A stretch of DNA of 64,000 nucleotides from Octopus vulgaris (lineage: Eukaryota), in the NCBI GenBank assembly GCA_951406725.2, contig OX597818.1, forward strand, positions 44,702,001 to 44,766,000, in the 5' to 3' direction. Positions within the stretch are counted from its first letter, which is position 1, and the number at the start of each line of letters is the position of its first letter. Position numbers and translations under genes: made by a program. This document shows, one piece after another, positions 1 to 64,000 of the stretch. Under the pieces are notes generated by a model. It had not been told where the DNA came from and did no database searches. It saw only the letters and a list, made by a program, of their open reading frames with translations.

Positions 1-239
1 CTAACTAATTACTTACTTCCATCCATCTACCCACCCACCCATCCATCCATCCATCCATCCATCCGTCTGTTGATCTGTCTGCTTGCCTACATGCCTACCT
101 GCCTGTTCATCCGTCTGTCTGTTTGTCTGTATTTGTCTGTATATGCATGCACGCAAGCGCGCACGCACACACACACACACGCATATACATACATACATAC
201 ATACATGGAGAAGCAGTGATGAGTGAAAATTCTGTAGCT

Positions 240-600
240 AATAATAAGAGCACTCAGGGAGCACAAACCTCTACCAAGGCAACACCAACGTCCTCTCGAC
301 AATTAGCCAGAGATGATTTTTAAAATGAGAATATCTGAAATAAACTCAACTGCTCTCACAAAAGAGAATACTAAAAATGAACCCAACCACTCTCAAAAAT
401 TAAGTAAAAAACAGGAAAAATAATCCAGAATCCTTGTCCAGTTCTAAATTGATCCCCAAATCTAATCAGTTTGTGCCAGTCCTGAGGCCAAATATCACTG
501 AAAGTTTCATCTGAATCCATCCATCAGTTCTTGAGATATCATGTCCACAGACAAACAAATCAAACAAACAAATATCACTGAAAAGGCAGAGATAATAACG
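240..600. mobile_element. Non-autonomous DNA element, Helentron/HINE-like (tentative)
   Basis: aagagcactcag..aaacctctaccaagg start and gaaagtttcatctgaatccatcc..acagacaaacaaa body resemble HINE/DINE-type elements; single copy here. Confidence 0.35.
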
Positions 601-830
601 ATGATCATAAGGTTAAAACTTGTAAGTGTTCACGGTGTATTTGCTAACATGTATTTGCTAATAAAACTAGTCTCAATTTTGAGGCATATAAACCCTCAGT
701 GTACTAACACCCACCTGTTTCTATTGAGGGCTTATATGCCCTAATATTAGACTCTTTAACCAATACACAGTGAATGCTTATAAGCTTTAAGCTTATAATT
801 ATTATTATCATTATTATATATATATATATA

Positions 831-1026
831 TAGGGAGAGTTTACGAAAAAAACAAAAAATGAAGACAGGTTGGTGTACAAAACAAACAGATGTATTAGTA
901 TAACGCTCAGGAATAGAAAAAGTCTTTTATGTTTCGAGCCTACGCTCTTCTACAGAAAGGGACACAGAAAAAACAAGGAGAGAAAAAATTGTGTGTAGTG
1001 GCTAACGATCTATCATGGCGACTGAT
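831..1026 (-). mobile_element. Penelope-like terminal-repeat fragment in (TA)n, with degenerate hammerhead motif
   Basis: Minus strand gtcccttt-CTGTAGA-A-GAGC-gtag-GCTC-GAAA-CATA-aaagac; related copy at 56255-56455. Confidence 0.55.
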
Positions 1027-1396
1027 ATATATATATTATATATATTATATATATATATATTTTTTTTGTATGTGTATATGTGTGAGTTTATTTATTTATT
1101 TAAAGTTGATGCTTTTTCTCCATTGTCACCTATGTCGTTCTAAACAAATAAATACATATACACATATATACATACACACATTGGAATTCCTGAAGAAGTA
1201 CTTATTTACTTACTTCCCAAGGACGTTTTTGCTACCCCAGATTTGATAGATTAGCGTACCCCAATAAAAATTTGGCAGAGAAACACTCTGCATAAAAAAC
1301 AAAACAAAACGAAAAGAAAAGAAAAAAACCCCAGAAAACCCCAGTTATGTTTGGGTATGTTTCCTGTAGAGTTGAGGTTGCTGTTAACATTAACAG

Positions 1397-1765
1397 GAAG
1401 TGTAGATTGCCGAAGACTCATAACTATTATGCCATGTCACATTCTGAAGGTTATACATTCGCAAAGAGAAGATAGCTTCAAAATACCTAATGAACAACTA
1501 CGAAGTCTATAAACCTCAAGATGCAGCTGAAAACGTTCAATTATGTTACATATTACATGTGATCCGCAGCTGCCCCAAAATGCCAAGCGGTTACTGCATT
1601 TTAATGCAGTAATATGACGTTGTTAAAGCAATATACAGTCTGGTGATTATGTTCTGGGTGTGCCAAAATATACACTACAGGTTGTAAATTTTCCTAATAG
1701 TAATTCTGTTTTGCATAGTAGAAGAGATTGTCAGGATCATGTGGTATTCAATATAGAACAAACCT
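1397..1765 (+). pseudogene. Candidate exon remnant, CUB-like
   Basis: Acceptor taacag|ga; phase 1 reads SVDCRRLITIMPCHILKVIHSQREDSFKIP (cf. CUB C-x-W-x-I...I-x-L-x-F) followed by several stops. Confidence 0.35.
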
Positions 1766-1959
1766 GTAGTTTGTATGCATATTTTTTTTAGTAATTACTT
1801 GTGGTAGAATAGCAGGTACAACATTGTAGCTAAAACTGTGACAACAACCACTGTATGCTTCTATATATAGTGCCATTCGTAAGAAAAACTTCCCCGGGAT
1901 AAATATAGGAAATATTTCTGTTGTTGAATACGTTCATTCATTTCAACTTGACAAGTATC

Positions 1960-2200
1960 AGCGGAACTTTCCTGACAAACTTTCACCAGATGCAAGTGTA
2001 ACAAACTTGATATAGTTTTTGTGGGGACAGAAAAGAAAATGAGATAAAGTTATAGAAGTCACCTGCCTTGCAGATGTAAACATCTCTTTTAAAATCAGTG
2101 TGAAAGATAATATTTAGATAACTGATTTGAAACCTGCAGATTTGCTTCTCAGATTATAAATTCACATTTCTAGCTATAATTATTGGCTACGTTCGTAAAT
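1960..2200 (+). mobile_element. Degenerate restriction-like endonuclease fragment of an R4/Dong-type non-LTR element
   Basis: DIV..W...VIEVTCLADVNISFKISVKDNI matches the 15891-16100 peptide. Confidence 0.6.
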
Positions 2201-2389
2201 ATCAATGCGTTAGTCTTCTAAACCCAGGGCAGTGACCTAACACTCATTTTGCAGAACACACTTTGTGAATACAAACTAAGCTAAAATGCTCAACACTTCA
2301 CATGTCATTTACACTTCAGAAATGGCATATTGTCTCTTTGTTACAAATCTTTATAGGAATAAAGGAAGATACTACACACATATACACTG

Positions 2390-2423
<34 letters not shown>

Positions 2424-2424
2424 T

Positions 2425-2639
2425 GATGGGAATGGTAAGACAACAAAAGAATGAAAGAGACCTTGATATTATGTAAATAGAAGAATTTATCTGTAAAATT
2501 AATATGTGACAATTATTCAGTAGCCATGAAAAGACTCTGGGTTTTGGATGTTGGGGCAGAAAGAGATGGTGGCGTAGGTTTCTGCCCTGACACCCGAAAC
2601 TCGGAGTTTTATCATGGCTACCAAATAATTGTTACATAT
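2425..2639. repeat. Penelope-like fragment with a ~61-bp-arm inverted repeat (2502-2639)
   Basis: atatgtgacaattattcagtagccatg...ggggcagaaa is the imperfect reverse complement of tttctgccctga...aattgttacatat. Confidence 0.75.
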
Positions 2640-3071
2640 ATGTGTGTGTGTGTGTGCACATATATTTACACAAATGCACACACACACACATATATTCTTT
2701 TATTCTCTTACTGGTTTCAGTTTTTGGATTGCATCCATGCTTCAAGAGTTTTGGTATTAGGAATCAAACCCAGAACATTTTCCAGTATCTATTTTATTGC
2801 CAAAGCAAGTCATTCTCAGTGTAGGCAGACACAGCTCATTGCTTATGTGCTGCAAGCTATTAGTTTCTTTGATGCACCAATATTTTGCATTTCATGACAA
2901 TACAAAGAAAAATGTATATCTTTTATGTCACTGCCATTGTGGTTGTGGTCGTTCTGACATCTACTTTTCCAAGCTTGCATGGGTCACAGGAGACAAAATT
3001 GTGATAGAGTTTTCTGTAGTTGGATAGCCTTCATAATGCCAACCTCCACCTGTTTCCAGGTAATCTCCCAG

Positions 3072-3271
3072 TTTATCAATGGTTATGCAAAGAACCGAAA
3101 GCAATTAGCGCTGTATGAAGGAGCCTTTGCTTCACAAAGATCTCATAACATATGAAGACATGTCAAAATGCCTGGACATGCTTTTGAAGTAGGCTGCAAG
3201 TAAATGGCTCTGGCTGCATTAGCACTGAAGCCATTGTTTATAGCCAGGGAACACACATGAAGATGAGATGA
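3072..3271 (+). pseudogene. Exon remnant, N-terminal part of a C-type lectin domain
   Basis: After ctcccag: YQWLCKEPKAISAV*RSLCFTKIS*HMKTCQNAWTCF* (cf. C...CY......KTW.DA...C). Confidence 0.45.
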
Positions 3272-3840
3272 AATATGAATTCACGCACACACACACGTAT
3301 AGTATATGTATGTATATCATAAAAGTTTAATAAACAAATACTCTACTACAGTATTTAGTAACCCTTCGATTTAATGTCAAATTGTTTTCATGTATGTCTT
3401 GACATAAAAACAAACACCGTACATACATGCATATATCATTCATCTATACATACATGCATGCATACATAAATACATACGCATCTCTCACACATACACACAC
3501 TCACACAAGCATACTGTGGGCTTCTTTCATTTCCATCTACCAAATCCCCTGTCATGGAATTGGTTGTGAAGGGGTCACAGAGGAAGACATTTGCCCATGC
3601 AGTGGAATTGAACTCCAAACCACATGGGTGGGAAGCAAACTTCTTAAACCTACAGCTATGCCTATGTATATAAATATATATATATGTATATAAATAATAA
3701 TATGTCTATATTATATATATACATATATATACATTATATATACATTATATATACATTATATATACTTTTTATATGTATGTATGTATGTATGTACATACGT
3801 ATGTACATATGTATATACATATGTGTGTATGTATGTATAT

Positions 3841-3950
3841 CATTGTTCAGTTTATTTCAAGATTTCTTGCCAACAGAGAACGAGCTGATTTCTAACCTAG
3901 ATTCATGGGTCCTTCATTGGAATTTCAACATCAACAACAGGGTATTTTTG
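3841..3950 (-). mobile_element. ~110-bp repeat embedded in (TATG)n; probable 3' end of an R4-like LINE
   Basis: Near-identical to 16081-16190 and similar to the 3' region of the LINE at 15665-15730. Confidence 0.55.
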
Positions 3951-4078
3951 CATGCATGCATGTATGTATGTATGTATGTATGTATGTATGTATGTATGTA
4001 TGTATGTATGTATGTATGTATGTATGTATGTATGTATGTTAAGAAACAAGGATATCCACTCACTACAGTTGCTGTTGA

Positions 4079-4219
4079 ATGACAGGGATCACAATATTAT
4101 ATCCACACATGTCTAAGACTATTAATACCTGACTCTTTGTCCAGCCTGGTGAATTTTTGAAGAAATTTGAGTACTTTTCTGAAGGACTTTTAGTACAAGT
4201 CTTGGTGTCCACACCATGA
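4079..4219 (+). pseudogene. Exon remnant, CUB domain
   Basis: ILYPHMSKTINT*LFVQPGEFLKKFEYFSEG resembles CUB YP.....C.W.I.V.PG..I.L.F..F.LE, with TGA (4130-4132) at the Trp position. Confidence 0.5.
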
Positions 4220-5593
4220 AAGAGCATCATAGCCATAAGATTTGGGTCCTGAACTACTGATCACAGATCATCCATTTAGATTTTGCTGCTGTAATTGTGT
4301 ATTGTGCCTTTGAGTAAGATAGCTAACTGCATTTTCCAGTTTGCCCAAATGAATAAGACAGACATGACTTACATTCACATTTTAGTACTCACTAAAAAAG
4401 CAAATGCTCCACTTAAGAACAATCCCATCCGAGCAATATTTAATGAATTTAGAACAATAAAAAAAAGGTACTCATGGAAGATAAAAAAAGTAGAACAGAA
4501 ACAAGGCACTAAAAGAGAATGACTCTCCCCAGACACAACAAAAACAAAAATGAATTCATAAATATGGTAGAATATGTTGATTGTATCATACCCTCATGGA
4601 AGCCACCCAAAAATGTTAACAAGGCATGACTTTCTAATTAAGTATGTCATAAAAAAAAAAAATTACATACTATGTTAACAGATGAAAGATGTCTCTGATG
4701 TAAAGTAGATTAGATTCTTCAAATTCCATTTGAAAGGAGAAATGGGATTGAAGATGTAGATTATAGGAAAAGATGAAGTGCAGCCAGTTTTCTTTTTTAC
4801 TTATTTCTTTTTATCTTTTTTTTTAACAAAAAAAAAAAGAAATGATTAATGGTTCCAATCAGATGTATTAAGATCTTTAATTGCTGATCACCTGAACTTG
4901 CTTCTTATTGCAAATCTTGAGTTATTATTTCTATTAAGCCAGAATTGTACTATATTTGAAGATATAATTTAGAATTTGTATATTGGTACAGAAAAATAAA
5001 AGAAATCATGTTTAGTATACTTTCATATATAGTATATTCATCTTTTCTTTTCAGTATTGCATAATATTTTTTCTTTGACGGGTACAATATCTAATAAACA
5101 CCAGCTCTCAATGTCAGTCATCTGTTCTCATATATCTCTATTTAGTGAAGCGGGGGTAGGGGACACAATGGGGGCAGCCCACCCCAGGTGACACTTTTAT
5201 AAGTGTAGCACATTTGGCTCACCTGTAAAATCCTATATAGGATGCAGAGGACAACAAACTTAAGGGAATGTCATGGATGGCACTTATTCTAGCTACACCA
5301 CTGCCTCTAGTGAGATTAAAACAGTGGACAAAATGCCTTGTGGTATTTCTTCCAGCTCTTTATGTCCTGAGTTCAAATCTCACCTAAGCCAACTTTGCTT
5401 TTCATCCTTTTGAAGTTGATAAAATAAAGTACCTGAAATTGATGGTATTGGCTAACTCCCTCCCTTCAAAATTAAGGTCCTTGCACCAGTATATAAAAAC
5501 TCATTACATATCTCTATTCTTACCATTTTTCATTTGCTCCTCACACCTTGCGTTAATGACATCACTGAGTTTTCACAAAATATTATTCAGAAT

Positions 5594-5692
5594 CTCTTGT
5601 GTCTGGGGAGAGTAATTTTCTTTTTGTATCAAAATTTAACACACTCACCAGTAAAATTTCCACTTATTCCTTATTTTTATTTTCCTAAAATT
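5594..5692 (+). mobile_element. Short Penelope-like insertion with 11-bp TSD
   Basis: Flanked by ttattcagaat (5583-5593, 5693-5703); same family at 37341-37480 and 4500-4545 (-). Confidence 0.7.
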
Positions 5693-5710
5693 TTATTCAG
5701 AATAGAATGA

Positions 5711-5839
5711 TTCAAATGTGGAGACAAAATCCTACACTAGAGAAGCAGATATTTTGGCAACTGTTTTCAGCATCATAAGCTGTTCTGGCCCAGTGAATTT
5801 CTAGCAGTTAGTGGTAAATTTGTCAAGCTATTTGGTTGA
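5711..5839 (+). pseudogene. Exon remnant, CTLD N-terminus
   Basis: FKCGDKILH*RSRYFGNCFQHHKLFWPSEF (cf. C...W..F.G.CY......W); a TE insertion (5594-5692) lies immediately upstream. Confidence 0.4.
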
Positions 5840-6718
5840 TTATAGTGTTAAGACAAGTACAGATTCCAAGCTGTTACCATCAAAGAACCTACTGTATGCC
5901 TGATATTTGAGAAGTGTCAACTATGTAACTAGTTCAATGATGCATGATAGAAAATGTAGGTGTTGAGCATGGCGAAAGGTAAAATAAACAGCAGAGAAAG
6001 GTAAGGTGAGACAAAAGAGTAAAAATAAAGTGAGATGAGAGAAACAACAGATTTATAATTAAGCATGCAGAAGCACACCTGATTTTTTTATACATTTGTG
6101 TCAGTCGTACGTCTGTATGAATAAATATCGTGTGATCACGTGATCGGCCAAACTATCGGATGCCATTATACATCACTTGTCACAATGCGCTTTTGCATCG
6201 TTTTCGAATGATGTCATCCCACTGGCTAGGTGAGCAGGTCAACGTCCCCTCTGATCGGAATGTTAGCCCTACCCAGGGTTACCCATTTACAGCTTAGTAG
6301 ACTGAAGCAATGTGAAATGATGTGTTTTGCTTAAGAACCCAATGTGTTGCTCAGCCTGGGAATTGAACCCATAATCTTGAAATTGTGAGTTCAACATCCT
6401 AATCACTGGGCCACATACCTTCATATGCATAAATATAACTTTAAAAAAAAGAAGATAATATAGCCTTGAATATGTTGTATTTAGTTAATCCACATGTGTG
6501 TGTTTGTTTCTTTTAGTAAAAGCCTATTGTATATAATTCACTTATTTATATTAAATAACTTATATGACACATTAACACAAATACATACATTTATGAACGT
6601 TTGTGGGTTTCTATGTATTTGTAGTGCATATATACTTTGTGAATATATCATAACTTTGTTTACCTTTATCTTATATTTTGTATATGTGTATGTGTGTAGA
6701 TGTGTATACACAATATAT

Positions 6719-7098
6719 ACTCTTTTACTTGTTTCAGTCATTTGACTGTGGCCATGCTGGAGCATCGATTTAGTCAAGCAAATCGATCACAGGACTTATT
6801 CTTTGTAAGCCTATACTTATTGTATCGGTCTCTTTTACCGAACCACTAAGTTACGGGGACGTAAACACGCCAGCATCGGTTGTCAAGAGATGTTGGGGTG
6901 ACAAACACATACATATACATACATATACATATATACGATGGACTTCTTTTCAGTTTCTGCCTACCAAATCCACCCACAAGGCTTTGGTCAGCCCAAGGCT
7001 ATAGTAGAAGACACTTGCCTAAGGTTTCACGCAGTGGGACTGAACCACAACCATGTGGTTGGTAAGCAAGCTACTTACCACACAGCCACTCCTGCGCC
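6719..7098 (-). mobile_element. tRNA-derived SINE family A (~380-440 bp, internal TA/TG microsatellite)
   Basis: Head ggcgcaggagtggctgtgtggtaag..ggttcagtccc, tail gtaaaagag. Other copies about 8935-9205+, 9205-9574-, 9980-10380-, 17620-18030-, 19930-20372+, 20880-21306-, 22130-22502+, 23745-24150-, 30070-30430+, 34845-35243+, 45045-45375+, 46948-47310-, 55463-55860-, 61838-62220+. Confidence 0.9.
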
Positions 7099-7154
7099 TA
7101 TGTAAACAAAATATGCAGAATGCATAGAGATACGTAAATATGAAGACAGTGAGA

Positions 7155-7203
<49 letters not shown>

Positions 7204-7362
7204 TGAGAGAGAGAGAGAAAGAGGGAGAGAAGTCAATGGAAAGAATTAAACAATCAAAAAGAAGAAAAAATTGTGAAAATATTTCCACTATGAACAGGAA
7301 ATATGTTTGGAAAAGAAGAACAACCGTTAAATGGAAACCATTCATGTTGTTATCAGTTGCAG

Positions 7363-7431
7363 GTATTTGTGGCTAATAAAGACACAGATGAGAAGATATA
7401 AAACAGAAACAGTCAGCAAGGTAAAATTGCG
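7363..7431 (+). pseudogene. Candidate 69-bp exon (open frame)
   Basis: ttgcag| ... |gtgagc, phase 2-2, YLWLIKTQMRRYKTETVSKVKLR (YLWL resembles the CTLD WIGL strand). Confidence 0.4.
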
Positions 7432-7737
7432 GTGAGCTGGAGTTGTAGTTTTCATTACTGAACACCAATGAAAGGCAAAAAAACTAATTTGAAAAATATA
7501 AACAATTTCTTCTCTCTCATGCTAATAAAAACCTGTTAAAATACTGAAAGTAATGGGAAAATATATAGCAGGAGGTTTCATTTGAATGTAGCTGATATTT
7601 TTTATGTTGCACAAATATGAATATTTATGTTCAGGTAAAGAATAGTTTAACCCTTTCGTTACCATATTTATTTTGAGATGCTCTATGTTTCTTTCAGTTA
7701 CTTTAAATATAACAAAGAATTTAGTAAAATAACTTAG

Positions 7738-8064
7738 AGAGAGACTTAGTAATTTTAATATTTCTATTATTGAAAACAAGTGGATGTATTCCACTGTAAC
7801 TAGGTAAATAAAATCTTCGAACAGAGGGTCAGTAGCGACACCTGCTGGTTCTGACTACGCTGCATTGATAAAGGGCAACAACCCTGAAACATGTCTGCAG
7901 ATGTCTGACTAGCAAGGTGAAGCGGCTGACCTCCCCTGTTCGAAGGTTGTAATGGACGCAGGTTCGTGTCTCATAGCTAGCTAGAGGCGATGGCCTCTTG
8001 GAGCTAATCAGTGACAGCTTTAGTCTTATTTATAGACTGCCATATTAGTATAGCGATAACTATT
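7738..8064 (+). mobile_element. 327-bp retrozyme/Penelope-like insert with 10-bp TSD
   Basis: TSD aataacttag (7728-7737, 8065-8074); internal hammerhead motif enclosed by a long-range stem. Confidence 0.7.
7860..7900 (+). ncRNA. Degenerate minimal type I hammerhead ribozyme
   Basis: CTGCA-TTGATAA-AGGG-caacaa-CCCT-GAAA-CATG-TC-TGCAG: perfect stems I and II, palindromic stem III, two transitions in the CUGAUGA core. Confidence 0.7.
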
Positions 8065-9088
8065 AATAACTTAGTTATCATTAAGCTAGTGTTAAGAACA
8101 TAAATTGTGACTAAGGTTTGGTGGAAGATTTTAATTAAAAACTTATAAAAACAAAACATTTGTACTACAGAGCCAGAGCCGGTTTCAGCCGGGTTGGTAA
8201 CGAAAGGGTTAAGTGGATTTTTGTATAGTTATTTATTTGAAGATTGCTGTGAAGATATATCTTTAGTCAGAGTTGTTGTCATCGATGGGGAAACTGTTTC
8301 TGTAATTAGTTCAATTAAAATATAATGTATCGAAGTTGAATTTGGATTATAAGTAAGTTTCGTTAGAATTAATGGAAATAAAATATAATGTGTGAGAGTT
8401 GAATGTGCAGAACAAGTAAGTAGTTAAACACTTTGACTAATAGCTCAGAGTTCCAGTGTAATAATTTCCCTAGATCAGCGTTTCCCAAACTGGAGCCCTA
8501 GTGATCTCTGTGAGAAGTCAATAGTTTACCAGAGAAAATAGTAATAAATAGGATAATCTGTCTACAAATGCAATTCAGTGTCATTTTTGTGTTTAATTCT
8601 ATATTTGAAATATTTATTATTCATGCATGGCATATTTAGATTTCCATTATCTGAAAAGGGGAGGGGCAGAGCTAACGAGGGTGGAAAAATAATTAGGAAT
8701 TATAGGTACAAGTATAACTGAGTGGTTAAGAAATTTGCTTCCCAACCACTTGATTCCATGCCCAGTTCAGCTGCATGGAACCTTAGACAAGTGTCTTCTA
8801 CAATAGTTCTGGGACAACCAAAGCTCTGTGATGGGATTTAGTTGATGTGTGTGAGTGTGTGTGTGTGTGTTTATGTGTGTGTATATATATATATATGTGT
8901 GTGTGTGTGTATGTGTGTGTATATTTATATACAGGTGTGTGGTAAGTAGCTTGCTTACCAACCACATGGTTCTGGGTTCAGTCCCACTGCATGGCACCTT
9001 GGGTAAGTGTCTTCTATTATAGCCTTGGGCTGACCAAAGCCTTGTGAGTGGATTTGGTAGATGGAAACTGAAAGAAGAAAGACCATCG

Positions 9089-9147
<59 letters not shown>

Positions 9148-9335
9148 ATGTGTGTGTATGTTTGTGTGTCTGTGTTTGTCATCCCCAACATCGCTTGACA
9201 ACCGAACCCAGGACTTATTCTTTGGAAGCCTAGTACTTATTCTACCGGTCTCTTTTGCCGAACCGCTAAGTTATGGGGATGTAAACACACCAGCATCGGT
9301 TGTCAAGCAATGTTAGGGGGACAAACACAGACACA

Positions 9336-9411
<76 letters not shown>

Positions 9412-9572
9412 TATATGACGGGCTTCTTTCAGTTTCCGTCTCCCAAATCCACTCACAAGGCTTTGGTTGGCCCGAGGCTATAGCAGAAGACACTAGCCCA
9501 AAGTGCCACAAAGTCGGAACGAACCCGGAACCATGTGGCTGGTAAGCAAGCTACTTACCACACAGCCACTCC

Positions 9573-9616
<44 letters not shown>

Positions 9617-10601
9617 GTATATGTGTGAGTGTGTGTGAGTGTATGTAAGTTGGTATCTCTTTGTCTTGACATTGTGTGATTGTTGTAAACAAGTGTCACC
9701 ACTATACAAGCAGTGCCCTTCATTTCTAGACATCTGTGATAATATGACCCTACTTGGAAATAGGCAAATGTTAACAAGAAAAGCATCTGGCTGTAGAATA
9801 TATGTTTTATCAAATTCCATCCACCCCATACATTCATGGAAAACTGAACATTAAAACAATGATGATAATATCGGGAATTTTGTCTAAGCAACATCTTGGT
9901 TAAGATGGAATTTCTTAAATCATCTTTGTGATGCCTGGTGGATTTAGCACTGCCAAACCTTTTGAACATTGTTTTACTTTTTTACTCTTTTACTCTTTTA
10001 CTTGTTTCAGTCATTTGACTGTGGCCATGCTGGAGCACCGCCTTTAGTCGAGCAAATCGACCCCGGGAATTATTCTTTGTAAGCCCAGTACTTATTCTAT
10101 CGGTCTCTTTTGCTGAACCGCTAAGTGACGGGGGACGTAAACACACCAGCATCGGTTGTCAAGCAATGCTAGGGGTACAAATACAGACACACAAACACAC
10201 ACACATATATATATATATACATATATACGACAGGCTTCTTTCAGTTTCTGTCTACCAAATCCACTCACAAGGCATTGGTCGGCCCGGGGTTATAGCAGAA
10301 GACACTTGCCCAAGATGCCACGCAGTGGGACTGAACCCGGAACCATGTGGTTGGTTAGCAAGCTACTTACCACACAGCCTATAGAATTTAACTTAATGAA
10401 AAAGAAAGCATAATATAATAAGTTTCACATGGGGGGCCCAGAGATATGGAATGTATTACAAGAGTAAAAAGGTTAGGAAAGGTTGCTTTAGGTAATAACC
10501 TCATTTATCTAAATGAAAATATATAACATAACCACATGAGACAGATTGGAATGTACTAATCTCATTAAAAATCTGCTGAAAGCAACTCCAAGACATGAAA
10601 T

Positions 10602-10760
10602 GAATTATGGTACTGCATGCAATACTTCAAAAGCATCAATAGATTTGGGAACTGGGAATATAACATTCGATCAAAACTGTGGCAAAATGCAAACAATATT
10701 TTTTTAATACATAAGTGGAAATTAGCTACCATAACAGAGATAAGTAATACAAGGAAATAA
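10602..10760 (+). pseudogene. Exon remnant, CTLD helix-1 region
   Basis: WYCMQYFKSINRFGNWEYNIRSKLWQNANNIFLIHKWKLATITEI (cf. F...CY......W..A...C......LA.I). Confidence 0.5.
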
Positions 10761-11237
10761 AAATGTATAAAATGGTAATGTATAAACTGATATAACTTCT
10801 GATCATAAGCTCGTTAGAATATCAATAGTCACTGATTGCATTACCAAGCATTTAAGCATTTCTTGAGAAAACAGTTCATATATACATACACATAAACACA
10901 TATAACAGATATAAATATATACGCATATTATATGTAGTATGTGTAATGCATTTTTATACGTGTGTGTGTGTATATATACATATATAAAAATAATGTATAA
11001 CATTATCTATCTATATCCCTACCTCTGTGTATGTGTGTGAGTGTATATATTTATATATATATATATCTAACCAAGTATAATCAGCTGAAATTGTGAGGAT
11101 AATCTGGTGCTTGACTGAGGAAAGAAAACCCAGAATGACCTGCCCTTGTTTTCTTTGTATCATCTATCTGGATGTTTTGTTGTCTCATTTTTGTATCACC
11201 TAGCTGTCCGGATGTTTTGGGTTCTGGTCCCATTTTG

Positions 11238-11273
<36 letters not shown>

Positions 11274-11502
11274 CTGATCGTGGCCGTTTGCCAGTCCCGA
11301 CTGGCACCTGTGCTGGTGACACATAAAAAGCACCCACTACACTCATGGAGTGGTTGGCGTTAGGAAAGGCATCCAGCTGTAGAAACACTGCCAGATCAGA
11401 CTGGGCCTGGTGCAGCATTCTGGCTTCCCAGACCCCAGTTGAACCGTTCAACCCATGCTAGCATGGAAAGCAGACGTTAAACGATGATGATGATGATGAT
11501 GA
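11274..11502 (+). mobile_element. SINE family B, (GAT/CAT)n-tailed, RTE-like 3' end
   Basis: ..ggaagggcatccagctgtagaaa..gacgttaaacgatgatgat. Other copies about 14881-15185-, 26295-26675-, 37720-38103+, 41150-41430+, 43655-43975-, 45470-45700+, 50883-51127-, 63915-64000+. Confidence 0.85.
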
Positions 11503-12309
11503 CATGTATGTATACAGGTTTGTATACAGGAAAATAGAACTCAAATCATGAGAAGATATATTAACAATATTAATAATAACAATATTAACAATATTAATAA
11601 TACATTAATAACAAGCAAGCCACAGAGTGACTCAAGGGCTGAGAGTTTCATGTGTCAGCAAGAAACAAATGATACATATATATATATATATATGCTGTAT
11701 TCCACATGCTAAGCATATTAAAAGGAAATTTAAAAAAATATAAAGAAATGAAAGTGTTTATTCATTAAAATTGAAAATAGTGAATTATAGAAATTGATAT
11801 TGAATCTATGAGCCATGATTTAAAAAAGATTACTTGGCAAAGGAAACTGCTGAAACCAATAACAAAATCAACTTCAATGGGAGTAGGAAAAACTTTTCGT
11901 CTTAGTTTTATTTTTATCATTATTTTGAGAAAATTGGACATCTCATGCTATCAATGCAACTCTTTCACTTTGTTTTTTAGCAAGGCAATGCCTCTCGGTG
12001 AAACTTAGGTAGGGAAGGTGTTTCAGAAGATTGCAGTTCTTGGAAGGATGGAACTGTCAACTCAAAATAATAAAACACCAACAGAAACTTGAATAATTGA
12101 AGCCAGAATAATAGAATAGAATACACAAGCAAACTTCCTTAACTTTTATAAAGAATCAAACAATGATGCTTATCTATGCTTTCAGTCATATCTCAAGGAA
12201 ATTTAATATGCGGTTTGATTATGGATAGTATTCTGTTATTCTAGTTATTATTGTATATAATTCTTTTGAGTTTATTACCATAATGTGAAGGATTGCCTTT
12301 TCTTTCTAG

Positions 12310-12372
12310 ATTCTAGAAAATATGATTACATTTTGAATAAATATCGGAATCTTTGCATGTATAGATATATCA
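12310..12372 (+). pseudogene. 63-bp exon with open frame and strong splice sites
   Basis: ttttctttctag| ... |gtaagt; phase 1-1; SRKYDYILNKYRNLCMYRYI; joins in frame to 13651. Confidence 0.55.
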
Positions 12373-12399
12373 GTAAGTTCTTTTATATATTATTATTTA

Positions 12400-12799
12400 C
12401 TAGCAGTATCGCCCGGCGTTGCTCGGGTTTGTAAGGGAAATAACTATATAAGCATTTTTAGAGATGTAAAGTATAATAGCCATCTCAATATGGCTAACCA
12501 CAAAGGAAGGGGGGGTGTTACTGTAGCATTTTACGTTCTGAGATTTAATGATAAATTTTTAGAGAGTTACTTCCCTTATATATGCCAAAAATGCATTAAA
12601 AATGGGAAAAAATGATGGTAAATTTTTTTTAAAATCGTAAACTCATTGTAGACGCACGCTAATACCCAGAAGGGCTCGATATGGATCACGACTATAAGAT
12701 ACCCGGTTTTGGTTAAACTGCACCGCAAAATGTGGGAGTAGTTAGGAATCTAAATCGTAGGAGACAGACAGCACACAACCTCACTTTTATATATAAAGA
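12400..12799 (-). mobile_element. Non-autonomous Helitron (family 1)
   Basis: Minus strand A|TCTTTATATATAAAA ... cccgagcaacgccggg hairpin ..CTAG|T; no TSD. Confidence 0.85.
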
Positions 12800-12984
12800 T
12801 TTTACGGATTTTACCGTGTTATAAAATGATATTAACACAATCAAATACATGGCTGACTGATAAACTAATGTATCATATTGGGAAATGGTAAGACAGAGGA
12901 AGGAGCAGCAGCTTGTTAAGTTTTGTAGTAAATAGAAGAACTAATTAATAGGTTTATTATAACACATTAAAAAAAATAAATAAA

Positions 12985-13232
12985 TACGCCCTTTTAAAGC
13001 CTAGCCAGGCTCATGGGCTTGGTTTCCTGGTTTCTATGGCGTATATGTTCCCCAGCTGGATAGGATGCCAGTCCATCGCAGCGTTACTCATTTTTGCCAG
13101 CTGAGTGGACTGGAGCAATGTGAAATTAAATGTATTGCTCAAGAACACAACACGTCGCCCAGTCCAGGAATCGAAACCACAATCTTACGATCATGGTGCT
13201 GACACCCTAACCACTAAGCCACACACCTCCAC
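12985..13232 (-). mobile_element. tRNA-derived SINE family D
   Basis: Head tggcttagtggttaggg..ggtttcgattcc then tgtgttcttgagcaa..ttgctccagtccactcagctgg. Related copies about 6130-6425-, 27050-27375+, 28248-28552-, 29105-29770+, 33425-33618-. Confidence 0.8.
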
Positions 13233-13650
13233 ATTATAACACATTGGTGAGCAGAAATGTTTAATTTCAAAATCATTTTTTGTTGTTATGCAAGTGTAAG
13301 CAAATTCTGGTATATTTGATTCACAAATACTATAATTACTGTTACTAAGTTCTGGTTGCTATGTTTGGAAAATGTAGCCAACAACTTTACTGGGAGAGGA
13401 AGAGAGAGGGAGAGAGAGAGAAGATGAAGCATTTGATAAGACTAAGGCTTAGTTCTGGAGCACACAGTCAGAGATGGTTGCCTTGTTGGATTGGAAATGG
13501 AGGAATATTAGCACATAACAACTATGGAAATGTGATGAAGCTAGAGGCATGTAGAAATAAAATTTGAGAGGAACTTAGCTGAGTGCATGCATTGTGGACC
13601 TGGAAATATAATCAAGGGCAAATGCATCAGCTTTTTTTTTTTTTTTTCAG

Positions 13651-13803
13651 TGGGATTGCTGCTAACAGAAACCATCTTGTTTGAAAAAAGTTTAGTGGAT
13701 AAAAGGCTTCTGAATTTGATAATTTCCAAAACTAAGCTCAAATTCTGCAATGAGTTACTGGATATAGAAATGGTTACCACCACTGTTAATGTTATATTCC
13801 AAG
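13651..13803 (+). pseudogene. 153-bp exon with open frame
   Basis: Long T tract+cag acceptor, donor aag|gtaatc, phase 1-1; GLLLTETILFEKSLVDKRLLNLIISKTKLKFCNELLDIEMVTTTVNVIFQ. Confidence 0.6.
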
Positions 13804-15664
13804 GTAATCCAAAAAGAGAACCTCTAATCAATCCAGTGTTTAAGCACGTACGTGTATGTGTGTATGAGTGAGAGAGAGAGATTCTTGTGTATTTCAGTGT
13901 GAGTGTGTGTGCATATTTGAGATTCTGTAAGTACTTAAGTGTGTTTATGTGTGTATCTAATGCATATGTGGCACTTTTTATTGTGGTGCAGGCCTTTTAA
14001 AGTTTTCCACTTCCATTATATAAGACTCCACCTGCAGAAGCGACTAGCAGAGTAACATCTACTTTTGATTGAATCAGAAGTACTTTGCTCTAGATCAATG
14101 CATCTCTGTCTTTTGATTTCACGACATCTGGGAGATCAGTTGTAAATTACTGATCATTTTGCATAGTAACTATTGAAAAACCTGTTTCGAAGTCAAAAGT
14201 TCAGAAAAAGTATAGAAAAACCATTGCTTAAATTGTTTTATTAATTATATTTGTATTTTAAAAATTATTGATAACATGATTTTTCAAGATGGCCAAATGT
14301 TGTTGTAATGGATTTCCTAGGGTCTTAAATTATATATTTTTAAAAGTCTGTGGTGTACCTTACAGTGCACTGTTTAGGAACCCCTGTTCTAGCTTGAAGC
14401 TATATTAGGAAACTACAAAACATTGTGAAAAGCAAGGGTTTGTATTGGCATGTGAGTACATATAAAATAAATAGATTGCCAGCCAGTGTTATACATGGAA
14501 GCTGCTTCATATTGATCATATTTGAAAGCTTTCTTGGGGCAGTAATTAATTATAGAGCAATCAAAGTTTACTATGTGAACTTAACTAACATCTCAGAAGG
14601 AAAGCCTAAGGCTTGCTGCCAGAGATTTAATTTTGCCTAACTTAGGTGGAAGAAATGGTATCACAACTGAGGTGGCAGCTGTTGTTAAATAATAATAATG
14701 ATAAAGTGAGAGATAAGAACTTGAAAGAGAGAAAACTAAAAAAACAAACCCACCCACCAAAAAAAACAAACAAAAACAAAACAACAGTGAATACACTTGA
14801 CATGATATTGTCTTCTAGTATTGATCTAAGACAATAATTGGGAAAAGGACACCATGAATTAAATCGATCCCAGTACTTAACATCATCATCATCATCATCG
14901 TTTAGTGTCTGCTTTCCATGCTAGCATGGGTTGGACGGTTCAACTGGGGTCTGGGAAGCCAGAAGGCTGCACCAGGCTCCAGTCTGATCTGGCAATGTTT
15001 CTATGGCTGGATGCCCTTCCTAATGCCAACCACTCCGTGAGTGTAGTGGGTGCTTTTTACGTGCCACAGGTGCCAGACGAGGCTGGCAAATGGCCACGAT
15101 CGGATGGTGCGTTTTTACGTGCCACCGGCACGGGGGCCCGGCGAGGCTGGCAACAGCCACGATCGGATGGTGCTTTTATTATCCCCACCAAAAAATGTCA
15201 AGTCAGATCTGTAAAGGATATAGCTAAATAAATATCTCCAAGAATTTCTTCCAGTGCTCTATAGTTTCTTCCATCTATATCTGGCACTGGTTAAAAAGGC
15301 ACAAGCATTCAATTCATTTGAATTTGTGAAGCTGTAAACTGGCTGACAGTTGAACAGGGACAATGCGGGTCAAAGGGGACTTTTTATTTACATCAAGGAC
15401 ATGACAGCTCTCTAGTGTTGATACCAGGATAAAATATATCCAATGCACTCTATAGAATGTTTGGTGCTAAGAAGAGCATCCAGCTGTGAAAATTATGCCA
15501 AAGATGACATTGGAGCTCAATGTGGTCCTGCATCTCACTGGTACCTTGTCGAACCATGCCAGTCCATGCCAAAATGGAAAGTGGATGATAAATGATGATG
15601 AGGATGATAATTATGATATGTATGTGTGTATGTATACATATGTATGTATGTCTCTTCTATTTTT

Positions 15665-16066
15665 TAATTATTATAAATCTTACACTGAGGAGGGAGCCGG
15701 TTTCCAACAAAGATACAAGGCTCCATCTTTGGGATGTAGTTAACACAAACAAATTCACATTTGGAACTTGAAAAAAAGTCTTGCACATTTTTATTGTTCC
15801 ACTCACAGATTGTACTTGCATCGTATGAATTAACCGGTCGATTTCTCTTTCTGAAAATCCCAGTTTATCCAGATTCTCTTTAAGCATTTACTAACAAATG
15901 CCTAGTGCTCCAATTATTATTGGCATGAGTTTTTGAAGCAGTTGTCCATAGATATCCTCTTTTTCTTTGATTTTCAAAGAGATATTTATATCTGCAGGGT
16001 AGCTGACCTCTATGATGGTACGTACCTTTGTCCCTCTGTCCCAAACACCAATATCCAACCTGTTGT
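15665..16066 (-). mobile_element. 5'-truncated non-LTR retrotransposon, restriction-like endonuclease clade (R4/Dong-like)
   Basis: NRLDIGVWDRGTKVRTIIEVSYPADINISLKIKEKEDIY..PIIIGALG and LDKLGFS..MQVQSVSGTIKMCKTF resemble the PD..(D/E)xK C-terminal domain. Confidence 0.8.
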
Positions 16067-16487
16067 ATGTATATATGTATGTATATTCAGTTTGTTTCAA
16101 GATTTCTTGCCAACAGAGAAAGAACTGGTTTCTAACCTAGATCTAAGGCTCTTTCATTGGAATTTCAACATCAACAACAGGGTATTTTTGTCTGTCTGTC
16201 TGTCTGTCAGTATGTATGTATGTATGTGCAGATTTGTATGTTTTATGTATGTATTCTCATGCATATAGTTGCAAATCTAGACATGCTCATATATGTATGT
16301 GGCAATCTTCCACATGGTTTTCTGTCTACTAAATTCACTCACAAGACATTGGTTAACCCCGGTCTATAGTAGAGAACACTTTCTCAAGTTGCTGGGCATA
16401 GTGGGACTGAACCCTGAACCAATGTGGCTGCAAAGCGAACTTCTTAACCACACATCCATGCTGACACTTTATTCCTACATTTGCCAG

Positions 16488-16635
16488 TTTCACTCCTTTG
16501 TGAGCATTTTATAAAACCTACCTGTAAAGGCACTGATAGTCATCTTGCCTGGAACACCAGCGAACCTTGAGCCAGCCTCATAGGCTGTAGCAAAGATAGA
16601 GCATTACTATCATAACAATATGTGGAACACATAAG
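16488..16635 (+). pseudogene. Exon remnant, CTLD W...EP motif
   Basis: ttgccag| ... aag|gtatc; phase 1: SLLCEHFIKPTCKGTDSHLAWNTSEP*ASLIGC (cf. Y.NW...EPN.....C). Confidence 0.55.
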
Positions 16636-18049
16636 GTATCATATCTCAGACAAATTACTATTCTCTGTGTCATATTTTAGACTATATACTACTGAAACTA
16701 GTAGTGCATTAATTATTACATTTTTCGATTCATTGTATTTTAATCTATTCTCTGATATTAAAACTTAATGTTTTTTAAACATCATAATTTTCATATTATA
16801 CATCTTTTTGCGATTTATTAATTAATTTTTATTTTCTTTGTGGGGAGGGGGCTCCTCATAATTTCATGTTTATCAATTCTTTATAGTATTTGTTTTTCTG
16901 CCAACATTTTTGCAAAGAATATTTTGCCAGTAGTATTAATATTTAAGATATAGCATTCTTCTTATAAGTGGATTGGTAATTATTTCTTTGATTGTATAAT
17001 TAATGAAGATTTATCTATCTTCTTCTTTTTTTCTTATATATAAAAATTAATATCTAAATAATTTTTCCTGATTTGTTCTTTGCATTTTTTTTGTTTTTTC
17101 ATTCTAAATTTTTGGATTGGTTTCTATATAAAACCTTCGGAATAAATCATTGAATCATTTCTGCTTCCACAAGTATTAATGGATATGTTATGGAATTACG
17201 GCATGAAAATAATTTTTCTCTTTTCTACTCTAGGCACAAAGCCCAAAATTTTTGGGGAGGGGGCCAGTCAATTAGATGGACCCCAGTACACAACTGGTAC
17301 TTATTTTATCGACCCAGGATAGATGAAAGGCAAAGATGATTGACCTCAGTAGAATTTGAACTCAGAATGTAAAGACAGATGAAATCCTGTTAAGCTTTTC
17401 ACTCAGTGCACTTATGTTTCTGCCGGCTTGCTGCCTTTAATAAATGATAAATAAATATTTTTTTTCTGTCGTTGGCTCTAGTCTCAGTCCCTCTGCATGG
17501 TACCTTGAGCAAGTGTCTTCTTCTATAACCTTGGGCCAACCAAAGCCTTGTGAACAGATTCAGTTGGTGGAAACTGAAAGAAGTCCATTGTGTATATATA
17601 TATATATATATATATATACTCTTTACTCTTTTTTTTTTACTCTTTTTACTTGTTTCAGTCATTTGACTGCGGCCATGCTGGAGCACCGCCTTTAATCGAA
17701 CAAATCGACTCTGGGACTTATTCTTTTTGTAAGCCCAGTACTTATTCTATCGGTCTCTTTTGCCAAACCACTAAGTAACGGGGACATAAACACACCAGCA
17801 TCAGTTGTCAAGCAATGCTAGGGGAACAAACACAGGCACACAAATACACACATGCATATATATATATACATATATATGACGGGCTTCTTTTCAGTTTCCG
17901 TCAACTAAATCCACTCACAAGGCTTTGGTCGGCCCAAGGCTATAGTAGAAGACACTTTCCCAAGGTGCCACGCAGTGGGACTGAACCCGGAACCATGTGG
18001 TTGGTAAACAAGCTACTTACCACATAGCCATATATATATATATATATAT

Positions 18050-18450
18050 CTTCAAAAGTATTCAGAAGTACTGGTCTTTGGATATATGCTGTTTGATGTC
18101 ACTTGGTCAAATATGTATATTAATTATCAGTGCTCTCAAATTTAAAATTCGAAATACCGTACTGATGAGGAGAGTGAGTGAGTAGAAATAAGATTTTACA
18201 TTTTTCACATCTCTCTAACTCTGAAATGCATATACAGTTAATCAGAGCTGGGTAGATTCGTTTTTTTTCTCTCTTTACTGACGTGAGTTGTTGAGTATTG
18301 CTGTCTGGGAGATATCTTATAGTAGTAGAATAGTAGTTTTTAACTGCTAGTTCTAAATTTCAGTATGTGGGGAAGCAAATTTTGCTGAACCCTAATTATA
18401 ATTATGCTCATAATTATAGAATTTTTGTATGAGCAAATGATTATGAAAAC
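18050..18450 (+). mobile_element. Penelope-like fragment containing a hammerhead motif
   Basis: Related 5'-truncated copy at about 21615-21860 (cccgaaacgcatac..gagtattgctgtctg). Confidence 0.6.
18156..18238 (+). ncRNA. Minimal type I hammerhead motif with intact core
   Basis: ACCGTA-CTGATGA-GGAGAG..long stem II..CTCTCTAACTCT-GAAA-TGCA-TA-TACAGT. Confidence 0.7.
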
Positions 18451-18482
18451 AGCACAGCTCCCATGACTTCAGGAAACATTTT

Positions 18483-18740
18483 TTCATGCTGAGAGTTGCT
18501 GAAGCGTGGAACAAACTGCCGGCATCGGTTGTTAGTTGTCGGAGCACTGCATCCTTCAAAACTTCCATGCTTCCTGAGATTCGCCAACACTACACTTGAT
18601 TTTCTCCCCTCCATACACACACAAGCATGTTCACTTTCCAGACATTTCTACATTGCTGCATGTACTTTATATGCACTTTCTGACAAGTTGTGGTGCACCT
18701 GAGCACTGTATACAATAATTTCATTATTATACATATTATT
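18483..18740 (+). mobile_element. 3' end of a CR1-like LINE
   Basis: LRVAEAWNKLPASVVSCRSTASFKTSML; shares the tail tgacaagttgtggtgcacctgagcactgtatacaataatttcatt with 29434-29480. Confidence 0.8.
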
Positions 18741-19005
18741 ATATACATACATTTTTGATGAGGAAATGATTATACACACACACACACACACAAACAAGAA
18801 AAAAAAATATATGAAACTGGTTTCAATCATTGATTTTGTGACCCTGCTCTAACACTGTCTTCAGAGTTGTAATATCAATAATAATATCAATGTTAATACT
18901 TTGAGAATGTATGTACCTTTTATTGACTTCAGAAGGATGAAAAGTGAAAATTAATCTGGGTGGGATTTTAAAATACAGGAATATAACTGAATATTATTTT
19001 TAAAT

Positions 19006-19380
19006 TTTGGTACAAGGCCAAACATTTCAGGGGAAAATTTCGTACAAGGTCAGCAATTTCAGGGGAAAATTTGATACAAGGCCAGCAATTTCAAGGGAAA
19101 ATTTGGCACAAGGTCAGCAATTTCAGGGGAAAATTTGGTACAAGGCCAGCAATTTCAAGGGAAAATTTGGCACAAGGTCAGCAATTTCAGGGGAAAATTT
19201 CGTACAAGGCCAGCAATTTCAAGGGAAAATTTGGCACAAGGTCAGCAATTTAGGGGAAAATTTGGCACAAGGCCAGCAATTTCAGGGGAAAATTTGGCAC
19301 AAGGCCAGCAATTTCAGGGAAAAATTTGGCACAAGACCAACAATTTCAGGAGAAAATTTGGTACAAGGCCAACAATTTTA
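19006..19380. repeat. 32-bp minisatellite, ~12 copies
   Basis: Unit tttggcacaagg(c/t)cagcaatttca(g/a)gggaaaa, tandem with no spacers. Confidence 0.95.
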
Positions 19381-19880
19381 GAGGTGGGGTGAAGTCAATT
19401 ACATGAACAACCCCACTTGTATGACAATGATACTCATTTACAACCATCAAATGATGCCAAATCAAAGGTACACATACTCAAAGACACACATGTGCACACA
19501 CACACACACAGACACACACACAGACAGACACACACACATGTATATGTATATATAATGCATTTTTATGTAAAACACAGTACGAATCAGATGAACTGGAATA
19601 AATGTAAATAATGTTATGTGTCTGATTGGGGGAGGAAACTGATCTTGTCTATTCTTGGAAGAACAGTCAACAAACTATGAAATAGTCTGCTGAGACACTA
19701 TTTTTTAACCACAAAATGAAATCGTTGCTGGGCTTTCTTTCTCTCTCTCTCTCTCACACACACACATATATATATACACATGCACAAACATATATGCATA
19801 TAGATCTATGTATTATGCACATATATGTGTGTGTGTGTTTATGCATATATATTCAAATATATATATATATATATGTATAA

Positions 19881-19919
<39 letters not shown>

Positions 19920-20079
19920 ATAATAAACAGCTTGCTTATGAACCACATGGTTCCGGGTTCAGTCCCACTGCATAGCATCTTGGGCAAGTGTCTTCTACTA
20001 TAGCCTTGGGCCGACCAAAGCCTTGTGAGTGGATTTGGTAGACGGAAACTGAAAGAAGCCCGTCATATATATGTATGTG

Positions 20080-20112
<33 letters not shown>

Positions 20113-21080
20113 ATGTGTGTGTATGTATGTGTGTGTGTGTATGTGTGTGTGTGTGTGTGCGTATGTTTGTGTGTCTGTGTTTGTCCCCCCAACATCGCTT
20201 GACAACCGATGCTGGAGTGTTTACGTCTCCGTAACTTAGCGGTTCGGCAAAAGAGATGGATAGAATAAGTACTAGACTTACAAGGAATAAGTCCTGGGGC
20301 CGATTTGCTCGACTAAAGGCAGTGCTCCAGCATGGCCACAGTCAACTGACTGAAACAAGTAAAGAGTAAAGAGTATATGTATACACACACACATGCACAC
20401 ACACACACACGCACACACACACACACACACGCAAACTGATAAAACAGTTCTCCCCTGCCACTATAAAAACAAGATTCTACAGTTTGCTTTCATTGCAGTG
20501 ACTTTTGTCTTTTGAGGATTTAGTGTCACGTACTTAATGTTTTTTTTAACAATGTTTATACATCTATGTTTACATCATAAATAATCTAGCATTTTCCAAA
20601 ATATTTGCTTTTTGCCTGGCATATTGTTTTGGAAATAGTTTTAATACAATATTTATTAAAAGTTCCAATATGAATTTTATGTTTGACATTAGGGACCTAG
20701 ATATTATTGGATTTTCCTGCAGTTTACACATCATATGTCTATATCTATCTATCTATCTATCTATATATATATATATATATATTTTATTTTCCAAATTTGT
20801 GTGAATCTGTAAAGAATAATATATCAGCTGAATAATGCTAAAACATGGTCTGGTTTTCACGTTATTTTGTTACGGTATACTTTTTTTACTCTTTTACTTA
20901 TTTCAGTCATTTGACTGTGGCAATGCTGGAGCACCACCTTTAGCCGAGCAAATTGACCCCAGGACTTATTCTTTGTAAGCCTAGTTCTTATTCTATTGGT
21001 CTCTTTTGCTGAACTGCTAAGTGACGGGGACATAAACACACCAGCATCGGTTGTTAAGCAATGCTAAGGGGACAAACACA

Positions 21081-21140
<60 letters not shown>

Positions 21141-21929
21141 CATATATACAATGAGCTTCTTTTAGTTTCTGTACACCAAATTCACTCACAAGGCTTTGGT
21201 TGGTCTGAGGCTATAGTAGAAGACACTTGCCCAAGATGCCTTGCAGTGGGACTGAACCCAGAACCATGTGGTTGGTAAGCAAGCTACTTACAACACAGCC
21301 ACTCCTATATATATATATATTTTTTTTTTTTTTTCCCCAAATTTGTGTGAATCTGTAAAGAATACTATATCAGCTGAATAATGTTAAAACATGGTCTTGT
21401 TTTCATGCTTTTGATATGGTATTTTAACATTAAAAATATATTTTGTAATGTTCATAAAGCTCAATTAGCACTTTCATACAGTTGAGATCAAGAGCTCAAC
21501 TGTCAGTTAAATACATTTTGAAATCTGATGATTACTACAAATGTATGAGATCGCTAACTGAACTTCATGAATATTACAAAATATTTCTTTAATGTTAAAA
21601 TACCATAATAAAAATTTTTACACAACTCTAATCCCGAAACGCATACATGATTAACTAAAGGCTGGTTAATTTCGTTATTTTCTTTCTTCTTTTTGCCTAT
21701 GTGAGTTACGAGTATTGCTGTCTGTGGAGATATATTGTAGTTGAAGAATTAGTAGTTTTGACTGCTATTTCCAAATTTCGATATGTGGTGAAGCAACTTT
21801 TTCTAATCCCTTAATTATGTTTATAATTATAAAAAAACTTTTTGTATAAGTTTTTACCGATAATGGTTTTTTCCATACCGAACTACTCGGTATAATTTAT
21901 TAATTAATAATTCCTTACCCTATATCTAT

Positions 21930-21965
<36 letters not shown>

Positions 21966-22948
21966 AAGAGAGAGAGATAGATAGATAGATAGATAGATAG
22001 ATTCAGATGAATATAGTACTTAAGTTGAGGTAGCAGAATTTAGTACGGTATTGCCCATACAATTTCAAAATAAGGTGATTAAAATCAAAATAAGGAACAA
22101 GGATATCCGGAGTGGATATATATATCGATGCAGGCATGGCTGTGTAGTAAGAAGGTTGCTTTCCTACTACATGGTTCCAGGTTCAGTCTCACTGTGTGGC
22201 ATCTTGGTCAAGTGTCTTCTACTATAGCCTCAGGCTGACTAAAGCCTTGTTAGTGGATTTGGTAGACGGAGACTGAAAGAAGCTCGTTGTATATGTATGT
22301 GTTTGTCTATGTTTGTCCCCCACCATCGCTTGACTACTGATGTTGGTGTGTTAACGTCCTTGTAACTTAGCGGTTCAGCAAAACAGACCAGTAGAATAAG
22401 TACTAGGCTTACAAAAAAATAAGTCCTGGAGTTGGTTTATTCAACTAAAGGCGGTGCTCCAGCATGGTCGCAGTCAAATGACTGAAAAAGTAAAAGAATA
22501 AAAATACATATACACACATACACAGACGCACACAAACACACACATGCACTCATACACCCACAAGCAAATACATGAACAGCCTACTAACTAGGAGCATGTT
22601 GCCGTGCTACGATGTCATTAGCTGAGTGGTAAAGTTGTTTCACTCTTTTATAAAAACTACCACTTCACAAAACCTATGGGCCATCCTGGCAGCCAGCTAT
22701 TTAACACCACATAAAAAAATCGCCAGTGCTAAGTTATTTAAACTTGGATATCATCAGATAACTTCCTCTCTTCATTCATTTTTTTGTTTGTTTTTGTTAT
22801 TGTCCCAATGAACTTAGGTATCTTGGAATTTGCCTCATCATATCCTTTATTTCCGCTATGCAACCTAGCTTGTCTCATTAATCTTCAGTTTCCTATAACC
22901 CACCTGCTTATTCTACTAACCTTTTTTTTTTTTTTTTTTCATGTATAG

Positions 22949-23198
22949 CACTTTATTCCAATTACTAACCAACAAGAACAGGTATGTTGGAGTGAAGGTG
23001 ACCTGTCTAGAAAAATCTAGCATACTGAATAAACTCACTGGTATAGAAAGGAACCAAGGCAACAACTGGAAGAACATTACAAATATTTCCTGTCTGTAAT
23101 GAAACCTCATCTACCATGTCGACGTTATAGATGGCAAACAAAAAGTAACTCATGCGTTGCCATGACAAAGATCCAATTTAGAAACATTTTTACATTTG
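22949..23198 (+). pseudogene. 250-bp exon remnant, CTLD core with two stops
   Basis: Poly-T..atag| ... g|gtaag; VCWSEGDLSRKI*HTE*THWYRKEPRQ...SNSCVAM (W.DG, Y..W...EP and CV.M motifs); stops at 23018 and 23030. Confidence 0.6.
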
Positions 23199-23351
23199 GT
23201 AAGAGTTATGATTAATAAAGCCTTCAAGTACTCTCACCAGTTGCTTGTCTTTTATCTATTATTTTTTACTTACTCCTGTATATTTAAAAATTCATTGGGG
23301 GCATCTACTGGCAAGAAAGCAAACCATTTCTTGGTGATCTTTTATCTTTTA

Positions 23352-23743
23352 CTAGCAGTATCACCCGGCGTTGCTCGGGTTTGTTTCGACCCTTTAGAAT
23401 TGGAATTTTTGAAAAGTAAAAATTTTGCATTATGTAGCTTGTTATTCTCTTTAAGTGAACATTTTTCTGGTTGAAATACACCAAAAAATGGCGACACAGC
23501 AGTAAAAAAATCGTGAAAAATAGGGATTTTCATAGAAAAAAAGCACCCTTTTGATGTAAATAATTTTTGGTGTTAACATGGTTCGATTTGAATTTTATCT
23601 TCTACAGAATGAAGAGCAAGCCTTCTGCTATCATACTCTCAATTTTGGTCAACTTGCGCCACAGGGTCTCGGAGGAGATAGAGGTAGTTGAAGGCTACCA
23701 AACCTGCCATACACAGACAACTTCAGCTTCATATATAAAGAGA
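23352..23743 (-). mobile_element. Non-autonomous Helitron (family 2)
   Basis: 5' TCTCTTTATATAT, 3' hairpin+CTAG; same family as 43238-43643. Confidence 0.85.
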
Positions 23744-24371
23744 TTTGTTTCAGCCATTAGACTGTGGCCATGTTGGCGTACTATCTTCAAGAATTTTTAG
23801 TCAGATGAATCGACCCCTGAACATATTTTTTTAAAACCAGGTATTTAGTCTATTGGGGTCTTTTGCTGAACTGCTAGGTTATGAGGATGTAGACACACTA
23901 ACACCAGTTGTCAGGTAGTGGTGGGGACAAACACAGACACAAATTCCCCCCTCCATACACACACACACACACGTACATATATATATACATACAATGGGTT
24001 TCATTAAGTTTCCATCTACCAAATCCTCTCACATGACTTTGGTCAGCCTGGGACTATAGAAAAAGAAACTTGCTCAAAGTGTCACATAGTGGGACTGAAA
24101 CCAGAGCCATGTGGTCAAAAAGCAAGCTTCTTGCCACGCAACTATGCCTCTCCTTATACTTTTCCAATCTGCCATGCAGCAGGACTGAACTTGAAACGAT
24201 ATGATCGAAAAATGAGCTTATTAACCTTGCCAAACAGTCCCCTAAATTAATGAGTATAAATTTTCTTTTAAAGGAGAAAATCTAATGGTGTTTGAAAAAT
24301 AATTTGGAGTACTGATTTGGAAAAGTGAATGAAGTTTACTACAGAGAAACAATTGGTCAGTGTGTTTACAG

Positions 24372-24718
24372 GTTTTAGCAATCATAACTTTTTCCTAATA
24401 TAACAATATTAGTTTCAAAACACAATGTCAGACCAAAATTATTGCCAAGATAAATTCAAAACTAATTCCAAAAGACCTTTAACCATACACCAGCTCTTTT
24501 GAGTACTGCTCCAGAATAAATAACACCACTATCATTATAACACATATTGGATATATGGATGTTCAGTAATATATTTACATGAAATGCGTTATCGACTATC
24601 TTCCAACAAAAGAAGGTCAGAGCTAATGTCCACCAGCTGCCATAGGATGAGATTTGTGCACATAAAATTCTACTTATCCAGACAGATGACTACTTCAGAG
24701 TTGTATATCACATAACTG
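24372..24718 (+). pseudogene. Candidate exon remnant, CUB-like
   Basis: tttacag| acceptor; fragments such as DEICAHKILLIQTDDYFRVVYHI; several stops/frameshifts. Confidence 0.3.
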
Positions 24719-25429
24719 GTTATTTATTAACAATTATCATTTGAGTTCTTACCTTTGTACTATGTTGACTAAAAACAGCTAAATGCATTATACTAAAAAA
24801 TATGTGACAAACCTCATCATTGGTTTTAATATTTAGTTTCTTATACTCATTAACTAACAGCAAACACTGTATTAAGCCTATATAGAGCACTTCATTGTTT
24901 AATATACACTACATAAAAAAATATTATATGTACCTATGTGAATATATGCATGCATATATTATATGTCTGTGTGTGTATATTTAAACACACACCTACACAC
25001 ACATATTACCATTGATGAACATGCTGGAAAGAGATCTGAAATGGCTGATTCACCAGCAGAAACAAAATAAATTAATATATATATATTAATAGTCTTCCTC
25101 ATTGCACAACTATACTCTCTGCCTGTCTGTCTTTCTCTCTAAATAAATTTGTCTACCTCTCTCACTATCATTTCCCTTCTCTCTTTCTCTTAATGTGTGT
25201 GTGTGTACTTGTATGTTGTGCATGTGTGTATTTGAATGTGTGTGCATGTGTGTATATGTGTGGGTATGTTTGCCAAGAAATTTGATTATTTCCACAAGTC
25301 TGTTTATACTTTGAACTTATACTTTAGAATATTAAATATATTAAATTTCGTGATTCTAATGTTACACATTATGTAAAGGTAATTTCTACCTTTCACATTC
25401 ACTGTCCCTCTCACTCTCTTCATATATAC

Positions 25430-25810
<381 letters not shown>

Positions 25811-26075
25811 GTCTTATTTCTTAACTCATGAAATTATATGCAATAAAACACACCCTGTAATTAGCAAGATACATCTTGGAGAAAAAATGTTTTTGATGAT
25901 TTAACGGCATATAATTAACGATTTATTTTTCTAAAAATATGTAATTGGGGATAAAATAGTTTAGCATTAACAACACTTAGTACAGCGCTGCTGGACATGC
26001 TCTCTATGAATTGTTAACATGGGTTTTTTTTTTTCCATTTTCCATTCCAATTATCTCTGTAAGTGTTTTTTTTAG

Positions 26076-26245
26076 AAATACTACAAAGTTCTGACTATCT
26101 GTGCACCCATTATCCTTTACCACATTCTATGGAGGTCAGTGACATGCACCAATGGTCCCATTATATTCGGAGAAATTGTGTGAGAGAGAAAGTGCCACTC
26201 ATATCACATATGCCTGTTAGGACTCACATGAAATATGCTTCTTGA
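26076..26245 (+). pseudogene. Candidate exon remnant
   Basis: ttttttttag| acceptor; phase-1 open reading ILQSSDYLCTHYPLPHSMEVSDMHQWSHYIRRNCVREK...; non-repetitive sequence. Confidence 0.35.
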
Positions 26246-27642
26246 AAGTACCACAACTTGCTGAAGTCCCTACATTTAGTTATTAATAACAATCATTATC
26301 ATCATCATCGTTTAACATCCTCTTTCCATGCTAGCATGAGTTGGACGATTTTGACTGAGGTCTGGCAAACCAGATGGCTGCACCAGGCTCCAATCTTGAT
26401 TTGGCAGAGTTACTACAGCTGGATGCCCTTCCTAACGCCAGCCGCTCAAAGAGTGTAGTGGGTCCATTTATGTGCCACCAGTACGAGGGCCAGTCAGGCG
26501 GTACTGGCAACGATCATGCATGGATGGTGCCCTTAGTGCTCCACTAGCTCCACCAGCATGGATGCCAGTCATCGAATTTGATTTCGATTCCAATTTCACT
26601 TGCCTCAACAGGTCTTTGCAAGCAGTGTCCAATGAAGGGATGGTATGCACAAGTGGGCTGGTTACATCCCTGGCTTAAGATTTTTGGTGCAAGGTCAAGC
26701 AGTTTTGAGGGAGGAAATTAGATGTTCACATCAATTCCAGAGTTGAATTAGTATTTATTTTATTGACCCCAAGAAGAAAGGCAAAGTCAATCTTGGCAGA
26801 ATTTGAACTCAGAATGTAAAGGTGGTAGAAATGCTGTGAAGCATTTTGCCTGGTGTGCTAATGATTCTGCCAGCATGCTTTCTAATAGATGTAAACATGA
26901 CACAAGGTGGGATAATTTCAAAAAATGGTAAAGACAGAAGCTTTGTGCTGTTTGCACAGTAGACCAAATCAATGGTACAGTGGAGTTTCTTTATGTCCAG
27001 TTATTTATATGGTCATTGTTTTACCCCTTCATTTACACTAATTTTACATGTGAAGGTACGTGGCTTAGTGGTCAGGGCATTCGGCTCATGAATGTAAGGT
27101 CGTGAGTTCCATTCCCAGCGATGTGTTGTGTCCTTGAGCAAGACACTTTATTTCACGTTGCTCCAGTCCACTCAGCTGGCTAAAATGAGTTGTACCTGTA
27201 TTTCAAAAGGCTGGCCTTGTCACACTTTTTGTCACACTGAATCTCCCTGAGAACTAAGTTAGGGGTACGCGTGTCTGTGGATTGCTCAGTCACTTGCACG
27301 TTAAATACATGAGCAGGCTGTTCTGTTAATCGGACCTACTGGAACCCTCATCGTCGTAACTGACGAAGTGCTCCTATACATGTTATTAATAATGGATATT
27401 AACAGCACTTCATCAATATTTCCTATTCATAATTTGTTTCTTTCCTGGCAGTGATTACAGAATTTTTCTCCTTTCTGTTCATAAAACTCCATGAGTCATA
27501 TTCTTTAGGCATTTCTGTATAATCCTGGTATTTACTCTCATGTTTAGATCATAATTCTTTGTTAAATGGTATCACCACAATGAATATCTGACAGCCTCAT
27601 CAGTTGATCTATTTTCCTTTTCTGCCATTCCCCTTGCCTTAG

Positions 27643-27830
27643 ATTCCTTCATTTGCGAGAACTCTGCTTCTTTATATCAAAATCAATGTTTCTTTTTCAC
27701 ATTTTATCAAGAACCTCCAGCTTTTTCTAGCTGCAAGGTATTTTTCAGTCGATGTACTGAAGGTCTGTACTGTCGCTCAGCTGCCCAGTTGCAAAATAAT
27801 TTCAACAACTAGCAGCTTGTAACTAATTGC
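27643..27830 (+). pseudogene. 188-bp exon remnant, CTLD
   Basis: Pyrimidine tract+ag| ... |gtatgt; SFICENSASLYQNQCFFF...NNFNN*QLVTNC; TAG (27810) at the Trp of the F/Y-x-N-W motif. Confidence 0.6.
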
Positions 27831-29219
27831 GTATGTCTCTTTTTTTTATCTGCTTAATTGTCATTGTTTAGCATCATGGCAAGGTATTGTCAGCCGAATA
27901 ACAAAACTGACAGCAAACAGGCTAACAGATGGTGTCTATAACATAATAACATGTGAGACATCATAACTGTCGATTCACCATAAACAAACCAAACTAGGCA
28001 AATGGTGTTTAGTTACTGATGCCAGAAAAACCCTTCTATACAAAGTACCATCAATCAATCAATCAATCAATCATCATCATCATCTTTTAACGGTTATATT
28101 TTCATGCTTGCATGGATCAGATGGAATTCAATGAGGTAGATTTTTCATGGCCAGATGCCCTTCCTGTCACCAACCCTTATTTGTTTCCAAGAAAGGTAAT
28201 ATTTCCCTATGCTCAGACATGCTCAAGGAAGACTTTTTTTTTTATTTATGCGCCCTTTTCAAGGCTAGCCAGGCTCATGGACCCGGTTTCCTGGTTTCTG
28301 TGGTGTATATGTTACTCCCCAGCTGGACGGGACGCCAGTCCATCGCAGCATTACTCAAGAAACAGGAAGAGAGAGTGAGAAAAAGTTGGGGTGAAAGAGT
28401 ACAACAGGGGTCACCACCACCCTCTGCCAGAGTCTTGTGTAGCTTTTAGGTGTTTTTGTTCAATAAACACACACAACGCCCGGTATGGGAATTGAAACTG
28501 CAATCCTCTGACCGCGAGTTCACTGCCCAAACCACTGGGCCATTGCACCTCCACAAAGACTAAACAAATAACATCGTTTCTACAATGGTGATGCTCATTT
28601 ACAATCGTCACAATGTCAAGACAATGGTATGCACATACATACATACATACATACATACATACATACATGTATATATGCATGCATATCTTCATACATATGT
28701 GAATAAACGCACACATTTGGGTTTATGCATTGACTGTTCAACCAAAACACTGACTCAATTCACATATTTAGAAACACCAAGAACTCTCTCAACTCAAGTC
28801 TTGTTGCTCTGTTAGCAACCGGCTTGAACGCTCTCAAGGAAGACTTAAATCAAACTCAAAGAATAACCACACATACATATTATACAGGTGTACAATGGGT
28901 TTCTTTCAGTTTCCATCTACTAAATCCACTCACAATGCTTTGGTCAGAGAAGGCCTAAATAAAAAGATACTTGTCCGAGGTGTTTCGTGGTAACACTGAT
29001 CCAAGACCACATGGCTGGGAAGCAAGCTTCTTAACTTTACAAAATGAATAAATATAGCAGAGTACTAATAACAGGTGGTATAGTGATTTATAATTAATAA
29101 GCATGTGAAGGCACATGGCTCAGTGGTTAGAGCATCGGGCTCACATTCATGTGGTAATGAGTTTGATTCCCAGACCGGACTATGTGTTGTGTTTTTGAGC
29201 AAGACACTTTATTTCCTTT

Positions 29220-29476
29220 GTGAGCCGCTCTCCGGCTGTCTATTTGCAGCTTTATACAGCTATGGTGCGACCTCACCTGGAATTTGCATTACCGGTCTGG
29301 AACCCCTATCTTGCCCAGGATATTAATCGTCTGGAAGCCGTTCAGCGATGTGCAACCAAGAGAATACCCTCCATCAGGCATTTGACATATTCTGAACGCC
29401 TTACTTCCCTGGGCATGGACACATTGAAACTTTTGACAAGTTGTGGTGCACCTGAGCACTGTATACAATAATTTCA

Positions 29477-29532
<56 letters not shown>

Positions 29533-29535
29533 TTA
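29220..29535 (+). mobile_element. Internally deleted CR1-like LINE fragment nested in a family-D SINE
   Basis: LYTAMVRPHLEFALPVWNPYLAQDINRLEAVQRCATKRIP..YSERL (RT C-terminus) joined to the 3' tail and (ATT)n; host SINE resumes at about 29536. Confidence 0.85.
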
Positions 29536-29891
29536 TTTTCACATTGCTCCAGTTTGCTTGACTGCAGAAATGAATTGTGATGTAACTGGTGCCAAGCTGT
29601 ATCGGCCTTTGCCTTTCCCTTGGACAACATCAGTGGCATGGAGAGAGGAGGCTGACATGCATGGACAGCTGTTGGTCTTCCATAAACAACCTTGCCTGGA
29701 CTTCTGCCTTGGAGGGGAACTTTCTAGGTGCAATCCCATTGTCATTCATGACCAAATGGTGTCTTTACCTTAGTAATAAGCAATGTGGCAGTACTTTTGG
29801 TCTCTCCTTATACTCCATAAGCAAAAAGACTGGTTCTCTGAGGTCATTATACAGTATACATCATAAATTGATGATGTTATTGTCATTATAG

Positions 29892-29980
29892 TTGCTAGTT
29901 TCAACAGCCACATCATGAAATAGCAGAAAATGTAATAGCAACCACTGTACAAGAAATATACTTTGGGGTTGTGTGATGTA
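29892..29980 (+). pseudogene. Exon remnant, CTLD C-terminal WND-x-x-C motif
   Basis: Phase-0 acceptor matches the previous exon: TNC|LLVSTATS*NSRKCNSNHC; TGA (29916) at the Trp. Confidence 0.55.
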
Positions 29981-30228
29981 AATAATTGTGCCATTTACAA
30001 TATAGTCTTTCATTAGCAAATCTATTAATCAGTACTCAGGTGGACATGGCAAATGGATTGATTTTTGCTGCACAGGTATGGCTGTGAAGTTAAGAAGTCC
30101 CCTTAGTAATCATGTGATTTTGGGTTCAGTCCTAATGTGCAGCACCTTGAGCAAATGTCTTCTGCTATACCTCTGGACCAACCAATGCCTCGTGAGTGAT
30201 TTTGGAAGATGGAAACTTTTGGAAGCCT

Positions 30229-30267
<39 letters not shown>

Positions 30268-30634
30268 GTGTGTGTAAGCTTTGGTGTCTCTGTTTTTCCT
30301 CCCATTACTTGACAACCGTCGTTGGTTTGTTTACATCCCCGTAACTTATGAGTTTGATGAAAGTGACCAAAATAATAAGTAACATACTTAGAATAAGTAC
30401 TTGAGTCAATTTCTTTGACTAAAACCTTTTAAGACACACACACACACACACGCGCACACACACAAAGAGACAAGTGTATTCTTAAGGGCACTGAATTTTT
30501 CCTTGGTGGGAATGCACTCCTCAATATTATATTAAAGGTTTGTGTCTTTGGGTTAAGGTCAAGGACAAGTTGAGGTAAGTAAAACAGAAACTAGAGATAG
30601 ATGCATGGTTTGCATAAAGGTATTGGCCACAAAT

Positions 30635-30868
30635 AGGTGGCGAGCTGGCAGAGACGTTAGCATGCTGGGCGAAATGCTCAGCAGTATTTCGTCTGTCCCT
30701 ACGTTCTGTGTTCAAATTCCGCCAAGGACGACTTTGCCTTTCATCCTTTCGGGGTCGATAAATCAAGTACCAGTTACGCACTGAGGTCGAAGTAATCGAC
30801 TTAATCCCTTTGTCTGTCCTTGTTTGTCCACTCTATGTTTAGCCCCTTGTGGGTAGTAAAGAAATAGG
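30635..30868 (+). mobile_element. tRNA-derived SINE family C (Nin/Deu-like central domain) with TSD
   Basis: ggtggcgagctggcaga..gttcaaattcc..gcctttcatcctttcggggtcgataaa; flanked by aggtatt(g/a)gccacaaa. Others: 35519-35752+, 57738-58585- (tandem), degenerate 5320-5490, 17222-17440, 26685-26880. Confidence 0.85.
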
Positions 30869-31242
30869 TATTAGCCACAAAACAAATATTTCATTTTTGT
30901 ACTTGTTTTGCAAGATTTTTTATGTGAACTCATATGTTGAAACAAATTTTGTTGTATTTTGGGAGGGTCATTATGCCAACATGTACTGGTTCTATTTTAC
31001 TTCATAATCATTATTTAATCGAGCAGCATTTTGCCTGTTTTTACATTCTGAGTTCAAGTACCACCAAGGTTGATAAAATAAGTATTAGATTGACAGAATA
31101 AGTACTGGGGTCGATGTAATTTACTTACCCAAATTCCTGAAATTGCTGACTTTAAGTCAATATTTGAAGCCAGTATTATTCGTCAGTTAGTTAATCAGTT
31201 AACCATTAAATGATTGATTGTTTGCAATATGTGTGTATGAAG

Positions 31243-31334
<92 letters not shown>

Positions 31335-31404
31335 GAGAGAGGGAGAGAGAGAGAGAGAGATTATGGGTGTAGTTTTCCATTTATGTCTGCTTCTTCTAAA
31401 AAGA

Positions 31405-31605
31405 GAAGAATGAACATTCTATGCACCAATGTAACGTCCAGCCATTCATACTACTTCAAAATAAATCAGTTTAGTCTAGAAAGAGAATGCTATGTTGCTA
31501 GAGAAGTTGATCTAGAGAAAGAGAGTGCACAATATTTTGCCATGTCAAGATAAAAAAAGAAACGCGCACAAATCATTCAGTTTCGTAGACTAGCCATCTT
31601 CAAAG
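31405..31605 (+). pseudogene. Candidate exon remnant, CTLD N-terminus
   Basis: ILCTNV...FSLERECYVAREVDLEKESAQYF, then a probable 1-nt frameshift before the expected Cys. Confidence 0.35.
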
Positions 31606-31870
31606 TATAGGAATTATAGTAGATTAAGTTCTACCATATTGATGAATGAGTGGGTGAAATATTGATAGATAAAACTAATGAGAATCACTTCTAGTTACTT
31701 ACAGAGCTTGTGTGGGAAGGAATAAAGAGTTTTGAATTGGATTAAGAAATGACTGCTATAATGTGATTGGGTGGTATTTAAGAACACAGAATTAATTTTA
31801 CTGTTAGAGTGGTAATGTTGTAAAAAGTTGATATGTTAGGCTATCACACTTATATTTCTTCTTTCTTTAA

Positions 31871-32110
31871 CCCTTCTGTTACGACATTTCTGCTAAAATA
31901 CACTGCTTTCGTCTCAGTTAATTTGTGTGATTATAGACATAGGCGTAGTTATGTGGTTAAGAAGATTGCTTTCTAATCTTGTGGTCATAGGTTCAGTCTC
32001 AGTGCACAGCACCTTGGACAAGTGTCTTCTATAGCTCCAACCAACCAATACTTTGTGACTGAATTTGGAAAAAGGAAACTGAAAGAAGCCATCTTGTGTG
32101 TGCATGTGTG

Positions 32111-32150
<40 letters not shown>

Positions 32151-32790
32151 TGTGTGTGTGTGTGTGTGTGTGACCTGATAGTTGTATATGAACTCCTTTG
32201 TGATACAAGCAAGCTTATTTGTTTTCAGTCTTCCATGGAAAAAAATATATATCTGGCTATGGGAAAATGTTATCATGCTTGGAAACAGGCAAGGGTTGGT
32301 GACAGCAAGGGCATCCAGCCATAGAAAATCTATCTTGACAAATTCTGTGTGGCCAAGCATGGAAAAGTGGACATTAAATGATGATGATGATGCTGGCATT
32401 TGGAATATAATTAAACACATTTTGATTGAAGGTTTTGGAAGAGGGAAACTGAAAGAAGCCATCTTGTGTGTGTATGTGTGTGTGTGTGTGTGCATGTGTG
32501 TGTGTCTGTGTGTGTGTGTGTGTATCACATGATAGTTGTATATGAACTCCTTTGTGATACAAGCAAGCTTATTTATTTTCAGTCTCCATGAAAAAAATAT
32601 ATACCTTGACAAAGTCTGTGTGGCCAAGCATGGAAAAGTGGACATTAAATGATGATGATGATAATAATGCTGGCATTTGGAATATAACTGAACACATTTT
32701 GATTGAAGGTTTTAAATCAGATCACTTTAAAACAGGAAGTCTGTATTATTGAACGAATGGCAACATGAGTTTTGTTGGTATCAAAAAGGT
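31871..32790. mobile_element. Degenerate piggyBac-type MITE with nested SINE pieces and an internal tandem duplication
   Basis: ttaa|cccttctgttac ... ggtatcaaaaagg|ttaa; 32074-32435 is repeated at 32445-32712. Confidence 0.6.
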
Positions 32791-33119
32791 TAAACTTCGG
32801 TTTGTGTTAATAGCGTTTTGCAGTTGAAAGATTTTATTTGTAGTTATGCAGGGTTAATTATTTACTTATTGGGTATAACTATTTGATATTTGGGAAAAAG
32901 CTTTATTCTACCATTCTCAGGAATTCATACTCATTTTCAACTATTAATGTAGAAAGTGACATTAAAGCTGTCTTCTTAGACAAACGAGATGTACCATTAG
33001 AGAGAATATAAATGACTCAATATTAAACTCGTTAATAGGTTCTCCAGTTTAAAGCAACATCTTTTACATAATCTATATCTATATCTATATATAAATATAT
33101 ATGAATATATATATCTATA

Positions 33120-33183
<64 letters not shown>

Positions 33184-33248
33184 CATACATACACATATAT
33201 ACATATATATACATATACACACACACACACACACATATATATACATAT

Positions 33249-33279
<31 letters not shown>

Positions 33280-33654
33280 CATCTCTCTGTCTCTCTCTCC
33301 CTATTTATATAATGATAATAATAATAATATGAAGGAATATTATTCCAAACTTACAGGAAAAAATTTAATTTAGAAATACTAAATCAAATTTCACAAAATA
33401 TAATATATATATATAAATTATATCCAAGGGAAAGGCAAAAGGGCCGATACAGCTTGGCATCTTTGACATCGCAACTCATTTCTACAGCTGAGTGAACTGG
33501 AGCAATGTGAAATAAAGTGTCTTGCTCAAGAACACAACATGCAGCCCAGTTGGGGATTCAAGCTCACAACCTCACAATCATAAGCTCAATGCTCTAACCA
33601 CTGAGCCATGTGCCTTCATACATACATTCACACATACATACATACATACATACA

Positions 33655-33688
<34 letters not shown>

Positions 33689-33706
33689 ACTATATATGAA
33701 TGTATA

Positions 33707-34094
33707 TCTTTATATATAAAAGAGAAGTTGTGTGTCTGTCTCCTACGATTTAGATTCCTAACTACTCCCACATTTTGCGGTGCAGTTTAACCAAAACCGG
33801 GTATCTTATAGTCATGATTCATATCGAGCCCTTCTGGGTATTAGTGCGCATCTACAATGAGTCTACGATTTAAAAAAAAATTTACCATCATTTTTTTTCC
33901 ATTTTAATGCTATTATATAAGGGAAGTAACTCACTAAAAATGTCTACGATGAGTCAACGATTTAAAAAAAAATTACCATCATTTTTTTTCCATTTTTAAT
34001 GCATTTTTTTGCTATTTTTTGGCTATAACTCTCTAAAAATGCTTATATAGTTATTTCCCTTACAAACCCGAGCAACGCCGTGCGATACTGCTAG
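33707..34094 (+). mobile_element. Non-autonomous Helitron (family 1)
   Basis: A|TCTTTATATATAAAAGAG ... cccgagcaacgccg..CTAG|T; reverse-complement homologue of 12400-12799. Confidence 0.85.
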
Positions 34095-34522
34095 TTTAGA
34101 TATATTAGAATGTGTATAGGCTTGTGGCTAACTTACTAATACCAAACAGTCAACCTTGGGGTAGTTTTAGAAATTATATTCCATACCTGAAAACATAAAT
34201 TGTTGCTGTTTAAATAGTTTCAATCAATGACTGAAAGATCTGAATATTTAGCACCTCCAGTTTATAACCACTGTACATCTTTAGAATTTCCTTAAAAAAA
34301 AAATGAATAATAGCTGACTTTCTTTTTGATTCTTAACCAAATTTTATATCTAGCAAGAGAGTAGAATTATCTTCAGAAAAATACATATATATATAAAAAT
34401 AAAGAAAGAAAATGTAAAAGAAATACTAGTCTCTACAAAATGGAGTAAGTAAACAAACAGCTAACTATATTTGTACTCCTTACAGACATAATGTCTAAAA
34501 CATCTGTTTGTTACAATTACAG

Positions 34523-34583
34523 ATGGTTTTGTTATGGAACTGATATCAAAGTCTAACATACGAATATATAATTACTGGCTGCT
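34523..34583 (+). pseudogene. 61-bp exon, open frame
   Basis: ttacag| ... |gtaagt; GFVMELISKSNIRIYNYWL; phase-2 end matches 36042. Confidence 0.5.
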
Positions 34584-36041
34584 GTAAGTGGCTAATATGT
34601 TCGTTGGGTTTGATAGATTATTTCATTGGGCTTGCAAGCATACAGGTTGATGAAGAGCATATATGTATGTAAACAGACATATATTAATATTTCTCATTTC
34701 TTTATGCTGATATGTATGTTTTATATGTGTGCATGTGTATGTGTTATATTTGTGTGTAATTACATCCATTTATGTACAAGTATATGTATGTTCACTTATT
34801 ATAAATATATGTAATGATGTAGATGCATGTTAACACACACAGACAGGAGTGGCTGTGTGGTAAGGAGCTTGCTTACCAACCACATGGTTCTGGGTTCAGT
34901 CCCACTGCGTGGCATCTTGGGCAAGTGTCTTCTATTATAGCCTCGGGCCGACCAAAGCCTTGTGAGTGGATTTGGTAGACGGAAACTGAAAGAAGCCCAT
35001 CGTAAATATGTATATATATATGTCTCTGTGTATGTTTGTATGTCTATATTTGTCACCCTAGCATTGCTTGAAAACCGATGCTGGTGTGTTTATGTCACCG
35101 TTACTTAGTGGTTCGGCAAAAGAGACCGATAGGATAAGTACTAGGCTTACAAAGAATAAGTCCTGGGGGCGATTTGCTCGACTAAAGGCGGTGCTCCAGC
35201 ATGGCCACAGTCAAATGACTGAAACAAGTAAAAGAATAAAAGAGTATTATTATTTAAAGTCCACTTTTTTATGCTTGTATTGGTCAGACAGAATTCATTG
35301 AGATTAATATTTTATGGTTGGATGATTTCTGTCACCAATTCTCACCTGTTTCTATGTAAAGTAAAACTTCTTCATGATCAGGCAAGATTTCATGGAAGAA
35401 TGAGAATAAAGAACACTGTTTGTAAATAGTAAATCTTGGGATGTTAAGACAAGGAAGCACAACCCCACCTCACACACCTGCATATATATATGATAGGCTG
35501 CATATATATATATATAATAAGGCGGCGAGCTGGCAGAAACGTTAGCACGCCGGGCGAAATGCTTAGTGGTATCTTGCCTGTCGCTACGTTCTGAGTTCAA
35601 ATTCTGCCGAGGTCGATTTTGCCTTTCATCCTTTCGGGGTCGATAAATTAAGTACTAGTTACGCACTGAGGTCGATGTAATCGACTTAATCTGTTTGTCT
35701 GTCCTTGTTTGTCCCCTCTGTGTTTAGCCCCTTGTGGGTAGTAAAGAAATAATATATATGACAGGCTTCTCTCAATATACCCACAAAGTTTTTGTTAGCC
35801 CGAGTCTATAGAAGAAAATGCATGCCAAAGGTGCCATGCCCTAGGACTGAACCTGAAACCATGTAGATGGGCAGTGAACTTAAGCATACAGCCATGCCTG
35901 TGACTATGGTATATATCGATGAAATGTGCCTCATGCCTCTGCTTACTTTTTATTATTGTCTGGTATGCTACTTGATTTGTGTTAGTGATTTGTGTTAGCA
36001 GTATTGGGATTATTGACTTTATCAATGTTTGTCATATTCAG

Positions 36042-36088
36042 GCAGTGCTCTGCTGACCTTATTTGTTTACTTGAAACATGACGGATAG
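36042..36088 (+). pseudogene. 47-bp exon remnant
   Basis: atattcag| ... ag|gtaagt; QCSADLICLLET*RI. Confidence 0.45.
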
Positions 36089-36849
36089 GTAAGTTGCTAA
36101 GGGACTTTAATTGAATTACTGAGTGATTTTGCTTTTTGACTGAATATGCTAAACAACTGAATCTCAGTTCTTAGCACAGAATGGTATCTGTTCAAAAAGG
36201 ATTTTACACAGTTTTTGGTGGCTTTTGAGAAGGATGATTCAGCTGATAAGATCAAAGTTTCATTGTTACTATGTAACTGCTGGTGAATGAAGTAGAGATT
36301 TATCTGAATCACGCATATGAGGAAGTCTCCAGTAAAGATTCAAATGAAGATGTCAAAGAAAATATTGAACAATTTCTGCATATCCGGAGTTAGTCTGTAT
36401 AATGTTAAAGACAAGTTGCTTGCTAGCAAACGTTACAAAAAGAAATGGTAGAATTTATCACCATCATCATTTCCATACTGGCATGAGTTACATAGTTTGA
36501 CTGATCTGGCAATCTGCAGGGCTTTGTTTAGCCACAATATCAACTTTGGCGTAGTTTTTACTGCTAGATACCCCTCATAACATCGAACATTTTACAGTGT
36601 GTGCTGGGGGCTTTTGTCCTGTCATCAGAACTAGTGACACTACCAACTAACTTGCATGACAGAAAAAGAACAGGGACAAGGAAAAGGCCCCTTGATTAAG
36701 TTGTGGGGTGTATTTGAGATCTAAACTAGCACCATTTGTACATCTTCCAAAAAAGGCAACAAGGATTCAAGAAGCACCAAAGGAAACTGGAACAGAAGAA
36801 TTAAAACTTCCAAGAGACAAATGATATTGTATACTAAGTTGAAACACTA

Positions 36850-38830
36850 CCCGACTGAGTCAATAACCACCTGGTAGCCATAAAAAAACCAAACACACAC
36901 AGACTACACTGTGTGCATGTGTATTGATCTTACAGATCTGAATAATACTATTAGACATGCACACTATCTCACTATCTTCTATCTAGAATCAAAATCACTA
37001 CTGACTAGAATGCCACCTGTTGAGTGTTTCACAATGAATGTTTAGAAAAGCATCTGGCAAATGAAGTTAACCAAAGAGCAGCAAACTAACTGCATTCAAC
37101 TTTCTCATGAGCAGATTTACTTTCAACAGATTCCTTTTAGAATGAAATCAGCTCCTGGGATGTTCCAAGCTTACTATAACACTGTGTTTAAAGGTTTCAC
37201 TGACAGCTTTGTGTTTAAGGATGTTATATTTGTGCTCTCTGGTTCGAGACAAACATTGTAAACACATTAAGAAGCTATTTTATAACAATGTGGAAACAGA
37301 GGTTTAAAATTGAATTGATGGAAAATTCAGTTATATGTTGTTGTGTCTGGGGAGAGTCATTTTCTTTTTGTGCCTTATTATTTAACACACTCACCAGTAA
37401 AATTTCCACATTTTTCTTATTTTTATTTTCCTAAAATTTTCGTTGCGTCTTGCAACCTTTTCAATAGTTTTGACTCTCTTATATATATATAACTCTCAGT
37501 TATATCAACATATAACTCTCAGTTATATGTTGATTAAATAAAATATTTGAAAGGAACTAACCAAAGAAGGGGTAGGACTTGATCCACCAAAAATCACAAC
37601 TATTCATGCTTTACAACTATCTACTGATCCCAAAGAACTCTGAACAAAATTGGATTCAAACGGATTAAAACCAAGAATGGTAGGTTTTGGAGCTGAACAC
37701 TTTCATAATTATGTGTATGTGGCAGGGTGCAAAGAGCATCATACGAGTGTAATCGTTGACAGAGCAGCTAACTGGCTTCTGTGCCAGTGGCACATAAAAG
37801 GCACCATTCGAGTGTGATCATTACCAGCGTCGCCTTACTGGCACCTGTGCCGGTGTCATGTGTAAAAAAAATTCGAGCAAGGTCGTTGCCAGCACCGCCT
37901 GACTGGCCCCCGTGCAGGTGGCATGTAAAAGCACCCACTACACTCTCTGAGTGGTTGGCGTTAGGAAGGGCATCCAGCTGAAGAAACTCTGCCAAATCAA
38001 GATTGGAGCCTGGTGCAGCCATCTGGTTCGCCAGCCCTCAGTCAAAATCGCCCAACCCATGCGAGCATGGAAAGCGAATGTTAAACGATGATGATGATGA
38101 TGACATGTTATATCATTAGCAGAGACAACTCATAAACTGTTGATAAGCATCCAGAGCAAACTCCTTTGCAAGTCAGTTCTTAGTAATGTTTTTGTAGAAT
38201 ATGATATATAGACTCTGGAATTATGAAAAATAAAATATGTAAAAGGGGAAGGCTCAAAAATTGCTGCTTCACTTGATCATGCAATGCATAATTGGTCTCT
38301 CTATCATTAAACATATCTCTCTCTCTCTGATCTATGAAGTTGATACGTTTGTTAACAAAACTTCAAATGAGTAATACAAAACTTGGTGAACTGAAAGCTG
38401 AGAAAATTGATGATAGTTAACTGGATGAATTAATACAATTTCTAGAACATTTCTAAAAATGCTACTGGGAGTTTCTGAACTTACAAGTCTGAGTTATTAA
38501 ATATCCAGGGCATACTATTTAATGGAACACAAAGTTGTTCCATGTGCAATGAGATGCTAAATGCTTAATTTGTATACAAATCATGTCTAGGCATAAAAAT
38601 TGCTGTACTGGCTTGGGATGCTAACAAATTGCTTTGAACTGTTTGGCAAATGTGATACTTGTTTGTGGAACCATAGAAGCCAGCAAAAGAAGATGCCTGA
38701 ATTAGTGCCAGTTGTGGAGTTGCCATGATCAGTTGTTGGAAAGATATAAGTGCAAAAACTTTTAGTTTCTCATTTTTATGGACAACTACAGTGGACTTCT
38801 TAAATATTTTATATTACCAGGTATAAATGG
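36850..38830 (+). mobile_element. Old Ty3/Gypsy pol relic (RT-RNaseH-integrase order), interrupted by later insertions
   Basis: VCIDLTDLNNTI; IYFQQIPFRMKSAPGMFQ..VFKDVIFV (RT); GVGLDPPKITTI; TTHKLLISI..IKYVKG (RNase H); HLGIK (integrase Zn finger). Many stops; LTRs not seen. Confidence 0.75.
37431..37467 (-). ncRNA. Degenerate hammerhead-like motif in a Penelope-like insert
   Basis: CTA-TTGAAAA-G-GTTGC-aagac-GCAAC-GAAA-ATTT-TAG: perfect stem II, palindromic AAAATTTT, mutated core. Confidence 0.45.
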
Positions 38831-39444
38831 ACAAACTGCCATAGACCTGGACTCGTTAAATATTTCATATTACCAGGTAAAAAAGGACAAACTACCATAA
38901 ACCATTGTAAATCTCAACTATAGAAAGTCACACACAATGGAAGAACTAACGAGCCAAAAAATACTAATGCAACTGAAACAGTTACAGTTGTGGTTGTTCA
39001 GCCCCTGTTGAACCCTGATAAAACAGACCTTTGATAAAATATACTCCAGCCATGACCATCTCAACATTTTTCAATGTTCAGGAAACACAAGACTACATTA
39101 TCCGACATGTCCTCTTTTAAGACAGTAAGGTGTGATTTAAAGGAAATTTAATTGCTATTTCTAGCAGTTAAAATGTCCTCATAAATTCTTCCTCATTAAC
39201 TCATGAGTGAAGCAGTCCCATACAGTAATAGAATTAGCCCAAAGTCATTGTACCTAACAACAAACTTTCAATATTAATACCCATTTAAAGCTTGTTATGA
39301 AACATTTGTTTTACGATTAACATTATGATATTTGAAATCCAGAGATGTAGCAATACAGACTATAGTTAGCTAGAAAGTGAAATTTATTGTGTAACAGATA
39401 ATCTACTGGCAGAAAAGTAAGGTACAAGAGGATTTATTTTGCTT

Positions 39445-39598
<154 letters not shown>

Positions 39599-39625
39599 AT
39601 ATATATGCATATATATATATATATA

Positions 39626-40442
39626 CTAGCAGAATTGCCCGGCGTTGCTCGGGGCTGAATTGCTTGAAAGTACTGTTAATGATTGCACTGAATTATGATG
39701 ATTATTCAGGCAAATATTGAAATAAGCTTACGGTGGGAGATAAGGACTTAACGCCAAACGTGTGCCATTGCATTGTTTTGGGGGAACCAAATTTCTGATG
39801 AGCATTATAGGGGCACTAACTTTAAGTTTGAGAAAGTGTGGTGGTAGTCCGGGGTGCTCAAAGGAATTGAGTACCTCTATTGGATAGTTGATGACGTCCT
39901 CTGGGTCAGGAGTTGTATCGATAGACTGATATACATCGACTTCCCCAGGAATGAGTTTTAGCATTTCATCATTAATATGGTGAACAGTTTTATTCCTCGG
40001 GGCCAGTATAGCCTTTTTGCCAATCCAATCCATATTCTGATAATTAGCTTGTAAATCTGGGAACACTGCATCTCTGAGATCAGAAGGCGTCTTAACAATG
40101 GTACAAATGGAATCGATGGCAATATTACCATTTTCATCCCCTGGTATTTTGCCTTCGCCAAGTGCAAGGAGGGTGTGAGGAAATGCTGCTGATGTGATAT
40201 TACGTCGCATATGAGCACGCATATTGGTGTGAAGTTTGAGAGTTACTTCCGTTTATTTTAAAAAATATGCATTAAAATGGAAAAAAATGATGGTAAATTA
40301 TTTGTAAAATCATAGACTCATCCTCGATATGAATCACGACTATAAGATACCCGGTTTTGGTTAAACTGCATCGCAAAATGTGGGAGTAGTTAGGAATCTA
40401 AATCGGAGTAGACAGACACACAACCTTTCTTTTATATATAGA
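39626..40442 (-). mobile_element. Helitron deletion derivative retaining part of the RepHel helicase
   Basis: TC...hairpin-CTAG termini; 5' part shared with family 1; contains ORF 39728-40222. Confidence 0.9.
39728..40222 (-). pseudogene. Pif1-family helicase fragment of Helitron RepHel
   Basis: LLALGEG..VFPDL..AILAPRNKTVHHIN..YQSID..YPIEVLNSFEHPGLPPHFLKLKVSAPIMLIRNLVPPKQCNGTRL are Pif1/Helitron helicase motifs; truncated at both ends. Confidence 0.9.
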
Positions 40443-42020
40443 TACATACATACACACACACATACATACACACACACACACACATACATGCATACATACA
40501 TATACACATAAACCGAGTAAAAAATTTCAGTTATCTCTCTCTTTCACACATTACTCTCTCTGTCTCTTCACACACACTAACAGAAGCACTTCACTTACAC
40601 AACATACTGTCTGTCTCCCACACTCCATCAAACACACACACACACACACATGTACATCAATGAGTCCCATGCACGGTAACTTCAAAGGAACTTCCCTCGT
40701 CATACAATCGCTTTCTCTTAGTCTCTTTCGCTCTCATTACTTATGTAAAAAAATAAAAGTTTTTTCTATGTGTGTAAAGAGGAAGTGGGAGGCAGAGTGA
40801 AAGAATCACTCACTACAGTAAGTGAATTACTTTCATTTTATTCCTTGCCCACTGTGTGTGTGCGTTTGCGTGTGGTGTAAACCAGACTAAGAAAAGCATT
40901 TGACACACACACCAGAATGTGAGTTTTCTGTAAATTTTGCTTAATTGGAGTTTAAATTTTAAAAACTGGACCTGGCATGATGCGATGCATTGTACTCTTA
41001 AAACTGCTAGGTAAATTGTAATTGAAGAAATCCTATATTGTAGATTTGTATAACTCCCAAAGGGAGGCAGTTAAAATCTGCCTTTTATAATAAGAGATAT
41101 ATATATATATATATGCATATATATATGCATATATATATATATATCAACATCAAAATAAAAATCAAATGGAAATTGTAGTTGTGATACTCGTGCCGGTGGC
41201 ACATAAAAAGCATCATCCGACCATGGCTGATGCCAGCGCTGCCTTGACTGGCTTTTGTGCCAGTGGCACATAAAAATCACCCAATATACTCATGGAGTGG
41301 TTGGCGCTAGGAAGGGCATCCAGCTGTAGAAACACTGCTGGATCAGATTGGAGCCTGGTGCAGCCTCCTGGCTTCCCAGAACCCGTCCAACCCATGCTAG
41401 CACAGAAAACGGATGTTAAATGATGATGATATATATATATGCACAAACATGTGCAATATGCAATGTGCATTTAAAATGTACCTTTACTTCCTGTTGTGAT
41501 CTTGATTTATGTTTGTGGACTAGCATATGCAGCTACAAACAGCACTGTTAAGTGAGCATACAAAAATTGACAATAAATAATTATGTAATGAAGAAAAAAA
41601 CCTTATCAAAGACTAATATAATATGCATTTTTCAGCAAGAATGGGATGCAACTCTTGATATGTTTTTGTCTTATTATGGTCTCATCAGCAAACCATAAAC
41701 TTATTTCTGAACTTGCTAAGTTAGTGATGAGAGAAATAGTAATAGTAAATGTACAAGGTTGTACAGCAGCTGGTGTAGAAATATGTCTGAACTGATCTGT
41801 ATTGCCAAAGTAATTAAAATAATGTTAGCTATTGACTAATATTGTTTTTTCCTCCCTGCAATTCTTGTTAGTTTTTAAATGCATCATGTATGAAATGTTA
41901 CCTCTAACTTTGCTATTGTTTTTCATACTGATGGCATAACTGAACTATTTATTTTCTACCTTTGTAATCTCCCTAGCGCTAAGCGTTTCTTTACTTAAAC
42001 TATTAATTATTTCATATCAG

Positions 42021-42212
42021 GAAAGAATAGTTCAGGAGAAGAATTAGAATAGCTTATCTTGCCAAATTTACAATGCAGAAATTGCTACAGGAATTGATAC
42101 TGTGATTATTAAATCAGAGCTTCATCGCAGCTACAGACAGTCAGATACTGGAACTACAACTAAAAATGTTATAGTTTATACTTCCTCTGAAATGTTTAGT
42201 CAGCTGTCATAA
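42021..42212 (+). pseudogene. Exon remnant, CTLD C-terminal motif
   Basis: ttcatatcag| ERIVQEKN*NSLSCQIYNAEI...; TAG (42045) at the Trp of W-N-x-x-x-C. Confidence 0.45.
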
Positions 42213-42502
42213 AAATGAAACTTTGGAGTAATAATTGTCTCTGATTTAGGCACAAAGCCAGTAATTTTGATGGGAGGATCTTAGTCTGTGTCATTAACTC
42301 CGGTAAAGGTACTTTATATTATCAATCCCAGGGGGCTGAAAAACTAAGTTTTTCTTGGTGGGATTTGAACTTTGCCAGCTCTGAAAAAAAAAGAAAAAAA
42401 AAAGGAAAACGGTATTCTTATTAATTTTTGTTCTTACTTATCCAAGCATATAATGAAAAAAATATTGATGAAAAATTCCTTATTGCTCTTGAGGTTTTAG
42501 AC

Positions 42503-42685
42503 CAGGGCTCTCCAAAGTGGTCGATATTGACCCCTGGGAGTTGATGGAACTATTCAAGGGGTCGAGAAATGCACATCTACTTAATTGTTTTTATTATTTA
42601 TTTTCTTGTACATGCCTGGGGGGGTCGATGAGGGATAAAGGATTCCATAAAGGTGTTGATGGTCTAAAAATTTGGGGGACCCCTG
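42503..42685. mobile_element. hAT-type MITE
   Basis: CAGGGCTCTCCAAA...TTTGGGGGACCCCTG with 8-bp TSD tt(t/c)tagac. Confidence 0.8.
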
Positions 42686-43237
42686 TTCTAGACTTTGACC
42701 TTTTAGGTCAAATTTTCCCATCAAAATGTGATGGACCATGTTGCTACTGTAGTTGTTTAACCCCAGGTCATACTGATCAAGCAGATCTAAAAGGAAAAAA
42801 ATATTCTGTTTTCGTCTTTAGACTTAATGTATCTTAGACTATATTATCCAATATATCCACTTTTTCTGAATATAGTAGGGTGTGATTTAAAGAAGAGGCA
42901 GTTGGTATTTCTAGCAGGTCAAACAGTTATGTAGAGGACTCCTTATTGGCTTCTGTTGATTGTAAGGGCAAAGACAAAAGGGAACTTTTGGCATGCGTGT
43001 CATTCTCAAATACTTAATTGACATTATGATTGAATTTGTTGCAAGTATGAAAGAAAACCAGATCCAAAATTCAGTTTTCTACATGTTCTCCAGACAAAGT
43101 TTATATCACAACAGGATATAATATAGGAATATATTGACAGAGATTTGTTTTATCTATTATTTGAAACTGCCTGATACTTAGCAATACAGAGTTAGTGAAA
43201 ATAGTATTTCTAAAGATATATACTATGATGAACCTTA

Positions 43238-43643
43238 TCTATATATATAAAGCTAAAGTTGTCTATGTGTGTGTCTGTGTGTGGCAGGTTTGGTAGCCTT
43301 CAACTAACACTATCTCCTCCAAGACCCTGCGGTGCAAGTTGACCAAAATTGAAAGTGTGATAGAAGAAGGCTTGCTCTTCATTCCATAGAAGAAAAAAAT
43401 TCAAATCGAACCATATTACAACCAAAAATTATTTACATCAAAAAGGTGTTTTTTTCTATGAAAATCCCTATTTTTTACGATTTTTTACTGCTGTGTCGCC
43501 ATTTTTCGGTGTATTTCAACCAGAAAAATGTTCACTTAAAGAGAATAACAAACTACATAATGCAAAATTTTTACTTTTAAAAATTCCAATTCTAAAGGGT
43601 CGAAAAGAAAACAAACTTGAGCAACGCTGGGCTACACTGCTAG
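43238..43643 (+). mobile_element. Non-autonomous Helitron (family 2)
   Basis: A|TCTATATATATAAAG ... gagcaacgctggg..CTAG|T. Confidence 0.85.
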
Positions 43644-44295
43644 TATATATATATATCATCATCATCATCATCATCATCATCGTTTAACGTCCGTTCTCCA
43701 TGCTAGCATGGGTTGGACGGTTCGACTGGGGATCTGGGAAGCCAGAAGGCTGCACCAGGCTCCGGTCTTATCTGGCAATGTTTCTACAGCTGGATGCCCT
43801 TCCTAACGCCAACCACTCCATAAGTGTAGTGGGTGCTTTTTACATGCCACCGACACGGAAGCCAGTCGAGGCGGCGCTGGCATCGGCCACGATTCGGATA
43901 GTGCTTTTTACGTATCTCCAGTCCAGGGGTCCTGGCATCTGCCAGGTGCCAGTCATAGGATTGGTTCAATTTCGATATATATATAGAGAGAGAAACACAC
44001 AACAAAGACATGAGAAATGAATGAAATAGTATTAAGTGGAATTAAAAGAGGATTTCAAATACTCTACATTCTAAATGGAACTGAGTTCAGTTGACTAACC
44101 ATGCCCTTTATAAAATGATATTTTATCTGAAGCCCACACCTGCAACTGGATTAGAATCTAATCAATATATTGTCAGACAATGTCCATTAATTAGCTGTTC
44201 TGAAATGTATACAAGTATGTTTTGTGTATTTTTTTAATGTTTTGTTTTTCTTTGGAAGAATTTTAAATTCCCCAAGGGAAAATAACTGGAAGATA

Positions 44296-44475
44296 GTGTG
44301 GGATGACGTCAGCAGCTGGGGAGCTGACTGGAACTTGGGGCTGACCAGAACTTGGGGCTGACCGGAAGAAGAAGCAGCAGGAGAGTAGAGAGAATATGAT
44401 CTTTAAGATCAGGGTGGCGTGTGGGATGACGTCAGCAGCTGGGGAGCTGACCAGAACTTGGGGCTGACCGGAAGA
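44296..44475. repeat. GC-rich direct repeat with two TGACGTCA palindromes
   Basis: gtgtgggatgacgtcagcagctggggagctgac..ccagaacttggggctgaccggaaga at 44296 and 44419. Confidence 0.8.
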
Positions 44476-47400
44476 GGAAGGGGCAGGAGTGATTCGCGTG
44501 CAGGCAGGGCAGCATTGGCCCTTTTCGATCGAGGTAGCCGACCGAGTTGGACGTGTAAGCGCTTTGTTAAGGTAGGGGAAAAGCAGCTGCTATTTCTAGC
44601 GTTCTAGTCGGGTTGCATGGAAGGGTGCATTACCACTGGAGAGGTCTCCGTCAACAAAGAGAAGGTTGGTGCCCTTATTTTAAATCTCCCGCATACACCA
44701 CAGATAGAATGTATGTTATGTATTTAGCCCTTTTGATACCGATGTTTCTGTTGAAATTCACTGCCTTGGTTTCAAGCAATTTTGAAAATAATGAAGTCTT
44801 TTGCCATTATTAAACTGGTGTATGGTACATAGAATAACTCGAAATTTTGGTGTAAAGGTTTTAATATAGAACACTTTAAAACTGGAAGTTTGTATCATAG
44901 AAGCAGGAGTGGTCACAACTGGGGAAAAATAAGAAAAATATCGTCAGGCTGTATAAACCATTAATTAACCATAATTCTAGAGATATACTAATTGTATGTG
45001 TCTGTAAATTTTGAAAATAATCATAAATGTGGAGAAGTTTAGTTGTGGCACCTTGAGCAAGTGTCTTCTACTATAGCCTTGGGCCGACCAAAGCCTTGTC
45101 AGTGGATTTGGTAGACGGAAACTGAAAGAAGCCCGTCGTATATATATATGTATATGTATATATATATATGTGTGTGTGTGTTTGTGTGTCTGTGTTTGTC
45201 CCCCCAGCATCACTTGACAACCGATGCTGGTGTGTTTACGTCCTTGTAACTTAGCGGTTCGGCAAAAGTGGTCGATAGACTAAGTACTAGGCTTACAAAG
45301 AATAAGTTGACTAAAGGTGGTGCTCTAGCATGGCCGCAGTCAAATGACTGAAACAAGTAAAAGAGTAAAAGAGTAAATAAGTTTTTAGTTATAAGTTAGT
45401 GTGCAAAACATACATCACTAGATTGTGTCATGGATTGGGTTGAAAAGTTTAAATTTATAAATAAACACTCCTGTTGGTCCCACATAAAAAGCACTGGTGC
45501 CACTTCTGTGTATAGAGCACCCATACTGGTGCTACGTAAAAAGCACCCAGTACACTCTGTAAAGTGGTTGGCATTAGGAAGGGCATTCAACTGTAGAAAC
45601 CATGCCAAAAACAGATGCATCCCTCCAGCTCCTGTCAAACTGTCCAACCCATACTAGCATGGAAAATGGACATTAAATAATAACAATGATGATGATGATG
45701 GTAACTTTGAAATAAAAACAATTTTGCATTGTTTTGCATCACAGAACCAGAGGCAGTTTGGGTGAGTTAGTATCATTACCTTATATCTGCTTTTCAATGC
45801 TGGCATGGGTTAGATGGGTCATTACAGTCTGAGTCAGTTCTTATTAACACCTTGTGTACCCCCACTGTACAGGTTGGGAACCATGTCCCATTCGGCATGG
45901 ACTTTATGTTTGGATACCCTTCACATTGCCAAACATTCTACAGAATGTACTCAGAGCATTTTGTTATAGCACCAACACTGGATAAGTTGTCTTCAACCCA
46001 GTTAGACTAAAGAGTCCATAAGTGCAGGAATGAAATTTGCTTAGTGGGTGCAAACTCAAGTCCCACCCAGGATGTTTGTCTTCATTGTTCCTCACCTACC
46101 AAATTTTAGGAGCGCAGGCATACTCACTGCACTCCTTGTTTCCAAGCCTATGAAAGAGTCCCCTCTTTCCTAAGTTGTCTCTTTCATTCTTTCACAATCA
46201 AAGAGGTTACCTTACCCATAGTAACACTAAAGAGAGTCTTCTTTTCCTTGTATTATCTCTGTATTTATTCCTTCCTCTCCGACACTTCTGGCTGGAAGAG
46301 AGCCAGAGTTCAGGTGTGAGAGGAAAAGGGTAATGGAAGAGAACCAGAGTGATAAGGGTGAGATTAGGATAAATGAGAGTGATGGATCGCTACTTGAGGG
46401 TTATTGATAAAGAGATTGAATTGGCACGATAAGATTACCTTTTAATTTCTCTAATATCTTTTGGATATGGTCTTTTTGAATATTCCTTTTCTCTTTCCAT
46501 ATAACAGCAACATACACACACACACTCTCCCTCATTTTCTCTATCATCTTTTATTTTATACTCTTTCCTCCTTTACCTTATTCAGTACACCTCTAACTAA
46601 TATTTTTTATCCATGGATTAAAAGCTATAAACAGGTTAAAGACCCTTGCCTTCTTCCCAAACTAACAAAACAAGTTTACTTTCTTCCTTCTCCAATGTTT
46701 ATAAAATAAACAAACTACATACTGCGAAATGACTTAAGTCCTTCTTTTATCTCTTCTTCTGCTAATAACAAATGATACATAAATATTGTTATAGATTAGC
46801 AAGTATCTAAAGTCCTCTTACAAATCATCTTCATGTAATTGTTTTAGCTATCCTCTCTTTCTGTATGTTTTCCTTTTCGTTTCTTAATATTTTTTTTATT
46901 GTTCTACATTAGAAAAACATACTTCCAAATTTATTTCCTTGTTTTATGTACTCTTTTACTTGTTTCAGTCATTTGACTGTGGCCATGCCGGAGCACCGCC
47001 TATAGTCGAGGAAATCGACTCCAGGCCATTCTTTGTAAGCCTAGTGCTTATTATATCGGTCTCTTTTGCCGAACCGCATCGATTGTCAAGTGTTGTCGGG
47101 GGGGGACAGACACAAGCACAAACACACCCACACATATATATATACATATGTACGACAGGCTTCTTTCAGTTTCTGTCTATCAAATCCACTCACAAGGCTT
47201 TGGTTGGCCCGAGGCTATAGTAGAAGACACTTGCCTAAGGTGCCATGCAGTGGGACTGAACCCGGAACCATGTGGTTGGTAAGCAAGCTACTTACCACAC
47301 AATGACTCCTGTGTATTTAATATATTCATCTGTGATCTTTCAACTGTCTAACATACCAGTTATAGTCTAACCCAATGAATGAGTCTCTACCTTCAAGAAA

Positions 47401-47780
47401 TAGCAGCCAAATCTCTCTCAAATTAAAGCAAACCATTTTTCTTAAACTACTAAACATAGCAGATAAAAACTCTCTCAAAATACATCTGACTATGTGGCTC
47501 AACCTCTGAAAAATAGCAGCCAAAATCTCCTGCAAAATAAACCCAAAAGTTTTTTAAAATTGGGATTATACTTTAAGCAATATAGTTCTTGATATATCTG
47601 AAACTGCCACTTGGGATCATATTAGAAGACATTTGTCCAAAATGCTGTCCGATGGGGCCAAACCTAAAACAACACATTGTGAAGTGAACTTCTCAATTAC
47701 ATAGCCAAACCTGAGCCTGTTTTCCGTACAATGCTGGTTTTACAGGGATAAACACAAACACAGACATGGAGTCACACAGC

Positions 47781-47965
47781 TACAAGGGGATGCTGAAAAG
47801 TTCCTGGCTTTGGGTAAAAGAAAATACAGGAGGATCAATTAATTCTGATTTTATTCAACATATTCCCCTCATAGATTCACACATTTATTGCAATGGTCCT
47901 TCAGTTTTTCTAAGCCCTGTAAAAGAACTCAGAAAGTTGGGTCCCCAACCAGGCCTTTTGTGATA
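47781..47965 (+). mobile_element. Tc1/mariner terminal fragment
   Basis: TA|CAAGGGGATGCTGAAAAGTTCCTGGC resembles mariner TIRs; partner TIR not seen. Confidence 0.55.
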
Positions 47966-48767
47966 TCCCACTGCATGGCATCTTGGACAGTGTCTTCAAT
48001 TACAGCTCTGGGCCAACCATATGGGCGAGTATGATTGATGGAAACTGTATGGAAGCCTGCTTTGTGTGTGTGTGTGTTTGTTTCTGTGTTTGTCCCTACC
48101 ACCACTGCTTAAAAACTGACCATGGTGGAAAGTATAACCTTGTTTGGAAACTAGGGAGGTTTGGTAATGAAAAGAGCATCCAGCTGTAAAAAATCTGTCC
48201 CAGTGAATTCCGCAGAAATGATGATACGATGATGATGATGATGATGCAGATAAATGATGATGATGATGATGATGATGCAGATGATGATGATGCAGATGAT
48301 GATGATAATGATAATAATGATTATGATGATGATATATATAAGATGTTGAACTGACACATTCATCTGAGTGCTGAACAGTGGATCATTGAATATAATATAA
48401 TGCCTTGTGGTATTTGTTTCAACTCACTGCACACTGACTTCTTGTCCCACTGAGATCAGCTTTGCTTTCATCATTTAGGGGTTGATTAAAAATTATCAAT
48501 TTAAGGCAGTGCCTTGGGGGAAAACTGTGAAAACGGTTGAAATGTTGAAAGCCAGACAAGATTATCCTGTGATATCTGTCCTAGTTCTTTGTTTTGTAAT
48601 TACACTGATGCCAAGCTGAATACAGTCAGATTTCATATCCAACCAACGATTCTACTTTTGCCAGACCAGATTGAGCCTGGTGCAGTCTCTGGTTCACCAG
48701 TCTTCAGTCAAACCGTCCAACCCGTGCCAGCATGGAAAGCGGACGTTAAACAACGACGACAATGATG

Positions 48768-48804
<37 letters not shown>

Positions 48805-48865
48805 TGTCTTTTTAGAAAAACATAAATGCGGAGGAGAAGCACATTCTAAGAAGTAGAGCAGTCTG

Positions 48866-48984
48866 TATTTATTACTGGTGAAGACCAGTTTATAAGGTTA
48901 CCCTGGGTTTCTTGCCATAAATGGTACCTTTATGGCAAGAAACCTAGGGTAACCCTATAAATCAGCCTTCATCGATAATAAATA
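48866..48984. repeat. Fold-back palindrome with ~56-bp arms
   Basis: ..ggttaccctgggtttcttgccataaa-tggtacc-tttatggcaagaaacctagggtaacc.. Confidence 0.9.
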
Positions 48985-49349
48985 TATATATATGCATATG
49001 TATGTGTTTGTAGGTATTTGATGTATATGTATGTATGTGTGTGTGTGTATATGTCTGTGTTTCTATTCTAAAACCAGTGATGTGTGAAAAAGTGTAAACC
49101 TGGTCGTGTGATAAATTATGGATCAATAAAATAGGTACAAGACTCAAATATGTCACAGAGTCAAGGTAATTGACTAAAACACTTGGAAGCTGGTTTCACA
49201 GCATAGTTTCAGTTTGATAATTGAAGCTATTAAAAGGGTGAATGCGAATAATAATAAAAAAAAAAGAAAATAGATAGGGAAAAAATGCAATATATTTATA
49301 ATATATGTTTAAAATTAAGATATCTGAATTGGTATGCTTTGAACTATCA

Positions 49350-49537
49350 CAAGGGTCTTCAAACTTTTTAGACCATCGACCCTTCATGGAATCCTAGATC
49401 TCTCATCGACCCTCAGGCATGTAGAAGAAACTAAATAAATAAATAATAATAATAATTAAATAGATGTGCATTTATCCATCCCTTGAATAGTCCCATCGAT
49501 CCCTAGGTGTCGATATCAACCACTTTGGAGGCCCCTG
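49350..49537. mobile_element. hAT-type MITE (inverted homologue of 42503-42685)
   Basis: Exact 8-bp TSD aactatca (49342-49349, 49538-49545); CA(A)GGG...CCCTG ends. Confidence 0.85.
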
Positions 49538-51128
49538 AACTATCAGATTAGATGTGGTATGTACAAATTCATTTACAGATGTTTATTTTTTTTTCGTTCC
49601 TGCATTTAGTAATAGTATTTTAGTCTACATAACCTCAATTCAAATACATATCAGAAATAGGTTTTATATTTTTTTTTCTGAACTAATCAATATTGCTTAT
49701 TGCTCATTGATACAGACACCTTTGATCATAGTAGGTCAAGCAACTGGCTATATTTATTTTGCTGGGTAAAGAAGAAATAATGAATGAATGTGGAATATTA
49801 TAAGTTTATAACTTAATGGATGGATAAGATATTGACAGTAAACTGGTTATTTCAACAGTGATTAAAACTGATGATATAAATTGCCATGAGATGTACAGTG
49901 GTTTTTGTTAGAAGCAACCTGTCATCCATGAATTAATGGCAATAACTATGTAGGTCAGATAAAGTCAGGTTATTGTTACTTGTGATTACTAAGTTCAAAC
50001 TTATTGATGTAGTTCAATATTGAACTAATGTTACTGCTGTGTAATTAGCATTATGGTGTGGGGTAGGATCTGTAAATAAACATTTTCTGTGACATACATT
50101 AATTTTGCATTGAGAAAGCATGCATACACATGCATTATACAATATTTGTGTGTGCATGTGCGTGAGTGAGTAAGTGTGTGTGTGCGTGTTTTGTACAGGC
50201 CCAGGTATAGCACTGTAGTTTAAAAGTTCTCTTTAACCATTTGTTGTTTTCAGTTTGATCTTATTGCTGGTTATACAGTGGGAACATATTTGCTCCATGT
50301 GCAAACATGGAGCAAATACGTTTCAACTATAGCCTTAGGTTGACCAATACCTTGCAAGTGAAATTTGGTAAACTGAAACCCTACAGAAATATATATATAT
50401 ATATCATCATCATCATCGTTTAACGTCCATTTTCCACGCTAGCATGAGTTGGAAAGGCACATAAAAGGAGAAATACATATATACATACATACACATACAA
50501 ATACAGATTCATACATACATATATATATATATAAAAGCTGATGAATACTACCTCTGGCTTCCCTCCATTTTCTTCTTGCTATATAAATTAAGGTTAAAAC
50601 CACTTACTACCCTAGCTTAATTATTATAATCAGTAGGGTAATTGCCATGCAATAACCAACACTTTTGTACTAATTAGGTATTCTACCAGCAGTATATTGG
50701 ATAGATACCATCCCTTAGTTGGTTGGATTCACAACTTCTAACTCTCTTGGAATTATATATATATATATATATACACATATATTTCTGTGGAGTATGCACA
50801 TAGGTAATTGTGTATGTATGTATCTATGTATGTATGTATGTATGTATGTGTATACGTGTGTGGGTGTGTATGTATGTGTTTATCATCATCATCATCATCA
50901 TCATCGTTTAACGTCCGTTTTCCGCGCTAGCACGGGTTGGACGGTTTCGACCGGGGTCTGGGGAGCTCGGGACTGCCCCAGGCTCCAGTCTAGTCTGGCA
51001 GTGTTTCTACAGCTGGATGCCCTTCCTAACGCCAACCACTCCGCGAGTGTAGTGGGTGTTTTTTACGTGCCACCTGCACAGGTGCCAGAGGGGTCTGGCA
51101 TCGGCCACGTTCGGATGGTGCTTTTTAT

Positions 51129-51952
51129 GGGGGGGTGCAGAAATATAGGGGAGCACCAGTGGGAGGGGTGGTTCAGAGGACAGGTACTAGTCAAGTAGAA
51201 CGTAGGATATCGAGAGAGGGGTAATGCATGGTGAAATAGCGTATTGAAGAGGGGGTTCAAAGAGTAGACACCTATAATGGTGGTGGGGGGTGCAGAAATA
51301 TAGGGGAGCACCAGTGGGAGGGGTGGTTCAGGGGACAGGTTCTAGGCAAGTAGAACGTAGGATATCGAGAGAGGGGTAATGCATGGTGAAATAGCGTATT
51401 GAAGAGGGGGGTTCAAAGAGTAGACACCTATAATGGTGGTGGGGGAGGTGCAGAAATATAGGGGAGCACCAGTGGGAGGGGTGGGCACCAGTGGGGGGGG
51501 TGGTTCAGAGGACAGGTTCTAGGCAAGTAGAACGTAGGATATCGAGAGAGGGGTAATGCATGGTGAATAGCGTATTGAAGAGGGGGTTCAAAGAGTAGAC
51601 ACCTATAATGGTGGTGGGGGGGGGTGCAGAAATATAGGGGAGCACCAGTGGGAGGGGTGGTTCAGAGGACAGGTTCTAGGCAAGTAGAACGTAGGATATC
51701 GAGAGAGGGGTAATGCATGGTGAAATAGCGTATTGAAGAGGGGGGTTCAAAGAGTAGACACCTATAATGGTGGTGGGGGGATGCAGAAATATAGGGGAGC
51801 ACCAGTGGGAGGGGTGAGCACCAGTGGGAGGGGTGGTCCAGAGGACAGGTTCTAGGCAAGTAGAACGTAGGATATCGAGAGTGGGGTAATGCATGGTGAA
51901 ATAGCGTATTGAAGAGGGGGTTCAAAGAGTAGACACCTATAATGGTGGTGGG
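51129..51952. repeat. G-rich tandem array, 5 units of 155-176 bp
   Basis: tgcagaaatatagggg recurs at 51136, 51291, 51449, 51625, 51782; units 3 and 5 carry an 18-bp internal duplication. Confidence 0.95.
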
Positions 51953-52030
51953 AGAAAACGACATCCGGTATAGTTGGAGCAAAATAGAGATATCCGGTAT
52001 TGGTGGTGGGGGTGGGTAGGGCGGGCGCGC

Positions 52031-53423
52031 CGCGAAGAATCGGCAGCCAATTTCTATAAGGGAGATAGATCTTAAATATCTATAACGATAACTAGTGAAT
52101 TATACAGAATATGCAAAAACGAGGCGAGGCTGAAATAGTAAACAGAGTGGCGACTAGGGGGATCAGAATAATAATAATTAATAAATAATAATAATAAATA
52201 GAGATACGGATGAATTAAAGTTCAAAGATTTCTTATCTTGAGATCACTTCGTTTACGGACAGACTTGGCAAAAGGAATTCAGAATCAAGAATGAGGCAGT
52301 TTACTAGCTTAAGTATGCATAGCCATGGCGGGTGGTAGGAAGAGAGGAGTCCAGACAGACGACAATGTAAAAAGAGGGGGAGAGAAGGGAAGAGAAAAAC
52401 CCCGCGAAGAATCGGCAGCCAATTTCTATAAGGGAGATAGATCTTAAATATCTATAACGATAACTAGTGAATTATACAGAATATGCAAAAACGAGGCGAG
52501 GCTGAAATAGTAAACAGAGTGGCGACTAGGGGGATCAGAATAATAATAATTAATAAATAATAATAATAAATAGAGATACGGATGAATTAAAGTTCAAAGA
52601 TTTCTTATCTTGAGATCACTTCGTTTACGGACAGACTTGGCAAAAGGAATTCGGAATCAAGAATGAGGCAGTTTACTAGCTTAAGTATGCATAGCCATGG
52701 CGGGTGGTAGGAAGAGAGGAGTCCAGACAGACGACAATGTAAAAAGAGGGGGAGAGAAGGGAAGAGAAAAACCCCGCGAAGAATCGGCAGCCAATTTCTA
52801 TAAGGGAGATAGATCTTAAATATCTATAACGATAACTAGTGAATTATACAGAATATGCAAAAACGAGGCGAGGCTGAAATAGTAAACAGAGTGGCGACTA
52901 GGGGGATCAGAATAATAATAATTAATAAATAATAATAATAAATAGAGATACGGATGAATTAAAGTTCAAAGATTTCTTATCTTGAGATCACTTCGTTTAC
53001 GGACAGACTTGGCAAAAGGAATTCGGAATCAAGAATGAGGCAGTTTACTAGCTTAAGTATGCATAGCCATGGCGGGTGGTAGGAAGAGAGGAGTCCAGAC
53101 AGACGACAATGTAAAAAGAGGGGGAGAGAAGGGAAGAGAAAAACCCCGCGAAGAATCGGCAGCCAATTTCTATAAGGGAGATAGATCTTAAATATCTATA
53201 ACGATAACTAGTGAATTATACAGAATATGCAAAAACGAGGCGAGGCTGAAATAGTAAACAGAGTGGCGACTAGGGGGATCAGAATAATAATAATTAATAA
53301 ATAATAATAATAAATAGAGATACGGATGAATTAAAGTTCAAAGATTTCTTATCTTGAGATCACTTCGTTTACGGACAGACTTGGCAAAAGGAATTCGGAA
53401 TCAAGAATGAGGCAGTTTACTAG
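52031..53423. repeat. 372-bp tandem array, 3.7 near-identical units
   Basis: cgcgaagaatcgg at 52031, 52403, 52775, 53147; ends at ..tttaCTAG|(TA)n. Confidence 0.95.
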
Positions 53424-56182
53424 TATATATATATATATATATATATATAGCGGCGTACGTACACTCTATTCTCTTATATATATATATGGATGGAAAGATG
53501 TGTATTCCCACGCAAGAAAAAAAATAAAGGAGAATTTGTTTTGGGGTTTGAAAATGCACCTGTATCGCAAAACACGTAGGTGTTTTGATGGGATTCTTTC
53601 ACTTTCCCAAAAACTTTGGTTGGCTTGAGGCTATAGCAGAAGATATATACCCAGAACCATGTAGTTGGAAAGCAAACGTCTTAAGCTCATAGTCACATCT
53701 GCTCCTATAAAAATTAATCCTTGTCATGATAAAATTTCAGTCTGATCCAATGTGATACCAACATAATGCATAAGTGGAATTCAGTTCTGCTATTTCCAGA
53801 GTGCTATTTCTTTGTTTTTTTCTTTGTGTTGTCAATTTACACTTTTGATTTAGATGGCTCTTTTGTTCGTTTAGAAATCAAGGTTTCGTGTTATTAAGGT
53901 ATCATAATGCCTAGTGTTGGAAACATGTGAAATGTACAATTTTTAGTGCTTCTTTTAATACTATTATGACTTATTTTACTGAAATTCTCCTAAAGTTGAT
54001 TCAGAAATCGTATTGTATTGTAGAAGTATTAGTTTGAATATTTATGTGAATTAAAAGCGATGTGTGCATGTGTGTATATGTGTGAGTGAATTATGAGTAT
54101 ATATATATATGTGTGTGTATGTGTGTGAGTGTGTATGTCTATGCATTCATGGAAATGCTTAATTTTCTTTTTTGGTGAGATGTTATTTCATACATTGTAT
54201 GGAAGAGCAAGGAGAACATAAAAAAGCAACTGTGAATGAAATGTAGATTGCCAGTTAGTTTTGATTTATTGCAGCTAGGAAAGTGGTAACAGATAATTTG
54301 TAGTAGTGGACAGAACTGACAAAGTAGATGGTAGCTGTGGATAGAATGAAAAAATGCAATCAAATCAAAAATTCAGTGACTCTTTTTTTCTCATTAATCT
54401 CTTTTTAACAATATGGAGAAAGATTTCGACTTTTAGATATTGCTCTGCTTGAATAGGAAACAGTTTTTATACAAAACATTCAGCATAAAGGCTGGTTGAT
54501 GTCCAACAACAATATTGATACTGTTCAAGTAATGTTGGGTCACTGTAACACAGAAACGACATGTATGGCTTGCCTTTGAATATGGCTATCTGATATGGAG
54601 CGATCAAATGGTCTACCTGATATTATTAAACACTCTGCCTGCATTAAATATTGACTATATTATCCTGATGAGATCTAATAGAATGAAATAGGCACATAAT
54701 TGTCTCTCTTCTGTAAACAAAGGTCATATTTTCTCTTATGCATTTAAATTAAATTTGAGAGAATAATTCTCAATTTCCCATAAATATTTCCTCTTTTCTT
54801 CAGAAGTTGCAAAAAATTGATGCTAGGTTTTTGTTCTCTTCCTCCAGCTTAATAGAAAATTTAATTCATTAAGCATTTTTGATTTATGGCAAATTCCAGC
54901 CATTAGCCCACATAAGTTATTTAGTGTTTCTTTTTTTAAATTTTTACTAAAATTTCATACACATACCATGAATTATGTAGCTGAAAAGCTTGTTTCCCAA
55001 CCACATGGTTTCAAGATTAGTTGCACTGTGTGGCACCCCAGGCAAGTGTCTTTTACTATAATCCCTGGCTGACCAAAGCCTTCTGAGTGAATCTGGTAGA
55101 TGGAAACTGAAAAAATCTCTCTCATATATATATATAGTAAGATAACACTATCACTGTCCTTTTATACATTAACCTCTCACTTGACTCACAGACATTTCAC
55201 CCAGTTCCACTCTCTGCTGAGAGATCTTTGTCTTGCAAGCTATTAGGTAACCTCAATGGTTACCAAGTAAAAAGTACCCAGTGCACTCTGTAAAGTAGTT
55301 AGTATTAGGAATGGCATCCAGCCATAGAAATCAAGCTAAAACAGAAAGCTGGAGCCTGGTACAGCTCTCTGGATTACCACATCCTGCTGAACTGTCCAAC
55401 ACTTGCCAGCATGGAAAACAGATATTAAATGATGATATATGTGTGTGTATGTGTGTGTGTATATACTCTTTACTCATTTTACTCTTTTACTTGTTTCAGT
55501 CATTTGACTACAGCCATGCTGGAGCACTGCCTTTAGTCAAGCAAATCGACCCCAGGACTTATTCTTTGTAAGCCTAGTACTTATTCTATCGGTCTCTTTT
55601 GCAGAACTGCTAAGTTATGGGGACATAAACACACCAGCATCGGTTGTCAAACGATGTTGGGGGAACAAAGATAGACACACATACATATATACATATACAT
55701 ATATATGATGGGCTTCTTTCAGTTTCTGCCTACCAAATCCCCTCACAAGGCTTTGGTCAGCCATAGGCTATAGTAGAAGACACTTGCCCAAAGTGCCACA
55801 CAGTGGGACTGAACCCGGAACCATGTGGTTGGGAAGTAAGCTACTTACCACACAGCCACTTTGGATCCACATTCACTTGTATGGTTATTGTCAGCACTGT
55901 AATATTCTTGTCAGCATTATTATGGTGTGGCAGTATTTTGCGTCTTATTATCTTTGACTCATCTATCATGCTCTTGCTGATAGCTCCGCAAGACAATGAC
56001 TTTGAAATGTCTACCTTGATGGTAACTGGAACTCATATATAACACGTAACTGACCCTGACTCCAACTAAGAACTCATACAATGGCTCTACTACTACTGAC
56101 CTCCTACAACAACCAGGTGTCTGACTTTATAGTGGCTGGGCCATACCACTTTGTCATCTAGGAAGGGAGTACCATTTTCACT

Positions 56183-56253
<71 letters not shown>

Positions 56254-56349
56254 TGAACCCAAACAAAGAAGAACAAACAAGAAAAACAATAACACGAGGA
56301 AGTGGTACAAGTACTGCATTATCAGACACTCAGAAAAGGAAGGAAAGAG

Positions 56350-56390
56350 GACTTAACGTTTCGAGCCTTTGCTCTTCTTCAGAAATAGAG
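56350..56390 (-). ncRNA. Minimal hammerhead motif (intact core, weak stem I) in a Penelope-like fragment (56255-56455)
   Basis: CTGAAGA-A-GAGC-aaag-GCTC-GAAA-CGTTA with AACGTT palindrome. Confidence 0.6.
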
Positions 56391-56772
56391 GAAAGTTCAA
56401 ATGAAGGGAAGACGGAGGAAGAAAATCACCAACGATACACATACGGCTACATTTTGAATATAGGCACAGGCGTGGCTGTGTGGTGAGAAGCTTTCTTCCC
56501 AACCACATGATTCCAAGTTCAGATAGATATGTGTGTATGTATGTAAATATGTGTATATTTGTGTCTCTTTTGTTTTGATATTTCTTGACGCAAAATGAAT
56601 GCCATTTATTTTCACTACTCTGAGAAAACATGTCTAGCGATAGAGAAATATTATATCTCTTGGAAACAGGCAAAGGTTTGTGGTAAGAGGGGCATCTGGC
56701 CATATAAAATTTACCTTGATAGATTCTGTGCAACTTAATGCAAGCATGGTAAAATGGACGTTAAAACGATGG

Positions 56773-56807
<35 letters not shown>

Positions 56808-56860
56808 GTGATAACAGACACTAAACTACTTCAAATGATAGTGAATTGTTAAAATTAACA

Positions 56861-57152
56861 TTGAACTGGTCTCTATCTAAAAGTGAATTGCTCTGTGTAA
56901 CCTTAAATAAATAAGTCAGTGTTACAAAGATTTTGTTTGATACAAGTATATTGTTGAGGTATCGCTGAAGAACAAATCCAGTTGTGTGATAGTACAATAA
57001 AGAGATTACTTTGCGGTAATGAGATGTAGACTGAAGATTTGTTGGGGAAAGGCAGCTGTATTGATAAGAACAAGTAATGAGAACAGACAACACTCACTAA
57101 AGATGCTGCGAGATGATAAATGATAAAAAATGTTATTGGAAAACCAAGCAGA
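56861..57152 (+). pseudogene. Degenerate LDLa-like repeats
   Basis: SELLCVTLNK*VSV / RFCLIQVYC*GIAEEQIQLC / RLLCGNE...GSCIDKNK** / CEMINDKKC across frameshifts; donor ga|gtaagg. Confidence 0.4.
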
Positions 57153-57737
57153 GTAAGGGGCATGTGGGTGGTGTTTTGTTGCTGTTGTTGTTGTTGCAGT
57201 TTCACCCTTTTGATGCTGGCACATCTGAGACTGCCCCTGACTTCCTGTTCAAAAGAATTATCTAAATTAAAACGATCCATCAAATTTTCTTTTTAATTAA
57301 TGTGCTAAACACCAACTTAATAACAAAGTTATTTTATTAAATTCTACTTTATTTTTGAAATTAGTTGAAACACAGGCTGTGTATTTCTCCAGAAATATGG
57401 TAACAAAATTGGTTAAGCCCATGTTAGTTCTAATCAAGCTTACCTGTGATCAGAGATATTCCAGTTATGACCATCCTGTCTGTTTACCTATGTCCTGGGA
57501 ATCCAAGACCAACTTATTCAATGATGGGTTCTTTTTTAAGATGGTGTAGCAGGATTTGAGGGAAGTTTGGCTGCTATTTCTTTAAGGTTGACTGACTCTA
57601 CAGAGGTCTCTCATTGGCTCACTCACTGAATGCCAGTGTTCTTATAGATAAGATGACAAAATAAAAAATGGAAGTTGATATACAGTATTGCAAGCATGCT
57701 CATGCTCAATTAATGCCAGCATTGATACAAGAATATT

Positions 57738-58585
57738 CTTTTCTACTCTAGGCACAAGGCCCAAAATATTTAGAGAGGGGGGCCATTCGATTACATCGAC
57801 CCCAGAATGCGACTGGTATGTAATTTATCGACCCAAAAGGATGAAAGGTAAAATCGACTTCAGCGGAATTTGAACTAAGACTGTAAAGACATGAAATACT
57901 GCTAAACATTTCGCCTGGAGTGCTAATGCTTCTGCCAGCTGGCTGCCTTATTGATAAAAGAATATATACTTTTCTACTCTAGATACAAGGTTCAAAATTT
58001 TGGGGGAGTGGGGCCAGTTGATTAGATCGACCCCAGTACATAACTGGTGCTTAATTTATCAACCCCAAAAGAATGAAAGGCAAAGTCGACTTCAGCAGAA
58101 TTTGAACTCAGAACGTAAAGACAGACAAAATACCGCTAAGCATTTCACCCGGCATGCTAACATTTCTTATTTCTTTATTGCCCATAAGGGGCTAAATATA
58201 GAGGGGACAAACAAGGACAGACAAATGGATTAAGTTGATTACATCGACCCCAGTGCATAACTGGTATGTATTTAATCGACCTCAAAAGGATGAAAGGCAA
58301 AGTCGACCTCAGCGGAATTTGAACTCAGCACGTAAAGACAGACGAAATACCTATTTCTTTACTACCCACAAGGGGCTAAACACAGAAAGGACGAACAAGG
58401 ACAGGCAAATGGATTAAGTCGATTACATCGACCCCAGTGCGTAACTGGTACTTATGTAATCGACTCCGAAAGGATGAAAGGCAAAGTCGACCTCGGCGGA
58501 ATTTGAACTCAGAATGTAAAGACAGACGAAATACTGCTAAGCATTTCGTCGAGCGTGCTAACGTTTCTGCCAGCTCACCACCTTA
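57738..58585 (-). mobile_element. Tandem cluster of about 4 family-C SINE copies with two different tails
   Basis: Repeated atcgaccccag..gatgaaaggcaaagtcgac..gaatttgaactcag blocks. Confidence 0.85.
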
Positions 58586-59015
58586 ACGATACAAAAATAT
58601 TAAAACAGCAATGGTGGTCGTGGTGATGAGGAAGCAGAGCAGCAAGGGGCAGGGGAGAAAAGAAGAATGGACTGATATTTATTTAGATTGATAAATAGAT
58701 TTGGGTGTAGGTTTGTAGATAGGTTGGCAAGAGGCTAGGCATGTAGGTAGATAAATATCTTTCTATCTAACTAGCTAGTAAACGTAATTGTTTCCTCTTG
58801 ATACAGACTTATCTGTCAGTTTAATTTCTAAACACTGAATCATTAGAATTCATGAAGATAAGTGGTAGTTTGCATTAGCAAGATTAAATTTAGTAAAAAT
58901 TTATGAAAGTAAGATGTGTTGGTGTGCTCTGAGCGAAACGATAATTTAATTAAAGTTTACAGAGGTTATTCTAATATGTATGCATGAGTATGTGTGTGCA
59001 TGACACACACTCACA

Positions 59016-59054
<39 letters not shown>

Positions 59055-59058
<4 letters not shown>

Positions 59059-59292
59059 CTTGTTTGGATCCTGGTGTCACATAAGCTTCCATAACAGTTT
59101 TCTGGCATGGTCTGTTCTGTGTTTCTCTTTTCATTGGTTCCATGTCATCTCTTCAAGTCCTTTGTTTATTGATCTTCAGAAGGTGATCGACAAGTGTCCT
59201 GCCTTCCTTTTTTACTTTGGGTTCTGATCAACCCAAAGCTTGCCAAGTCAGACACTCCTCTAGTCTTCTAAAGGTATGTTCTAATGATTTCT
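59055..59292 (-). mobile_element. 3' fragment of an RTE-like LINE
   Basis: Minus strand QALG..KVKRKAG..TF*RSINKGL..QNRPCQKTVMEAYV resembles the RTE RT C-terminus. Confidence 0.6.
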
Positions 59293-59350
59293 ATGCATTA
59301 TTTACATTATTTACATTTGACGGATATTTATCCTCATCTTGTTTGTTGTT

Positions 59351-59396
59351 AACACAACGTTTTGGCTGATATACCCTCAGGCATTCATCAGATGTC
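59351..59396 (-). ncRNA. Degenerate minimal hammerhead in a Penelope-like fragment (59294-59460)
   Basis: GACAT-CTGATGA-atgcCTGAgggtataTCAGcc-AAAA-CGTT-GTGTT; G12 replaced by A. Confidence 0.6.
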
Positions 59397-59588
59397 TTGG
59401 GGAAATTTCGAACCTGGGTTCTCATTCCTAATATATTTTCCAATGTTGTTGTTGCTATTATTATTATTATTATTATTGAGTGAGAGAGCAGTTCATGTCA
59501 TCAAAGTGACACTGGGGTAAAATATACGAAGCCCAATATACCCATCATAACTACCCGTCTGATAAGGGCACACCAGGCATTATTATTA

Positions 59589-59640
<52 letters not shown>

Positions 59641-59644
<4 letters not shown>

Positions 59645-59726
59645 TCACTGCCTGGAATCGAACCTGGAATCTTGGGGTTAGTAGCCTGAGCTTTTAACCA
59701 CTATGCCATATGCCCATGGGCAGTGA

Positions 59727-59730
<4 letters not shown>
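59641..59730 (-). repeat. tRNA-like head enclosed by inverted repeats and complementary (ATT)n/(AAT)n tracts
   Basis: CAGGTCACTGCC...GGCAGTGACCTG; minus-strand A box TGGCATAGTGG and B box GGTTCGATTCC. Confidence 0.75.
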
Positions 59731-59798
<68 letters not shown>

Positions 59799-59889
59799 TA
59801 ATAAATGCCCGGATGCAGTACCAGACAGTGGCTCTCATGGCTCCTGATCTTAACTGATTGGAAGTGTTATCATTGGAAATGTTATGTCC

Positions 59890-60240
59890 AGCATTTCTCT
59901 CGGGGCACTTACACTCTGTCACATATGCACACTGACATTACATAACCAGTGGATCATGCTAGCTTCATTTGTTTCGAGCCTACACATGTCCTCCGCAGTC
60001 ATGGCCCATGTTTCACTGCCATGAAGCATGGCAGTTCGCACACATGCATCGTACAATCTACCTTTATTTTAATAATTTTTTCTAAGCTTTTTTTTTCTCA
60101 CTGTGGTTCAAAAAGGTTGCATGATTCTTAAAATCCAACTGTTTGAAATATTCTTCGTTAACTGTTTTACTGTTAGGTGATCTTTCAGAAGCTAACCATT
60201 TTATTGTGATATGGAATTGATATTTACTATATATCTAGGT
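59890..60240 (-). mobile_element. RTE (BovB-like) LINE RT fragment
   Basis: RLYDACVRTAMLHGSETWAMTAEDMCRLETNEASMIHWLCNVS (YGSETW motif). Confidence 0.8.
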
Positions 60241-60556
60241 TAGTGTTTCAGAGCGAACCAGTGCATGAAAGCTTGAATGGTAGATAGATGGATTGAGTGA
60301 GTGAGTGATTGATCAGTAGACAGATGCAGAGAGACAGACAAACAAATGGACAGATAGATAAATGGATGGTCAGACAAATGGACAGGCAAATGAACAGACA
60401 AACAGATGACTAGAAACAGAGACAGTAGCAATGACAACGATAATGAGATTGAGAGAAGTAGTGACATGTGCTTTGTCTTCTTGTTCAGTATGATGCTATT
60501 CATTACCATTGTGCACATATACTATATATGCAAAAATCACTTCTTAATTGTTTCAG

Positions 60557-61680
60557 CATTACAAATCTACTATAGCTAAGCATACTATGTAGAACCATAA
60601 AATACAATGGATGTAAAAGCACATTATAAGCATATATAAACAATATATGAAAGAAAATTTTTATGGTTGTAAAAAGTAAAAACTAGAAAACATGTTTAAT
60701 AACAATAAAAAAAAAGCAAAGTAATGAAATGAAATTTCAAAGGTAATAGGTATAGATGATATAGTGGTTCTTATGTGAAAAAAACAAAAACATGTGAATA
60801 TAAAGATATAGATAAAACAAATTAGACAGAGATAATGGTAATGTATATGTGTTTATGGTTTGTAAGGACAACTATACTGGAAAAACATATTTTGCTCTGT
60901 TGGTCTTTGGAACCAAGGATGTTCAGTTTTTTATTTTTTTTTGCTATAAACTCGTTAATAGAATACTTTTGTAGATACATAACAAGTTTTATTGATTGCT
61001 ATGGTTCAATAAGACTAGATACAAAAGTCAACTTGGCCAAAATAATTCTATTGTAAAGCATTTAACAGAAGCAAAAAAAGAACTTGAGTAACCTTGAAGA
61101 ATTCCTTTTAACTGAAACCTTATCCTTGTTATTATAATAATGTTTAATTAAAAAAAAAATACATTATGGAAATGGGAGTAAAAAAAAAAAACCCAAAACT
61201 ATTGATAGCGAGTTAATCAATCTAGATTGTAGAGCAATTTAGCTAAGTGGTTGTAGAAAGGAATGTTAAGATACAAACACTTTGCATTGTGGGAAGTATT
61301 GCAGACTGGGTAAAAAAAAAAGTAAAATGAAATGGAATAATTGATAAAAGATAGGTTAAAGAAATAGATAACGAAGAAAATAAAATATTTGTTGTTCAAC
61401 TTGGTTTGTATCAGATTAATATTCCTAAAGCTATATTTGTTTTCAAAGATCAAAGGAAACCATTAAAAAAAAAAAAGCACTAGAAACAAAGTGTGTATTG
61501 CAATGTCTTTTAAACGCTTATAGCTTGGCAATAAATGACTCACAGTGGATCATATATAAACATTTGACAGTAAAATTACTAGCAATCTGATAAATTAAAA
61601 GGCAATAACACTCATAAAGCACACCATAGGTGTAGCATGATCTTATGACAATGTTTGGTGTTTAAATGAACTGTGTAATA
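60557..61680 (+). pseudogene. Long exon remnant with degenerate LDLa-like Cys repeats
   Basis: tttcag| acceptor; ENFYGCKK, R*YSGSYV..TC (cf. DC.DGSDE..C), YFCRYITSFIDCYGS, DCRAI*LSGCRKEC*DTNTLHCGKYC..K*NGIID, NKVCIAMSF; frameshifts in poly-A runs. Confidence 0.45.
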
Positions 61681-62913
61681 TATTCTTATCTTTAACTGAA
61701 TAATACTTCAATTATAGCTGGTTTTATGTTGAGTATCAGTTTTATTGATCCCACTGGTTTGTTGGGGATTTTGTAAAGGCTGTTGTCATAGGCATTGCTC
61801 CTCTTTCTTCGCATAATGTGACATAGTTAAATATAGTAGGCGTAGGCATGGCTGTTGGTTAAGGAGTTTACTTCACAACTACATGATTTCAGGTTCAGTC
61901 CCACTATATGGTACCTTGGACAAGTGTCTTCTGCTGTAGCCTTGGGCTGACCTCTACTAAAGATTCAGGTTGACCAATACCTTGTTTATATGCATATATA
62001 TATAATTATGTATGAATGTATGTATGTATGTAAGAATGTAAGGGTTTGTTTACAACCGTTATTGATTTGTTTATGTTTCAATAACTTAGCAGTTCAGTAG
62101 AAGGAACTAATAGAATAAATACCATACTAAAACAATAAGTACATTTGTCTGACTAAACCCTTCAAGGTGGTGCCCCAGCATGGCTGTAGTTCATTGACTA
62201 TAACAAGTGAAAAGTAAAACACACACACACACACACATACACACACACACGCAGAATTCTTTCTGCGAGCAACCAAATCCAGGCAGCTGAATTGCTGTGA
62301 ATGCTTTCACATGCTACATCTTTCCTCATTAGATTTTAATCAAAGATTCTCAAAAGCCCTGTTACAAACACCAGCATATAAGAACAAAGAATAATCAAGA
62401 GGAACAAGAGACACTGCCTAATTCTAAAATTCTAAAATTCATTTCCTCAAACAGTGAAATGGGGGAACCTACACAGCAACAGTCTGGTATTTAAAAGTCT
62501 ACAGTTGCATTGTAAATGCTTCTCCTGAATGTTTATGAAACCTAATGTTTCTTCTATTTTGCATTCTAGGTAGCAATCTGCAAAAGAATATAACAGAGCA
62601 AAGCAACCTCTGCTAATACACACTCACACACGTACACACATATACGAATTAGAAATGCTATGTATAGAAATCAAAGAAAACAAAACACTACAAAATATAA
62701 GAATACAGGATATACACGCAGAAAACAAAAACAAACCCCACCCACCCGAAGAGAAGACCATTCAGCTCCAAAGATAATACTCCAACAGGGCCTGGACTGT
62801 AATGAGTAAATCAAATAAGATGACTTACATCATACATGTAATTAATAATATCAAAGGGTAATCAGAAATATGAGAAATTAGTCAAAAATTTAGTCAATAG
62901 ACTATATATTATT

Positions 62914-63178
62914 CATATAAATACAGTGTACATTTAAACACATAAGAAGCACCCATCATAGGACTCCTTACACACTAGAGAGAACAGTTAAATTCCAAAC
63001 AACTATTAGAGATAAAATTTCGAAGGGAATGAAAAATAGATGGTAAAAGTTTTTATTTTGCATTCCCTTCAAAATTTTATTCCTAATAGTGCTTTGGAAT
63101 TTAACTGTTCTCTCTAGCGTGCAAGAAGTCCTATGATGGATGCCTCTAATGTGTTTAACTGTACACTGTATTTATATA
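62914..63178. repeat. Inverted repeat with ~120-bp arms
   Basis: tataaatacagtgtaca..gaagggaatg is the imperfect reverse complement of cattcccttc..tgtacactgtatttata. Confidence 0.9.
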
Positions 63179-63606
63179 TATATATATATGATCCAGGGAT
63201 CAAAGTGTAGTAAGAAAGTTAGCTTTAAGCAATCTGTAGTAAATATAAAAACAATTTCAGGGACAAAAGTGATTTACAGTGAGGGAAGGTTGTAGAATTT
63301 TTCATATCGAAGTATGATAAACTGAAAAAAGTTCTTTTTATATTTCACGGTAGGCGGCCAGGGTTGCCAGGCATTTGAATAAGAATACAAGAGTTAAGGA
63401 ATGCTTCTGATTGAATCTTGCATGTGTTAACATATACCTCCTTGCGACAATGTAAACTTTCATTTAATCAAGATATCCTTGATCTGAAGAGTAGCCTGCG
63501 GTATACACCTTGCTAAGATATTTACCACTTCTTAAGTTCTTCTCACTATGAAACATAAGTAGCACGGATCCTATCTACTCTATTCCTTAACTCTTGTATA
63601 CATACA

Positions 63607-63681
<75 letters not shown>

Positions 63682-63711
63682 GTCTCCTCAAGCACAGCAG
63701 GTCACCCTAGG

Positions 63712-63781
<70 letters not shown>

Positions 63782-64000
63782 GCATATATACATATAAATA
63801 AATGCATGTGTATGTGTGAATGTATGTGCAAGTGTATACATTCATATATACATATATACATACACATGTATATATATAAATTATACATGTATAGTGTATA
63901 ATATTTACATCAACCACATTGATCTGAACGTGGTTGATGCCAGTGCTCCCTGACTGGCCCTTGTGCTGGTGGCACATAAAAAGCACCCACTACACTCTCA

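Follow-up and report, generated by a model that had tools for sequence, protein, structure and literature searches.

The 64,000-nucleotide stretch of Octopus vulgaris DNA analyzed here (hereafter the window) contains a 327-bp structured element at positions 7738–8064, which raises the question of what this element is and how it got there. The same sequence, AATAACTTAG, borders it at 7728–7737 on the left and at 8065–8074 on the right (forward strand), and the initial annotation had read this as a 10-bp target-site duplication inside a piggyBac MITE. We searched the genome for the host MITE (1726 candidates, of which 40 were scored, giving 41 matches) and read 19 other loci, several of which derive from one tandem array. 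All 19 carry the AATAACTTAG site once and then continue directly into the right flank, the site being identical in 7 loci, changed at one position in 11, and changed at two in 1. With a single site in every empty MITE copy, the duplication at the window locus is genuine. Its right copy begins with AATA, four bases that also fit the continuation of the inserted unit, and we therefore describe it as a duplication of 6–10 bp with microhomology. The host spans 7651–8208 including the insert, measures 221 bp without it, has 14-bp inverted ends, and is flanked by TTAA at 7647–7650 and 8209–8212. A TTAA-flanked element with inverted ends is thus present as proposed, while its name is our assumption: we take it to be piggyBac-like from its TTAA and its CCC/GGG ends, as piggyBac MITEs duplicate TTAA and have short inverted ends that begin with CCC. 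A diverged relative of this host (71%) lies at 57265–57408 of the window, and a tandem array of it, with a period of ~251 bp, is found at G000:C2:6.291-6.298 Mb (loci L074–L080).

Within the copy, a minimal type I hammerhead with a U3–A8 core and a palindromic helix III occupies 7860–7900 (forward strand, as for all features of the copy), where it had been annotated, and is predicted to cut after C7895. Stem I pairs 7860–64 with 7896–7900 and stem II pairs 7872–75 with 7882–85; U3 and A8 lie at 7865 and 7870, and the helix III palindrome, ACATGT, at 7889–94. Both stems are well predicted, with pair probabilities of 0.78–0.92 (stem I) and 0.97–1.0 (stem II) in the 327-nt fold, and the fold of the element is stable (z = −6.8, with 0 of 100 shuffles as stable). 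An Rfam search of positions 6000–10000 at E ≤ 5 returned no hammerhead match. The hammerhead sits at the tip of a predicted long stem with arms at 7815–7832 and 7926–7945; this enclosing stem had been noticed before, with a 5′ arm that in fact starts one base further left. The AGAGGC/GCCTCT hairpin, also reported earlier, is predicted at 7983–7998.

The element had been taken for a monomer, which turned out to be wrong. When copies were mapped, the family unit proved to be 360 nt long, made up of the 327 nt of the window copy, a spacer of 31 nt and an indel of 2 nt, so that 7738–8064 is a 5′-truncated single-arm copy (unit positions 32–360) missing 31 nt. As the initial annotation had anticipated, the family is multicopy. 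A genome search with the element gave 2809 first-look candidates, of which 40 were scored, yielding 93 matches, and full-length matches among these 40 candidates are 95–98% identical. Exact patterns, which give lower bounds, found at least 196 hammerhead cores and at least 632 matches to a 26-nt 3′ word of the unit, with none in either reversed control. Head-to-tail tandem copies also exist, with three hammerheads in one locus (L020) and five in another (L219), the window locus being single. A sister subfamily is identical to the unit at 308 of ~360 positions, and similar sequence also occurs in sequencing runs labelled as three further organisms. The window copy differs from the family majority at six positions, none of them within the hammerhead core; a short indel accounts for two of the six.

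We defined non-LTR retrozymes by a non-coding unit of ~150–450 nt with GC below 50%, one type I hammerhead, tandem hammerheads, no LTR, PBS or PPT, and any duplication longer than 4 bp. The octopus unit has a GC content of 42%, one type I hammerhead and no ATG-started ORF above 30 aa; its mapped insertions show no terminal repeats, and the duplication at the window locus is 10 bp. The window element is an ordinary copy in a new family of this already known class. Our literature searches returned no account of octopus retrozymes, or of the GCCAY hairpin described below, and repeat databases may contain these families.

Is the ribozyme dead? The initial annotation had regarded C3U and G8A as lesions of this copy and the copy as probably inactive. 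Among 100 matches listed for a pattern permitting both states, 98 are U3/A8, one is U3/G8, one is C3/A8 and none is C3/G8. In fetched loci, partly picked by U3–A8 patterns, we counted 132 cores, of which 130 are U3/A8 and again none is C3/G8. We then examined covariation in 36 hand-picked sequences of related families, found with patterns that permitted mixed 3:8 states and sufficiently related to inflate the counts. In these, the 3:8 pair is U–A in 22 and C–G in 14, with no mismatches, and 94% of hammerhead positions expected to pair do so, versus 24–53% in slid controls. Nine of the 13 pairs change on both sides, among them the inner pair of helix III and the whole of stem I (five pairs). 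U3–A8 is also described as the compensatory core pair in Schistosoma Penelope-like element (PLE) hammerheads (PMC4209133) and as active in vitro (PMC3088659). Since U3–A8 is the family state, covaries and is published as active, the reading of inactivity by mutation fails; judged from the core sequences, U3/A8 is a known paired swap and not decay. Formally, the other copies do lack CTGANGA, which had been named as grounds for giving up the hammerhead, yet the ribozyme is not refuted thereby because U3–A8 is a compensatory core. A relaxed U3–A8 hammerhead pattern has 2618 sites in the genome (control, 20), and a similar but not identical C3–G8 pattern has 834 (control, 2). Of the two classes of such motifs in this genome, searches that demand CUGANGA thus overlook the larger. 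A U3–A8 hammerhead-like motif was also read by eye downstream of a PLE endonuclease frame (L127:1310–1345) and, if correctly read, may belong to an autonomous PLE using this core.

According to PMC4209133, this hammerhead type needs a second copy to form helix III, so the lone copy in the window is still unlikely to cut itself. When a natural array of 2.6 units was folded at equilibrium, the inter-copy helix III reached at most 2.5% probability. For comparison, only one of nine dimers of Xenopus retrozymes is reported as cleaved in vitro in bioRxiv 10.64898/2026.07.22.740005.

To see how copies are inserted, we mapped 130 loci representing 112 distinct insertions, picked by similarity or exact patterns and hence biased to young, long copies. 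Of these, 46 are single-arm, 61 are two-arm with an inverted 5′ arm, and 5 are complex. The 3′ ends of the arms (n = 168) fall at two fixed points ~59 nt apart, 67 at end A and 77 at end B, with 24 elsewhere; where both ends of a two-arm insertion could be classed, 41 of 44 combine an A end with a B end (p = 8e-10). The window copy ends at end A, and its segment 7738–7770 is the 3′ half of the ~59-nt "tail" between the two ends, end B of other copies mapping near 7770. The 5′ ends are scattered round the unit. Of the 31 segments in the 3′-word set, 17 run across the ribozyme cut site, whereas starts less than or equal to 10 nt from it occur in only 3, so cDNA synthesis does not stop there. TA-rich 3′ flanks, in 74 of the 112 insertions, point to (TA)n targets. 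The family thus combines 5′ truncation, partial tandems, an inverted 5′ arm, a one-sided tail, and AT-rich or (TA)n targets. Inverted arms and a one-sided tail are given as PLE hallmarks in PMC8557442, and the PLE enzyme studied in PMC11167929 cuts AT-rich DNA on both strands in vitro and starts at two internal RNA sites bounding the tail. Because the ends of the copies match these marks, we consider it likely that a Penelope-type enzyme pastes them, in line with the non-LTR retrozyme-type family with Penelope-like ties that had originally been suggested.

These counts also bear on the alternative that the family is a SINE or satellite in decay, with a dead ribozyme, and owes its spread to LINE enzymes or to DNA-level recombination. 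The 10-bp duplication of the window copy is LINE-like, but an exact duplication of at least 7 bp that is not pure TA is found in only 5 of 46 single-arm insertions; a poly(A) end is absent, and the U3–A8 core is a covarying family state. Moreover, the 3′ ends of the family are internal and of two complementary kinds, and its starts are circularly permuted; these are not LINE features. We find this explanation hardly credible.

If a Penelope-type enzyme is at work, what does it copy? We compared passes of the unit within and between insertions, with the caveats that pairs are not independent and that seven segmentally duplicated loci were dropped. At eight polymorphic sites, mismatches amount to 10/224 (4.5%) between tandem passes and 15/360 (4.2%) between inverted arms, versus 3365/10381 (32.4%) between loci. 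Rare variants are shared about ten times more within an insertion (tandem, 37/296; inverted, 47/403) than between loci (155/14296). Overall, tandem passes and opposite arms of one insertion differ by ~3.3%, mostly by unshared changes that we read as later decay; a sister-subfamily array with five hammerheads has no substitution between its four complete units. Since passes in one insertion agree at polymorphic sites, it is likely that one template is copied repeatedly per insertion, and an RNA circle accounts most simply for the shared variants. Among the sequencing runs listed as carrying the unit, none is labelled as RNA. The unit-to-unit joint occurs in contigs of four runs that we guessed to be RNA and also in unlabelled runs resembling DNA, so it says nothing on circles.

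The template of the same PLE-driven family could instead be RNA transcribed from genomic arrays as a linear multimer that is never cleaved, or repeats could arise by template jumping, leaving the hammerhead largely a passive passenger. In PMC11167929, hammerhead mutants have no effect on insertion in vitro and uncleaved RNA is the main substrate. A related family (L295, L314) has spread with a U3–G8 wobble core and, together with those mutants, this means that hammerhead cleavage may be dispensable for spread. The lack of a pile-up of 5′ ends at the cut site and the weak predicted dimer helix fit a linear template as well. We nevertheless regard it as unlikely: random 5′ truncation would be expected to shorten linear arrays with each generation; five-pass arrays without substitutions exist; tandem passes share rare variants far beyond the between-loci rate; the hammerhead core covaries across families; and related mussel and axolotl elements yield abundant circles (PMC7229834).

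We next looked for an autonomous partner. PLEs are abundant in the genome (16435 candidates, including intact frames of 727 and 980 aa), but we found neither the unit nor its end module in any PLE family that we examined, and their tails differ from the ~59 nt of the unit. The 727-aa frame (L205:161–2344), with no Pfam match at E ≤ 1, belongs to a family whose two fixed ends lie ~71 nt apart; it was rejected as partner for its other hammerhead and ends. A very young intact family with the 980-aa frame (L370–L372; copies ~99% identical) has a long 3′ UTR, a hammerhead near its 3′ end and inverted arms; its hammerhead and ends are again others, and it was likewise set aside, as was an old PLE family adjacent to L136 that is unlinked to the unit. 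A published Octopus Naiad motif is matched in the genome with one mismatch, but the best profile match of the end module to two decayed Naiad loci had E = 9.7, which is not significant. Elsewhere in the window, the minus strand of 56150–56400 likely carries the 3′ end of a PLE: a C3–G8 minimal hammerhead lies at 56382, and (TA)n comes after it.

This search touches on a further explanation, that the unit originates from an autonomous PLE as its solo pseudo-LTR (pLTR) and its copies are 5′-truncated stumps. Minimal U3–A8 hammerheads were first described in PLE pLTRs (PMC4209133), the insertion anatomy is identical, and at L017:2021–2035 a unit abuts a 5′-truncated PLE fragment in opposite orientation. 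That junction fits a chimera and equally an independent insertion with an 8-bp duplication, and the L017 PLE family was discarded as partner, having its own different hammerhead end and no unit at 29 other loci. In the sampled loci, the unit was not found joined in sense to an RT + GIY-YIG ORF or its UTR; nor did we see a PLE ORF in two same-strand unit pairs (C2:52.93 Mb and C1:68.12 Mb) with spacings of 3.9 and 5.6 kb. Finally, 62 of 168 arms are longer than 370 nt (up to 944), and arms exceeding one unit run on into another unit, not into UTR or ORF. Such a pseudo-LTR origin is therefore very improbable.

Our preferred answer, which we hold with reasonable confidence, is that a non-LTR retrozyme, a non-coding hammerhead repeat of 360 nt, gave rise to the window element, a 5′-truncated genomic copy likely pasted by a PLE enzyme from a single, probably circular RNA. 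In brief, tandem unit copies would be transcribed, two hammerheads would pair through ACAUGU and cut, and the cut monomer would be ligated into a circle. A PLE reverse transcriptase–endonuclease dimer would nick AT-rich DNA on both strands, and cDNA would start at two internal sites ~59 nt apart, one per strand, comparable to what PMC11167929 describes for another PLE in vitro. Synthesis would pass the ribozyme site and halt at random. At the window locus, one arm would have begun at end A via the AATA microhomology and halted 31 nt before completing a unit. The resulting copy is most likely a dead end because it has no second hammerhead.

How does the family compare with known systems? Like the metazoan non-LTR retrozymes of coral, Mytilus (350–390 bp) and axolotl (330/350 bp) described in PMC7229834, it has a non-coding unit of similar size (~360 nt) with 42% GC and a single type I hammerhead, and it shows tandem copies, a self-paired fold and a duplication longer than 4 bp. 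Unlike them, it has a U3–A8 core and a helix III that is a bare 6-nt palindrome, and most of its copies are partial tandems scattered through the genome and bearing inverted arms. It shares its proposed dependence on a PLE enzyme with the animal retrozymes viewed as non-autonomous PLE derivatives in bioRxiv 10.64898/2026.07.22.740005. That study argues from co-occurrence and pLTR homology in four invertebrates (three insects and one anthozoan, no mollusc), whereas the octopus case is made from insertion anatomy; we found no pLTR homologous to the octopus unit among the PLE families examined. The compensatory core and dimer-type architecture recall the Cercyon PLEs of Schistosoma mansoni, which carry U3–A8 minimal hammerheads (PMC4209133, PMC3088659), but the octopus hammerhead is carried by an ORF-less repeat. 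With Poseidon_Ac and the PLE tail (PMC11167929, PMC8557442), it has in common two internal start sites, AT-rich targets, extension of both strands, a tail on one side and an inverted 5′ arm; it differs by the length of the tail (~59 nt versus the published 30–40) and by the lack of an ORF.

One more feature of the copy extends beyond its family. Motif comparison shows a GCCAY-N6-RTGGC hairpin, common to many families, upstream of end A at 8039–8054; in the window copy, one of its pairs is broken by a G>A change at 8052 that is rare (4 of 208 passes). This hairpin followed 9–18 nt later by (TA)8 has 7407 matches (1929 forward and 5478 reverse, the reverse ones overlapping among the matches listed), versus 10 in the reversed control. 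In fetched loci, dominated by the window family, it lies 174–179 nt past the hammerhead in 112 of 122 cases. It occurs in at least seven sequence groups, whose cores are C3–G8, U3–A8 or U3–G8. Four of its pairs are fixed by the search pattern; the free fifth is U–A in 11, C–G in 4, U–G in 1 and unpaired in 3. A second hairpin, CTC-N5-GAG in the tail, was dropped, being only 46% and 43% paired in two registers. The GCCAY hairpin is a candidate start signal, and it could be a DNA-level site instead because it is self-complementary. We tentatively suggest, as a possibility that may well prove wrong, that at least seven octopus retrozyme groups share a start module, with the hairpin ~13–16 nt ahead of the first reverse-transcription start site (there being two), and that a single dimeric Penelope enzyme reads it to copy one circular RNA simultaneously from the two broken DNA ends: a SINE-style cis signal for circular-RNA retrotransposition, carried by no autonomous element examined.

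In the literature consulted, the way in which animal retrozyme RNAs enter genomes is a matter of proposal. The copy at the window locus is ordinary and probably inert. The octopus family offers countable scars (complementary ends and single-template passes) and a candidate cis signal, and PLE-in-trans and circle models are therefore testable with an existing in vitro system. The additions made here are a verified empty site, single-template counts and the shared hairpin. The same GCCAY hairpin is also present at 12444–12550 of the window, in a short two-arm fragment of another family. This fragment sits in an element ending in CTAG, presumably a non-autonomous Helitron, and a 174-aa frame on the minus strand at 39731–40252 resembles what we take to be a Helitron/PIF1-type helicase fragment.
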